A DNA stretch of 64,000 nucleotides. Origin: Pachysolen tannophilus NRRL Y-2460. Its lineage: Eukaryota. Shown piece by piece: positions 1 to 64,000 of this stretch. Each line of letters starts with the position of its first letter. The first letter of the stretch is position 1. Under the pieces are notes generated by a model. It worked only from the letters and a program-made list of their open reading frames with translations. It made no database searches and was not told the origin of the DNA. The stretch is from assembly GCA_001661245.1 (NCBI GenBank), contig KV454018.1:867996-931995 (forward strand), read 5' to 3'. A program made the translations under genes and the position numbers.

Positions 1-50
1 TTCTGTTTTGGACGTTTTGGTTTTATAATGCACTACGATGGTTTTTGTTT

Positions 51-59
51 TTTGTTTAC
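51..59 (-). promoter_or_regulatory. Forkhead (Fkh1/2)-type site upstream of KAR3
   Basis: TTTGTTTAC (reverse complement GTAAACAAA) about 90 bp upstream of a mitotic kinesin gene; short motif. Confidence 0.3.
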
Positions 60-150
60 CTTTTCTTAAATTGTATTAAATCTCTGAAGCTCACAACAGA
101 TGAGTTAATAAGAGGTTATAGATATAGATAGTATTTTCAAAATATGGGCG

Positions 151-2313
151 ATGGAGAGTAATAAAGATAGCTCTAAAAGACGGTCTATGATGATGGTGCT
201 GCTGCTGCCAGGAGGGAGAAAATGCGAAGATGTACTGAAGACCTGGAATTTGGGAAAGTTGCCAGTACCCACTAAAAGTGAATCGCCTTCGTCAAATACA
301 CCAACCAGAGTATCTTCACCTAATAAGAGTTATAATATAACTCCAACAACTAGAGAGAAAATAGAGAAGTTTGAGCATGATCAGAATGCTCGCTTACAGG
401 AATTGCGAGAGCTGGTTGATTTGAAAAGACAGGATGTAGATAGGATGAATAGTAAGATAATGTTATTAACAACAACAAAACAAGAATTGGAATTAGAACA
501 TGAAATCATTTATAATAAATTTTATGAAACTGCGAAACTTGCTTCAGCAAAGGGAAATGAATTGGATTCTTTACAAAATGAGCAAGAAAATAGCTTACTG
601 AATTTACAAAAAGATTTTGAATTATCTAAAAAAGATTTACAAATAAATCATGATATTCAAATTCATACAATTACTAAAAATTTTGAAGCTAAAATTGATT
701 CTTCAATGAAGGAAAAAATTGCTAAACTTCAACATTTAAAAAATAATTTACGTAAAGAATTGGATTCAGAAACTTTATTACTTGAAAATTTAAAATCAAA
801 TTCTGATAAAGAATTATTAAAAATTAAAGAAAAATATGAATTGAAATTAAATGAAGTTATTAATATGATAGAATCTTCCAAAAAAACTTTAGAAGAAGAA
901 TCAAAAGCTCTGGATGATAAGATTATTGAATTGGAATTTCAAATTAATCAATTAAATCAAGAAATTAATTTATTAGAAAAGGAAAATTCAATAATTGAAA
1001 TTGAATTGGAAAATAAAAAAAAATTATTTAATGATATTGAAATGGAAAATTCAACTTTAAATTTAAAAATTTCAAATTTACAAAAAAAATCATTAACAAA
1101 AGAAAAAGAAATTAGAGAAATTCTTGGTAATATTGATTTTTTAAATAATGATTCTATTAGAATTGAAAGACAATTATCTAAGGAAAATTATTTAAGACGT
1201 AGGTTACATAATAAATTACAAGAATTAAAAGGTAATATTCGAGTTTTCTGCAGAGTTAGACCACTGTTCAAACAAGAATTATTTGATGGAAACACAATTG
1301 AAATTGAATTTCCAAATAGTTATGATTTCTATGATCAAGAATCTATCATTTTAAAAGATCCCAAAGTTATTGATAAAATTTCACACCCTACTTACAATGG
1401 AACTTGTAAAAAATATGATTTTAAATTTGATAAAGTTTTCAGCCCATCTTGTTCCAATGGTGAAATTTACGAAGAAATATCACAGTTAGTTCAAAGTGCC
1501 ATAAATGGATATAATGTATGTATATTTGCATATGGTCAAACTGGTAGTGGTAAAACTTATACAATGTCAGAACCTAAAACAGGAATGATTCCGAGATCAT
1601 TGGAGCAAATTTTTGAAAATGTTGGAAATTTGAAACAATTAAGTGATGATGAATGGGATTTCAAAATTAAAGGACAATTTTTAGAGATTTATAATGAAAA
1701 TTTGATAGATTTAATTGGAGATAATTATAATCCAAATAAAAAACATGAAATAAGACATGATCCCATACAAATGAAGACCTCGGTAACAGATTTAACAACG
1801 GTGGAATTGAAGAACCCTGAACAAGTTTATGAATTGTTAAATAAGGCAAATAAAAATAGATCTACCGCTTCCACTAAGGCAAATGAGAGGTCTTCTAGAT
1901 CTCATTCGGTTTTCATCATAAAAATTATTGGCACAAATCTTTCTACAAATGAAAGAACTGAAGGATGTCTTAATTTAATTGATTTGGCGGGCTCAGAAAG
2001 ATTATCGTCATCTCAGGCTACTGGGAATAGGTTAAAAGAAACTCAATCTATTAATAAATCATTGAGCTGTTTAGGGGATGTGATATTTGCCTTATCGCAA
2101 GTCGGTTCAAATAATAATAGTTATCACATTCCATTTAGAAATTCGAAATTGACTTATTTATTGCAATACTCGTTGAGCGGGAACAGCATTACATTGATGT
2201 TCGTTAATATTTCGCCAATGTATCAACATTTTAGCGAGAGTATAAATTCTCTAAGATTCGCTATGAAAGTTAATAACACTAATATAGGGAAAGCCAAGAG
2301 AAGGATTCTTTGA
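151..2313 (+). CDS. KAR3: Kinesin-14 minus-end motor Kar3
   Basis: Long coiled coil, then LQELKGNIRVFCRVRP neck, P-loop AYGQTGSGKT, NERSSRSH, LIDLAGSER and HIPFRNSKLT in a C-terminal motor domain. Confidence 0.95.
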   Translation: MESNKDSSKRRSMMMVLLLPGGRKCEDVLKTWNLGKLPVPTKSESPSSNTPTRVSSPNKSYNITPTTREKIEKFEHDQNARLQELRELVDLKRQDVDRMNSKIMLLTTTKQELELEHEIIYNKFYETAKLASAKGNELDSLQNEQENSLLNLQKDFELSKKDLQINHDIQIHTITKNFEAKIDSSMKEKIAKLQHLKNNLRKELDSETLLLENLKSNSDKELLKIKEKYELKLNEVINMIESSKKTLEEESKALDDKIIELEFQINQLNQEINLLEKENSIIEIELENKKKLFNDIEMENSTLNLKISNLQKKSLTKEKEIREILGNIDFLNNDSIRIERQLSKENYLRRRLHNKLQELKGNIRVFCRVRPLFKQELFDGNTIEIEFPNSYDFYDQESIILKDPKVIDKISHPTYNGTCKKYDFKFDKVFSPSCSNGEIYEEISQLVQSAINGYNVCIFAYGQTGSGKTYTMSEPKTGMIPRSLEQIFENVGNLKQLSDDEWDFKIKGQFLEIYNENLIDLIGDNYNPNKKHEIRHDPIQMKTSVTDLTTVELKNPEQVYELLNKANKNRSTASTKANERSSRSHSVFIIKIIGTNLSTNERTEGCLNLIDLAGSERLSSSQATGNRLKETQSINKSLSCLGDVIFALSQVGSNNNSYHIPFRNSKLTYLLQYSLSGNSITLMFVNISPMYQHFSESINSLRFAMKVNNTNIGKAKRRIL

Positions 2314-2487
2314 AAGATTAAGATTGATTTTTTTATTTTTTAGTTTAATTTAGTTCAGTTTAGTTCAGTTTAGTTTAGTGAGTGATGTATATAGATAGTC
2401 TTTTGCTAATTAAAGAAAAATTTAGCAATATTCAACTAGTTATCCAACTAGTCAATTACAATTTTGAAATGTAAAATACTAAGCCAA

Positions 2488-3420
2488 GGCTTTAGTATAA
2501 GTACATCCATGGAATTTCTAAACCTAGATGAAAAATTAGTGAAGATGAGATCTAGATTCGAATGTGCATAATTTTGCATAAAAGGTATCCTTATACATTT
2601 ATTTATTTTTATAATTATAAATTCAGTTAATTTTTTTTTTTGGAACTTTCATGACGTTATCAAGCCTCTTTAATTATTCTAAAAATATTCTTCTCTATCA
2701 TGAATAATAAAGAAATTTATGAGTCTAGAAGTTACTAAATATATCATGAAATAAAATAGTCATTGAAAATCAGTAAAAAAAAAAACAATTAGAATACTAT
2801 TAGTCAATTTCCGGGAAAACCAGTAATTTGAGCTTAATTAGACTATTGAACCCATTTCAGAGTTGAGATCAAACATAAACTTTCTACTTTATTTTACTCT
2901 ATCCTATTCTGTAGTTTTTGGGGGGAGGGCATTTTTTATGAATGACAATTTGAGTTTTAAAAATTGACTCTCCTTTTGGATTTCTGTAAAATTAAGTAAA
3001 AGGGGGTAAGGGTCGGCCTTGTTTTAAAAATTTAACCACCATACCCATTGAATGTACCTGTTCTCTCCACATGGTTTAAAACAATAAACGAAATGGCGAA
3101 AAAAAAAAGAAAATTTTAGGTTTGATTATGATATCGAGTTAAATCTATACTGTAACAAGATATTATTTGAAAACATAAGTAATTACAACGTATATAATTT
3201 TATAAAGTTTTAAGTTTTTATTTTTCGAAAAGTTTAACTCATCTATCTCACCAATCCTTTTTTAAATAACATAGAGTTTTCAAAGTTTTCAATCAAATTT
3301 AATTTTTTTTTGCTTTCCAGATACTTGAACCCTTTTCGTAAAAGAAGTTTCTGTAAAAGTTTCATTTCCCAGTCGGTAATTAAAAGATTGATAATTTATC
3401 ATCTAGCATACTTTTGAGCC
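2488..3420 (-). ncRNA. Candidate long structured ncRNA (telomerase RNA hypothesis)
   Basis: No ORF. Nested inverted repeats: 2524-2538/3392-3406 (14/15), 2885-2897/2986-2998 (12/13), 3019-3028/3075-3084 (10/10), 2647-2654/2744-2751 (8/8), 2868-2874/3120-3126 (7/7). Template-like CCCUUACCCCCUU at 3012-3000. Strand and ends are inferred. Confidence 0.4.
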
Positions 3421-4012
3421 GCACTAAGAGATAAATAATAATTATAATAAAAATAATAATACAATTTTTACTAAAACTAAAAAGTTCAATTGTGTTTCAT
3501 TAATAATGAGGAGGAAGTTCAATTAGTTATAAAGTTATGCAGTTTCATTAATTACTTGCATATCATTGGTAAAGGAGAAAAGTTATTAGTATATCAAGTA
3601 TTGGTCTTTAGATAACTATAGTTTTCTAAATAAAAAAACATTTTTTATAAGATTTTTCTATATGCAAGAAAAGAAAAAAAAAAACAAAACAAAAAATAAA
3701 AAAAAATAAATTATTAAATTCCAAAGTGTAAATATATATTAAATATCTTTTATATATATATATTTTTATATAAATAAATATATATATGTTTTATGTAGAT
3801 TTTTTTAGTTTTTTTTTTTTTTTCTTTTCTTTTCATTGTAACTAATGTTTTCTTTTATTCTTTCTATTTCTTTCTTACATCAACACATTCGATTTCTTTG
3901 TTTATGAATATTTATTTTTTTTTTCTTCTTTTCTTTTCATTTCATTATCTTTTAAAAGATTATTCCCATCTTGAACTGTAAAGAAACCTAACACCTAAAA
4001 CAAGTTTATTTT

Positions 4013-5101
4013 TTATAATTCGTCAGCATATGGTAATACATCAGTGTTACCTGCAGCGACGTAGTTTACTTTTGAGATTGGGAGTGAATCTTTAACATTT
4101 GAGAAAGATGAAACAATTGAGCCTTGTGAATAAGCTTTAAATTCAGCAGCTTTTGTGAATTTTGATAATCCCGAGTTTGATTTTAAATCTTTGGCAATTG
4201 ATTTAATCAATATAGAAACTTCTTCAGCAGAAGATGATTCTACCGAGACATAAAACAAAGCAGCACCTTCATAAGTTAAAACTTTTGAAGTTACAGTGGT
4301 GAATAAAGAATTTGGAAATTTATAAGAGATGAATGCAGCCAAAGTCTCATAAGAAGCTAAATCTTGTAATTTAATTGGAATACCAATTGTAGCAACTGAA
4401 TTACCATGTGCCTTAATTCTAGCAGAATATCCAGTATATTCTTTAACAGGTGTTGATAATTTTGAGCCTGATTTTAACAAGACAAAAGGAGATGATTCCA
4501 AAAATGAGTTTAAATCTTTTTCAACAACACCTGTAGCTTTAATTTCAATATTTTCTCTTGTATAAACTTTTGAAGCAAATTCTTTAACTTCATCCAATGA
4601 AATATCATTTAAACCATCATAATATAAAGCAGAACCTAAACCTTTTCTAAAAGATAATTCATGTAATTTTTCTAATGATTTAAAAGAATTATTTGATTCT
4701 GCTAATTGTGCCTCATGTAATGATTGTAAAAGAACACCTTCAGTAAATTCATGAGGTTTAAAAGAAGTTTCAGTTAATACACTACCAAGTGCATTTACAA
4801 AATATGGTAAATCTTGTTGTAAAAATTGAGTTTCTAATACAATATCATCTCTTGTAACATAAGATTTATAATTACCACCCAATAATTCGGATTCTCTTTT
4901 CAATCTTAAACCAGATTTACTTGTTGTATTTAAAAAATTAAAATTAGATAATAAATGAGAAACACCAGATTTTAAATTCGATTTTGAACCAGCATTTTTA
5001 ACAATAACTTCAAGTTTTGAAACTGGAGTCGCAAATTCACTGGCGGTAACCTTAACAATTGAAGATGTTGCGTAAGAACGTGTAGCAATTCTTGAAAACA
5101 T
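4013..5101 (-). CDS. QCR2: Cytochrome bc1 complex core subunit 2 (362 aa)
   Basis: Presequence MFSRIATRSYA, GVSHLLSNFNF, SGLRLKRESELLGG, TSFKPHEF (M16 peptidase-like). The 710-aa ORF in the track is a fusion across an N-gap. Confidence 0.92.
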   Translation of the reverse strand: MFSRIATRSYATSSIVKVTASEFATPVSKLEVIVKNAGSKSNLKSGVSHLLSNFNFLNTTSKSGLRLKRESELLGGNYKSYVTRDDIVLETQFLQQDLPYFVNALGSVLTETSFKPHEFTEGVLLQSLHEAQLAESNNSFKSLEKLHELSFRKGLGSALYYDGLNDISLDEVKEFASKVYTRENIEIKATGVVEKDLNSFLESSPFVLLKSGSKLSTPVKEYTGYSARIKAHGNSVATIGIPIKLQDLASYETLAAFISYKFPNSLFTTVTSKVLTYEGAALFYVSVESSSAEEVSILIKSIAKDLKSNSGLSKFTKAAEFKAYSQGSIVSSFSNVKDSLPISKVNYVAAGNTDVLPYADEL

Positions 5102-5275
5102 TATAACGCTAAACTTGATTAATTCTATATACAAATTAAAAAAAAAAAAANAAAAANNNNNNNNNNNNNNNNNNNNNNNNNNNNNNNNNNNNNNNNNNNN
5201 NNNNNNNNNNNNNNNNNNNNNNNNNNNNNNNNNNNNNNNNNNNNNNNNNNNNNNNNNNNNNNNNNNNNNNNNNNN

Positions 5276-6165
5276 ACCTTCATAAGTTAAAACTTTTGAA
5301 GTTACAGTGGTGAATAAAGAATTTGGAAATTTATAAGAGATGAATGCAGCCAAAGTCTCATAAGAAGCTAAATCTTGTAATTTAATTGGAATACCAATTG
5401 TAGCAACTGAATTACCATGTGCCTTAATTCTAGCAGAATATCCAGTATATTCTTTAACAGGTGTTGATAATTTTGAGCCTGATTTTAACAAGACAAAAGG
5501 AGATGATTCCAAAAATGAGTTTAAATCTTTTTCAACAACACCTGTAGCTTTAATTTCAATATTTTCTCTTGTATAAACTTTTGAAGCAAATTCTTTAACT
5601 TCATCCAATGAAATATCATTTAAACCATCATAATATAAAGCAGAACCTAAACCTTTTCTAAAAGATAATTCATGTAATTTTTCTAATGATTTAAAAGAAT
5701 TATTTGATTCTGCTAATTGTGCCTCATGTAATGATTGTAAAAGAACACCTTCAGTAAATTCATGAGGTTTAAAAGAAGTTTCAGTTAATACACTACCAAG
5801 TGCATTTACAAAATATGGTAAATCTTGTTGTAAAAATTGAGTTTCTAATACAATATCATCTCTTGTAACATAAGATTTATAATTACCACCCAATAATTCG
5901 GATTCTCTTTTCAATCTTAAACCAGATTTACTTGTTGTATTTAAAAAATTAAAATTAGATAATAAATGAGAAACACCAGATTTTAAATTCGATTTTGAAC
6001 CAGCATTTTTAACAATAACTTCAAGTTTTGAAACTGGAGTCGCAAATTCACTGGCGGTAACCTTAACAATTGAAGATGTTGCGTAAGAACGTGTAGCAAT
6101 TCTTGAAAACATTATAACGCTAAACTTGATTAATTCTATATACAAATTAAAAAAAAAAATAAAAA
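5276..6165 (-). repeat. Near-identical duplicate of the QCR2 5' part flanking an N-gap (probable assembly overlap)
   Basis: Repeats 4265-5156 at an offset of 1011 bp and ends exactly at the gap. Confidence 0.85.
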
Positions 6166-6222
6166 AAAGAAAATAAATAAAAAATTGGATTTATATTATA
6201 TATTAAGCGCTGATAGATACAA

Positions 6223-6265
<43 letters not shown>

Positions 6266-6309
6266 CTTTCGTTTTTCACCTACAATTATAATTGAAAATT
6301 GTTGAAATG

Positions 6310-6316
6310 TGATTGG
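6310..6316 (-). promoter_or_regulatory. HAP2/3/4/5-type CCAATCA box upstream of QCR2
   Basis: TGATTGG about 200 bp upstream of a respiratory-chain gene, next to a ~40 nt poly(dT) tract. Confidence 0.5.
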
Positions 6317-6974
6317 ATCGAATAAAGTGCTCAATAACCGAAAAGAAAAACAGGGGCGGAAACAAAACAGGGGCGCTAGACGTTAACTCGAACTTGTTAG
6401 AAAGAAGTAAAGGTGAACAAGGGCGGAAACATATAAAAAGATAATTGTGGCTCGAAGGGGAAAAAAAAAGTAAGGGCGCCCAAGCCCAAATCAAGAATTG
6501 ACACGAGTGGTGTAAGTGGTGCAAATGGTGTGAGATGTGGTGTAAGATGTTTGATGGGGAGTATTTATTATTGTTAATTTTCACACCATCTTGACAAGAT
6601 TCTTTTTTAGTAAAGTGAAAAAGTTTAGTTTGGTATAACAAACAAAACTTGTGACACACAGCTACCCATTAGTTTAATTGAAAAAAATTGTTACTCTCAT
6701 TAGCTGATAGTACTAGGTTAGGTTAGGTTATCAAATCAATCGTGCACTGGATCAAGTATCCGTTTATGGCAATATAACTTGTTTCTCTTTCTTTTACACA
6801 TTGTGAAAGTGGTGAAAAAAATCAAAAAAAAATTTTTTTTTTTAAAAAAATTTGAAAAAAAATTTGAAAAATTTAGTACAAAAAGAGTTTTAAGGTATTA
6901 AAGGTGTAATTGAATACCTTTAAATTACTTTAATTCACTTTGTTGGTGGGAGTGATTATTATTATTATTATAGG

Positions 6975-8918
6975 ATGTCAGCATCGTTATCTTCTAATAA
7001 GCTGAATGGAAATGAAATACCTATAGAGTTACCACTTTTTTCAAAAACACAATCTCCAAAGTCGTATTTATTCACTCAAATTGTACAATCTCATTTAGGT
7101 GAACAGGCATCTTTAATAATTAGTGTTTTAATAAGTTATGGAAGGTTAACAATTTTAAAAATACGTGAACATACTCATTTACCAATATTTAATATAAAAC
7201 AATCTTTAGTATCTCTTATACAGTTGAATTTGGTTGTTTTTTCTGTTGATGATAGGGATAGAGTTTTTTATACTTTTAATGGGAATGGAATATACAAGAT
7301 AATTTATAGTGGTGAAATTATTACTACAATTCATAATTTTTATAAAAATAAAAATGAAAAAGAATTTATTGATGAAATTAAAGTTAATATTTTCACTGAA
7401 ATTGTACAAAATGTATTAAGTAGTGGGTATTTAAGTATTGATGATTATTTAAATTCTTTAAGTGAACATGAACATAAAAATGAAGAACAAATTAAATTTT
7501 GTTTTAATCAATTGATTAATGATGGTTGGTTAAAACCAATTGATAAATTTCATTTTCAAAATAGATTTGATTTATATGAAAAATTGTATAAACAACAATT
7601 ATACAAATTTAATAAAGAAAATAAAATTGTTATGAGTGAATCTAAAAAGCAAATTGAAGTTAAAAAATTAACTGCTGAAAAATTTCAACAACTTTTCATA
7701 GATGAAAGTGATAAAAAGATAAATTCAAAAAATTCTTTAACTTTTAATTTGAATCGTTTTTTAAAAAGACAAAGATCACTACAATTATCATTATTATGCA
7801 AACATAAATTAGGTCCTTTATCACTGAAAATTTATTCTATTATTTTACAAAAATTTGAAAAAAATTCAACAGATATTATAAATGAAAAAATAGATATTTT
7901 AAAATATTCAAATGAAGTTAGTTCTTCATCAACAGGATTAGATCCAGAATCTTTAGAAAATGTTATTCATAAATTAAAACTAAAAGATTTAGAAATTTTA
8001 AAATTTAATGTAAATGAAATTTTACGAGAAATTCAAAAAAATAATGAAAAAAATAAAATTAAATTAACTAAAAGTATTATTAATCCTAATAAGAAAAGAA
8101 AAAATGGAATTAATAATCAAGAAAATAATATTCCAAGGAAAAAAATAAAACTTGAAACTTTAGATTCTTTGGATGAACTTGTAAATCAACAAGAACAGAA
8201 AAAAGTTGAAAATTCTATGGATGTTGATTTTGAAATGGATGGCTATAATGGCAACCAAAATGAAAATGAAAATGAAAATGAAAATGAGTTGGCAATTTTG
8301 AATACTCATTTGAAAATATTATCATCGAATAAAGATTATAAATTTTTAATTGAAAATTCACCAGGATCATTTTCTATTCCATTCATTGATCTTGCAACCC
8401 CACTTTCTCAAAATATTTATAACCAATTAATAAAATTAATCTTTGGACAAGATTCTTTAAGATTATTAAATTGTGTCAATGAATCAAAATTAATTGATGA
8501 AAAACTTTTAGGAAATTTGATCTTGATGAAAGATTTGAAAATAAGATCAATATTAAATAGGTTAATCCAATTTCAAATTTTGGAAATTCAAGAAATTCCA
8601 AAAACACAGGACAGATCAGCAATAAGAACAGTTTTCACTTTCAAACATAATTTTACATTATCTAAAAACATTTTGAAGAATTGTCTCAACTATAACATGG
8701 CACATATTTTACATCTAATCACAGATAAAAAATCAGAAAATAAAATCTTAATAGATAAATCTTTAAGAGATGACGTTAAAGGTAGAGAAGAAGAAATGTT
8801 AATCGAATCTGAATTGGTAAAATTGAACGAATTATACAATTTTGAAATTTCAAACTTGGTCAAGTTCAATAGGCTAAGAAGCTTAGTAGACGTTTTTGAA
8901 TACTTACAAACCCCTTGA
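6975..8918 (+). CDS. RPC82: RNA polymerase III subunit C82
   Basis: IVQSHLGE..GRLT..IKQSLVSLIQL, EIQEIPKTQDRSAIR, LRDDVKGREEE; RRPE-like TGAAAAATTT upstream; divergent from QCR2 as in S. cerevisiae. Confidence 0.9.
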   Translation: MSASLSSNKLNGNEIPIELPLFSKTQSPKSYLFTQIVQSHLGEQASLIISVLISYGRLTILKIREHTHLPIFNIKQSLVSLIQLNLVVFSVDDRDRVFYTFNGNGIYKIIYSGEIITTIHNFYKNKNEKEFIDEIKVNIFTEIVQNVLSSGYLSIDDYLNSLSEHEHKNEEQIKFCFNQLINDGWLKPIDKFHFQNRFDLYEKLYKQQLYKFNKENKIVMSESKKQIEVKKLTAEKFQQLFIDESDKKINSKNSLTFNLNRFLKRQRSLQLSLLCKHKLGPLSLKIYSIILQKFEKNSTDIINEKIDILKYSNEVSSSSTGLDPESLENVIHKLKLKDLEILKFNVNEILREIQKNNEKNKIKLTKSIINPNKKRKNGINNQENNIPRKKIKLETLDSLDELVNQQEQKKVENSMDVDFEMDGYNGNQNENENENENELAILNTHLKILSSNKDYKFLIENSPGSFSIPFIDLATPLSQNIYNQLIKLIFGQDSLRLLNCVNESKLIDEKLLGNLILMKDLKIRSILNRLIQFQILEIQEIPKTQDRSAIRTVFTFKHNFTLSKNILKNCLNYNMAHILHLITDKKSENKILIDKSLRDDVKGREEEMLIESELVKLNELYNFEISNLVKFNRLRSLVDVFEYLQTP

Positions 8919-9548
8919 ATTCATATAAACCCTTTCAACATCATCATAATCGTTATCATTGTTATTATTATTGCATTGTAGTTTCCCGATGCCATTGGTT
9001 GGTTTTCCACCAATGACCGTCCGTGTCGCCTTTTCTTTCTTACTTCTAACCTTTTATCGCCAGTGTCACCCCTGTTATCTGGGTCACATGACACCCTGCA
9101 CATTAGATGACCTTATCGTAAAGAAAAAAAAAAATAAAAAAGTGTTTTAAAAACAATCACTTAAATTGATTTAGTTTAAATGTAAATATCTATATAATAA
9201 TATTAAATAAGGAAAGGATTGTATATGTCTATTATAAGGATAGATTATTTATATTTGAGTTATTTATTGTGATCTGAGTCTCTAATATCAAGTGATTAAA
9301 TTTATTGTGGTTGGGGAAAGAGATTACACAGATAGCAAAATAGATTCTAGTTAAATATATATAAAAAAAAATAAGAGTTATTGTGTACTACTAAAGTAGT
9401 AATTGGTAGTATTACATTGATTTATTGCTGGACAAGGATATTTAAATTGTTGCTTGTTAAATTTATTATATTTAACATTATAAATCATCAAATTGTATTG
9501 AATTAATAGTTTGTATATATTGGGAGGCAATTTTTGTTTAAAGAGGTT

Positions 9549-10167
9549 ATGAGTTACTTTAATAATAGTAGCGATAATAATAATTTATCAAAACAAAAAA
9601 TTAAATCATCGCATAGTAATAGAAATATTGATAAATCGACTCAGGTTATACAAGTAAGTATTTTTTATGTTTTTTTTTTATTTTATCTTTTTTGATGATG
9701 ATAACAGTGAATTACTAACAAAAATTTGTGTTTGTTTTTGATTTTTTGCTTATTTATAAAAGAATTTTTTCTTAAAAGCTTCTCATATAATAGCACAGGC
9801 AAGATCTCCTCCGCCATCTCCGGTTAAACTGCATCATGTTGAAACAAAAGGTTCTCAAGTTAAATTGAATAAATGGTTTAACTTGGAGTTGGACGAATAT
9901 GATGCGCCTCCAAGGGAAGATTTGAAATTATGGAGAATCTTATCGTCTTCTTCTTCGAGCGATTTATCATCATCTATTTTAAATTTACCTCCCTTGGTAA
10001 TCGAAACATATTTGGATCTTCGTGATTTGAATAATAATCAAACTTTAATATTGCTCGATAAGGGTAATCTTATAAGTGTTACCAGAGGTACAAAGAAAAC
10101 TGAAGTGGTGTTGGAAAGATGGTTGGTGGAGTTTGATTTAACCACTATTTTGAAGATTGATAATCAA

Positions 10168-10205
<38 letters not shown>

Positions 10206-12926
10206 TAATATTAATATTAATATTAATAATAGGGATCAGCATTTACCTAGTATTTATAAAAAAATAATAGTCTTATTCAGAATATTATACACTTATTTAA
10301 GGTTATTACCAGCTTCCATATTAAGATCAGATTTAATGAAAAACCATGTAAACCAATTAAAGATTAATTACAGAATATTGGATGGAAATAATCCGATATC
10401 ATCTAAAGGCAGAATTGGTTTATCAAAAGATTTGAAATCAAAAAAAAAAATAAAACTACTGGTGATAGCAGTAACGAATTGCCTAAACATTTGAAACAGA
10501 AAAAATTTGAACCAATAATAACACCTATAGGCAGTATGAGACTAAGCGTCTCTTATAGAGAAAACTGTGATTTCAAATTGAACGATAACGAAGAACTATT
10601 AAGTTCACATTTTTTAAGCATAGACAACAACAACAATAATAACAACAATAATAATAATAATATTGTGCAACATAGTGATATTGACAAAGCTGCAACTGTT
10701 GAGAAAAAACTTTCACCAGATTCAAGTAATGATCTGGTGTTACAAGAGGAAGAGGAAAAGATAACCGAGATAAGTTCACATAGTAAGGAGGGAAGCGAAA
10801 AATCAACTCCTGAGCCTGTGGCTTTAATGGCAAATACTTCTTCAAAGCAAATCAATCAGTTGAAGAGACTATCTTTACTGTCTACCAACTCTTTATCTCC
10901 AGGATCACCTTTTTTAAAAGAGTTTTCGCCTTCGTTCAGTAAATTGAGAAGATCGTCTTCATCAGCTTCTAGGAGTTTCCAACCTTTCAAAGTTGGGTCA
11001 ATTTCTAGTTTACAAAATGCTAACAGCGCAGGTACTCCTCCTTCATCATCGTCATTAGAGCAACAGCAACAGCATCAATTTACTGTTCAAAGTAATTCTT
11101 CAACTACTTCATTGGCCGCTATGTTAAGACAACAAAGAACAAGCTTTAGCAATAACAACCAACCAAGTGGTGCTGTATTGATTCCTACAAAAGGAAATGC
11201 TATTAACAATTCGAATCAATTATATATTGGAAGTATTGATTCTTCACTTTCATCGACTACTAATATGCAAGTACCACAGCGTGTTTCAACTAGCGTTGAA
11301 AGTCGTATACAACAACAACAACCACAACAACCACAACAGCTGTTATCAACATCTTCAAACACTCCTAAATTTTCTTCATCTTTTGGTTCTAAATATAGGA
11401 AAAGCAGTACAAATACTAATACTTCAAGGCAAAATAGTTTAGAAAATCAGCATCATTTTCAAAATCAAAGAATTAAATCTTCTACATCATTAGTTGGTGA
11501 CGAAGTGGATCTACAGCAACCTAACGATGATAATGATTTGGATAGCTTTATTAAGTTATTGGATGCCAAACCTGATTTAAGGTTTAGTTCTGTATCATCA
11601 ACATCGATCTTAAATAAGTCTCGTAACAATGATCTTAATAATGATTCTTTAGAAAAATTTCAAATGATGAGAAGTAATCACAACGTTTTAAGTGATAGTT
11701 TAACTGCTAGTTTGATGGGGTTTAACCAACAACTTCAACACCCACAACAACAACCACCACATTCTTCAAGTTATGGTCAATCCCCTCCTCCCCTAGTTAT
11801 AAGACAACAGAGAGTATCATTTTCCAATAGTTCTCCTAATAGATATACTCCTTTAATTTCTTCAAAATTGAGTGGAGAAAGCATAACGTCAACTTCTTTG
11901 GGGAATAGGCAGCATAGTCAAGAACATCATGATCATGATAATATCAGTGATTATTTATATCCGAACAATAATAGTAATAATAGCAACAATAGCAACAATA
12001 GCATCAGAGAGCATAATATTGGATCTGCGCCGGTATTTCCTTCTTATCTACCGAAATCATCATCTCCGCAAGCAGTGCAATTACCATCTGCACCATCTCA
12101 TCCTAATTCCAAGAGAAATAGTTTTTCATCAAATTCACTCAATTATAATTACTCTAAGATTTTAAGTCCATCACAGGCTACTATTAGTGCTTCAAATGCC
12201 CACGCAAAGATGTTTAAAGATACTAAAAACAATCTTTTGACAAATAGAAAATTGTCAAGTTCCAATGAGTACAATAGCAATAACAAAAGCAGCGACTCGT
12301 TATCAAGGGTTAAGAATACGATACATAATGCCAATGACCCTACAACAAATAGGAGTCCGACATTATCTACAACAGTGACTACTAACAGGTCAAGATCAGA
12401 TTCTCAGGATTCTTCAGATTCTTTGACCAATACTTCATTCTTAAGATTACATCAAAATAGAAGTTATAACTCTAATTCTCCATCTTTAAACCATCATCAA
12501 GCAAATTCTAATTTGAAAAAGGCTGTATCTGCCGCATACAATCACGAGTCAGCTATTGTAGATGATGATGATGATGATGACAATGAAGAAGCGACGAAAG
12601 AAGGCTTGGAAAATAAAGACAGAAGAAATAAGCAAAATGAAGATGTCAATAATGAAAAGGATAAGAAAGATAAAAATAATAAAAATAAAGATAGCCAGGA
12701 TGATGACGAATTTGATTTGGACAACATGACTAGTGACAGGCTAAGATTATTAAGAGGTTATACTGATTCCAATAATCAAAAATCAAATAGGATTACTAGT
12801 GGTGGAACCAATAAAAAATCAGATCATTATTCTCATTCGCACGAAGAAAACAATGACGAAGATGATGATGAAGAAGATGATGATTTATTGTTTGCTATGA
12901 GTGATATGAACTTAGCAAGAGGTTAA
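9549..12926 (+). CDS. ATG13: Autophagy protein Atg13 (exon 1 9549-9653, intron 9654-9762, apparent frameshift in the A-run 10440-10450)
   Basis: GTAAGT / TACTAAC (9713) / AAG intron joins ..TQVIQ|NFFLKASHIIAQAR. HORMA motifs NKWFNLELD, VLERWLVEFD, YKKIIVLFR..Y..LRLLPA, then TPIGSMRLSVSYR in the next frame; C-terminal DDLLFAMSDM. Confidence 0.88.
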
Positions 12927-13216
12927 AATGCAGTCCTCCCATGTGTATTCTCTATATATATTTGTCTATATCTATATATATATTTATGTATGTTTTATAA
13001 TTTTATAATTTTATAATTTATTATAAAGTTTTATTTTTCATACGATTTAGTGTTGAAAAAAAATAAAAATTAAAAATTAAAAATTGAAAATTGAAAAGTA
13101 ATAAATAAACTCAACAAATTAAATTTAGTTACTATTAGTGGTGAATATAAGGATAAAACGAGTGGGTTATTTTGAGAAAAATTGATAATATTGATTTATA
13201 TTTGAAGAATTAAAAG

Positions 13217-14551
13217 ATGTCTACAGATTTGGAACAAAAATTATCTGCAATCGATCAGGATGAGGATGATGATATTGAATTGATGGATGCTGATAAACCA
13301 ATGCCTTTACAACCTCCACATCTTTTAGATCTTGAGAATAACAACAATAATCAGAATCAAGAAATATCTGTTTCACTTGATGATGATAATGATATGAATG
13401 TTAGACCTGAAGCACTTTTTTTAAAAGGTGTTGATGATTTATCTCCAAGAGATATTAAATTATATATAGACCATTATATTAGACCGGATTATTCGTTTAC
13501 CAACAAAGAAAAATATGAAAATTTAAATTATAAATTTGAATGGATTAATGATTCATCATTGAATATTGTGTTTGAAAATAAAGAAGCTTGTTTTGAGGCA
13601 TTATCCAAATTATCAAAAATTGATATAGATAAATTACCCATTAGTCAAGAAAGACCAGCACAGGAATATATTGCACAGGATATTAACGGTACTAAAGAAG
13701 ATGAAACTGCAGTTGAGTCTATACAAGAAGACAGAAAATTATTTGTAAGACAATCTTTTAGTTATGATAAAAAAATCAAGAATGCCAGGTTATATTCACG
13801 TTATTATCTTTTACATGGAGAACCAAATAAGTCTGATAGACCATCAAGAAAGAATCAAAATGACTACTATTCTAAATATTTGAAACAGAAAAATGGTGAT
13901 GGCGATGGAGATGTAAATGGAAACGGAAATGAAGAAGAAATATTGGACCAAGAGAATAACGAAGATCTGAAACAAAGGGAAACCAATAAGTATAGAGAAA
14001 GAGAATCACATAGAAGAAGACCATACTATGGATCTCTGAGGGCTGCAGAGCCAGATTTAATTACAAATGAAGTTGAAGATATCAGGGGAATATCTGGTTA
14101 TGATCGAGATGATCGTGACTTTGATGATGATTTGATTCCTTCAAAGGCAAATTCTAAACCTTTAAGTTCAAGAATAGGCGAACGTGAACCAGCAAGAAGA
14201 TGGGCAAAAACTGATTATAGAAGTGGAAGATTAAGTGATAGAATAAAATCCAATAATAATAATAATAATAATAATGATGATGATGATTTATTCCCACAGT
14301 ACAACAGAACTCGCGAAAGAAATTCAAGAGGTTTTAGAGAAAGACCATCATCATCATCATCATCATCTTTTAGACGTAACAATACAAGAGACCGTTCCAG
14401 ATCACCACCATCAATGAGAGGTTCCAACATGGAAATTGACGACGATGATAAAGAACAATTATCCACCAGAATAGGCCAAAAAAGTGGAAGATCATTAGAA
14501 GATCTGTTAGGTATAAGCAACAGAAGGAGAACACACGATTTATTTGATTAA
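13217..14551 (+). CDS. NCBP3-like (nuclear cap-binding subunit 3 family) RNA-binding protein
   Basis: RPEALFLKGVDDLS, KFEWINDSSLNIVF, DKKIKNARLYSRYYL; R/S/D-rich tail. Confidence 0.7.
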   Translation: MSTDLEQKLSAIDQDEDDDIELMDADKPMPLQPPHLLDLENNNNNQNQEISVSLDDDNDMNVRPEALFLKGVDDLSPRDIKLYIDHYIRPDYSFTNKEKYENLNYKFEWINDSSLNIVFENKEACFEALSKLSKIDIDKLPISQERPAQEYIAQDINGTKEDETAVESIQEDRKLFVRQSFSYDKKIKNARLYSRYYLLHGEPNKSDRPSRKNQNDYYSKYLKQKNGDGDGDVNGNGNEEEILDQENNEDLKQRETNKYRERESHRRRPYYGSLRAAEPDLITNEVEDIRGISGYDRDDRDFDDDLIPSKANSKPLSSRIGEREPARRWAKTDYRSGRLSDRIKSNNNNNNNNDDDDLFPQYNRTRERNSRGFRERPSSSSSSSFRRNNTRDRSRSPPSMRGSNMEIDDDDKEQLSTRIGQKSGRSLEDLLGISNRRRTHDLFD

Positions 14552-14883
14552 AACGCGCTCTGTTTAATTTAATTTCTGTTTATATATTTTGTAGTAGTAA
14601 TAGATAACACTTTTGTACTGTATTTTGTTAAGGGAGGAAAAAAGAAATTTTTCATTGTTTTTTTCAGGAAAATAATAAAAAAATAAAAAATTAATTAATT
14701 AATTAATTAATTAAATAATTAAAAAGAAGTAATAGAAGAAGAATATATAAGAGGGTGTTTTCCTTCGTAGAAATTTTGAATTGAGAGATAGAAAGATAGA
14801 ACAAAAGGACAATAGAACAAAAAAAAAAAAGAAAAAAAAAGAAAAAAAGAAAAAAAAAGGGGGAAATCAAATAATAGTTATTG

Positions 14884-16239
14884 ATGATGTTAGAACTTGA
14901 TGTTAGAAGCTATTTAATAATAGCGATAAATTTTTTAGTTAAATTATGGGTTCCATTATATTTTTCAAGGTTATCTACTTTTTTAGATAATTCGATTTTA
15001 TTTTCGACTTTTATCAATAGTTTTAAGTCATTGAAAGAAGGTTTATTTCTTATAAATAAACTTGAGATAAATCCATACGATGGGGATATAATAAATCATC
15101 CACCATTATTATTAAGTTTTTTCACGTTATTAAATCGTGATAATAGTGATTTTATTTATGAATTGATTTATGCGATTACTGATAGTATAATCTTAGTAAA
15201 ATTACTTAATTTCAATAATTTATTGAAGGAAAAAAATAAGAATGAAAAAGAATTTAATGATGAAGATTATGAAAATGAATTTAGAAATGAAAAAATTGAT
15301 GAAATTAATAATGATAATGACAATAAAATAAGAAATGATAGAAATGGTGATTATTTCCATGATTTCAATGTTGTATTATTTTATTGTTTTAATCCTTTAA
15401 TATTACTTTCATTTTTTTCAAAATCAACTATTATATTTACCAATTTATTCATAATATTAATGTTAAATAATTTATTAACCAAGAATTATACTTTATCAAT
15501 TTTACAATTAAGTATATGTTCTTATTTATCATATTTCCCATTATATTTGATATTTCCAATTTTAAATTATATATATCAAGATATTAAATCGATTAAAAAA
15601 ATAATTAAATATTTAATTTTTTTCATAATTTTTATATTATTATTATCCACATTAAATTTTTGTTTTGGTTTTCAAAAAGTTATTAATAATTGTTATTTAT
15701 CAATAATATTATTTAAAAAAATTCAACCAAATTTAGGATTATGGTGGTATTTTTTCATTGAAATTTTTGAATTTTTCAATAATTTTTATATTGGATTATT
15801 TAACATGTATTCATTTATAATGATATTACCATTTACATATAAATTTAATAAGGAACCAATGATTTCATTATTTTTATGTATTTCATGGATAATTTTAACT
15901 AAAAATTATCCTGTTATTGGTGATTTAAACATGTTTAGTTTATTGATTTTAACAATTGGCTCACCTTTAATCAATTTTTTACAAATTCCATTACTTTTAA
16001 TTAATATTGTATTATTTGTTGTATTGGTATTATTAGTATTATTTTATTATTTATGGATGGATTTGAATTCTGGTAATTCAAATTTTTTTTACGGAGTAGG
16101 ATTAGTTTACAATATTTTAATTGGTTTTGCTATTATTGATTTCACATGGAGTCAATTAAGTAAAACTTGGTATGAAGAAAATCATATTGAGATCCACGAT
16201 GATGAAGAACGTAAAATAATTAAATTAACTCAAATATAA
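14884..16239 (+). CDS. GAB1: GPI transamidase subunit PIG-U
   Basis: FSTFINSFKSLKEGLFL, PYDGDIINHPPLLL, PNLGLWWYFFIEIF, SGNSNFFY; multiple TM helices. Confidence 0.9.
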   Translation: MMLELDVRSYLIIAINFLVKLWVPLYFSRLSTFLDNSILFSTFINSFKSLKEGLFLINKLEINPYDGDIINHPPLLLSFFTLLNRDNSDFIYELIYAITDSIILVKLLNFNNLLKEKNKNEKEFNDEDYENEFRNEKIDEINNDNDNKIRNDRNGDYFHDFNVVLFYCFNPLILLSFFSKSTIIFTNLFIILMLNNLLTKNYTLSILQLSICSYLSYFPLYLIFPILNYIYQDIKSIKKIIKYLIFFIIFILLLSTLNFCFGFQKVINNCYLSIILFKKIQPNLGLWWYFFIEIFEFFNNFYIGLFNMYSFIMILPFTYKFNKEPMISLFLCISWIILTKNYPVIGDLNMFSLLILTIGSPLINFLQIPLLLINIVLFVVLVLLVLFYYLWMDLNSGNSNFFYGVGLVYNILIGFAIIDFTWSQLSKTWYEENHIEIHDDEERKIIKLTQI

Positions 16240-16726
16240 ATAAATTTTTTAAGAGTAATGGGTTTTTTTATAAGAATATTAATAGTAATAAATAATAATA
16301 ATAATAATAATTAATTTATAAGGTACAACTTTTACTAAAGAAGTTTTAAACTAGAATTTTAATCTTAATCTCAAGTCAACTAAACTCATAATAATTATAA
16401 CCATGTTTAAAATTGTTTCAACCTTGGAAACATATTATTTATGCGGGTATAACTGGGGATCTTCCAAGGAAGCGTGTTTTAGTCCGCATCTGGTAATGCT
16501 TAGAATTTTGTATGTGTTTTTTTTTTGTTTTTTTTAGCTAAAAGCAGTTCCAAGTGAATTTTATTTCTTTTGACTTTCTTTGTTTTTCTTTCGTTTCCCC
16601 GCTAACACTTTGCTGCGCTTTCCTCTTCTACGCTGCTGGGCGCATGCATAAATTCTTAGTTTCTCTTTAGCGGGGCGGGAAAAAAGAACGAGGGAGGGAG
16701 GAGGAGGGCGGCGGCGGACCTAGAAC

Positions 16727-16803
16727 CAGCCCAAAGGTTCAGCCTAAAAGTTCAGCCTAAAAGTCCATCTTAAAGGTTCCAGCCCTGGTTCCAGCTTAAA
16801 GGT
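16727..16803 (+). repeat. Degenerate ~13-bp tandem repeat (CAGCCTAAARGTT-like, 6 copies)
   Basis: cagcccaaaggtt cagcctaaaagtt cagcctaaaagtc catcttaaaggttc cagccctggttc cagcttaaaggt. Confidence 0.75.
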
Positions 16804-17784
16804 AAGCTTTAATAAGGGGGACCTAGTTAAGACTTAAGACTTTTAGCGAATTTCTCTCAGCATCCGCTAATTCTAGAACCTCAAAAAAAAAAAAAAACCA
16901 GTCGTAATTTCAGTCGTGTGAGCGCAGTATACTCCATCATCTTATAGTAATAACCAGCACATAAACAAACTCTTTTTTTTGTTTTTTACAGTATTTTCAA
17001 GGCGTACCTCAACAGTATGCCCCATTAAGACTTCAGGATATAAACAAGAGAGTAAATAAAGAGAGTAAAAACAGAGTTAACACTGGTTACACTTTAAACA
17101 CTGGTTACAATAAAAACTATAACTTTATTTCAGTTTTTTTTTCTCTTGGCTAAAAATATTCTTCACATATAGAAACTTTGAAATCTTACAAGGAAAAAAG
17201 AAATAAAACAAAAGATAGAAAAAGAAAATCTAAACTTCTTCCCTTTTTAAACATTGGTTGTCATGGAACTTGCCTTTTTCCCAATTGGTAAGTTTTCTTT
17301 ATGCACGTTCAAAAAATTGCATACAAAAAGGCAACACTAGTAAATAAAAAAGGCAACGCACAAAGAAGGCAACTTACGCACACTTGCACACTCGTTCACT
17401 CACTTTTACGCACTTTTTTTCTTTTTTTCCCAGTGTTTTCAGAGTTTTCAGCTCAATTGATAAGGCGGGACTACAAGCGACCAAAAGATAAAAGAAAAAA
17501 AGAAAAAGAAAAAAAAAAAAGAAATATAAATAAGTAAATAAACATTGAAAATTTTCATGCCCTTGAAAAGCCAAGCAAGTTGGATAAACAAAGAAATAAA
17601 CAAGAGAACAAGGGGAAAAAAAAATAAATAAAAAAAAAAAAAGAGGATATAAATATCCCATACTTTTCTTCTTTTTTTTTACTTTTTTTTTCTTTTCATT
17701 GTATAATAATATATCGATATAATTCAATCCAACTTGATACATTCGCTCCAAACTTTATATCCTTAAATTTAATAAATATATACA

Positions 17785-18084
17785 ATGAGATTTTCTACTG
17801 TTTCCATGATTGCTGCTTTAGCAGCCACTATTAGAGCTGAAACTGTTTATGTTACAAGTGAATCAAGTGTCACTGATACTATTACATCATGTGCTTCAAC
17901 AGTTAGCAATTGTCCAGCTACTCTGACTAGTGCTGCTCTGACCAGTAGTGCTTATGCCTACTCTTCAGTTGCTGCTACCAACGCAACTGTTTCCACCTAC
18001 GAGAATGCCGGTGCTGCTAGAAGTGGCTCTTATGCTGCTGTTGGTGCTGCTGCTTTGGTTGGTGTTGCTCTCTTTGGTTTATAA
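17785..18084 (+). CDS. Small GPI-anchored cell-wall protein (Ccw12/Pga59-like)
   Basis: Signal peptide, TITSC..C motif, Ser/Thr-rich body, YENAGA omega site and hydrophobic tail; codon usage typical of a highly expressed gene. Confidence 0.85.
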   Translation: MRFSTVSMIAALAATIRAETVYVTSESSVTDTITSCASTVSNCPATLTSAALTSSAYAYSSVAATNATVSTYENAGAARSGSYAAVGAAALVGVALFGL

Positions 18085-18623
18085 ACAAAATAAACAAATT
18101 AAAACAACAACAAAAAAAAACAAATATATATATATATTATTTTATTTGTTAATTTAAATATTAATTTCTACAATTGAATCGAAATCGCTTTTATTGAGAA
18201 AAGAAGTTATTAGTATTACAAAAAAACTTACAAAATATTTATTTTAAAAGAATTAATTATGCTACAATTTTTTTCTTTTTTTTTTTTTTTATTTTATTTT
18301 TTACCATATGTGGTTGAGATAGGTCTGTTGTATACTATAATTTGAAATTCTCGGATTTTTTTTAGAGGTTTTTATTTTCTATTGAGTGAATACATACATA
18401 TACATATATATATATATACATATATACAAGTTTAGTAATAATAGAATTCGTAATAAATAATAATATTGCAGAAGTCTACAGGTTGTATTTAAGCTAAACA
18501 AAGGCATAATTATTATTACTAAAAAGAAAACTATGGAATTTATTTTATTTTTTCAATATTTAGATAAATAAATATGTAAATTTGCTTAATTCAAAAAAAT
18601 AAAAAAAAAAAAAAAAAAGAAGG

Positions 18624-20843
18624 TTAGCGTGAAGGCTGACCTTGTCTTGGCCTATTTCCAGTAATTATATTAGTATTTACTCCATTCATCTTTAACCGTT
18701 GTGCAGTTGGAATTAAAGATAATTTTTGTAAATTTATTTCTAAAATTCGAAGTAAATCTTCATTTAAATTTTCTAAATTTTTAATTTCATTTAATTTAAA
18801 TTGTTTATTTTTAAGAAATTCCAGTGAATTTTTTTCTGTTTCAATTTCTTGAAATTGATTTAAATTTTTAACTTTATCATTTAATTGATAATTTTCAAGT
18901 TCAAGCTTATTAATTTCTTTATCAAATTCATCAATTGATTTTAATGCATTCGTTAATTCTTGTGACATATACTTATTTTCTTGTTCTTTATTTTGTAATT
19001 TAACTAATTCCAATTCATAATCTTCTTTTAATTTAATTAACTTTAATTGATTTTGAGTATATTTAATAAGATTTTTATTAGAATCATTTCCATTTTCATT
19101 CAATGAATTTAATTTAATTATTAATTCTTCAACTTCAGTTTCTAATTTTTTGAAAAAATTTTTGAAATTTTCAATTTTTTCTTGTTTTAAATTATTATCA
19201 TTATCAATTTTATTTAATTTTTCTTTTAAATCATTTAAATCTTTATTTATCTTATATTTTGATTCTTTTGATTCTTTAATATCTTCAATTCTAATATCAT
19301 GAATATAATCAAAAGTTTCAAGTTCTTTATTAATTCCATTAAATTCTAATAAATACATATTAAAATTTTGAATTAATTTATGAGTCAATACATTATCAAG
19401 ATAATTTTGTTGTTTGCTAGTTCTATGTATACCAGTCATTAATGATTGATTGGAAGATTTAACTGGATTTGATACATAGTCATTATTTATTCTTTTCAAT
19501 TGATAATATGATAACCATTTTCTCTTTTTAACAATGTGATGGTTTGGTAATTGTAATACATTATCATCATTATTATTAAAATTAAATTTAACTTCAGTCA
19601 ACAAGGATTTTTCAACGTCATTAGGGGTAAAACTTTTAATCGGTCTAAGATCAGGTAATGGCCATGGGAATAATCCAGATTCTTCAATTTTTTTAAAATT
19701 TTTATTCATCTTGTCATTGTCAATTAAAGATTGAGGTGCTAAATGTTTAAACCATTCAACTAAATATTTTAAATTTGTTGAATAAACCGATTTTAACTCT
19801 GAAGGAATCACACCAATACTATCTCTCATACATACTATAGCTGCTGTTACTGGCTTTAAATAAGCAACATCTCTTTTATCGTTAAAATTTTTACGGAAAT
19901 ATAATGCAATGTGTTCAATAGTGTTACTCGGCACTAATCTTAAAATTTGAGGTTTTTTTGGTAAATTGTTGTTGTTGTTACCGTTGAGTAAAACTGAGAT
20001 AAAGTTATCCATAGTGCTTACACTTATATCAAAGACTATGAACAAATCTATCACTCTTTTATCATTATTTAACAATTCTTGATTATACATTTCTTTATTC
20101 AATTCAACTTCAAGTGAAGGCAATAGATGAACAGTTAATTGATACAGTTGTTGCAGCTGATCAGCTTGTTTTTTACTCTTATTGCTAGTTATCACTCTAT
20201 CACCTGAATATCTTTTAATATTGCATTTATGTCCCAACAATAAACTTTCAATTAAATCCATACATTTCCCAGAACTTGAAACTATCACAAGATTAAAATT
20301 TTCCGCCAATAAGATTTTGTCCTTATCTTCTTTTCTTGTAAACCCATTTCCCAGGTTATTGTTAACATTTTGTTTTTCTTTTTTATTCCCATTTGTAGTT
20401 GTACCATTATTATCTGTAACATTTTCACAATATAATTTTTCTATAATATTTAATATATCATGTAAAACTCCAAATTTACCACTTGTTTCAGCAATTGTCT
20501 TATACATGTCCTTAGAAGTCAAATTTTTCGGGAAAAAATGATCTATAAGTAAATAAGGATGGTTGCTCACCAATAACGAGTTATCCAACAATGTCTTTAA
20601 CGAATCTATAATTAATTGGTCTTGAATATCATTATTTTCATTTTTCATGTACCGTTCATAAAATTTCAAAATGTCACTATAGTGTAAAGACACTATCTGA
20701 TCAAACAACTCCTTCTGAAAGTCAGTTAGCGGAGTCAAAAGCTTATAATCTCCTGATACAGAATACTGGTGGTCTATCTTGAAATTCGATGAATCAATTA
20801 TCAGTGGTTCCGGTGTGGAATCTAAAATTTTCAGCAAATTCAT
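18624..20843 (-). CDS. HDA3: HDA1 histone deacetylase complex subunit 3
   Basis: MNLLKILD, SGDY, QKELFDQIVSLHYSDIL, HPYLLIDH, SGKFGVL; C-terminal coiled coil. Confidence 0.9.
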   Translation of the reverse strand: MNLLKILDSTPEPLIIDSSNFKIDHQYSVSGDYKLLTPLTDFQKELFDQIVSLHYSDILKFYERYMKNENNDIQDQLIIDSLKTLLDNSLLVSNHPYLLIDHFFPKNLTSKDMYKTIAETSGKFGVLHDILNIIEKLYCENVTDNNGTTTNGNKKEKQNVNNNLGNGFTRKEDKDKILLAENFNLVIVSSSGKCMDLIESLLLGHKCNIKRYSGDRVITSNKSKKQADQLQQLYQLTVHLLPSLEVELNKEMYNQELLNNDKRVIDLFIVFDISVSTMDNFISVLLNGNNNNNLPKKPQILRLVPSNTIEHIALYFRKNFNDKRDVAYLKPVTAAIVCMRDSIGVIPSELKSVYSTNLKYLVEWFKHLAPQSLIDNDKMNKNFKKIEESGLFPWPLPDLRPIKSFTPNDVEKSLLTEVKFNFNNNDDNVLQLPNHHIVKKRKWLSYYQLKRINNDYVSNPVKSSNQSLMTGIHRTSKQQNYLDNVLTHKLIQNFNMYLLEFNGINKELETFDYIHDIRIEDIKESKESKYKINKDLNDLKEKLNKIDNDNNLKQEKIENFKNFFKKLETEVEELIIKLNSLNENGNDSNKNLIKYTQNQLKLIKLKEDYELELVKLQNKEQENKYMSQELTNALKSIDEFDKEINKLELENYQLNDKVKNLNQFQEIETEKNSLEFLKNKQFKLNEIKNLENLNEDLLRILEINLQKLSLIPTAQRLKMNGVNTNIITGNRPRQGQPSR

Positions 20844-21347
20844 TTTCCTTACTCTTCACTTTCACTTTCACTTTCCTTTTCCCTTTCCCTTTCCGTCAAC
20901 TTCTCCAATCTAATTTTTTTTCAACATACACTTTCTCCACTCAAAGGATAAAGACAAACTTCTATATCTAGAGCTCACAGAATATTTATTCAAATACTTG
21001 TTCTTTCACCAAAAATCAACAAGCATTTATTGAATTATACAAACCCTTATACAAAGAAAGGTTTCAACCTTTCCTACTTTGGACATGCAAAATAAAACAA
21101 AAATTATTAAAAAAATTTCCTAAAACGGCAAACTCCCCAAACGGGTAATTGCTTAATTTATTAACATAAAAAGACAAAAGAGGAAATGTCTTTTAGAAAA
21201 GAGTCTATCTATACACCACACCGACGATATAACGATAATAACGAAATAAATGAAATAAAAGAGAAATGAAAAGAGAAAGAGATATAGAATAAGTAGAAAT
21301 AGAAAAAGGTGAATAATGAATAATTGGGACAAGAAGAGGTTCACTCT

Positions 21348-23348
21348 CTAACTGTATGTTTGTAACTCTATTTCCTCTGGTCTTTCTAACTGATTGTAGC
21401 TTCTTTTTCTTGCATATGGAAGAACCTTATTTTTGATGAAAAAGAACAGACCTATTGCCAATGCAAGACCAAGGATTATACCGATTGGAGAGTACTTTGC
21501 CTTTTCCTTTTCGTCGTCGCTGCTGCTGCTGCTACTACTGCTGCTATCACTGGTACTGTCACTGCTGCCTGAGGTTTCCTTTTCTGAAGAACCGGTTGAG
21601 CCTCCAGCTGTTGATGACAGAATTACTGAGGATAAAGTTGTTGCAGTTGAGGATCTAATAGCTGAATAAGAGCTACTAGTTGTAGTTCCGCTTGTTGTGT
21701 TTGTACTCAGTGTAGTGTTTTTTTCAGAGGTGACCAATACAGACAGTGAATCTTGGTTTTGAGAAATCCAAGGTTGAATAATTTCGCCTTTACCTCTAGG
21801 ACGTAATTGAGTTTGTTTCCCATAATGACCAGTTCCAGAATTTGCACCAGAGTTTGAATGTGGACAAAATTTCTTGAAATCCTCGCTCATTTCACCGTCC
21901 TGCGGTCTAACTTCGGGACATTCAACAGAAAAAGCTGTCAAGTAATGTGGTAAACGTAAATCATCTTCATAATGGAAATTCCAAATTTCTGGAGTATCAA
22001 CTTTAAATCTAACAACCATGTGAGAAAATCCATTTAAACTAACAGTATCTCTAATCAATGGATATTCTGGGTATTCTCTCTTGCGGTCAGAGTTATAAGG
22101 TTCCTTAGATCTTGAAAGAACTTGGAAATTATGGCCCTGAAGATAAAAAGGTTGTTTTATTAAATGAGCATTATTAATAACTAATTCAATAACTTGATCT
22201 TTTCTTAAAACAATTGATTCCTTATTTTTACCAAAGACTTCTTCCAGTTTATGCCAAGTATTATGTACTGCAGACCACTGGACTTTTGATAATAAAGGAC
22301 CATTCTTACCAAAACTTAATGAATCATGATCTTTCCAATCTAATAATATTTGATGATCAACATTGTTATATAGTTTAACTTTATTTGATGGTTTTAAAAC
22401 CATATCATCAATAACATCTAATTTCTCCGAAGCTTTGAAATTCAGATTCATTGGTAAAGATTGATCTTTATCGTAGACTAACCAATTTACCGAATAGGTT
22501 TCCTTCATCAGATCATTCATGATTTGAACAATTCTATAATTTCTTTCAACTTTATTTTTGGTAATTAATAATACTCCATATCTTTGACCGGGATTAATAG
22601 ATAAAGAACTAACTTCAACCGGTTCAACCATTACACCATCAACTTCCACTATGATAAAAGAATGATTATCAATATACATGTATTGAGTGGCAGATCTACC
22701 AACATTAACAACTCTAAGATAATATGATTTACCAGGTTGAACTTGCCATTTTGCCTTTGTTGTTTCATTAAATAATAAAGATTTAACTATTGGGATTTTG
22801 GAAGAAACTTGATCCAGTACCAGTACATCAGAAAGTAAATTATGAGACCATTCACTTAAAGTTAAAGTGATATCATCATCATAAATAAAAGAAAAATCTT
22901 TATTCTTATTTTCTGGTTCAACTATGAATAAACCTCTTAACCCATCACTATATTGGCGACTATCACGTGCATGGTACCAAAAAGTACCAAATTGATTTTT
23001 AACTGTAAAATCATATACAAAATTTTCTCCAGGTAAAATATCTTTTTTAGAAGAAGTTAGTGATAATGGCCCATTTTCCAGTAAAATGGAATCATCAGGT
23101 AAAATACCATGAAATTGTAAAGAAGTTGGCACGTCTTCTAATAAATTTGTTACATTAATAACCACTCTATCATTTTTCGTTATTCTAATAGTAGGTAATG
23201 GCCATTCATTATTAATACCAATAACTTTTCTCTCTTTTAAGCCATCAGGGTTTGCGTCCACATAAGTTATATTGAAATTATAGTAGTGCGTTTCCGAAGC
23301 TAAAGTTAAAACTAAGAACTCAAATAACACTATGAGTTCTAATAGCAT
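21348..23348 (-). CDS. Fet3-like multicopper oxidase homolog with degenerate copper sites; Ser/Thr stalk and one TM helix
   Basis: ETHYYNFNITYVDANPDG..RKVIGIN..WPLP, GTFWYH, DGLRGLFIV, PGQRY, RDTV; copper motifs altered. Confidence 0.85.
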   Translation of the reverse strand: MLLELIVLFEFLVLTLASETHYYNFNITYVDANPDGLKERKVIGINNEWPLPTIRITKNDRVVINVTNLLEDVPTSLQFHGILPDDSILLENGPLSLTSSKKDILPGENFVYDFTVKNQFGTFWYHARDSRQYSDGLRGLFIVEPENKNKDFSFIYDDDITLTLSEWSHNLLSDVLVLDQVSSKIPIVKSLLFNETTKAKWQVQPGKSYYLRVVNVGRSATQYMYIDNHSFIIVEVDGVMVEPVEVSSLSINPGQRYGVLLITKNKVERNYRIVQIMNDLMKETYSVNWLVYDKDQSLPMNLNFKASEKLDVIDDMVLKPSNKVKLYNNVDHQILLDWKDHDSLSFGKNGPLLSKVQWSAVHNTWHKLEEVFGKNKESIVLRKDQVIELVINNAHLIKQPFYLQGHNFQVLSRSKEPYNSDRKREYPEYPLIRDTVSLNGFSHMVVRFKVDTPEIWNFHYEDDLRLPHYLTAFSVECPEVRPQDGEMSEDFKKFCPHSNSGANSGTGHYGKQTQLRPRGKGEIIQPWISQNQDSLSVLVTSEKNTTLSTNTTSGTTTSSSYSAIRSSTATTLSSVILSSTAGGSTGSSEKETSGSSDSTSDSSSSSSSSSDDEKEKAKYSPIGIILGLALAIGLFFFIKNKVLPYARKRSYNQLERPEEIELQTYS

Positions 23349-23896
23349 TTTTCTTTTTCCTTATATCACACAAAATATATAATATATATACATATATATA
23401 TATATATATCAACCAAATCAGTTATTTATTCTTTCAAAATCAGATTCTTCATTAATATATATGGAATTAAAAAATTTTTTCGAGTACCAATATTCCATAT
23501 TCCAATAATTCCAATAATTTCAATAATTCCATATTAACGTCTTGAAATTTCAGTCTGTTAAATTACGGAACAGAAACATTGAAATTGAATTAACCTTGCA
23601 TAATCGGGCAGATCACTAATTTAGCAAGTTGCGGTACGCATTTTGACTAAAAGCAGTAGGCATATGCGGTGCACTTATGCTGTACACACACGCTGTACAC
23701 ACATGCGGTGCGCGTTTTAATTTTTTTGTTTTTTTTTGGAAACTTGTGTTTTAAAAACACTACCTTTATTTTATGGTTGTTGTTTTTTGTAAGCAGAAGG
23801 GAAATTATCAAGTATTGGTTAGAATTGGAATTGGGATTCGAGTAGGAGTATTGTTGAAAGAAAGATTTTCTGTTTGATTTTTTCTTTTTTTGTAAG

Positions 23897-24958
23897 ATGG
23901 TGGAAAATAAAGAGGATAACAAGACGCTTTCGGCAGATGAGATTGCTTTGTATGATCGTCAGATCAGGTTATGGGGAATTGATGCACAGACAAGAATTAG
24001 ATCTTCCAAGATTTTAATTGTGAATTTGTCATATGTTGGAGTTGAAATTGTTAAAAACTTGATGTTAAGTGGTATTGGGCAGTTGACCATATGGGATAGC
24101 TCTGTTGTTTGTGAAGAGGATTTGGATGGGAATTTTTTCGTTAATGAAACTCATTTGGGTAAATTAAAAGCAGAAGCATCATTTAACAAGATTAAAGATT
24201 TAAATTCTAGAGTAAAATTAAATGTTATTACCACTGAATTAGATATGTCAGATAATGATTTTTTCCAAAAATTTGATTTGATTATCGGAACAGAATTGAT
24301 TAAAACCAATATTGTTAAATTAAATGGGATAACTAGAAATTTGAATATTCCATTTTACTCTACCGGTTTACATGGATTATTTGGGTATATTTTTGTTGAT
24401 TTAATTAATTATCAATCATCTTTGAAGATACCGAAAAATTTCAATAATACATACAATAAATTGGGGGAAATTGATAGTGCTAGAGAAATAGTGAAAATGA
24501 ATCAATTGAAAGAAAATGATGAAATATTAGATGAAATAATTTTTTCAAATAATTATAAACCTTTTGAAGATGTAATTAATTTACAAAATTTGAAATTGAA
24601 TGAAGTTTATACAACAAAGAGAAAATTGAAAAAAATTACACCTAGTTTACCAATAATTTTAACTTTATTTGATTATCCTTTAAATAAAGAAAAAATTGAT
24701 GATGTTGATATTGAATTTAAAGATTTACAACTGAAAAATTTGAAAACTATAGAAATTTTAAAATTAAATTTAAAAAATGATGATGAATATTTGAAAATTT
24801 TATCAAAACAAGCTTTTTGTCAATTTCTGCCAGTTAGTGCTATTTTAGGAGGAGCTGTTGCACAAGATGTAATTCAATTTCTTTCAGGAAAAAATTGCTT
24901 TAACAACTTTGTCATATTAGATGGTATTAAAAGTGAAATGCCAATTTATATATTATAG
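23897..24958 (+). CDS. AOS1: SUMO-activating enzyme subunit Aos1
   Basis: LSADEIALYDRQIRLWG, EIVKNLMLSGIG, PVSAILGGAVAQDVI. Confidence 0.93.
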   Translation: MVENKEDNKTLSADEIALYDRQIRLWGIDAQTRIRSSKILIVNLSYVGVEIVKNLMLSGIGQLTIWDSSVVCEEDLDGNFFVNETHLGKLKAEASFNKIKDLNSRVKLNVITTELDMSDNDFFQKFDLIIGTELIKTNIVKLNGITRNLNIPFYSTGLHGLFGYIFVDLINYQSSLKIPKNFNNTYNKLGEIDSAREIVKMNQLKENDEILDEIIFSNNYKPFEDVINLQNLKLNEVYTTKRKLKKITPSLPIILTLFDYPLNKEKIDDVDIEFKDLQLKNLKTIEILKLNLKNDDEYLKILSKQAFCQFLPVSAILGGAVAQDVIQFLSGKNCFNNFVILDGIKSEMPIYIL

Positions 24959-24991
24959 GTAGTTTATCAAATTATTAATAATAATACACTT

Positions 24992-26419
24992 CTATATAAT
25001 TACATTTTTATCGTTTGACCATAACTTAATACTTCTATCCCATCCAGTACTTACAATATAATTGCTTGTTTCATTTAAATCACAACTCATAACTTTATCA
25101 CTATGACCTTTCAAAGAATGGACTTTGATAAAATTGTCCCAACTGAAAATATTTATAAACCCGTCATAACTTGAACTAATCATTGATAATCCATCTTTGG
25201 AAATTTTTAAATCAGAAATTAATTTATTATGTGCTGGGATAGTTTGGTAATCTTTCCCCATTCTTACATCCCATACTTTTATAGTACAATCACCACTACC
25301 TGAGCATAATTGATAACCATTTGGATGCCAATCCATAGAATAAATTCCCTTTACATGACCTTCTAATGTCATTATCGATTTACCTGTTCTCAAATCCCAT
25401 AAACGCCCAATACCTTCTAATCCACCTGAAGACAACAATGAACCATCTGGATGATGACTTATGGTAAATATTTCCTTTGTATGGCCATTAAACTGTTGAT
25501 ACAAATTTTTAGAGTATTCCAAGTCCCAAATTTTAAATGTTTTATCAAATGAACAGGATGCAAGAAATTTCCCACTTGGATGGAATTGAATTTTTAAAAT
25601 TCTATTTGTATGAGCTTTTTCAAAATTTAAAATTGGTTTCCTATTATTATTTTCATTTAAACTGTAAAAACATATATTTCCTTCCAGACCTGAAGAACAT
25701 AATTTTAAATTTGAATTTAAATTTGGATTCCAATCTAAACCACCAATTTTTTCATCATGATCACTAAATACAAACTTTTCTGTAAGATTTTCCTTATCTA
25801 ATAAATAAACTTTCCCATTCCATGATCCACAAGCAATATATTGATTTTGCTCATCATTACTAAATTTCACTACTGATAATGCTCTATCCCCAATTAAATT
25901 GGAACCAATTAATTGAAATTTTTGTAAAAAATTATTGTTTAATCTTCTTTTTTTCAAATTTTCAATTTCATTAAAATTTTTAAAAAATTCTTTCTGTTTC
26001 AACAACCTTTGCTTAGATTTTGCCAAAGAATAATCAGCTATAAATTGTCTTGCCTCATATAATCTATCACAATGCAGTTCATCTTCTGAAACTGGCTCAT
26101 AATATTCTTCCTGTTCCAGAATTGCAGTTTCCCATTCCTCATCTTCCTCATCTTCCTCATCTTCCATCAAAATGTCCTTATATTCCTCATTTGATAGCAC
26201 AAGTTTAATCAACCTTTCTCTTCTATCTGCTTTGTCTTCACCAAACAATATAATAGGTTCACCCAACTCTCTCAATTTAAGTTTTACTTGATCATCACCT
26301 GTGGGTAGGCTATATAGTAATTGTTGTAATTCTTTCTCTTCACTAACAATCAGCGAAAGCTGCGATTGCTCCCCGGGTGACTTCTCAGGCACCTGGTTAA
26401 GAGATATTAAGTCTGACAT
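24992..26419 (-). CDS. PRP4: U4/U6 snRNP WD40 protein Prp4
   Basis: VKLKLRELGEPIILFGE..DRRERL motif plus WD40 repeats; Reb1-like TTACCCG at 26563. Confidence 0.93.
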   Translation of the reverse strand: MSDLISLNQVPEKSPGEQSQLSLIVSEEKELQQLLYSLPTGDDQVKLKLRELGEPIILFGEDKADRRERLIKLVLSNEEYKDILMEDEEDEEDEEWETAILEQEEYYEPVSEDELHCDRLYEARQFIADYSLAKSKQRLLKQKEFFKNFNEIENLKKRRLNNNFLQKFQLIGSNLIGDRALSVVKFSNDEQNQYIACGSWNGKVYLLDKENLTEKFVFSDHDEKIGGLDWNPNLNSNLKLCSSGLEGNICFYSLNENNNRKPILNFEKAHTNRILKIQFHPSGKFLASCSFDKTFKIWDLEYSKNLYQQFNGHTKEIFTISHHPDGSLLSSGGLEGIGRLWDLRTGKSIMTLEGHVKGIYSMDWHPNGYQLCSGSGDCTIKVWDVRMGKDYQTIPAHNKLISDLKISKDGLSMISSSYDGFINIFSWDNFIKVHSLKGHSDKVMSCDLNETSNYIVSTGWDRSIKLWSNDKNVII

Positions 26420-27174
26420 TATTCAAATTATATATGGCACTAACTGCTCGCTCTTCTCTTAGTCTTCCTAGTCACTGTATAGTCAGTAGTCGTCTTAGTC
26501 TTGATGCTCTCACAAATCCTCCACCGTCTTTTTCTATATGTAAAGTGAAGAAAAAACCAAAATTACCCGAAACAGAAATTAATTTTTAAAATACGACTTT
26601 TAACTTTTGACAAATTAGTTTTTTTTACCTAATTTGTATTATTATTGTTTTTATACACTACTGTTATTTATTTTTACCTAATTTGTACTATTGGTAACCA
26701 TTAAACTACTTTTGTATTATTTTGTTAGATTCTTCACTACCTTGTGTTTTTTTTCTTTTTTTTTTTTTTTTGATGTATTATCATACGAGGCATCCTATCG
26801 GTCAGGAATGGTAAGGAACCAATGTAATAATAATTATGTTTGAAATGGTATCGTGATATTTTTTTTTTTTTTTTTTTTTGGCTTTTTGGCTTTTTGGCTT
26901 TTTGACTTTTTGGCTTATTTGCTTATTTTCTTTAATAATCGGCCCTTTTTGTTGCTTAACTTTTGAGATAAAATTGAGTGTCAAATTAATGAGTGGGTCA
27001 CGTAAAAGAAAGATGCAGAAAGTACTATTATCTATAATCTGATAGTTTTTCTTCTTGTAGTTTAGTTATATCTTTTTAAATATATATTATTGATACTTGT
27101 TCATATTTCTTTTAAATTAAATAATTTTCAATATAGATTTAAATTAAATTAAGTCTTGATTATAATATAATACA

Positions 27175-27431
27175 ATGTTTCAAAGATCAGCACTGCTTTC
27201 CAATCCGTAAGTTCAATTTTTTGATAAACATATATCTCAAATAATTGGTAACTAACAATTTCTTTTTTATATATATATATATATAGAGGTTCCAGAAAAG
27301 TTATTGTAGCCGCTTTACTTTCACTTCCTGTGGTTTATTATGCTTTAACCGCCAAATCAAGAGAGTCAAAAGATTTTCATAAACTGTTTGAAAAAGAATA
27401 CAAAGCTGAAATGAATTCAAAGAATATTTAA
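27175..27431 (+). CDS. Spliced 58-aa single-TM microprotein (exons 27175-27206 and 27287-27431)
   Basis: ACAATG start context; GTAAGT / AACTAAC / TAG intron; the spliced frame is open to TAA. Confidence 0.7.
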
Positions 27432-27683
27432 TATGCATACTTGTGAATATTTTTCTGTTGTGTTGGAAATACGCATTTGGGTAAAAAATGGTTAATTGAT
27501 GTTTTTTGTCTTTTATTTTTTTTTTTTTTTTTTTCTAATGACCTTATAGCTTTATTCTTATTTATTAAGTTTTATGAATCATGAGTTCAAATCAATGAAA
27601 TGCATTACATTATATTATATTTATTTTTTTATTTTATTTTTTATTATTATGGCAATTAGGAAAAAATGATGTAAATTGTTTAT

Positions 27684-28964
27684 TTACCTACCTTCTTCAA
27701 CTTCTTCTACATCTCTATCTGTGATGCTCCCCATTTCTATATCATTTACTGAACTAGTTACAAAGATGTTTCTATTTTTTGTTGACCCTGAACGATTTGA
27801 ACTGGTTTCCTCATTGATATTGAATTCTTTAGAAGAAGTATCATTATCAGTTAATGTTGAAACATCAATGATATCAAAATTCCTTGCTGCTTGTCTAGTT
27901 GATTGACCACCTTTATTGTAAAAATCAAAAAAATCATATAATAATATGGATGGAAGGAAAAAAGAAACAAATAAACAAGCCAAATAAAATGAAAAAAAAT
28001 AAATTACTATTTTTGAAGCTGTTAATTTACCTTCAATGTTTATTTCAAAAATTTCATATTTTAAAATCTCAAGTATATCAAATAATGATAATTCTGGAAA
28101 TTCGGATTTTAATCCAAACTTCACTGATAATGGTACATTATGTATCAAAACTGTAAGTGACACAATAATTGCTGTTGTGAAAAAAAAATACAATATAATT
28201 TTTTGTAATTTAAATCTATTTAAACATACCAATGTTGTTAATGGTTGGAAAAATAAGATTGCACAAACTGCAGCGGATAAATAAAAAAAATAATTATTTA
28301 CTGTTAGACTTAATATTAAATCTATTCTTCTTCTATGAATAACATTTTGTAAAAAATCTTGAAATTTTTTCCCCATTTGTTTTCTTAAATTTATTAAAGC
28401 ATCATTATTTTTATTATAATGCATTCCTGTATGATGATCTAATTTAGAATTAAAATCACTATTAAAATTGATGAAAATCTTTTCAAGTTTTGTAATTTCA
28501 ATTTGATTTTGAGTTTTATTATTTAAATTAAAATCTTGAATTTTTTCAAGATAAATCGAATGTATTGGTTTAATTTTATTATATTCCTTCAGTGTTTGTA
28601 AAAATGGTGTTTCCTTAGAATAACAATGATAACTTATAATCATCTTAAAATAATCAATATATAAAGTTTTCCTGAATTTAGGACAAGAATTTCTTGTTGT
28701 TGCATTCCTAACAAATCTTTCATCAACTTTTATTTTCTTATTCCATAAAAATTTGTTTTCATCAATTATATAAGTTTTTTCGAAATTTTCTAATGGATAC
28801 TTATTCAAATCTAAAATCTTATATTCCTTCACATCTTTAGCTGTACTTAATGGATAAGAAAACTCAAACCCACATAAACTTATTTTGAAAATGTTGTAAA
28901 TACAAGCATTCATTAAAAACCAAATTGGTAAAGTATAACTAAAAATGAATGCAGTCACTTTCAT
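27684..28964 (-). CDS. Uncharacterised multi-pass membrane protein (1+3 TM layout, possibly Sur7/PalI-like)
   Basis: 426-aa ORF; N-terminal hydrophobic segment, large loop containing Cys, three C-terminal hydrophobic segments and an acidic tail; family not recognised. Confidence 0.6.
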   Translation of the reverse strand: MKVTAFIFSYTLPIWFLMNACIYNIFKISLCGFEFSYPLSTAKDVKEYKILDLNKYPLENFEKTYIIDENKFLWNKKIKVDERFVRNATTRNSCPKFRKTLYIDYFKMIISYHCYSKETPFLQTLKEYNKIKPIHSIYLEKIQDFNLNNKTQNQIEITKLEKIFINFNSDFNSKLDHHTGMHYNKNNDALINLRKQMGKKFQDFLQNVIHRRRIDLILSLTVNNYFFYLSAAVCAILFFQPLTTLVCLNRFKLQKIILYFFFTTAIIVSLTVLIHNVPLSVKFGLKSEFPELSLFDILEILKYEIFEINIEGKLTASKIVIYFFSFYLACLFVSFFLPSILLYDFFDFYNKGGQSTRQAARNFDIIDVSTLTDNDTSSKEFNINEETSSNRSGSTKNRNIFVTSSVNDIEMGSITDRDVEEVEEGR

Positions 28965-29443
28965 TGCTTGAAAAAAATAATATAAACCATGAATTATAAA
29001 AAAAATACCATGAGACTAAAAACCAGCAAACAACCAGAAAACAAAAGTAAAAAAAAAAAAAAAAAAATACTAAAGGAATACCTTGCTTTTACCATTCATT
29101 ATTCACTATTCACCAATTACCAATTACCAAAATACCATAGTTCTATCGAGATTAAACTCATATCTATTCTTTGATCCCACTTTAGATTCCTTTTACAGAC
29201 TTTGTATTGTCCTTTATGTACACAAAAACGCATGTTTCTGCAATGAAGAGACAAAAAAACAGAAAAAAACAGAAAAAAAAGAAGATGCATAATACAGAAG
29301 CCGCACATATGCGGAGAAAAAACAAAACTTTTAAAAAACACCTTCTCCATTACGGAGAACAAAAAATCTTAATTTTTTCCTCCATTTATCTTCTCCGACT
29401 TTTGAATTGAAAAATTTTTAGATGAACAAACTTAACTTGAATT

Positions 29444-30231
29444 CGAACTCTTAATAATCCAGATCTTGGAGAAATTTCATTTCTAAAAGATTTCCCAATA
29501 GAAGCAGAAGCAAATGGCATTTTTTCATTATTAAAATCCAATAATTTATTAAAATTTAAAAATTGACCTTGCGCTGTTTCTGGTCTTAAATAACCTTTTA
29601 AAGCTCCTGAAGGACCGATTGCTGTTTCAAACATTAAATTGAACTCCTTTGGTTGTTCTAATAAACCACCAGTAGCTGGATTAGTAATGTTATACTTTGT
29701 AATGATCTCTCCCAATTGAGCACCAGAAAATCCATCAATCTTTGCCAAGATAATTTCATATTCTTCAACAATATGATCTTCAAGTTTAATCGCTTTGATT
29801 TCCTTAACTTTCTTCTTTCTCTTTTTCTTATCTTCATCTTGTTCAACATGGTTAGAAGCAATTCCCCTTGCTTCTTTGTCACCTTTTAATCTTGCTTCCA
29901 AGACTTCTTCAACTAAATGATCTGCTCTAAAAATCTCTCCAGTCCTTGGATCTTTACACATCCAATCTGAAAATTTATCAACATGACCAGATGTCTTCAA
30001 TACTTCGTAAGGAGTTAACATCGTACAGTCAACTTCTAACATATCTTCTTCCAAGATAAAATGTTTTCTCCAATAATCAACAATGTTTGCTTGTAATGCA
30101 CAACCAGGTGGACCATAATCGTATAAACCAGAAATACCTCCATATATTTCAAAAGCTGGTGCAAAGAAAAATCTTCTTTTAAGAACACCTTCTAATGCCT
30201 CTCTTGAAAAACCAGATGCTTCTTTCGACAT
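29444..30231 (-). CDS. GRS1: Glycyl-tRNA synthetase, N-terminal half (inverted relative to the C-terminal half)
   Basis: [46 protein letters not shown]; homology ends at 29444. ATG at 30231; possible TTG start at 30357. Confidence 0.93.
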
Positions 30232-30494
30232 TTTCAAATTCAACTTCGAATTCTTCCTATTTACTTTTCGTATATTAGTTTTTTGAAATAAATTAAAACT
30301 TGATGAAAATTGGCGTCTAAAAGATGCTGAAGATGCAGCAAATTTAAAGCAATTCAATTTGGAAAAAAACAATTTCACAAGAGAAAAAAAAAAAAATAAA
30401 AGTTGAAAAAAAAGGATTAATTCATAAAACTTTACTTGGATCAAGAAAGCAATGATATATTATGATATCAACTTATTTCAAAAATATTATTATG

Positions 30495-31689
30495 TGAATT
30501 TTTGATGGCTGAAATTGAACATTATGTTGATCCTGAAGATAAATCCCATGCAAAATTCAAACAAGTTGAAAATATCGAATTAAATTTCCTTCCAAGAGCT
30601 GTTCAGGAATCAGGTAAGACCGATTGTATCAAGGAAACTATTGGTAATGCTGTCAAGACTGGTATGGTTGATAATGAAACTTTAGGTTATTTTATTGCAA
30701 GAATTTTCTTATTTTTAACTAAGATTGGTGTTGATTCAAAAAGATTAAGATTCCGTCAACATATGGGAAATGAAATGGCTCATTATGCTCAAGATTGTTG
30801 GGATGCAGAATTAGAATCTTCTTATGGTTGGATTGAATGTGTTGGATGTGCTGATAGATCTGCATATGATTTATCAGTTCATTCTGCAAGAACAAAGGAA
30901 AAATTATGTGTAAGACAAGCATTACCAGAACCTAAAATTGTGGAACGTTTAGAGATTGATTTAGAAAAGAAAAAATTTGGTCCAAAATTTAGGAAAAATG
31001 CTTCATTAGTTGAATCTTGGTTAGTTAGTAGAACTGAATGTGAATTAGAAAATTTACAAAAACAATTGAATGAAACAGGTAAACTGGCTTTTAAAGTAGA
31101 AGGTATAGATGAAGAGATAGAAATTGATACAAGCCTTGTTAAAATTGAAAGAAGAACAAGAACAGAACATATTAGGGAATATATACCAAACGTCATAGAA
31201 CCATCTTTTGGTATTGGACGTGTAATTTATTCCATCTTTGAACATTCATTTTGGACAAGACCTGAAGATTCTTCAAGAGTTGTCTTATCATTACCACCGC
31301 TTGTTGCTCCAACAAAAGTTTTACTTGTACCATTATCAAATAATGAAGTTTTAAAACCAATTTTGGAAAAAGTTTCACAAGCTTTAAGACAACAAAAAAT
31401 TCCATTCAAAGTTGATGATTCCTCTGCTTCTATAGGTAAACGTTACGCTAGAAATGATGAATTAGGTACTCCCTTTGGTATCACAATTGATTTTGAAAGT
31501 ACAGACGATGATTCAGTCACTTTAAGAGAAAGAGATTCTACAAAACAAGTTAGAGGTAGTTTCCAAGAAATTATCGAAGCAATTAAAAAAATTACATACG
31601 ATGATTTATCATGGGAAAAAGCTACAACAAATTTAAAACCATTTGAAACAAAAGTCGAAGACGAACTCTCAGAATTATCAGTCAACTGA
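30495..31689 (+). CDS. GRS1: Glycyl-tRNA synthetase, C-terminal half
   Basis: Begins exactly at (CG)T GAA TTT TTG ATG GCT = EFLMAEIEH; EMAHYAQDCWDAE, VIEPSFGIGR, IGKRYARNDELG. Confidence 0.93.
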
Positions 31690-31922
31690 TCCTGATATCA
31701 TATTTAATCTACTTCTACTTTATCTAATCTTTTATAACCTTTTTTTTTGTATTTTGTTCATTTCAACCTTGTCCTGATTATGTAAGTTGAAAAATTTTTT
31801 AAAATTTTTTTTTTTCTTTTTCTTTTTACGTTATAATTATCAAATACAAGCGCAAATATTTAATACTAGTAAAATATATATATAGAGAAAGATATATATA
31901 TATCATTAGTAAGATTGATAAA

Positions 31923-32577
31923 ATGGCCAAGAGTAGTATGTATATATAGATTTATCTTGAAGCTTTGGAAAAGCAAAGCAAAGAAAAGAAAGGGAAGAAA
32001 GATTTAATTGAATGAAGGGATACTAACTTTTTTTTTTTAATTAGTTTCGAAACATTCTAGAGCAGCCAGAAGAGGTGAGATTAAAGATGCAGCAGAAGCT
32101 AAATCTTTATCCAAGATACCTAGAGCTGAAAATACGAATATAGCGAGCTCTATAATAAGATTAGCAGCAAAGAATGAAGGGTTGCTACAGAAGAAAATGG
32201 GTAAAAATAAAACCCGAGGTCAACCAACTAGAATAGTTAAAGAAAGAAAGCAAAAAGCATTAAAGATGGATGGAAAATTAACATTTAAAATTGAGCAAAG
32301 CCTTGAAAGAGCTAAAAATGTACAATTCTCTAGAAAATCAGGTTGGGATAGTATTAATAAAAATATTAGAGAAGAGCTAAGTAAAGGAGATGCGGATGCT
32401 GTATTGAAAAATCATAAAGAAAAAGCTAAAACAAACGAAGAAATGGAGATAGAAGGAAATATAGAAGATGAAGAGGATGAAGATGAAAATGAAAAAGATT
32501 CTCATGATCACCATAAAGAATCAGCTCATAATCAGAAAAATCTTTTTGCGTTGCTAGGAGATGAAGTTGAAACTTGA
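31923..32577 (+). CDS. ECM1: Pre-60S factor Ecm1 (exon 1 31923-31935, intron 31936-32044)
   Basis: GTATGT / TACTAAC / TAG intron gives MAKSISKHSRAARR..IPRAE..AAKNEGLL; RKSGWDSIN; RRPE motif upstream. Confidence 0.85.
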
Positions 32578-33114
32578 AAGGAAAAAATAAAAAAAAAATT
32601 CTGTATACTACTACTACTAATATTACAATATAAAACTACAATTAAAGGAAGGACCGGTAATTTTCAATTAATAGAACCTCTCAATTCATCATACTAGAAA
32701 CGATAATCTTTTTTTTTTAAATAAAAAAAAAAATAACTTGATAGCTATCAAGAAAACCTTGTCAATTAGTTGCCCCATCATGTAGACTAAAATCATTTTG
32801 TTAGTGTTTCAGAATGTACTTTTAGTGAAAAATTACTTTTTGTAAATAATCTTTATCAAATTAATCAAATGAGATTGTTTCAAGATGAGTTTAATGATGA
32901 ATTTGGACTTTCAAATTTTGGCCATATATATATATATATAGCATACAGGAAATGATCATGAATCTGAAAGTAAAGAGGAATTGTTGGTTTTTGTGTTTTT
33001 GTTATGGTTTTCATATAACAACTGTCTTGGTTTGAATCATAGAGTTTTTTTTTTTTCATTTTTGCTTTTCAATTCAAGTTATCATTGTTATTATTGAAAG
33101 AAGTGATTTATTTA

Positions 33115-35349
33115 ATGGAGACAATAGATTTAGAGACATTTGTGCAAAAAGATGGAAAGGATAAGCTTGAAGCTATGTTATCTAATGGTCAAAGCAATGC
33201 AAAAACTTTACATGAGACTGTATCAAGAAAATTTAATAAGACACCATCTGGTAGAATTTGTACTAAAGATTTAAAAGATATTTATTCTATGTTGATAATA
33301 TGTATGAAATTACAAGAAAGATCTTCTTGTCGTTCTAGGTTTAAGCTTTTACCTTCAGGAAAGAATTATCTGTTTTCATTCAATATTGGAGATGCTGTTA
33401 TTCAAATGGAAAATTTGTCTGTAGTTGTTAATTTATCAGATACTAGTACTACTATAACTTATGGTATTAAACCAGGGTTAGCAAATAATTTAATTCATGC
33501 TTTTATGGATGCAAAGCTTTTACATTGTCCATCAGATAGGACCCGAACTGAACCTAAGATTGGTGTCACATTACAACCAACTCCAAAAGGTGTTGCTGTA
33601 TTACAAAATTATTGTCATAAGATTGGTTTAAAGGGAAATGAATTACCTCCAATCTTGAAAACAACTTTTAATTCAATGGATTTGATTTGTTTTGAAAGAC
33701 ATAGTGTAACAGATTCTATTATACATTCAGATTACTTTATTCATATTTTGTTTGCTAGATTTTTGGGTCAAACTCCTAATGTATGGAGTGTTAATAATAA
33801 GCCAGATGAAATACCTTCTATCTCACAAAGACTAGAACAAAAAGAAAATCCTTTTGATTTTTCTCAAAATGCATTCAGTGGGAATTATTATGATGGGAAT
33901 AATTTTGGTAAATTATATCCAGATTGGGACTTGGTTGATGCTAACCATGCAAATAACAAAAATAGTTCCAATGATCGTATGGGTGATAAAGATAAGAAAA
34001 AAGAACGTCAATCGTTAGAATCTCCATTTGCTCATAAATTTTTCACTAATCCTGAGTCAGATTCACATGTCCAATATTACATATCAAAAAAGGGAGTAAG
34101 ATTATATAAGGCTAAAAAATTTGGCGCAGAAAATACTTTATTTTCTTATTGTTTTACAGGGAAAGCAGCTTTACAATGGTTAATGGATTGTTCTGATTGT
34201 ATGTATCTTGATGAGGCTGCAGAAGTAGTCAATTTATTTTTAAAAGTTGGATTGATCTCACCAATAACTTTATCTCCCTCCGAATCACCAATAAAGGGAT
34301 TTCAAGCTAGTAAATCTGCTTATTATTGTTTATCTGATAGAGGATGGGATGTCTCTCATTGGAACACTGAAAATGGCATATCATTAGCACTAATGGAAAT
34401 GTATAATACCACTTCCATAACGTCATCTTGCTCAAATGATCAAAATAATCTTTCTCCTAATCCATCTGCTTCTGATCTTACTTTGAAAGACATTTTACAT
34501 GATCCAGGAAGTAGATTCATTTTTAGAATGCATTTAGAGAAAGATTTCTGTGTGGAAAATCTAGATGTTTATATCTTAATTTTAGAATTTGAAAAACAAA
34601 TGTCGATTTTGAGGAAGTTATTGAAGGCGAAAGAATTACATAAAAATAAAGAACATATGGATTGTAATACAGAAAAGGACTCAAAAATTATACAAAAAAG
34701 AATGAGAGTAAAGAAAGCCAAAGATGTTGCTATTATTAAGTTTGCAAATGAGTGTCTTTCTAAAGTCTATGCAATTTATAGTTCATATCTATCAAATGGT
34801 GCTCCTTATGAAATTAATATTGCAGATTCTTTAAAAGCAGAAATTCAGTCTTTGTTAGTGCATCCTAATTCCCCTAATGATTCAAGGTTTCCAACTGAAG
34901 TACAGGAAGGACAGGAAGGTATATCTACTAACTGTGATGACGTAGACAAAGATTATTCTAATAAACCAAATTGTTCTGAGAGCTCAAACCTTGGAATAAA
35001 TGTCAACGCTCTTTTCAGTGATGATTGTAAACTATCTTTATCAACTGCTACACCCTCAATTTCATCGTCATCTTCTGTATCAGATCAAAGTAAAAAGATT
35101 AGCATCAATACTTTGAAGGTTTCAAGTTTAGCTATCGCTGAAGACAATTGCGTTCCACCAACCCCAATGACTCCTACGGCAGAATATATTGGGAATTCTT
35201 TATTACTTTTAATTAGAATTGAGCCCTTATTCCAAAAAGTAAATCAACACATGTATTTTTTGATGTCTCTGGATTCATTTCCAAAATTCATCACTTCGGA
35301 TCTATTTAAAGAGAGTAACATATCTATTAAAAAAGAATTACTACAATAG
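33115..35349 (+). CDS. SST2: RGS protein Sst2 (DEP and RGS domains)
   Basis: LQPTPKG, FFTNPESDSHVQYY, FTGKAALQWLMDC, LEKDFCVENL, PYEINI, DSFPKF. Confidence 0.92.
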   Translation: METIDLETFVQKDGKDKLEAMLSNGQSNAKTLHETVSRKFNKTPSGRICTKDLKDIYSMLIICMKLQERSSCRSRFKLLPSGKNYLFSFNIGDAVIQMENLSVVVNLSDTSTTITYGIKPGLANNLIHAFMDAKLLHCPSDRTRTEPKIGVTLQPTPKGVAVLQNYCHKIGLKGNELPPILKTTFNSMDLICFERHSVTDSIIHSDYFIHILFARFLGQTPNVWSVNNKPDEIPSISQRLEQKENPFDFSQNAFSGNYYDGNNFGKLYPDWDLVDANHANNKNSSNDRMGDKDKKKERQSLESPFAHKFFTNPESDSHVQYYISKKGVRLYKAKKFGAENTLFSYCFTGKAALQWLMDCSDCMYLDEAAEVVNLFLKVGLISPITLSPSESPIKGFQASKSAYYCLSDRGWDVSHWNTENGISLALMEMYNTTSITSSCSNDQNNLSPNPSASDLTLKDILHDPGSRFIFRMHLEKDFCVENLDVYILILEFEKQMSILRKLLKAKELHKNKEHMDCNTEKDSKIIQKRMRVKKAKDVAIIKFANECLSKVYAIYSSYLSNGAPYEINIADSLKAEIQSLLVHPNSPNDSRFPTEVQEGQEGISTNCDDVDKDYSNKPNCSESSNLGINVNALFSDDCKLSLSTATPSISSSSSVSDQSKKISINTLKVSSLAIAEDNCVPPTPMTPTAEYIGNSLLLLIRIEPLFQKVNQHMYFLMSLDSFPKFITSDLFKESNISIKKELLQ

Positions 35350-35549
35350 ATAATGGAAGCAATTAAAAAAAAAATAATTAGTCTTTGTTTGTAAAATATA
35401 TCCAGGCATTTTTGTTATATTATGGTTGAGTTAATTTTTCAATTGAGGATTTACATGAAATATTTTATTTAGACTAATTAGTTTTGTTTGTCATATTATA
35501 ACTGTTATAAATAACCATAGATTATTGTAAATGGAGCCATAAAGTACAT

Positions 35550-37250
35550 CTATAAGAACTCATCCCAAAACTTGATTTCTAGTTCGGTAACATCTTTGAA
35601 AATTTTAATTAATTTCTCTAATTTCTTCAAAGAGATGTATCCGTCTTGGTTAAAGCAGTGATCATTGATTATCTTATCACCCCTTGTACAAGCTTGAAGA
35701 TATTCTTCAGAAGTATATTCTTGTAACCAAAAGTTGAATAGTTGAGATTTATCATCGTTTTCAATAATACCTTTGAAGATACTTTGTCCAAAAATTGAGG
35801 CATACTTATACCCATGCAAACAAGGTGCTAGAGCAATATTTATCTCCAACCAATCTCCCTCATTCTTACCTATGTTCATCAAATAATTGTTATAATTCTG
35901 ACACAGTTGATTCATCTTTGTTAAGCTGAGTTCTTCTGCTGATATACCTAATTTTGCCAACTTCAGAGTGTGTTTATCAACTTCTGTAGTACATTCAAGC
36001 AATATTTGTGCTTCCATTTCAATTGAAGAAATATCAGGAGCAATTGAAGACGCTAAAGAATGAACTCTTGCATAGTTAAGTAAATAGCAGCTGTCCTGTT
36101 TTAAAAAATTTAAAAAATGGGATTTTGGTAGCGATAAATCTGCAACTTTATGAATAAACTTATGATGTATGTAATCGTTCCAAACATCTTTGATTGAAGG
36201 ATGATTGATCAAATACTGCAAAAATTCACCTTTTTCAAAAGGAATCTTAATAAAACTTTCATCAAAATCAAACTCCAAATCTTTTCTGGATATGGCGTAA
36301 CAGTGATTCAACGGGCCATGTCCATGGCCTATATTTCCTGAATGGGTGATACCATTTTGGACGTAATTAATAGCATTACCAATTGCATCGACCAAAGACA
36401 ATTTTTTTGCTAAATTTGAAGCAATTGAAGAAGCTAAAGTACATCCAGTTCCATGTGTGTTTTGAGAATTACTAAAATTGGATTTAAATAATGAAAATTT
36501 ACCAGAGTCAGATTGATATAAGACATCAGTAATATAGCTATCATTATTATTTTCATCTTTCCAAGGGATATGCCCACCTTTTAATAATACATTTTTAACT
36601 TTGGTGAACTTTGAAAGTTTAAAACACATTCCAAAAATATCATCAACAGTATTTGCCTTAAAATTCTTGTAGTAATTTGCCTTATTTTCTTCGGATTCAA
36701 AATCTGTATCAACTATAGAAAGGATAGTAGTTGCTTCAATAAAATTTGGAGTTATTAAAGTAACATAGGGGAAAAGCTCTTCTATCAATAATTTGATATT
36801 TTTCTGTGCAGTTAACTCATATCCTGAAGTACTCACCATAACTGGATCGATGACTAATGGGTTTGAATAACCATATTTCAAAATGGTCTCTTTTAAAGCT
36901 AAAATACAATCCACAGTTAACATACCAGTTTTGATAACATCAATATCAATATCCTTGAAGTTTGCATCAAGAATCTTGATCAAAAATTCAAAAGGAATTT
37001 GGAATGAATCATTCACACCAATTGTATTTTGAGCAGTCAATGAATTGATACAAGTTAACCCATAACACTTGTGTGAAGTAATTGTCTTCAAATCAGCCTC
37101 TATACCAGCACCACCAGATGAATCTGACCCAGCAACAGTTAAAACTGTAGGCAATCTATCCGATACAGCTTGATTATGAATAAATGGAGCTTTCGGTACA
37201 TTCGTCAAATCAATGGTTTTTAGATCTGTACTTGCAGCTGTTAACATCAT
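35550..37250 (-). CDS. THI20: HMP/HMP-P kinase fused to a TenA domain (Thi20/21 family)
   Basis: VLTVAGSDSSGGAGIEADLKT, DPVMVSTSG, LLKGGH, THGTGCTLASSIA; TenA-like tail ELEIKFWD. Confidence 0.92.
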   Translation of the reverse strand: MMLTAASTDLKTIDLTNVPKAPFIHNQAVSDRLPTVLTVAGSDSSGGAGIEADLKTITSHKCYGLTCINSLTAQNTIGVNDSFQIPFEFLIKILDANFKDIDIDVIKTGMLTVDCILALKETILKYGYSNPLVIDPVMVSTSGYELTAQKNIKLLIEELFPYVTLITPNFIEATTILSIVDTDFESEENKANYYKNFKANTVDDIFGMCFKLSKFTKVKNVLLKGGHIPWKDENNNDSYITDVLYQSDSGKFSLFKSNFSNSQNTHGTGCTLASSIASNLAKKLSLVDAIGNAINYVQNGITHSGNIGHGHGPLNHCYAISRKDLEFDFDESFIKIPFEKGEFLQYLINHPSIKDVWNDYIHHKFIHKVADLSLPKSHFLNFLKQDSCYLLNYARVHSLASSIAPDISSIEMEAQILLECTTEVDKHTLKLAKLGISAEELSLTKMNQLCQNYNNYLMNIGKNEGDWLEINIALAPCLHGYKYASIFGQSIFKGIIENDDKSQLFNFWLQEYTSEEYLQACTRGDKIINDHCFNQDGYISLKKLEKLIKIFKDVTELEIKFWDEFL

Positions 37251-37596
37251 CTCTGGAAACACTTTTATTTACAAGTTACCAACGCTTTTCTGAAAAATCG
37301 GATCCAGCCAAATGATTCCAAGTCAACAGAGATATTCAATTGACCATAAACAATTTCAAGTTCGAAGTTTAGAAGAATCTTCTCAAAATAACGTATTTAT
37401 GGGCCAAAATTGCATCGTCTGATGGCTATCGCGGGAAACTTTTCAAATCAAAAATGCAAAATACTTTACAATTTTTATATCAATTTTTCAAAAATTGAAA
37501 TATTCAAATAGCAAATACAAGACAAAAAAAAAGGTTGACATTATTTCTGTTTGTATTAGGGAAGGGTTTGTAATAAGTAGTTTGGTTAATTTAAGA

Positions 37597-39246
37597 ATGA
37601 GTCAGTTTGATAAGGCTAAGGTTGATTATTCACTTTATTTGGTCACTAATCGTGAAATGATTCCAGATGGAATCACTATTTTTGAACAAGTTGAAAGAGC
37701 TATTATGAATGGAGTCACAATAGTTCAATTAAGAGAGAAAGAAGCTGAGACTAAAGAGTTTGTTGAAATTGCCAAGAAAATCCATCAATTGACTATGAAA
37801 TATAATATTCCTTTAATTATCAATGATAGAGTTGATGTTGCCCTAGCGGTGGATGCAGAAGGTGTTCATATTGGTCAAGATGATATGGATGCAGAAACGG
37901 TAAGGAAATTGATCGGAGATAATAAGATACTTGGTGTTAGTTGTGGGTATGTCGAGGATGTTCAAAATGTTATTAAATCCGAGGCCAAGATTGATTATAT
38001 TGGTATTGGTGCTGTTTTTCCAACAAATACCAAGAAATTGAAAAAGGTTCCATTTGGTACAGATGGAATCAAGAAATTGTTGACTGTGTTAAGAGATAAT
38101 GGTGGCCAGCATATTAAATCTGTCATTATTGGTGGATTGAACAAGTCAAATATTCTGCAGGTTTTATATACAAGTTCGATTCCAGGTAAGGCAACTGATG
38201 GAGTTGCCGTAGTATCATGTATAATGGCTCAAGAAGATGCTTTAAAAGAAACAAAAGCAACTCTTGCTTGTATCAAAGAAGTTGGTCCTTGGGTCAAAAA
38301 AGATCAAATTCTAACTGATTTGCAATTATCAAGAGATTATTTTACTTCTTCAAAATTCAAAGATATTATTTATACTTTGAAAAATATAAAACCAATGGTT
38401 CATCATATTACAAACAATGTTGTTAAAAATTTTTCAGCAAATGTTACAATTTCTATTGGAGGCTCACCAATAATGTCTGAATTAGTACAGGAATTTGAAG
38501 ATTTTGCCCAATTTCCAAACACTGGGTTATTATTAAATACTGGTACTCCAACGGAAGAAACATTACCCGTATTTTTGGAAGCAGTTAAACTGTATAATTT
38601 GAACGGAAGCCCAGTGGTATATGACCCTGTAGGATGCGGTGCTTCAGGTGCAAGGAAGAGATATATGAGTGAAATCTTGAATCATGGATATTTCACTGTT
38701 ATTAAGGGAAATACAGGAGAAATTCTAACTGCTGCTGGTTTTGACTCAAGGATGAAAGGTGTTGATGTGATGGATTCTTCGCAAAGTCATCAGTACTTGA
38801 TCGACGCTGCTAAAAAATTAGCCGTTTCTCAAAGGTGCGTTGTGGTATTGACTGGTGAGTTAGATATTATCGTTGATGGAATTGTAGACCCAACAATCAT
38901 AAAAATTCCACGAAATTTTGAACCAGTTGTAGCAGTAATTAAAGGTGGTCATGAGCTTATGGGAAATATTACAGGATCTGGATGTGCTCTAGGAAGCGTT
39001 ATTACAGCTTTTGTGGCATCAAACTCCACCAAGAATGTCTTTTTCAGTACCATTTCTGCTGTCATGTTATTCAAAGAAGCAGGGTATTTGGCTGGAAAAA
39101 TCAGTGATGGTCCAGGATCGTTCATGCTTAACTTCTTAGATCAACTATACAAAATTTCCCACTTGGAATCTTTCAAAGATGGAAACTGGAATACTAGTGT
39201 CAGCTTTCCGTACTCGTCTTCTTCCTCTATACTCTTAAGTCTTTGA
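37597..39246 (+). CDS. THI6: Thiamine-phosphate synthase / hydroxyethylthiazole kinase
   Basis: VDYSLYLVT, VQLREK, LIINDRVDVA, GVHIGQDD, HHITNNVVKNFSAN, ITGSGCALG. Confidence 0.95.
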   Translation: MSQFDKAKVDYSLYLVTNREMIPDGITIFEQVERAIMNGVTIVQLREKEAETKEFVEIAKKIHQLTMKYNIPLIINDRVDVALAVDAEGVHIGQDDMDAETVRKLIGDNKILGVSCGYVEDVQNVIKSEAKIDYIGIGAVFPTNTKKLKKVPFGTDGIKKLLTVLRDNGGQHIKSVIIGGLNKSNILQVLYTSSIPGKATDGVAVVSCIMAQEDALKETKATLACIKEVGPWVKKDQILTDLQLSRDYFTSSKFKDIIYTLKNIKPMVHHITNNVVKNFSANVTISIGGSPIMSELVQEFEDFAQFPNTGLLLNTGTPTEETLPVFLEAVKLYNLNGSPVVYDPVGCGASGARKRYMSEILNHGYFTVIKGNTGEILTAAGFDSRMKGVDVMDSSQSHQYLIDAAKKLAVSQRCVVVLTGELDIIVDGIVDPTIIKIPRNFEPVVAVIKGGHELMGNITGSGCALGSVITAFVASNSTKNVFFSTISAVMLFKEAGYLAGKISDGPGSFMLNFLDQLYKISHLESFKDGNWNTSVSFPYSSSSSILLSL

Positions 39247-39837
39247 AAAACCTATAAAACTCTGAACACAAAAACTTTTATCCAGACAGAATTAAAAGAA
39301 TTAAAAGAATCAAAAAAAAAAAAAAAATGCTGCAATGCAAGAATCTATGCAAATCATGCAAGGACTTATGCTGCTATCAGAATGTAATGTATTATTACAT
39401 AGCCTTTCTAAATGAATTATCAAGTCTTTTCCTAGGCCGTTTTAAATTTTCATTGGCTTCGTCTGAGGAAAAAGAGTTCCAGTTTTATATTGGCCGCTTG
39501 TTTTGTCTTCCAACCCTCTGTCAAAAGGCTGCAGCTCAAAAATAAAAATAAAATTAAAAAAAAAATAACCTTGCCAAAAGGTGATGTGCACAAAATAGTG
39601 AAGTCAGGTGAACTAATAATATACACAATATTATTTTTCTTCTTTTTTTTTGTATTGTGTTTTGTGTTTTTTGGAAAAAAATTGTTGACTTTTGTAGCAA
39701 GAACCTTTTTCTTACGATTTTAGAAATAGATTTGAGCCATGCCAAGTCTGTGAATTTTCATAGTATCATTAAACATTAATTATATAGTTGTAAGAACAAG
39801 CTAGATATATATTTGGTACCTTTGCTACTATTATTCT

Positions 39838-41009
39838 TTATTCTTTCTTTGCTTGTTCTTGAGATTTTTCAAAAATCTTAGTAATTCCAGAATTATTTAA
39901 AGCAGATAATATTGCATCCCTATTTTCACCATGTTGTGTATCTAATTCATCGAGCTCGCGACCAAAATCTTCATTAAATACAACATCAGACGCTGCTTCC
40001 ACGTCCATTTTCTTTGCTTCCATCATTAATGGACGTATGCATAACCATCCTGTTTCTGTTCTAAAATGCCTACCTAAAGCATCAGCTCTTGCAAATCTAC
40101 GATTACAACCCCATCTTGTTTTACCATCTTTTAATAATCCACCACATTTAAATTTTTTTTCACCTTCATGTAATTTTTCATGTCTTTTCCTATCATGACT
40201 TCTAGCAAATGCTTTACCACAAACTTTACAAGGAAATGGTTTTGCAGAAGAATGTGTTTTTTGATGCGATTTTAAATTATAAGGTCTATTAAAAACTTTT
40301 CCACAAGTTTGACAAGGATAACTATTAGTAGACAGAGGTAAAGATTCAGTAGATCTTTTTCTTCTTTTTTTAGTTCCTTCAGTTTCAACACCAGCAGAAG
40401 CTTCAGCAGCAGCTATAGTATTTGATATAGCATTCTGTAAGATTTCAACATGACTATCAGATGTTGCTCTTCTTGTATCATTTTGTGAAGGTAATTGTAC
40501 TATATTTCTACCATCATTTGAAGTACCAATACGTAAACCTCCTTCATTTGTTAGTTGAAATGAATTTTGAATCAAATAGTTTCTACCATAATCAGGAATA
40601 CTTGAAACTAATTGCATATCTTGATGTGATGATTGTGATTGTGATTGTGGTATAGTATATATTGTAGAATTAATATAATTTCCAAAAGAAAATTGTCCTG
40701 TATATTCCGGATTACTTAAATAACCTATTGAATATGAATTTCCCCCATTTGCCAAATTTGGATTTGTATCTGGATTTAATGACGATGTTGTAGCTGTTAC
40801 TTGGGTTTGAGGTTGGAATCCTGGTTGAAGTTGGGTTTGTATTGGTGGAAGAGTAGAATTATTAATATTATTATTATTGTTGGTATTATGAATATCGTGC
40901 ACACCACTCCCTTCAAAGGAGTTCATCTGTGAAGAATAAAATCTTGAAGGACTATTAAATGAGAACTGATTGATAGATTGATTAGTGAGTGGAGTACTAA
41001 AGCCATTAC

Positions 41010-41051
<42 letters not shown>

Positions 41052-41247
41052 TATTATTATTATTAATATTTTGTGGGTATGCAAACAAATATGGGTTGAT
41101 TTTACTAAAACCTTCTATGGAGTCCTCTTCTCTTGATTGTCTGGAGGACTGGAACTGGATACTCTGCTGGTTCTGCTGCTGCTGGTACTGCTGCTGGAAC
41201 TGATGATACAGCTGCTCCAGTTTATTTGAAGCCGATTTAATCAGCAT
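39838..41247 (-). CDS. Crz1/Crz2-family C2H2 zinc-finger transcription factor
   Basis: [45 protein letters not shown]-rich N-terminus. Confidence 0.88.
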
Positions 41248-43155
41248 CTTTCTTATTTTCCCCTTCTTGTCTTGTCTTGAAATGAAACAGTTGCCAAGAA
41301 AAAAAAAAAAAGACCAATTGTTAAAAACACTTTCCCACCACTTTGATCGATAACGATAACGATAACGATACGATAACTATAAACACAATATAATGAATGG
41401 TGTTGATACGTTTAATCGATCTATGCGTTTCCACCTCTTCGGGAGTGTGTAACTGTGTGTGTGTAGGTGTATACTTTAAGATTAAGCGACTAAGCGTTTC
41501 TTGGCACTTTTAAATAGACAATCTAAGAAATGAGGTTCTTTTTATATCTTTTTTCTTTGGGAAAAGGCTTGAAATCCCCCAACCCTAACAAGATTTTCAA
41601 AATGGGCACTGGGAAAAGACAGGCAATCCAATAATCCGGATTTCGCTATAGGGATTTGCTGTATAGAGAAGATAATCTGCATGAAGATGCATTTAAGGTT
41701 TTGTAGGTCTGTGCCTTTTATAAAAATGAATGCAACAGAGGAGGGTCAATTAAGATCCAGATCTCTTTTGCCGTAGAAAATTTTTTTTAAATAAAAGAAA
41801 AAAAAAGAAAGAGAAAGAACTGGGACTTGAATTGGAACTATGATTGTAATATAAAGATATAGGTTTATAAAATTTTCTATTATTTTTTGTTTTTATTTGT
41901 TGGATCAGTTTAGTTTAGATGATGTTGATCATTTCATGAGTTAACAAAGACCAACTGGAATCTTATTTGTAACTTGTTCGGTAGTCCAAATTGTTTATGC
42001 GAGGCTCTTTAAAGTTTATCTTTGGAAAAGCTTATTTTTTGCCCTTTTTGCAAAGCTCCGCCACTACTAGCAAAAATAATGTTTTAACTATTTTGTAAGA
42101 AATCCTCATCGGCGGATACAGTATACAGCAAAAGAATAAGAATGGTAAGTAAGTAGAATAGGATACAGGCAGTAAGTAGCATTACAGTACAGTATTAAGT
42201 ACAGTATTAAGTACTGTGGAGGTTTAAAAATGCAAAAATGCAAAAAAAATTGATTCTAATTAGCTATATTTTTATTTTAGTTTTAATTATTTTTTTCTTT
42301 AAATGTCTCAAGCCAAATCAAATCGTATTTCAAACCACCACACAGTTTTAGGTTCTTTTATGATTTATCATCCGATAACGAAAAGATGATCCTAATATTG
42401 CTACTGCCAGAAATTATTATTTTTTTTTTTCTTTTTTTTTCTATACCCTGAGATTTCTTGCAGTGTTTTTTTTTTTTAAACTTTGTCTTTGAATAAGCCT
42501 TGTTTTCATTCTTTTAACATTACATAAGATTGCAGTTTGTCCTTTTCGTTGTTTTCCATTTTTATTATTTTTCATCTATTTTAGCCTTGAATAAAATGAT
42601 AACGTCATTTATAATTAAACAAAATACATACAAATTTATTCTACGAATAATGTAATTAAATATATAAAGAGGAATAAAAAAAAAAAAAATTGAGTACTTG
42701 CAGCAGCATCTTAATGAAGTTTGAATTAAATTTTTGCATGTTAATGCAGTGAGCGAAATAGAAAAAAATGAATTTTTATGGACTCGGATGTTCTTTTTTT
42801 TTTTTTTTTATTTTTAAATTGTAATTTGTATAATTTTTTATTAAACATTTTAAAGTTTAGAAAACGTCTTTTATATGATGAATCTGGCAAAGTTTGGTGC
42901 GTCTTTGACGTAACTATGCTTTCATAATACCATGTCCCAAATTTTTTTTAATGCTTTTAAGAACCGTTTTGTTTTCATCATGCGTTTGGTTTTCTTTCTT
43001 GGGTTTGAATTTGGGCTGTATCTTTTCAATCAACTTATGACAAATCAACTTAATAGTTAAATAATAATAATAATAATAATAATGATAATATACAGCGGGG
43101 GAAATTATTTATAGTAAATTTATTTATCTTTTTTTTTTTTTTTTTTCAATTTTTT

Positions 43156-44649
43156 CTAATTTAGTTGTATTCTTTCAAGTTGAATACGAAAGTAAAAAAT
43201 TATATATATGGTGACGGCCATACCTATTGCACCAACACTGCAATAAACTGGAATTGCAAATTGTTCTTGTTTGTTAAAAATTAATGTTAAAAGACATGAT
43301 AAAAGTTCAAAGAAATTGATTAAAGATTCTTCAATACTACTAAATGATCCTCTATCCGAGTCATTAACATATAATTGAATCAAATTTTGTGCTGTTAAAT
43401 CATAACACCATAATCCAATTCGACTAAAAGGTATTAATATACAGATTAACCATCGACAATAACTTAATTTCATTATAAATGAAATCAGAATTGGTAAAAG
43501 AAATAAAAATTCAGAAATAATAGAAATTAACCCCATTTTTATTATTCCAATTCTTGGTAAAATAAAAGGAAATAAAAAAGTTGATGAAAATTCAAAAATT
43601 GTAGATGCACCTCGTAATATACCAATTTTAAAACTATCTATATCTTCAAAAGATAATAGATATGCAATTGTTGCACTTCCAAATGATAAAGATGTAAGAT
43701 ATAATAATGAATAAGAAATTGTAGGTAAACAAATAACCGATTTTTGGAAAATTTTTAAATTTTTAAAAAATTGAATACTATTGATTTTATTTAAATCATT
43801 ATGATCATCATCATCAACTTCATTATTTTCAAACTTTACTTTTGGTATTTGTAATTCAGAAACATTGTTATATACATTGACAATTGCATAAATTTCAACA
43901 GGATTACTGATCAAGATAGAAATAATTATAAAAAACAGAGATATTTTAGTAGAAAACCCATTTAATGTTGCAATAAAAGTTGGACCTACTAATTTGCAAA
44001 ATAAATCTATACTTCTCATTTGAGTATTTAATTCAACCAAAAAATTTTCATTAACTGATTCATATTGATTTGAAATCTTAACTAACCAATCTCTTGATAT
44101 TGCAATCTTATTACCTATAGCACATAGTTTCTCAATTGATCCACATATTATAACAATACATAAAGTAATAAATTTAGATATCTTTGTTGATTCAATTTCA
44201 AAAATTTTTACTAATAATAATGATGATATAGATATTAAGACAGAAATTCTTTGTAAAAAAATTGTTCTCTTAACTGTTTTCAATCTTTCACCATTATCAA
44301 TAATTTTGGCAATAGTTGCAGAAAAGAAAATCCCAGATAAACATAAACAGAGTGCAAATAGAGATGATGGGAATAAAGTATTGGGATACAAATCAACAAT
44401 TAACAATATTATTCCAAATTCATAAACTCTAGCATTCCAAACATATAAAAAATGAGACAAATATAATTTTTTCTTTATTTCATTTTTGGTAATAATTGGT
44501 TCATCAATATCATCAAATGAGTTAGGTTCTTCAACGGAAAAATTATTATCGTTCTCAGTCTGATCCAGTTCAGTCTGATCCAGTTCAGACTGATCCAGCT
44601 CAGACTGCTCCCAATCAGCCTGATCCCGATCACGTAAGTGATTTTCCAT
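43156..44649 (-). CDS. Ferroportin / IREG (SLC40) family metal transporter
   Basis: LYLSHFLYVWNARVYEFG, ISRDWL, NTQMRSIDLFCKLVGP, LYLTSLSFG, SRIGLWCYDL; about 11-12 TM helices. Confidence 0.85.
   Translation of the reverse strand: MENHLRDRDQADWEQSELDQSELDQTELDQTENDNNFSVEEPNSFDDIDEPIITKNEIKKKLYLSHFLYVWNARVYEFGIILLIVDLYPNTLFPSSLFALCLCLSGIFFSATIAKIIDNGERLKTVKRTIFLQRISVLISISSLLLVKIFEIESTKISKFITLCIVIICGSIEKLCAIGNKIAISRDWLVKISNQYESVNENFLVELNTQMRSIDLFCKLVGPTFIATLNGFSTKISLFFIIISILISNPVEIYAIVNVYNNVSELQIPKVKFENNEVDDDDHNDLNKINSIQFFKNLKIFQKSVICLPTISYSLLYLTSLSFGSATIAYLLSFEDIDSFKIGILRGASTIFEFSSTFLFPFILPRIGIIKMGLISIISEFLFLLPILISFIMKLSYCRWLICILIPFSRIGLWCYDLTAQNLIQLYVNDSDRGSFSSIEESLINFFELLSCLLTLIFNKQEQFAIPVYCSVGAIGMAVTIYIIFYFRIQLERIQLN
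44552..44609 (-). repeat. 15-bp coding tandem repeat in the ferroportin N-terminus
   Basis: Approximately (GAACTGGATCAGWCT)n, encoding E-(L/S)-D-Q-S/T. Confidence 0.75.
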
Positions 44650-44877
44650 TACCAACTTTCTCTTCTTTAATTGATTTTCCAAATGAAATAACTGAAAAAT
44701 ATTTTTCGTCTTACCTTTGGGTCAATAAATTAAGAAAAAAAAAAATTTAAAAAAAAAAAAAAAACTATAGAGGTTATACCCAAACTAAAATACCCATTTA
44801 TTACAAAAAAAAAATTATTTGGTAGCTATAATGATAAATAATATTATTTAAGAAACAATTTTGTGCAACCAAATCAT

Positions 44878-45500
44878 TTAAATTCCAACATTATTTATAA
44901 ATCTACTAGCCATAAAGATTTTTTCACCATTCATATTATCTTCTTTAATAAAGCCACCAATCGCGCCATCTATTTCCTTTTCCGTTATTTTGGTATCGGA
45001 AGTGGCTGATGAATCTGAATCTTTTTGGTTTAAATTTAAAATATTAGTTTTCAATTCTTCAACGTTGATTTCAATCTCCCCATTAGCAGAAGAACCATTT
45101 TTATTAAAAACTCTTAATGATTTCATCAAATTTTCCGATGATAATAAATCTTTACCGCCCATGATCTTAAGAAAAATTGGAAATGTAATCTCATCAAGAC
45201 CTTTCAACATGTTATTAACATATTTTTCATTTTTAGTATTATCATCTAAATTTTTGAATGTTTGAAGCAAATCCTGTTTTGTGATTTTCCCATTACTGTC
45301 TTGATCAATAATTTCAAATATTGAACGAAGTACAGATATTTGTTCTGGCGAAAATGATTGCATTGTAGAATTTTTATTAGACTAATGCGAATAAGCGAAA
45401 AAAAAAAGAAAGAAAAAAAATCAGGCAGTTAGTTTCAATAAGTTCAAAAAAACTATAACAAAGAAATTCAAAGTAAATCAGTTCCTATATAACTTACCAT
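44878..45500 (-). CDS. MLC2: Myosin II regulatory light chain (ATG-only exon 1, intron 45497-45382)
   Basis: ATG|GTAAGT..AACTAAC..TAG|TCT AAT AAA AAT TCT ACA ATG is in frame; EF-hand IDQDSNGKITKQDL; syntenic with YPR188C. Confidence 0.8.
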
Positions 45501-45588
45501 CTCCCTTGAGTATTAATGATTTGTTTAATTAGAATTATAATTGTAGTCAAGTTGGTAGGATTTGCAATTGTTCAAAATAAATGAAAAT

Positions 45589-45677
45589 GTAAACAAAGAA
45601 AAAAAAAATCACTAAAAAATCCAAAAAGGGAAAAAATGTAATAAATTTACCCAAAAAAGAAGTTTCCTAATTAGGCA
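45589..45677. promoter_or_regulatory. Forkhead and Mcm1 sites upstream of MLC2
   Basis: GTAAACAA at 45589 and TTTCCTAATTAGGCA at 45663. Confidence 0.5.
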
Positions 45678-46071
45678 GTATATACAGAATCATCATCATT
45701 AACATCGTTATAATCATCATCACCATCATCAGGAGCAGTACCAAAAGTAAGAGAAATAAGAAACATTAGTTCAGGAATTAGTGTAATTTATTAGAATACA
45801 GAGTCAAAAAAAAGGGAAAACATGGGAAAGAAATAAATAAGAAAACAAATAAAAATTTTTTCTGGAAAAAAAAAAAAAAAAACAGTATTGAATTCATAAA
45901 CTTTTTGAAAAGAAATCTATATTTTTTCTTTTTTTTGTTTTGTTTAGCTCTTTATTGTTCTCGGAGTTCTTTTATTTCCAAAACCAATAAAGAATGCAAG
46001 TTTGTCATTTGATTTCTATTGAACATTTGAACTTTACAGTGTTTTTTGTATGTTGTTGTTGTTGTTGTTAT

Positions 46072-46371
46072 CTACTCTTCCATCTTGACATCTTTTTTAT
46101 TATTAGCTTCATCTTCGCGGTCTAAATCTTCACCAATCCATAATACGTTATTACACCTTATAAATATCTCATTACCAACAGGTACGCCTTCTGTTTCGGA
46201 CTTATTTAAGTCATACTCAAGTGTATTATAATCAAGCAATAAATTCATGTAGTTATCAAAACTTACCAACTTCCCACGATATTCAATATTATTAAACTTT
46301 AACTTGACAATTATATTTTGATTCAATAATGATGACAAAAATGGCTTTGGATTTATCGGCAGAAACGACAT
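46072..46371 (-). CDS. SMX3: Sm protein F
   Basis: PINPKPFL, EYRGKLVSFDNYMNL, EIFIRCNNVLWI. Confidence 0.93.
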   Translation of the reverse strand: MSFLPINPKPFLSSLLNQNIIVKLKFNNIEYRGKLVSFDNYMNLLLDYNTLEYDLNKSETEGVPVGNEIFIRCNNVLWIGEDLDREDEANNKKDVKMEE

Positions 46372-46705
46372 TTTCCCCAAAATTTTCTCTATCTACAAAC
46401 GAATGACAAAAATTAAAATCGATTCAATAGTATTCATATCTATTTATTATAGATTTTACAATACAATTTGATTTATTTTTGAAAAATTGACCAATTTAAG
46501 ATAAAATTACACTACTATAAAATTGTACTCATTTTCTTGGTTTATGAGCAAAACTTCATTTTGAATCAGTTCAAGTTAGTTGATTTAAACCGATTTCACA
46601 GGTTCTCTACCGTTGGAATATTGAAATAATATAATAGGATAATACATTGAAAAGAAAAAAATAAAATAAATAATAAAAAATCCTGTCTAAACCTTGACTT
46701 TTAAA

Positions 46706-48025
46706 CTATTGTTTTTCTCCAACTTTTAAATTACCCATTGATTCTTCACTTTTCATTTCATCTTTCAATTTTTCAATCTTTTTAGCTAAGTGTACTTTCA
46801 TCTTATCATGCCATTTCAAATGCCTGTTCAAATCATATTGTTTTTTAAATAGTCTTGAGCAATTTTTATATATACAAGGAATTGTTCTTTGGCTAACGTT
46901 TTCAGAAATCAAATTGATTGCTGATTCTTGTGTTAAGCAGGAGCTTAACGATTGTCCATTAATTTTTTTAATTTTGGTTTTATCTATTGTATCTGTGTTA
47001 ATTAAAGATGGTGGAGTGATTTCTATACTTCGAGGAGTTAATGGATCATCTAGTTCCACTTGGTTATTTTTTTCTTCTGTATTTGAATTAAAAAGTAAAT
47101 CATGAGGGATTTCCAAGTCAGAATGACTATCATCATAATGTTTGATCAATAAATTTTTTTTCAAAAAAGCTGCACCACATTCTTTACAATTCCATAATTT
47201 AATAAGATTATGATTATCATGAATTTTCATATGCATTTCTAAACCTATAGCACCAATACATCCTTTGTTACAAATCTTACAAACCAATTTTGGATGATCA
47301 CATTTCACATGTAATGTTAAAGCACTCCAAGTCTTGTAGTTTTTAAAACATCCAGGGTAAGTGCATTGATAACCAGGACTTTCACCGTGCAGTTTTAACT
47401 TATGATTTTCCAATCTATATGGTCTCTTGAATACTTTATTACAATCAGTACACATTAACCTATCTGGGAAATGAACAGTAGATATATGATGCTTTAATGT
47501 TTGATGTTTGAAAAAACTTTCATGACAATGTTCACAACTAAACGATTTTTCATGAACTTTTTCATGTCTTTTCAAATGCTGCATGGTATTACAACCTTTT
47601 CCACACACAGAACAGTGGAAAGGTTTTTCTATTCCATGTAAATGCTTTAAGTTATGTCTTGTTAAATGATCTTTTCTAGTAAATGATTCTTCACAACTTG
47701 AACATTGAAATGGCTTTTCACCAGTATGCGTTCGTATATGTTGTTGTAATAAAGAAGGCCTGCTATATGATTTATCACAATCACCACAAAAATATTTCTT
47801 CAATCTAGTCGATGAGCCAGAACTTGATCGAGTACTAGGAGAAGTTGCAACCACATCTGGTCTTCCTCTGCTATCATCTTGAGCAATAGTATTATATCTA
47901 TTTTCATCTTCTGATTTTCCTCTTTCCACAGTATCTTCTTCCTCACTACTACCATCACTATCAGAACTACTATAATGCCGCACAAACTCCTCCTTTATAT
48001 CCTCTCTATCTTCTCCTTCCATCAT
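46706..48025 (-). CDS. PZF1: Transcription factor IIIA (tandem C2H2 fingers plus one separated finger)
   Basis: KYFC..CDKSYSRPSLLQQH, tandem C2H2 array, spacer, final finger; divergent from RPO26 as in S. cerevisiae. Confidence 0.88.
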   Translation of the reverse strand: MMEGEDREDIKEEFVRHYSSSDSDGSSEEEDTVERGKSEDENRYNTIAQDDSRGRPDVVATSPSTRSSSGSSTRLKKYFCGDCDKSYSRPSLLQQHIRTHTGEKPFQCSSCEESFTRKDHLTRHNLKHLHGIEKPFHCSVCGKGCNTMQHLKRHEKVHEKSFSCEHCHESFFKHQTLKHHISTVHFPDRLMCTDCNKVFKRPYRLENHKLKLHGESPGYQCTYPGCFKNYKTWSALTLHVKCDHPKLVCKICNKGCIGAIGLEMHMKIHDNHNLIKLWNCKECGAAFLKKNLLIKHYDDSHSDLEIPHDLLFNSNTEEKNNQVELDDPLTPRSIEITPPSLINTDTIDKTKIKKINGQSLSSCLTQESAINLISENVSQRTIPCIYKNCSRLFKKQYDLNRHLKWHDKMKVHLAKKIEKLKDEMKSEESMGNLKVGEKQ

Positions 48026-48318
48026 CTTTCTTCTATATCACTTTACAAATACAAATTTATTCTCTAATCTAAACTCAAAAGTATTATTTATTCTTATAAT
48101 TTGTATGGCGTAAAAGTAGGTCGTGATCAAAAAAACTAAAAAGTAAACCTGGTTTCGAAAAATTTTCAAAACATAGGAAAATAGTGTGTTGTGAGGGCAT
48201 AAAGAGTAGAGTAGATAACGATTAATTCAACATAATTTATTGGTTTAAGGAGTTTACTTGGAGTTTAGAGGTAACTGTAGGTAGGTTATTATTGATATTG
48301 ATATAGATATAGTGGAAA

Positions 48319-48768
48319 ATGTCCGACATAGAAGAACCATTTAATGAAGGAGAAGAGAATGTTGCTGAATTTTCAGACAATGAATTTTATAGTGATGATG
48401 ATGGATATGATGCTGAAGAACCACAAGTAGGTGAAGGTGAAGAAACAATAGATGGTAAGACGATTGTTGTTAGTCAGCAAGGTGACAAGCAACTGTTTAG
48501 GGGAACTGTGAAGCAGCAGGCCATTTCGAAAGAAGAAAGATCCACAACACCGTATATGACAAAATACGAAAGAGCAAGAATCTTGGGTACAAGAGCATTA
48601 CAAATTTCTATGAATGCTCCTGTATTAGTTGATATTGAAGGTGAAACAGATCCTTTACAAATAGCAATGAAAGAATTAGCACAAAGGAAAATTCCATTGG
48701 TGGTTAGAAGATATTTACCTGATGGGAGTTACGAAGATTGGGGTTGTGATGAATTAATCATTGAATAG
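48319..48768 (+). CDS. RPO26: Common RNA polymerase subunit Rpb6
   Basis: [45 protein letters not shown]. Confidence 0.97.
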
Positions 48769-48818
48769 ATTCTAAAAATTGTAGAAACATTTTATCATTT
48801 TATTCTTTTTATTCTTTT

Positions 48819-49730
48819 TTTTTTTTTTTTTTTTCACTTTTTCATTATTATTTTATAATTAGCAAATAGAGCTATTTACAAATGGTGTCTATATAGTGTT
48901 CCGGTATTAAAAGTGAAAAAGAAAAATAGTTAGAAATAAATGTATAAAATATATTTAGTATTTTCATTGTAAAATTAGAAAAATGCTTTTAAAGCTTTAT
49001 ATCCAACTAAATTTGTTTGATTTAAAAATAAACCTCTTTGGATTTGTCTTAGTGTCCCGCATTTTATTAATGATTTACTTAATACTTCTGTGCTGGTCTT
49101 TGAAGTTTTCGAAGTGACTTCTAAAGTCAATCTATCATCCAAGTTTTCCCATGTCTTATAATCATTAGGAAACATCAAGGCTGATCTTTGCCATGGTTTA
49201 TTAGACTCTGGATTTTTTTCTTAATCGTTTATTTATCTCATTTATCTGGAAAGGTACCGACCTATGGGTATCACTTATCAAATATTCTAAATTCAAATTT
49301 TTCAAATCATCCAACACCGCTGGTAAGACGTCATCCAAGTTTTCAACTAACGATATTGCTCCCATAGTTAAAGCAACTAATAACGAACTGCCATGATTCT
49401 CAATATATGTAAATAACTGATCAACAGCTGCTGTCTTGGTGTCCTCTTTATCATAAGTATACAATACCTGGGAGATTAAAATAATTAATTTTTCTAATAC
49501 ACTTTTATCCTCCTCTGATCCATTTAATTCCTGATAGGTAAGAATTAATCTAAACTGTTCAAGAGATTGTTCAAAACCATCAGTGAAAAAATGACATAGA
49601 CCAATAACAACCCTTGCGCTTAAGATAATCTTCATAACTTCTTCATTGCTTTCATCGGCAGATCCTTCCAAGATATCTAATGCAAATTCTGAATTTTCTA
49701 ATGCAGCCGCATAATCCTTATTAGACAAAT
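48819..49730 (-). repeat. Duplicate of the SKI3 3' end flanking an N-gap (probable assembly overlap; one extra T)
   Basis: Matches 49817-50727 apart from a T7 versus T6 run at about 49213. Confidence 0.85.
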
Positions 49731-49972
49731 NNNNNNNNNNNNNNNNNNNNNNNNNNNNNNNNNNNNNNNNNNNNNNNNNNNNNNNNNNNNNNNNNNNNNN
49801 NNNNNNNNNNNNNNNNTTCTTTTTTTTTTTTTCACTTTTTCATTATTATTTTATAATTAGCAAATAGAGCTATTTACAAATGGTGTCTATATAGTGTTCC
49901 GGTATTAAAAGTGAAAAAGAAAAATAGTTAGAAATAAATGTATAAAATATATTTAGTATTTTCATTGTAAAA

Positions 49973-52900
49973 TTAGAAAAATGCTTTTAAAGCTTTATAT
50001 CCAACTAAATTTGTTTGATTTAAAAATAAACCTCTTTGGATTTGTCTTAGTGTCCCGCATTTTATTAATGATTTACTTAATACTTCTGTGCTGGTCTTTG
50101 AAGTTTTCGAAGTGACTTCTAAAGTCAATCTATCATCCAAGTTTTCCCATGTCTTATAATCATTAGGAAACATCAAGGCTGATCTTTGCCATGGTTTATT
50201 AGACTCTGGATTTTTTCTTAATCGTTTATTTATCTCATTTATCTGGAAAGGTACCGACCTATGGGTATCACTTATCAAATATTCTAAATTCAAATTTTTC
50301 AAATCATCCAACACCGCTGGTAAGACGTCATCCAAGTTTTCAACTAACGATATTGCTCCCATAGTTAAAGCAACTAATAACGAACTGCCATGATTCTCAA
50401 TATATGTAAATAACTGATCAACAGCTGCTGTCTTGGTGTCCTCTTTATCATAAGTATACAATACCTGGGAGATTAAAATAATTAATTTTTCTAATACACT
50501 TTTATCCTCCTCTGATCCATTTAATTCCTGATAGGTAAGAATTAATCTAAACTGTTCAAGAGATTGTTCAAAACCATCAGTGAAAAAATGACATAGACCA
50601 ATAACAACCCTTGCGCTTAAGATAATCTTCATAACTTCTTCATTGCTTTCATCGGCAGATCCTTCCAAGATATCTAATGCAAATTCTGAATTTTCTAATG
50701 CAGCCGCATAATCCTTATTAGACAAATGAAATCTTGCTAAAGTAGCTTTAGCTCTTGCAAAACCAACCAAAGTATAATCGTCTTCTGTCTTCTCATATTT
50801 AGATTCTAATATATCACATAACTGAGATGCTAGTTTTATACCTTTCTCGCGATCTTCTAGTCTTTCTAAAACAATCAAAAAAATATTTAATGCAAATTTA
50901 TCTTCTGGAAATTTGATCAAATAATTATTTAAAGCAAAATTAGCAATACTTAATTCCTGAACTTGCTCTAAATTTTCCATATTTCCATGTATACCAATAT
51001 GCTTTTGAATAATAGCATTACCATATAATAATTGGCCAATTGAAGATCTACCATTAGACAAAGTAAATCCATGAGTATAAAATTTCCACGAATTCTCTAA
51101 ATTTCCTGAAATTTCATCAACCAATGCACTTCCTAACCATCCATTACTTGACTCGGGTGATATTGTTTCAACTCTTTGGAAAGCTTCTTTCGACAACTCA
51201 AGGTCATGATTTTTTAAAAACAATGTGGCTAAGTTAGACCAGATCAATGAGTCTTTAGGAGATAACGATATAGCTTTGATAAAACAATGTTGAGAAATCT
51301 TAGGATTCCCACTGAAGTAAGTTGAGATGGCTAATCCAACCCAAAATTCTGAATTAATGGCCTCCAATTGTATCGCTTTCTTGAAGCATTTAATGGAATA
51401 ATGAATTTTCAAAGGAACGGTACGGTCATGTTGGAATGAATATAGATAAGCTAATCCTAAATTGTAGAATAAAGAAGCTCTCAAACTACGAGACGAGTTC
51501 TCTGACATAGTAACTAATGCGTTTACAGAGCATTTGAGTAAAAAGCCAGTTAGCACATGAACAAGATTTCCTTCCTCTTGAGATTCTTCCTTCAATATAT
51601 TATCTCCAAAGTATTCTCCAATCAAAATAGTGCTATCGACTTGATTAATGATACTAGAAATTTGTGATAGATTTATTTGATTTAATTTTGTCTGAGTATT
51701 CAAATATATGTTTATAATTTGAGTTAAACTTTTCCATAGTCTCTGAGATTTAATGAGTTCGGGATTTTGTATGTTATTATACATAACTTCAATTGCGGTA
51801 GTACAGCAATTTATTGCTCTACCAATGAATCCATCTAGAATATAATCTTGTGCTTGCTCTGTTAAGATTTCAAACAATGCAGTTATTATTGGTATGTCAG
51901 AGCCATTATAGGAAAGTAACTTGTACAAATTTTCAATTGAACTTTGAAAATCGCCGATTTGCAGCTGAACTAATGATAGCATATAAAATAAATACCAGTG
52001 ATTCTTTAAGAGTTCCTCTTCTGTTTTAGTATTCCGAAGAATATTAATAGAATGCTCAAACACTTTTAAAGCTGAATCAAATCTCCCAGATCCGTAATAT
52101 GCTTCACCTAATCCCGACCAACTGGCAACGTCATCCTTCTTTAATCTAATCGAATTTTGGAAAAACTCAATTGAACTTGAATCTTTCTGCTGTTGCAAAT
52201 AACTGATCCCAAGAATTCTATGCGGCCAGTTCAAATCTTCAGAATCTTGAGATTTCAATAACCTTCGAGAATTATCATTTGACAAAACTCTTTGACATAA
52301 AATTTCACAGATCGACCAGTCCTGCCTATCTGCATAATAAGATACCAAGTTCTTCGCAGCTAAAATTTGGCTTGAATCTAATTCAAATGCTTTATAAAAA
52401 CACTTGATTGATCTATTTTCATCATGATGATAGTCTTTGTATATTAAGCCCAACGAAGTAAATGAAGGTGCATAAGTTTTTGAATGTTTTATAGATGCAA
52501 TTAAATATTTATAGGCTTTTTCAACTAGCTCTGTAATCTGTGATACATTGTCATTACTTTTGAGTTCTTGAATGTACGATTCTGCCAATCTCCACATTAT
52601 CAAAGATCTTTTTTCAGATGTTACTGAATCTGATATTTCAATTTTCGATAAAACTTCGTTTAATAATGATCTTCCTTCTTCAAATTCATTTAGTTTTACT
52701 TGACACCAACCCAATTCCAATTTTGCCTCTATATCATCTTTTTCAGCTATTACCTGTTCCAATAAACTTTTAGCATTTTGTAAATCTCCTCTTTCAATCA
52801 AAATTAAACCTTTTCCAATTTTGGCACTTGTACTGGAAGGAATCTCTTTCAAAACCCTTTCATACAACTCCAATGCTTTGCTAAAATTTTTAGGGGCTTC

Positions 52901-54301
52901 ATAATAAGTATAAATGATAGCTAAAGAACAAAATAAAAAGTTTTTATAATTAGGAAGAGAAATGGACGTAAATCGAGTTAAATTTGCCAACTCTTTGACA
53001 GCAAAAGTAGCTTTATTTAAAGCAGTAGAATATTCTTTCAAATGAATATAATAACTGATTATAATTCTAGAAGCTAATAAAGAATCCTGGGCTTTCTCGA
53101 AGCCAATAACCATTAATGATAAAACTTGGTCTGCAGATAACTTTATACTAGCTTTATTAACTGCATCATCCTCTTCTTTCAAAATCCCAATTTCCAGTCC
53201 ATCAACTTCTTCATCTTGATTAGATGATTCGACTACTACTTTCAGTTTTTCTGAGTTAATAGTATTGGTGCTTAATAATTCTTCAACTTTTTCACGAGGA
53301 AATGGAGAAATTTCACTATATAAGAATCCATGTAAAACTTTAATGAGACCCAACTTATTGGCATCAAATTTTTTAATAAACCAGCATATTTCTTCTAAGT
53401 TCATTTCACTTATATTTGAAAAATTAGAGCATATGAGATCAAAATAGAGAGTCCATGCAAATTCAGAAGGATGCTTTATAACAATCATACCTTTAACTGT
53501 ATCCAATAATTCTTGTAGTTGTTGATATTTTTCTTCTTCAATTGGATTACATTTCAATACTTCATAATTATAGCGCAAAAGTAAGTCTTCATATAAATAT
53601 CTTTTTTCATCATCAGAAGTATAATCTATTAATAGTTTGTATAACTTTGGTAACATAGATTTTGAATATACAACATAATTGAGGGAATTCAATTTCAATT
53701 GATCTTGTAAAGAGTTATTTAAGGGAAATTTCATGGAAATATCTTTTAAAGCTTTTGATTCTTTTTTATTAGTTATATTGATCAACTCAGTTATTGTTGT
53801 ATCATAAGGTTGAATTAATTCTCCAATTTCTCGTCCTAATTTAGTTGAAGGTAATATAGATTTTAAGAAAACTTCATAAAAATTTTCATCTTTATTATGA
53901 TTATTAAATTTCTTATTATAAATAACAATTTCTTTAGCTAATTCTTGTATTGATTCATCATTAGAAGTGGCGGTTAAAACATCAAGATATTGATCTCCAA
54001 TAAAATGATAAAATTCGGTATAATTATTACTATTCTTATAAATTAAAAATAACCCTTTCCAAGCCAATAAATTCTTATCATCAATTTCCGTTGCCCTTTG
54101 ATAAGCTTTTATTGCCTTTGATTGTTCATTAAGTCCATGAAATGCTTTTCCTTTAAAAATATAAGCAAGATAATTATTTAAATCTAAATCTAGTACTTGA
54201 TCAGCTACCTCTATGCATTCTTCTAATTCATTATTAACCAAATGCAGCTTAGCACTTCTTAAAAACTTTTTAACATTGTTACCATTATCTGAGTTTGACA
54301 T
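49973..54301 (-). CDS. SKI3: Ski complex TPR protein Ski3
   Basis: 1442 aa TPR-rich; LAWKGL, KCFYKAFELD, SQHCFIKA; synteny with RPO26 and MLC2. Confidence 0.92.
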   Translation of the reverse strand: MSNSDNGNNVKKFLRSAKLHLVNNELEECIEVADQVLDLDLNNYLAYIFKGKAFHGLNEQSKAIKAYQRATEIDDKNLLAWKGLFLIYKNSNNYTEFYHFIGDQYLDVLTATSNDESIQELAKEIVIYNKKFNNHNKDENFYEVFLKSILPSTKLGREIGELIQPYDTTITELINITNKKESKALKDISMKFPLNNSLQDQLKLNSLNYVVYSKSMLPKLYKLLIDYTSDDEKRYLYEDLLLRYNYEVLKCNPIEEEKYQQLQELLDTVKGMIVIKHPSEFAWTLYFDLICSNFSNISEMNLEEICWFIKKFDANKLGLIKVLHGFLYSEISPFPREKVEELLSTNTINSEKLKVVVESSNQDEEVDGLEIGILKEEDDAVNKASIKLSADQVLSLMVIGFEKAQDSLLASRIIISYYIHLKEYSTALNKATFAVKELANLTRFTSISLPNYKNFLFCSLAIIYTYYEAPKNFSKALELYERVLKEIPSSTSAKIGKGLILIERGDLQNAKSLLEQVIAEKDDIEAKLELGWCQVKLNEFEEGRSLLNEVLSKIEISDSVTSEKRSLIMWRLAESYIQELKSNDNVSQITELVEKAYKYLIASIKHSKTYAPSFTSLGLIYKDYHHDENRSIKCFYKAFELDSSQILAAKNLVSYYADRQDWSICEILCQRVLSNDNSRRLLKSQDSEDLNWPHRILGISYLQQQKDSSSIEFFQNSIRLKKDDVASWSGLGEAYYGSGRFDSALKVFEHSINILRNTKTEEELLKNHWYLFYMLSLVQLQIGDFQSSIENLYKLLSYNGSDIPIITALFEILTEQAQDYILDGFIGRAINCCTTAIEVMYNNIQNPELIKSQRLWKSLTQIINIYLNTQTKLNQINLSQISSIINQVDSTILIGEYFGDNILKEESQEEGNLVHVLTGFLLKCSVNALVTMSENSSRSLRASLFYNLGLAYLYSFQHDRTVPLKIHYSIKCFKKAIQLEAINSEFWVGLAISTYFSGNPKISQHCFIKAISLSPKDSLIWSNLATLFLKNHDLELSKEAFQRVETISPESSNGWLGSALVDEISGNLENSWKFYTHGFTLSNGRSSIGQLLYGNAIIQKHIGIHGNMENLEQVQELSIANFALNNYLIKFPEDKFALNIFLIVLERLEDREKGIKLASQLCDILESKYEKTEDDYTLVGFARAKATLARFHLSNKDYAAALENSEFALDILEGSADESNEEVMKIILSARVVIGLCHFFTDGFEQSLEQFRLILTYQELNGSEEDKSVLEKLIILISQVLYTYDKEDTKTAAVDQLFTYIENHGSSLLVALTMGAISLVENLDDVLPAVLDDLKNLNLEYLISDTHRSVPFQINEINKRLRKNPESNKPWQRSALMFPNDYKTWENLDDRLTLEVTSKTSKTSTEVLSKSLIKCGTLRQIQRGLFLNQTNLVGYKALKAFF

Positions 54302-54568
54302 TCTATAAGCCTAATATCATATATAGCTTGATCAATTCAATAAACAGTAGATCAATTGGTATATATATATATATATATAAGATATAATTAATTTTAATAA
54401 CCTATTTAAATTACACACTACTCTTCCTTATATTTAAATATGAATAATTAAGACAATTTTATCTATAAAAGACATAAATAAACGTAGATTTTTTTGATTT
54501 GTTTTAATTTTTTAATTTTTTTAAATTCCTTTATACTATACATGAAAGGTATATATATATTAGAGATC

Positions 54569-55255
54569 TTAACGATTTGATTTAGCAACACGTTCCAATT
54601 CATCCTTCTTCTTAATAGCATATGATGTTGAAGAACCTTTAGCAGCGTTAATTAATTCTTCAGCTAAACATTCTGCAATGGTTTTAATATTTCTGAAGGC
54701 AGATTCTCTAGCACCAGTGGTTAATAAAGAAATAGCTTGGTTTACTCTTCTTAATGGGGAAACATCAACAGCTTGTCTTCTAACAGTACCTGAAGAACCA
54801 ATTCTAGTAGAATCTTCTCTTGGACCAGTGTTAACAATAGCATCAACAACAACTTGTAATGGGTTTGAGTCGGTCAAGACATGGATGATTTCTAAAGCGT
54901 GTTTAACGATTCTAACAGCCTTTAATTTCTTACCATTATTTCTACCATTCATCATTAATGAGTTGGTTAATCTTTCAATGATTGGACATTGAGATTTTCT
55001 AAATCTCTTGGCAGCATATCTACCAGCAGTGTGGGAAACAAAGACTGGTTGTCTGATTTGAATGTAATCAGTCAAGGAAATATCCTTAACGGTAACATCT
55101 TGGAAAGACCATTTGTTGAATAATTTAACTTCTTGAGCACCAACTTGAATTTCAGCTGGGATTGGAGTAGCCAACTCAACAAATTTAATTTCAACTGGCT
55201 TAGAGATGATTTCTTCTTCGTATTGTTCTTCAACTGTGTTTTCAACGTCAGACAT
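54569..55255 (-). CDS. RPS5: 40S ribosomal protein S5 (uS7)
   Basis: [54 protein letters not shown]. Confidence 0.98.
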
Positions 55256-55962
55256 TTTTGAATCGATAATAATGAATATATCAAAATGAAATAAATAAAT
55301 AAAAAAAAAATTTAAAATTTAATTAATATCAATCAATCTAGTATCATTGGGAAACGGTATTTAGAAAAGAGAAAAAAAAAAAAAAAATTGAAGTGAAAAA
55401 CTTTTTGAAGTTGACTTTCCTAATTGGGTTATTCGGGAACTTCATCAAAAATTCACACTACTTCTGTTTTGGGAAATACATTTGTGACTTTGTTTTTTTT
55501 TTTTTTTTAAATTATTTCACACAAACCCGATTTACAAATTAGGGCTTTTTGACCTTTACCTAAAAAATTGAAAAAACTGAAAAAATGAAAAAGTAGTTAA
55601 TTCCGCTTATCCCCTTTTCCGCAGTAAATTGCTTCTGGATGATGCACTACTTTAGTAAATCATTATATGCACAAATAAATAAGTAAATGTATGTTTGTAT
55701 GTATGTATGTATGAATGTATGTGATTCAAACTGACTGGACTGGACAGGCTTTGTAAGAAAACTCATTTACCAAGAGATTGGCAAATAAGAGTTAAAAGCA
55801 ATAAGTGAGAGAAATACATTTTTTAATATTTAACATTGTTCATGCTAAATAAAAACACAAATATCTTGGAATCACCGGTAATTTAGTGAGTGAGGGATTA
55901 CATATTCATCGTTTAAAAAATAGTGGAGTGGACTTAGATCTAAGTCGGAGCAAAGCGTCTTT

Positions 55963-55973
55963 ATTTTGCGGGG
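55963..55973 (+). promoter_or_regulatory. Mig1-type glucose-repression site upstream of YAT2
   Basis: ATTTTGCGGGG, an AT-rich flank followed by SYGGGG. Confidence 0.45.
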
Positions 55974-56148
55974 TAAAAATTAAAAACTGATCATTACCAT
56001 AATATACTATGTAATAACATATATATAAATATATAAATGATTTATTAATTGACTTTGTTGTTTTCAAAGAATGATAGTATTTTTTTTTTTAATTTCTTTG
56101 ATAATTTTTTAATTAAGGTTTATTTATTCAAATTTTGGGATTTTAAAA

Positions 56149-58488
56149 ATGACAACTTTTGCAAATGAACCAAATTTAGAACGGTTACCTGTTCCAAGTT
56201 TAGAATCTACAGCAGAACAATTATTAAGCGCCCTTAGACCATTAATTCCACTGTCTAATTATAATAAATTATTAAATGATTCTATAAAATTTTTAAATAG
56301 TAAGAATGTTAAATTTTTACAAAAACATTTATTGAAAAGTTATGATGAAAATGATTGTTATCTTGATGGTAAAGGAATATCATTAGCAACTCCAGGAATT
56401 TATGGTGAATTATTTGGGAAAACTTTACCTAGAAACCCCTTTTTTATCTTGGAAGATGATCCATTAACAGGAACTTCACAATCACCAACTCAAACTTTTA
56501 GAGCTGCAGTATTAGTAACTTCAACTTTAAGATTTATATGTTCATTAAGAAAAGAAAGTATATCACCAGATTTTACTCCAAATTCTTCAAAACCTTTAAC
56601 AATGACAAATTATAAAAAATTGTTTGGAACTTCAAGAATTCCAATTTTAAAAGAAAATGGTAATGGTTCAAATGATATTGGAGTTGGTTTACATAAAAAT
56701 CCAAATTCAAAAAATATTATAATTTTATCAAGTGGACAATTTTATTCATTACAAGTTTTAAATGAAAAAAATGAATTATTTTTTACAAAACATGAATTAG
56801 CAGAAATTTTTGATTCTATAATTCAAGATTCTGAAAGTTTAAATCTATTGGATATAAATAAGATTGCTATAGGATCTATAAGTACAGAATCAAAAAATTC
56901 ATGGAGGCAGGCAAGATTAAGACTTGAAGAAACAAATTCAAATTATTTAAAATTAATTGATGATGCATTATTTGTATTATGTTTGGATTCAACTTGTCCA
57001 AAAACTGATAATGAGAAAATTGAATGTATTAGTCATGGTTTAAGCAGATTAGATAAACATAACTTCCAAGTAGGAACTTGTCTTAACAGATGGTATGATA
57101 AATTACAAATTGTTGTTTCTAAAAATTCAGTTGCAGGTTGTATTTGGGAATCAACTTCTTGTGATGCTACCTCTGTTTTAAGATTTTTCACTGATATATA
57201 TACAGATTCAGTTTTAAGAGTTGCAAGAAAAATAAATGGTTTAAATTTCACCATGTGGTCTCAAATTAACACTGTTGATGTTGGATCTGAAAAACCAACT
57301 TTTACAAAATTAAATTTTCAATTACCAGTAGATTTATTTAAATCGTTGCATTTAGCAGAGACAAGATTAGCTGACTTGATTTCTCAACATGAATATTATT
57401 CTTTAACAGTATCTAAATTTGGGAAAAACTTCATCATAAATAAATTGAAATTACCAGCTGATTCTTTGATGCAATTAGTATTTCAAATAAGTTATTTTGC
57501 TTTATATGGTAAATTATGTGTTACAAATGAATTAATATCTACAAGAAGATTCAAAAATTCTAGAACAGAATTGATCAGTGTTCAATCAGAAGCTGTATTA
57601 CAATGTTGTCAATCTTTTATTAACTCATCTACATTATCACAAAAATGGTCAGATTTGAAAGCAGCATGTTATGAACATTCATCTAAAGTCAAAAAGGCAA
57701 GTCATGGACATGGTTTTGAAAGACATTTGAGTGCGTTACGTTCTGCTTATCAACAAAGAAATATATTGAATAGTATTGGTGGTAATGAGTTGCCTCAAAT
57801 AGAAGAAGTTGAACCTCCATTGATCTTTGATCCTTCGGTAGATTTAATTTACAATACAGAAATTTTGATTGCAAACTGTGGTAATCCAGCTTTACATTTA
57901 TTTGGTGTAACTCCAGCTATTACAAATGGTTTTGGTATTGGGTATATTATTAAGGAAAATCAAGTACAAATAGTTGCTTCCAGTCAATGGAGACAAACTG
58001 AAAGATTTTTGAAAACTGTAGAATCAGTTATAACTAGAATAAAACATTACTCGAGAGAAATTTATCTGGCTGAAGGTCATATTACTTCTTCCAAAATTGG
58101 AGGTTCAAGAGCTAGAGAATTAGAATTTGAATCTTATACTAGATCCCCATTGAAGCATTCAAATGGTTCAATAATTCAATCATTGCCGATGGAGCTAATA
58201 AAATCGAATAATAGTGCATTCAATAATAGTAGTTCCAAATCTGTTGATAATGATACAAATTTCATACTTGGTGGTTATGACTATTTTGATGTTCATGCTT
58301 TACTGTCAAGATCAAATAACATGACCAGAGCTAATTCAGGATTTCAAAGCAGAGAGTACAGTTCTACTAACATTACAGATATATATCGATTAGAAGATGA
58401 AAGTAGGGATAACGTTTTAAGAAGAAGAGAATTTATTGACCATAATGGATCTATTGGTAGAAAAGTAGAGCTAAAAGAAGATGATTAA
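56149..58488 (+). CDS. YAT2: Carnitine acetyltransferase family protein, Yat2/Ctn3 type
   Basis: LERLPVPSL, GTCLNRWYDKLQ, WESTSCDATSVLRF, GHGFERHL, NCGNPAL, GFGIGY. Confidence 0.8.
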   Translation: MTTFANEPNLERLPVPSLESTAEQLLSALRPLIPLSNYNKLLNDSIKFLNSKNVKFLQKHLLKSYDENDCYLDGKGISLATPGIYGELFGKTLPRNPFFILEDDPLTGTSQSPTQTFRAAVLVTSTLRFICSLRKESISPDFTPNSSKPLTMTNYKKLFGTSRIPILKENGNGSNDIGVGLHKNPNSKNIIILSSGQFYSLQVLNEKNELFFTKHELAEIFDSIIQDSESLNLLDINKIAIGSISTESKNSWRQARLRLEETNSNYLKLIDDALFVLCLDSTCPKTDNEKIECISHGLSRLDKHNFQVGTCLNRWYDKLQIVVSKNSVAGCIWESTSCDATSVLRFFTDIYTDSVLRVARKINGLNFTMWSQINTVDVGSEKPTFTKLNFQLPVDLFKSLHLAETRLADLISQHEYYSLTVSKFGKNFIINKLKLPADSLMQLVFQISYFALYGKLCVTNELISTRRFKNSRTELISVQSEAVLQCCQSFINSSTLSQKWSDLKAACYEHSSKVKKASHGHGFERHLSALRSAYQQRNILNSIGGNELPQIEEVEPPLIFDPSVDLIYNTEILIANCGNPALHLFGVTPAITNGFGIGYIIKENQVQIVASSQWRQTERFLKTVESVITRIKHYSREIYLAEGHITSSKIGGSRARELEFESYTRSPLKHSNGSIIQSLPMELIKSNNSAFNNSSSKSVDNDTNFILGGYDYFDVHALLSRSNNMTRANSGFQSREYSSTNITDIYRLEDESRDNVLRRREFIDHNGSIGRKVELKEDD

Positions 58489-58526
58489 CAAAATTCTTGA
58501 TTTTATTCATTGTATGATAAAATTTA

Positions 58527-58988
58527 TTTTTCATAACTAATATCTCCAATGCTATAACTTCCATACCTTCTGCCATAATTGCTAAAAGAATTGGGCCTGT
58601 TAAGGGAACATTGTTTACTCAATTACCTTCAGCGGTATTCTTTATGCTCATCCCATTGTTGAATTTCAGTTTTGTAGCTTCAGCAATATCATTGATATTA
58701 TACTCTTCTATGATGGCAATGGATGTTGTTCCAAGACAAATTTTACTTACTACTTTAATAAATCATCATGAACTAACTAAAGTTTTAGGTATTGTGAATA
58801 TAGGGAAAACCGCAGCAAGATGTTGTGGGCCAGTTTTCACAGGGAAATTAGCTAGTATGGGGAAACTATGGGTTTGTTATATAATCTCCGGTTTAAGTGT
58901 TTTATTAAGCGGAAGCATTTTAGCCATTAATTTCAGAGGTATAGATAAAGTTGTACTTCAACAAAATCGTGTTAGAAGGAGAGTTTGA
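58527..58988 (+). CDS. YJR124C-like MFS transporter, C-terminal part (inverted)
   Basis: FFITNISNAITSIPSAIIAKRIGPVK..MDVVPRQILL..VNIGKTAARCCGPVFTG; has no start of its own, with an in-frame TAA at 58518. Confidence 0.85.
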   Translation, partial: FFITNISNAITSIPSAIIAKRIGPVKGTLFTQLPSAVFFMLIPLLNFSFVASAISLILYSSMMAMDVVPRQILLTTLINHHELTKVLGIVNIGKTAARCCGPVFTGKLASMGKLWVCYIISGLSVLLSGSILAINFRGIDKVVLQQNRVRRRV

Positions 58989-59150
58989 TAATTAAAGCTT
59001 TTCAATTAATACCCGCATTTTTTCTTTTTTTTTTTTTTTTTTCTTTTTCTTTCTTTCTTTCTTTTCTTTTGCTTTATCGTTATCTTTTTTCTGGCTCTCT
59101 ATATTGCTAGCTTGTTTATATATATCATTAAAATATAAGTATATACTGTA

Positions 59151-60095
59151 TAAAATACCTAATACAAAAGCTGTGACACCAAAGGAAACTTTGAAATAAT
59201 AAACTACCCATGCTGAAGTCATAAATCCATATCCAAATGAATCTATCATAAATATAACTAACAACTTAGATAAAATATTTTGAGTTTGATGAGATAACCC
59301 AGTCCACGTACTTGTATTTAATATATCTTGCCTCATTTCATCATCTTCTTCTTCGTAGTCATATTCACGTACTGAACCATGTAATCCTTCCAATAATGGA
59401 TCACTATCACTACTAGAGGTATTTCTTTCTTGTATATCTTGTTCCAAACAATGAGTTGAACGATATGTAACTTCACAATTTTCTGATAAATATAGCATCA
59501 AAATAAATTTTGTGAAAGCGAGTAGAGTATAACCTACAAATACAGATTTATAACAAGTCAATAATTGCCAACCTTGCTTTCTGTTCAAATAATCAATCAT
59601 AAAACCTGTAACTATTGAGCCAAATGCTGAACCCATTGTTGAAAGTAAACCATGAATAGCGTAAACTTCAGGCCTAAGATCCAAAGGTGCTAATTGTGCT
59701 ATTGAAGCTTCTTCAACTGATTTAAAAGGACCAGTTTCGTCTCCAGAAGGTGAAATGACACCCACAATTGCAGCAAATAACAAAATTATGAAATTATCGA
59801 TTGGTGAGGCAAATATTATACCACTTATCATCATCAACAATGTTCCTATGATCATAACATTTTTCCTTCCTATCTTATCACCATACCAAGTGAGATTATA
59901 CGAAATTGCCGAATCTCCAAGTAAACTCAACGTCATAAATAGTCCAATATTGGATTCAGATATGTTCAAACTTTTCAAATATAATGTCAATATTTGGTTT
60001 GTCAGACCATAAGAAGTCAACCTGATAAACACAGAAGCCCATAGTATGCGTATATCACTGGATGAGCTTTGAAGTGTCTCCACAATATGAACCAT
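59151..60095 (-). CDS. YJR124C-like MFS transporter, N-terminal part
   Basis: DIRILWASVFIRLTSYGLTNQ, VISPSGDETGPFKSVEEA, KLLVIFMIDSFG; homology ends at VLGIL. Confidence 0.85.
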
Positions 60096-60968
60096 TACAG
60101 AAGCATCTATATTCCCAAATATTCACTTTATTTTCTATTTCTTACTTTAAAAATATCAACTACAATCCATCAGAGGAATTATCTCTTTACCTTCATCCAG
60201 AGTTAGCAGTTAAAGCCGTCTTATTAAAGTCGCTTTTTTTCACAAAAGATTTCTCGCTTAATTTTTTTTTTTTTTCTTTTTTTTCACAAAAAGCGTAAAC
60301 CCCGAAAATGAAAACGGCTGCGACCCCACTTGATGATGGAAAAGATGAAATACAACGACAATACGATGATGAGTATTTAATATCATAGAAGATTACGTTA
60401 TTTTATCTTTGGACAGAACATTGTCGTCAGATTAAGCATTACCCAAGAGATTCTATTTATGACTAATCGTTACAAATTTTCAAAATAAATTGAAAAGTAA
60501 AGTAAAGTAAAGTAAAGTAAAAAAAAAAAAAAAAAGAAAAAAANNNNNNNNNNNNNNNNNNNNNNNNNNNNNNNNNNNNNNNNNNNNNNNNNNNNNNNNN
60601 NNNNNNNNNNNNNNNNNNNNNNNNNNNNNNNNNNNNNNNNNNNNNNNNNNNNNNNNNNNNNNNNNNNNNNNNNNNNNNNNNNNNNNNNNNNNNNNNNNNN
60701 NNNNNNNNNNNNNNNNNNNNNNNNNNNNNNNNNNNNNNNNNNNNNNNNNNNNNNNNNNNNNNNNNNNNNNNNNNNNNNNNNNNNNNNNNNNNNNNNNNNN
60801 NNNNNNNNNNNNNNNNNNNNNNNNNNNNNNNNNNNNNNNNNNNNNATTAAGCATTACCCAAGAGATTCTATTTATGACTAATCGTTACAAATTTTACAAA
60901 ATAAATTAGAAAAGTAAAGTAAAGTAAAGTAAAAGTAAAAAANAAAAAAAAGAAAAAAAGAAAGAAGT

Positions 60969-63900
60969 TCATCTATGGAAACCGAATTGGTTCATTACAC
61001 TGTCAATATCTTTCCATAACACATCTGAGTCCCAGTTATCTGCGTCAAAGTCAAATCCGTTCAAAGGTGAGTCATTTTCGACGTTTTCTGCTTTGAATGG
61101 TTGTGATTCAGTGCTATTGTTTATTCTTTCATCTAAGTTGAGGGTATCCAGAACAACAATGTCATTATTTTTGTCTCTATTTGTGTTTTCCCTTTCTTTT
61201 TTATTGAAAGATGTTCTTTTTTTGTTAGAGACCAGAGCAGAGTTTTCAATTAAGGCCAGATCATCAGTTGGAACTTGATTTGATTGAATATTTTTATTCT
61301 CAGTTTCTGTTAATTTTGCAGTTTTCCCATTATTATCACTATTGTTGGAGTTTGTAATATTTGTTTTCATTTCAACAACTTTATCAACATTATTATTATC
61401 TTGTATTTGCAGGTTTGTAATCTTATTTACATCTTCAGAGCTTTTTCTTGAACTCTCTAATTTCGACAGGTCGGACAGCTGTCTAGATACAACTTGATTT
61501 TTTGGGGAGACGGAGCTACCCAACGATGGCGAAAGATTATTTGGATTGATCACTTTTTGTAAAAAACTTGATGTAACAGAATTTGCTCTATCATCATTAT
61601 ATTCCTCTGTGTTATTGATTGAAATTGGACGAGGATCCAAGGGAATTGTTCTAATGATTTTTCTTGCTGATGATTCCGGGTTTAAAGTAGAAGACAAAGT
61701 TCTTTGTTTTCTTTTGAAACTTGAACTACTGGTTGATGACTGTGGTGTGCGGTTATTACCCTCATTTTCATGATGACTTTCAGAGTAAGATGATTCCGAA
61801 TCTTCGTCATCATCGTCTTCATCTTCGTCAATAGCATTTTCATTGAAATCATCATCTTTATCGTTGACAACAGCAATGTCATTATTATTATTATTGTTAT
61901 TATTATTATTTTTGCTATTAATATTATTATTCTCATTTGAATTTTGAGTAGGACTCAACTTAATCATTCCACATTGTTCTCTTAAAACCCATAAACAATC
62001 AAAAAATATAGAAGCGCACATACGAGTTCTAATGGTTACACTGACGTTCTGAACATTTCCCTTTTCATTAAGAATTCTGAATAAAGCCCACATATTCCTC
62101 ATTATACCAGAAGATCTATAAGCCATATCATGCTTTAAGACAGATGCCTTCAATGCTAGCTTTATTGCATGTTGATATAATTCCTTACCAGCTCCAACAT
62201 CTAGTACATCACTATAAGGTGAATTTATTAATCTCGCAATAATACAAGCTGCTTGCCAAATAGTTAAAATATAAACACCAGGTAAATATCTCACAAATTT
62301 TTTATCTCTTATTTGTGAGTTTTGAGAATGTGCAATCAAAGCCAAAGCAGCATTATAAACTCTGACAAAACCTCTTCTTAGTTCAAATGAAGCTACTTTG
62401 GATGTATCCAAGAAATGATAAGTCAATATATGTAACCTTGTAGATAACAAAGAGAATCTTCTAAGATCATCCAATGGTGAAGTTAAATCAGTACTTAATC
62501 TGATTTCTAATTCGTCCAATTGTTCTAGCAATATTTGTAACAAAGGTAATCTTTCTGTAGCATCAATTAAACCTAAAGGATCCATCGGATTATTATTCAA
62601 AGTTTTTGCAACTTGATCTTCTAAGTGCTGTATTTCCATCATTTGTGTCATTACAGCGGGTATCCGAATTTGAGAACCTGGTCTACAAGCAGCCAAAACC
62701 GCTGCATCGAATTGAACAAATGCGGGAAAACCAAATGCAGTAGCTACGGTCTGGCTTACAATGTTACATCCAACCCATGTTCTGATGTGTTCATTCAAGA
62801 GTTCTAAATTGTTTTTTTTCAAATTATTGAAAGAATCTGTTTGACCTGGTGAATGTAATCCAATTCTTATAGCTTGAAATAATGCAATACCTATAGTATG
62901 CCATGAAGTGTCTGCTGACAATGAAGAAGTTAAAGGAGGCCAAAAAGTGTATAGCAACAATGCCTGAACTGAAAACACACTAGATACGTTTAATATTGGT
63001 TCATCAACTTCCGAGGGAACATATCTTGTTATCGGACTGATTGCTATTTCTGCCAACAAGGACTTTAACAATGACGATAGTTTCATGTATAAATCATTGC
63101 GTGATGATGAAGAATGCAGGTTGGCATTTACATTTGTCTGGGCTGACATATCTGGTGTTTGCGTTACAGATGTATCCTTGGTTAATTTACACCTTCTTAA
63201 TGAAATAAACATAATTGTCCAAAATAATACGGGACAAAGACGATATATTCTTTCTGGACCTTTGCTTATATCAACCACTGGTAAAATTGGATGATAATTT
63301 TCACAAAATTCTTTAAATAAAATCTTAATATCTTCTGGTGATAATGAAACATCACCCAATTGCTTATTTGTACATTTTAATTGATTTTCTGTCAAGAATA
63401 CATTTCTTTCCATTGACCTTGGCTCTGGTATCTTATTACCAAATAAATTATTTATATTATTGTCAATACCAGACCTTGCAATAGAAGGCTTATTAGAAGT
63501 AGTTTCCTGCAGAAATACTGAACTAGAGCCTGGTGTTGATTTCATTGAGGTGTATGGTGATGGCAGTCCAGTAGGTAGAGTATTAGTTAAAGGCAGCGGT
63601 GAATCAAATCTAGGTGTGGAATAACTATTATTATTATGATTATCCAGCAATGCAGATCTTAAAGGAGGTAAGTGAGATTGATACTGAGGTTGAGACTGAG
63701 GTTGAGACTGAGACTGAAAATGAGACTGTGTTGCATAAGGATTTGATTGACGCTGTTGATGATGAAACTTTACTTCAGCATCTGATATTGAAGAAGCTCC
63801 TAATAATGAACTATTTCTTTCTAAATTCTGTAATAAACCTTGTGCTCCTGCTTCTTGTAACGTCCTTCGTAAGTCGCTGAATTCTTTTTCTATTTGCGCT

Positions 63901-64000
63901 ATCCTTGCTCTCTTATATGTTCTCTTATAATCTGGTTTTAAAGTACAGGGCAAATTTCTTTTCACACATCTCGTACATGGATTTGGTTGTTTTTCATATG
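60969..64000 (-). CDS. LEU3: Zn2Cys6 regulator Leu3 (5' end lies beyond the window)
   Basis: PCTRCVKRNLPCTLKPDYKRTYKRAR; C-terminal WDSDVLWKDIDSVMNQFGF activation domain. Confidence 0.88.
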   Translation of the reverse strand, partial: YEKQPNPCTRCVKRNLPCTLKPDYKRTYKRARIAQIEKEFSDLRRTLQEAGAQGLLQNLERNSSLLGASSISDAEVKFHHQQRQSNPYATQSHFQSQSQPQSQPQYQSHLPPLRSALLDNHNNNSYSTPRFDSPLPLTNTLPTGLPSPYTSMKSTPGSSSVFLQETTSNKPSIARSGIDNNINNLFGNKIPEPRSMERNVFLTENQLKCTNKQLGDVSLSPEDIKILFKEFCENYHPILPVVDISKGPERIYRLCPVLFWTIMFISLRRCKLTKDTSVTQTPDMSAQTNVNANLHSSSSRNDLYMKLSSLLKSLLAEIAISPITRYVPSEVDEPILNVSSVFSVQALLLYTFWPPLTSSLSADTSWHTIGIALFQAIRIGLHSPGQTDSFNNLKKNNLELLNEHIRTWVGCNIVSQTVATAFGFPAFVQFDAAVLAACRPGSQIRIPAVMTQMMEIQHLEDQVAKTLNNNPMDPLGLIDATERLPLLQILLEQLDELEIRLSTDLTSPLDDLRRFSLLSTRLHILTYHFLDTSKVASFELRRGFVRVYNAALALIAHSQNSQIRDKKFVRYLPGVYILTIWQAACIIARLINSPYSDVLDVGAGKELYQHAIKLALKASVLKHDMAYRSSGIMRNMWALFRILNEKGNVQNVSVTIRTRMCASIFFDCLWVLREQCGMIKLSPTQNSNENNNINSKNNNNNNNNNNDIAVVNDKDDDFNENAIDEDEDDDDEDSESSYSESHHENEGNNRTPQSSTSSSSFKRKQRTLSSTLNPESSARKIIRTIPLDPRPISINNTEEYNDDRANSVTSSFLQKVINPNNLSPSLGSSVSPKNQVVSRQLSDLSKLESSRKSSEDVNKITNLQIQDNNNVDKVVEMKTNITNSNNSDNNGKTAKLTETENKNIQSNQVPTDDLALIENSALVSNKKRTSFNKKERENTNRDKNNDIVVLDTLNLDERINNSTESQPFKAENVENDSPLNGFDFDADNWDSDVLWKDIDSVMNQFGFHR

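What the first reader, a model, noticed from the sequence alone, without database searches (positions are those of the whole stretch)
29444..30494. Essential GRS1 gene split by a clean 1.05-kb inversion that restores a perfect ORF when flipped
Seen: the minus-strand half ends ..AGA GTT CG at 29444 and the plus-strand half starts T GAA TTT TTG ATG at 30495. Reverse-complementing 29444-30494 gives GTT CGT GAA TTT TTG ATG, the conserved GLLRVREFLMAEIEH of motif 2, with no base gained or lost. It also places an RRPE-like TGAAAAATTTT (29408) upstream of the gene. Neither half shows decay and no N-gap is nearby. The segment is bounded outside by a TGAATT direct repeat (29438-29443 and 30495-30500), with only 1 bp of inverted homology. 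Established: GlyRS is essential. Inference: the most likely cause is a misassembly. Alternatives are a heterozygous or subclonal inversion, a broken copy backed up by a paralog, or an intragenic invertible switch, which I do not know of in yeasts.
Basis: partly seen in the sequence, partly recalled or inferred. Interest (0 to 1): 0.8.

Follow-up and report, generated by a model that had tools for sequence, protein, structure and literature searches.

The report
Misassembled inversion splitting yeast GlyRS gene
The glycyl-tRNA synthetase gene looks cut in two by a 1-kb flipped segment, but independent sequencing data carry the segment the other way round with the gene whole, so the break is an error of this draft assembly, not biology.

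Summary
In the window, codons 1-262 of a eukaryotic GlyRS (GRS1) lie on the minus strand (30231->29444). The rest, 397 codons plus stop, lies on the plus strand (30495->31689). Flipping 29444-30494 gives one 660-codon ORF with no base gained or lost. Exactly one residue, the split Arg codon, is missing between the halves when they are aligned to solved GlyRS and to 5 of 5 yeast homologues.

The break is not biological. Contigs from 4 of 4 public runs laid on the region (2 samples, 2 studies) join both junctions in the flipped, intact orientation. No listed contig bridges a junction the window's way. No inverted repeats flank the segment.

The window is a gapped draft. Three homopolymers differ from all four runs. 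ATG13 has a frameshift at an A11 run. A second gene, an MFS transporter, is split by another exact inversion of about 0.63 kb at 58.5-59.15 kb. That second inversion rests on homology only.

The truncated products are in public protein collections. The organism is Pachysolen tannophilus or a near-identical strain.

Low interest, except as a warning about this assembly.

The parts
29444..30494 (.). The 1,051-nt segment that is inverted in the window relative to the sequencing data. The breakpoints are ambiguous by 1 nt.
   Evidence: table 5 lists 'opposite strands' joints 29443|30494, 29444|30493, 29444|30495 and 29445|30494 in X1, X2, X4 and X5. Table 8 shows X1 record 1 and X4 record 14 running through both junctions. 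One search shows the flip restores a 660-codon ORF.
29444..30231 (-). GlyRS (GRS1) N-terminal half: codons 1-262 plus the first two bases (CG) of codon 263.
   Evidence: Translation. PDB match to human GlyRS, E 1.9e-80, ending at 4kr2_A residue 233. Alignment A1.
30232..30459 (-). 5' leader of the gene inside the inverted segment. The frame stays open for 76 codons upstream of the ATG with no in-frame ATG. The last 41 codons have 10 K+R, 0 D+E and 8 S+T, and candidate non-AUG starts are TTG at -42 (30355-30357), TTG at -47 and GTG at -49. This is a possible mitochondrial presequence (inference).
   Evidence: The comparison with the UUG-initiated mitochondrial form of S. cerevisiae GRS1 is recalled, not tested.
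30495..31689 (+). GlyRS C-terminal half: the last base (T) of codon 263, then 397 codons and the stop. It contains the rest of motif 2 and the anticodon-binding domain.
   Evidence: Translation. PDB match, E 1.1e-109, starting at 4kr2_A residue 235. Pfam HGTP_anticodon, E 5.7e-23.
29386..29443 (-). Artefactual read-through tail (19 codons plus stop) that the truncated N-half acquires in the window's orientation.
   Evidence: Protein P0243 (281 aa = 262 + 19) in the protein collection.
29408..29418 (+). TGAAAAATTTT, the RRPE-like word. It would lie about 290 nt upstream of the ATG once the segment is flipped. It is at chance frequency in this AT-rich window.
   Evidence: 3 matches against 2.01 expected, and 34 of 100 shuffles reach at least 3. 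The name and consensus of the motif are recalled.
58523..59154 (.). Second exact small inversion (622-632 nt; 5-nt inverted microhomology TTTAT/ATAAA makes six equivalent breakpoint pairs). It splits an MFS transporter gene. It was not read-tested.
   Evidence: Pfam MFS_1 on both strands. Sequence and ORFs. The minus part aligns to homologue P0124 up to about residue 289. The plus part aligns to P0124 residues 288-439 at 71% identity. The flip gives a 468-aa ORF.
59150..60095 (-). MFS transporter N-terminal part (to ...VLGIL), followed in the window by non-homologous read-through.
58524..58988 (+). MFS transporter C-terminal part (from about FFITNIS to the stop), on the wrong strand.
10440..10450 (+). 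A11 run inside the overlap of the two ATG13 reading frames (9760-10494 and 10407-12926). It is a probable homopolymer-length error that causes a frameshift.
   Evidence: (ATG13 profile 2-196 in one ORF, 198-233 in the other).

Best explanation
The 1,051-nt segment 29444-30494 was placed in the wrong orientation when this draft scaffold was built. In the organism (Pachysolen tannophilus or a near-identical strain) the segment lies the other way round, and GRS1 is one uninterrupted plus-strand gene of 660 codons encoding an ordinary eukaryotic class II glycyl-tRNA synthetase.

Shown: the two halves abut to the base; read-derived contigs of four runs carry the intact orientation; and the same scaffold has other errors. 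These are homopolymer lengths, a frameshift at an A-run, and a second exact small inversion in an MFS gene, the last supported by homology only.

Inferred: the error arose in assembly or finishing rather than in the cells. The step of the pipeline that produced it is not known.
For: (1) One search covers 4 of 4 runs laid (X1, X2, X4 from sample S1 of study P1; X5 from sample S2 of study P2). Contigs join 28000-29444 to the far end of the segment on the opposite strand, and join the near end of the segment to 30494-31785. X1 record 1 (12,057 nt) and X4 record 14 (10,517 nt) run through both junctions. In X2 (records 8, 12) and X5 (records 20, 22) each junction is bridged with at least 111 letters on the shorter side.

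(2) table 3 lists no other-letter differences over 4 kb, so the runs are the same strain or nearly so. Bin depth at the junctions equals the depth of the single bridging contig in X1 (29.6).

(3) Flipping gives a 660-codon ORF. Exactly one residue is missing between the halves, both against 4kr2_A (residues 233 and 235) and against 5 of 5 yeast GlyRS. All 120 listed relatives of the C-half but a few fragments are single chains of about 650-660 aa.

(4) Nothing suggests a biological inversion mechanism. There are no flanking inverted repeats, and no recombinase family was reported among the 28 large ORFs (E cutoff 1e-5) or the 99 small ORFs (E cutoff 0.01) scanned.

(5) The assembly is demonstrably imperfect nearby. 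It has three N gaps. Three homopolymers (at 29272, 30383, 31739) are shorter than in all 4 runs (table 4). ATG13 is frameshifted at an A11 run. A second exact inversion of about 0.63 kb lies in an MFS gene.
Against: The runs are held as contigs, not raw reads, and contigs drop rare variants. A minority of cells with the window's orientation therefore cannot be excluded.

The best holders may be the very sample the window was assembled from, so X1-X4 are not independent of it. Only X5 is a second study.

Table 8 was cut (74 rows not shown) and 35 loose ends were not shown. I rely on depth and on the joints table for 'no colinear contig'.

I cannot name an assembler step that makes base-exact inversions without Ns.

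Both inversions have a short direct repeat near both breakpoints, of 6 and 7 nt. Under a loose criterion chosen after the fact, such repeats occur in 7.4% and 2.3% of random pairs. Both also carry a long homopolymer about 100 nt inside one end. This could be the signature of a process I do not understand.
Confidence: 0.93

Rival explanations
1. This is a real inversion present in a minority of cells, or in the particular clone or DNA preparation used for the assembly. It entered the consensus by chance, while the bulk population keeps GRS1 intact.
For: Contigs show presence, not absence (caveat stated). The breakpoints are base-exact. Both small inversions have short direct repeats near both ends, which might mark a template-switch event.
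Against: Four of 4 runs give only the intact form, with long contigs unbroken through both junctions. A cell with only the broken form would lack GlyRS (essentiality is established knowledge; a paralogue could not be searched because no genome is held). A second such inversion 29 kb away, plus homopolymer errors, fits a faulty assembly better than two rare cellular events captured together.
Confidence: 0.04
2. This is a fixed strain-specific inversion. The assembled strain truly carries a broken GRS1 and lives on a second GlyRS gene, and the public runs come from other isolates.
For: S. cerevisiae has a second GlyRS gene, GRS2 (recalled). The whole genome could not be searched here.
Against: The runs differ from the window by no listed base substitution over 4 kb (table 3), so they are the same strain or nearly so. 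Neither half shows any decay: there are no stops or frameshifts in 660 codons. The 100%-identical truncated product sits on a contig of the same length (947,628 nt) as a deposited protein of P. tannophilus NRRL Y-2460.
Confidence: 0.02
3. This is a programmed intragenic invertible switch that turns GlyRS on and off.
For: P. tannophilus does have one programmed inversion, the 8-kb MAT region (passages of PMC6692504).
Against: That system uses 2-kb inverted repeats, whereas here the inverted homology is 1 nt. Only one orientation is seen in 4 runs. No recombinase family was reported in the window. Switching off an essential enzyme has no evident use.
Confidence: 0.005

Closest known systems
Eukaryotic class II glycyl-tRNA synthetase (S. 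cerevisiae GRS1; human GlyRS structures 4kr2, 2pme)
   Same: Once flipped, the gene is colinear with human GlyRS from residue 10 to 617 of 4kr2_A. It is 70-81% identical to yeast GlyRS proteins in alignment A1, and 65-75% identical to most listed relatives of the C-half. It has the HGTP anticodon-binding domain. It also has an open, basic, acid-free frame upstream of the ATG, as expected for a dual cytosolic/mitochondrial GRS1 (the S. cerevisiae precedent is recalled).
   Different: Nothing biological differs. Only the window's assembly splits it.
Flip/flop MAT inversion of Pachysolen tannophilus and other yeasts
   Same: It is a real, inducible DNA inversion in the same species (passages of PMC6692504).
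   Different: The MAT region is 8 kb, flanked by 2-kb inverted repeats, and both orientations are found. The GRS1 segment is 1.05 kb, has 1 nt of inverted homology, and shows one orientation in all runs.
Assembler-made inverted structures in yeast draft genomes (for example the DISCOVAR artefact reported in PMC6692504)
   Same: Both are structural features involving inverted sequence that exist in the deposited assembly and not in the organism. One search shows passages stating that two assemblies carry artefactual inverted repeats longer than 100 kb.
   Different: Those are huge duplicated inverted repeats at contig ends. Here two sub-kb unique segments are flipped in place, base-exact, in the middle of a scaffold.

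Membership tests
Eukaryotic-type class II GlyRS (GRS1) | Catalytic core homologous to GlyRS along its whole length | tested here: met
   The N-half matches 4kr2_A residues 10-233 at E 1.9e-80. The C-half matches residues 235-617 at E 1.1e-109. Caveat: the N-half alone hit 0 Pfam families at E<=0.001.
Eukaryotic-type class II GlyRS (GRS1) | Motif 2 continuous across the join, with no residue gained or lost | tested here: met
   Exactly one column lies between the halves in A1, and it is R in 5 of 5 homologues. The split codon CG|T encodes Arg.
Eukaryotic-type class II GlyRS (GRS1) | C-terminal anticodon-binding domain | tested here: met
   PF03129 HGTP_anticodon, E 5.7e-23, residues 274-365 of the C-half.
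Assembly artefact (misoriented segment) | Independent sequence data contradict the assembly at both junctions and support the alternative | tested here: met
   In 4 of 4 runs from 2 studies, contigs bridge both junctions in the flipped form. These are contigs, not raw reads.
Assembly artefact (misoriented segment) | No data support the assembly's own junctions | tested here: inconclusive
   No listed contig bridges 29443|29444 or 30494|30495 colinearly, and bin depth in X1 equals the single flipped contig. However, 74 table rows and 35 loose ends were not shown, and contigs drop rare variants.
Assembly artefact (misoriented segment) | Other errors of the same assembly nearby | tested here: met
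   Three homopolymer differences against all 4 runs. N gaps. ATG13 frameshift at an A11 run. A second exact inversion in an MFS gene, supported by homology only.
Programmed invertible DNA switch (flip/flop, inverton) | Inverted repeats flanking the invertible segment | tested here: not met
   One search shows no inverted pair at the two breakpoints. The inverted homology is 1 nt.
Programmed invertible DNA switch (flip/flop, inverton) | Both orientations present in populations | tested here: not met
   Only the flipped form is seen in 4 of 4 runs. A rare minority form is not excluded by contigs.
Programmed invertible DNA switch (flip/flop, inverton) | Recombinase encoded nearby | tested here: not met
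   Pfam scans of 28 large ORFs (E cutoff 1e-5) and 99 small ORFs (E cutoff 0.01) reported no recombinase or integrase family. Yeast flip/flop systems need none, so this carries little weight.
Pseudogene backed up by a paralogue | Decay of the broken copy and presence of an intact second GlyRS | tested here: not met
   There is no stop or frameshift in 660 codons after flipping. The paralogue search was not possible because no genome is held.

The most novel reading that the evidence does not exclude
The two base-exact sub-kb inversions are not software errors. On this reading they are real DNA rearrangements that existed at appreciable frequency in the DNA preparation behind the assembly. Each has a short direct repeat near both breakpoints and a long homopolymer about 100 nt inside one end. 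That would point to a homopolymer-associated template-switch or fold-back process that makes small inversions in this very AT-rich yeast genome, or in its library preparation.
Probability: 0.04. Interest if true: 0.45.

Novelty: not a real feature. Interest (0 to 1): 0.08.

Why it matters
Biologically it does not matter: GRS1 is intact in the organism.

Practically, the error has propagated. The protein collection holds a 281-aa truncated GlyRS, made of 262 real residues and 19 read-through residues. No relative of the C-half above 75% identity was listed. A deposited 'partial' MFS protein of Pachysolen tannophilus NRRL Y-2460 runs through the second breakpoint into non-homologous sequence.

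Anyone scoring gene presence, completeness or essential-gene loss from this assembly would wrongly see GlyRS as broken. Two such inversions were detectable in the coding sequence of a single 64-kb window. More may therefore exist genome-wide, including in non-coding DNA where they cannot be seen by homology.

Tried and rejected
A whole-genome search for a second GlyRS was not possible, because no genome is held for this window.

No RNA holder was listed among the sequencing runs, so no transcript check of the junction was made.

The notes of earlier scans held nothing for this genome, nor for the words tried. One search was a word-count slip.

The RRPE-like motif was rejected as evidence because it is at chance frequency.

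A joint 'skips 645' (30403->31049), with only 21 letters on its shorter side, appears in 3 runs (table 5). I treat it as a low-complexity cross-match, as the tool's own note suggests.

The X5 loose end at 29429 does not continue as the window does, and it lies 15 nt from the breakpoint. I do not take it as support for the window's orientation.

I asked whether inverting between the AATT-containing words at the two flanks could yield the window's form. By hand, it cannot, because the product would differ by 2 nt at each junction.

A Pfam scan of 99 small intergenic ORFs for further gene fragments on the wrong strand found none. It found only one weak sub-threshold hit and a complete LSM gene.

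Literature: the search 'Pachysolen tannophilus' plus 'genome assembly' gave 31 papers, of which 15 were listed. I saw only the listing, and read passages of PMC6692504. The search 'pachysolen' plus 'grs1' gave 0 papers. I found nothing in print about this inversion, and I did not read the genome papers themselves or any supplements.

Full report
**What is in the window.**
A stop-to-stop frame on the minus strand (29386-30459) contains an ATG at 30231. From there it reads 262 residues of a glycyl-tRNA synthetase, ending ...SPRSGLLRV, plus the two bases CG at 29445-29444. It then runs on into 19 unrelated residues and a stop. On the plus strand, T at 30495 is followed by 397 codons starting EFLMAEIEH and a stop at 31687-31689.

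A script that reverse-complemented 29444-30494 in place gave one 1983-nt frame of 660 codons plus stop, with its ATG at flipped position 29707. Breakpoints shifted by one base in opposite directions give the same product, so the ambiguity is 1 nt.

**Are the halves really one gene?**
Against solved structures, the N-half matches human GlyRS (4kr2_A) up to residue 233 (E 1.9e-80). The C-half matches from residue 235 on (E 1.1e-109). In an alignment with five yeast GlyRS proteins, the N-half ends one column before the C-half begins. That column is Arg in 5 of 5, and the split codon CG|T is Arg.

The C-half carries the HGTP anticodon-binding domain. The N-half alone hit no Pfam family at E<=0.001, so its identity rests on the PDB match and the alignment. 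Nearly all of the 120 listed relatives of the C-half are single chains of about 650-660 aa. The best is 75% identical.

**Is the break real?**
No genome is held for the window, so I used public runs. Five runs hold 95-96% of the sampled words of 27500-32500. X1-X4 are one sample of one study, and X5 is a second sample and study. I laid the contigs of X1, X2, X4 and X5 on 28000-32000.

In all four, the joints table lists 'opposite strands' joints at 29443/4/5 | 30493/4/5, with 1 letter of ambiguity. The piece table shows how:
- X1 record 1 (12,057 nt) covers 31785-30494 on one strand, then 29445-30493 on the other, then 29444-28000 on the first again, in contiguous record coordinates 7778-11567.
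- X4 record 14 (10,517 nt) does the same.
- In X2 (records 8 and 12) and X5 (records 20 and 22) each junction is bridged separately, with at least 111 letters on the shorter side.

This is exactly the flipped, gene-intact arrangement. No listed piece bridges either junction colinearly with the window. In X1 the depth in the junction bins equals the depth of the single flipped contig (29.6). No base substitutions are listed over the 4 kb, so the runs are the same strain or nearly so.

Caveats: these are contigs, which drop rare variants. The table was cut (74 rows and 35 loose ends not shown). X1-X4 may be the assembly's own data, so only two studies count as independent.

**Is there a biological inversion mechanism?**
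No inverted repeat sits at the breakpoints. No recombinase family was reported among the 28 large and 99 small ORFs scanned.

The species does have a programmed inversion, the 8-kb MAT region. But that region is flanked by 2-kb inverted repeats and is found in both orientations (passages of PMC6692504).

**The assembly is faulty elsewhere in the same window.**
- It has 509 N in gaps at 5157-5275, 49731-49816 and 60544-60845.
- In the 4 kb laid, three homopolymers are shorter in the window than in all four runs: +A at 29272, +AA at 30383, +T at 31739 (table 4).
- ATG13 is split into two overlapping plus-strand frames. Pfam profile positions 2-196 fall in 9760-10491 and positions 198-233 in 10407-12923. 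An A11 run at 10440-10450 lies in the overlap.
- Most telling, a second gene shows the same lesion, described next.

**The second inversion.**
An MFS transporter reads on the minus strand from 60095 to about 59150, ending ...VLGIL, and then runs into unrelated sequence. Its C-terminal 150-odd residues (about FFITNIS... to the stop) lie on the plus strand at 58524-58988.

Against a 442-aa homologue (P0124), the minus part aligns to about residue 289 (57% identity). The plus part aligns to residues 288-439 (71% identity). Flipping 58523-59154, or any of six equivalent pairs down to 58528-59149, gives a 468-aa frame that matches the homologue without a gap at the join. The six pairs arise from the 5-nt inverted microhomology TTTAT/ATAAA.

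**Organism and propagation of the error.**
A deposited protein named 'hypothetical protein PACTADRAFT_21501, partial [Pachysolen tannophilus NRRL Y-2460]' (P0123, 301 aa) matches the window's minus-strand MFS frame at 299 of its 301 residues, with a 23-residue gap. It ends in the same non-homologous read-through residues beyond the breakpoint.

One of the two mismatches is Leu in my translation against Ala in the deposit, at a CTG codon (60003-60005). That fits the CUG-Ala clade in which PMC6692504 lists this species.

The protein collection also holds a 281-aa protein (P0243) that is the truncated GlyRS N-half plus its 19 read-through residues. It was called on a contig of 947,628 nt, the same length as the contig of P0123. 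So the deposited assembly behind these models carries both inversions, and truncated products have entered protein collections.

The TGAATT direct repeat abutting both breakpoints is real. That exact configuration occurs in 0.09% of random position pairs.

The second inversion also has a 7-nt direct repeat, ATAAAAT, at 58517-58523 and 59150-59156. Under a loose criterion chosen after the fact, repeats of at least 6 and at least 7 nt near both breakpoints occur in 7.4% and 2.3% of random pairs.

Both inverted segments also contain a long homopolymer about 100-110 nt inside their right end: A13 at 30384-30396 and T18 at 59025-59042. I have no mechanism for either regularity. They may mark the faulty pipeline step.

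The RRPE-like word is at chance frequency.

**Side observation on the gene itself.**
Upstream of the ATG the frame is open for 76 codons without an ATG. The last 41 codons are basic and acid-free (10 K+R, 0 D+E), and they are preceded by TTG at -42 and -47 and GTG at -49. This looks like a non-AUG-initiated mitochondrial presequence, as I recall for S. cerevisiae GRS1. It was not tested.

**Verdict.**
The feature is not real biology. My confidence is 0.93. The remaining probability lies mostly with a rare or clone-specific real inversion that contigs cannot exclude.

Noticed in passing
window 58523-59154 (MFS gene 58524-60095): A second base-exact small inversion (622-632 nt, with 5-nt inverted microhomology) splits an MFS transporter gene. 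A deposited 'partial' protein of Pachysolen tannophilus NRRL Y-2460 runs through the breakpoint into read-through residues.
   Followed up: partly
window 9760-12926, A11 run at 10440-10450: ATG13 is split into two overlapping frames on the same strand, with a homopolymer in the overlap. This is probably a homopolymer-length error, like the three seen against the reads at 29272, 30383 and 31739.
   Followed up: partly
window 30232-30459 minus strand: The frame upstream of the GlyRS ATG is open for 76 codons with no ATG. The last 41 codons are basic and acid-free, and TTG/GTG candidates lie at codons -42, -47 and -49. This may be a non-AUG mitochondrial presequence.
   Followed up: partly
window 29438-29443 / 30495-30500 and 58517-58523 / 59150-59156; homopolymers 30384-30396 and 59025-59042: Both inversions have a short direct repeat (6 and 7 nt) near both breakpoints, and a long homopolymer about 100-110 nt inside the right end. 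This could be the signature of whatever process made them. It is unexplained.
   Followed up: partly
window 60003-60005 minus strand; GlyRS codon 460: A CTG codon is read as Ala in the deposited Pachysolen protein but as Leu by the standard code. GlyRS has a single CTG, at codon 460. Translations given here use the standard code, so they may differ at such codons.
   Followed up: partly
window 35550-39246: Two thiamine-biosynthesis genes sit head to head on opposite strands. One is a THI20-like HMP kinase fused to TENA (minus strand). The other is a THI6-like TMP synthase fused to hydroxyethylthiazole kinase (plus strand). Identification is by Pfam only.
   Followed up: no
window 31788-31798: A second copy of TGAAAAATTTT lies just downstream of GlyRS and about 250 nt upstream of an Alb1-family gene (32041-32577).
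   Followed up: no
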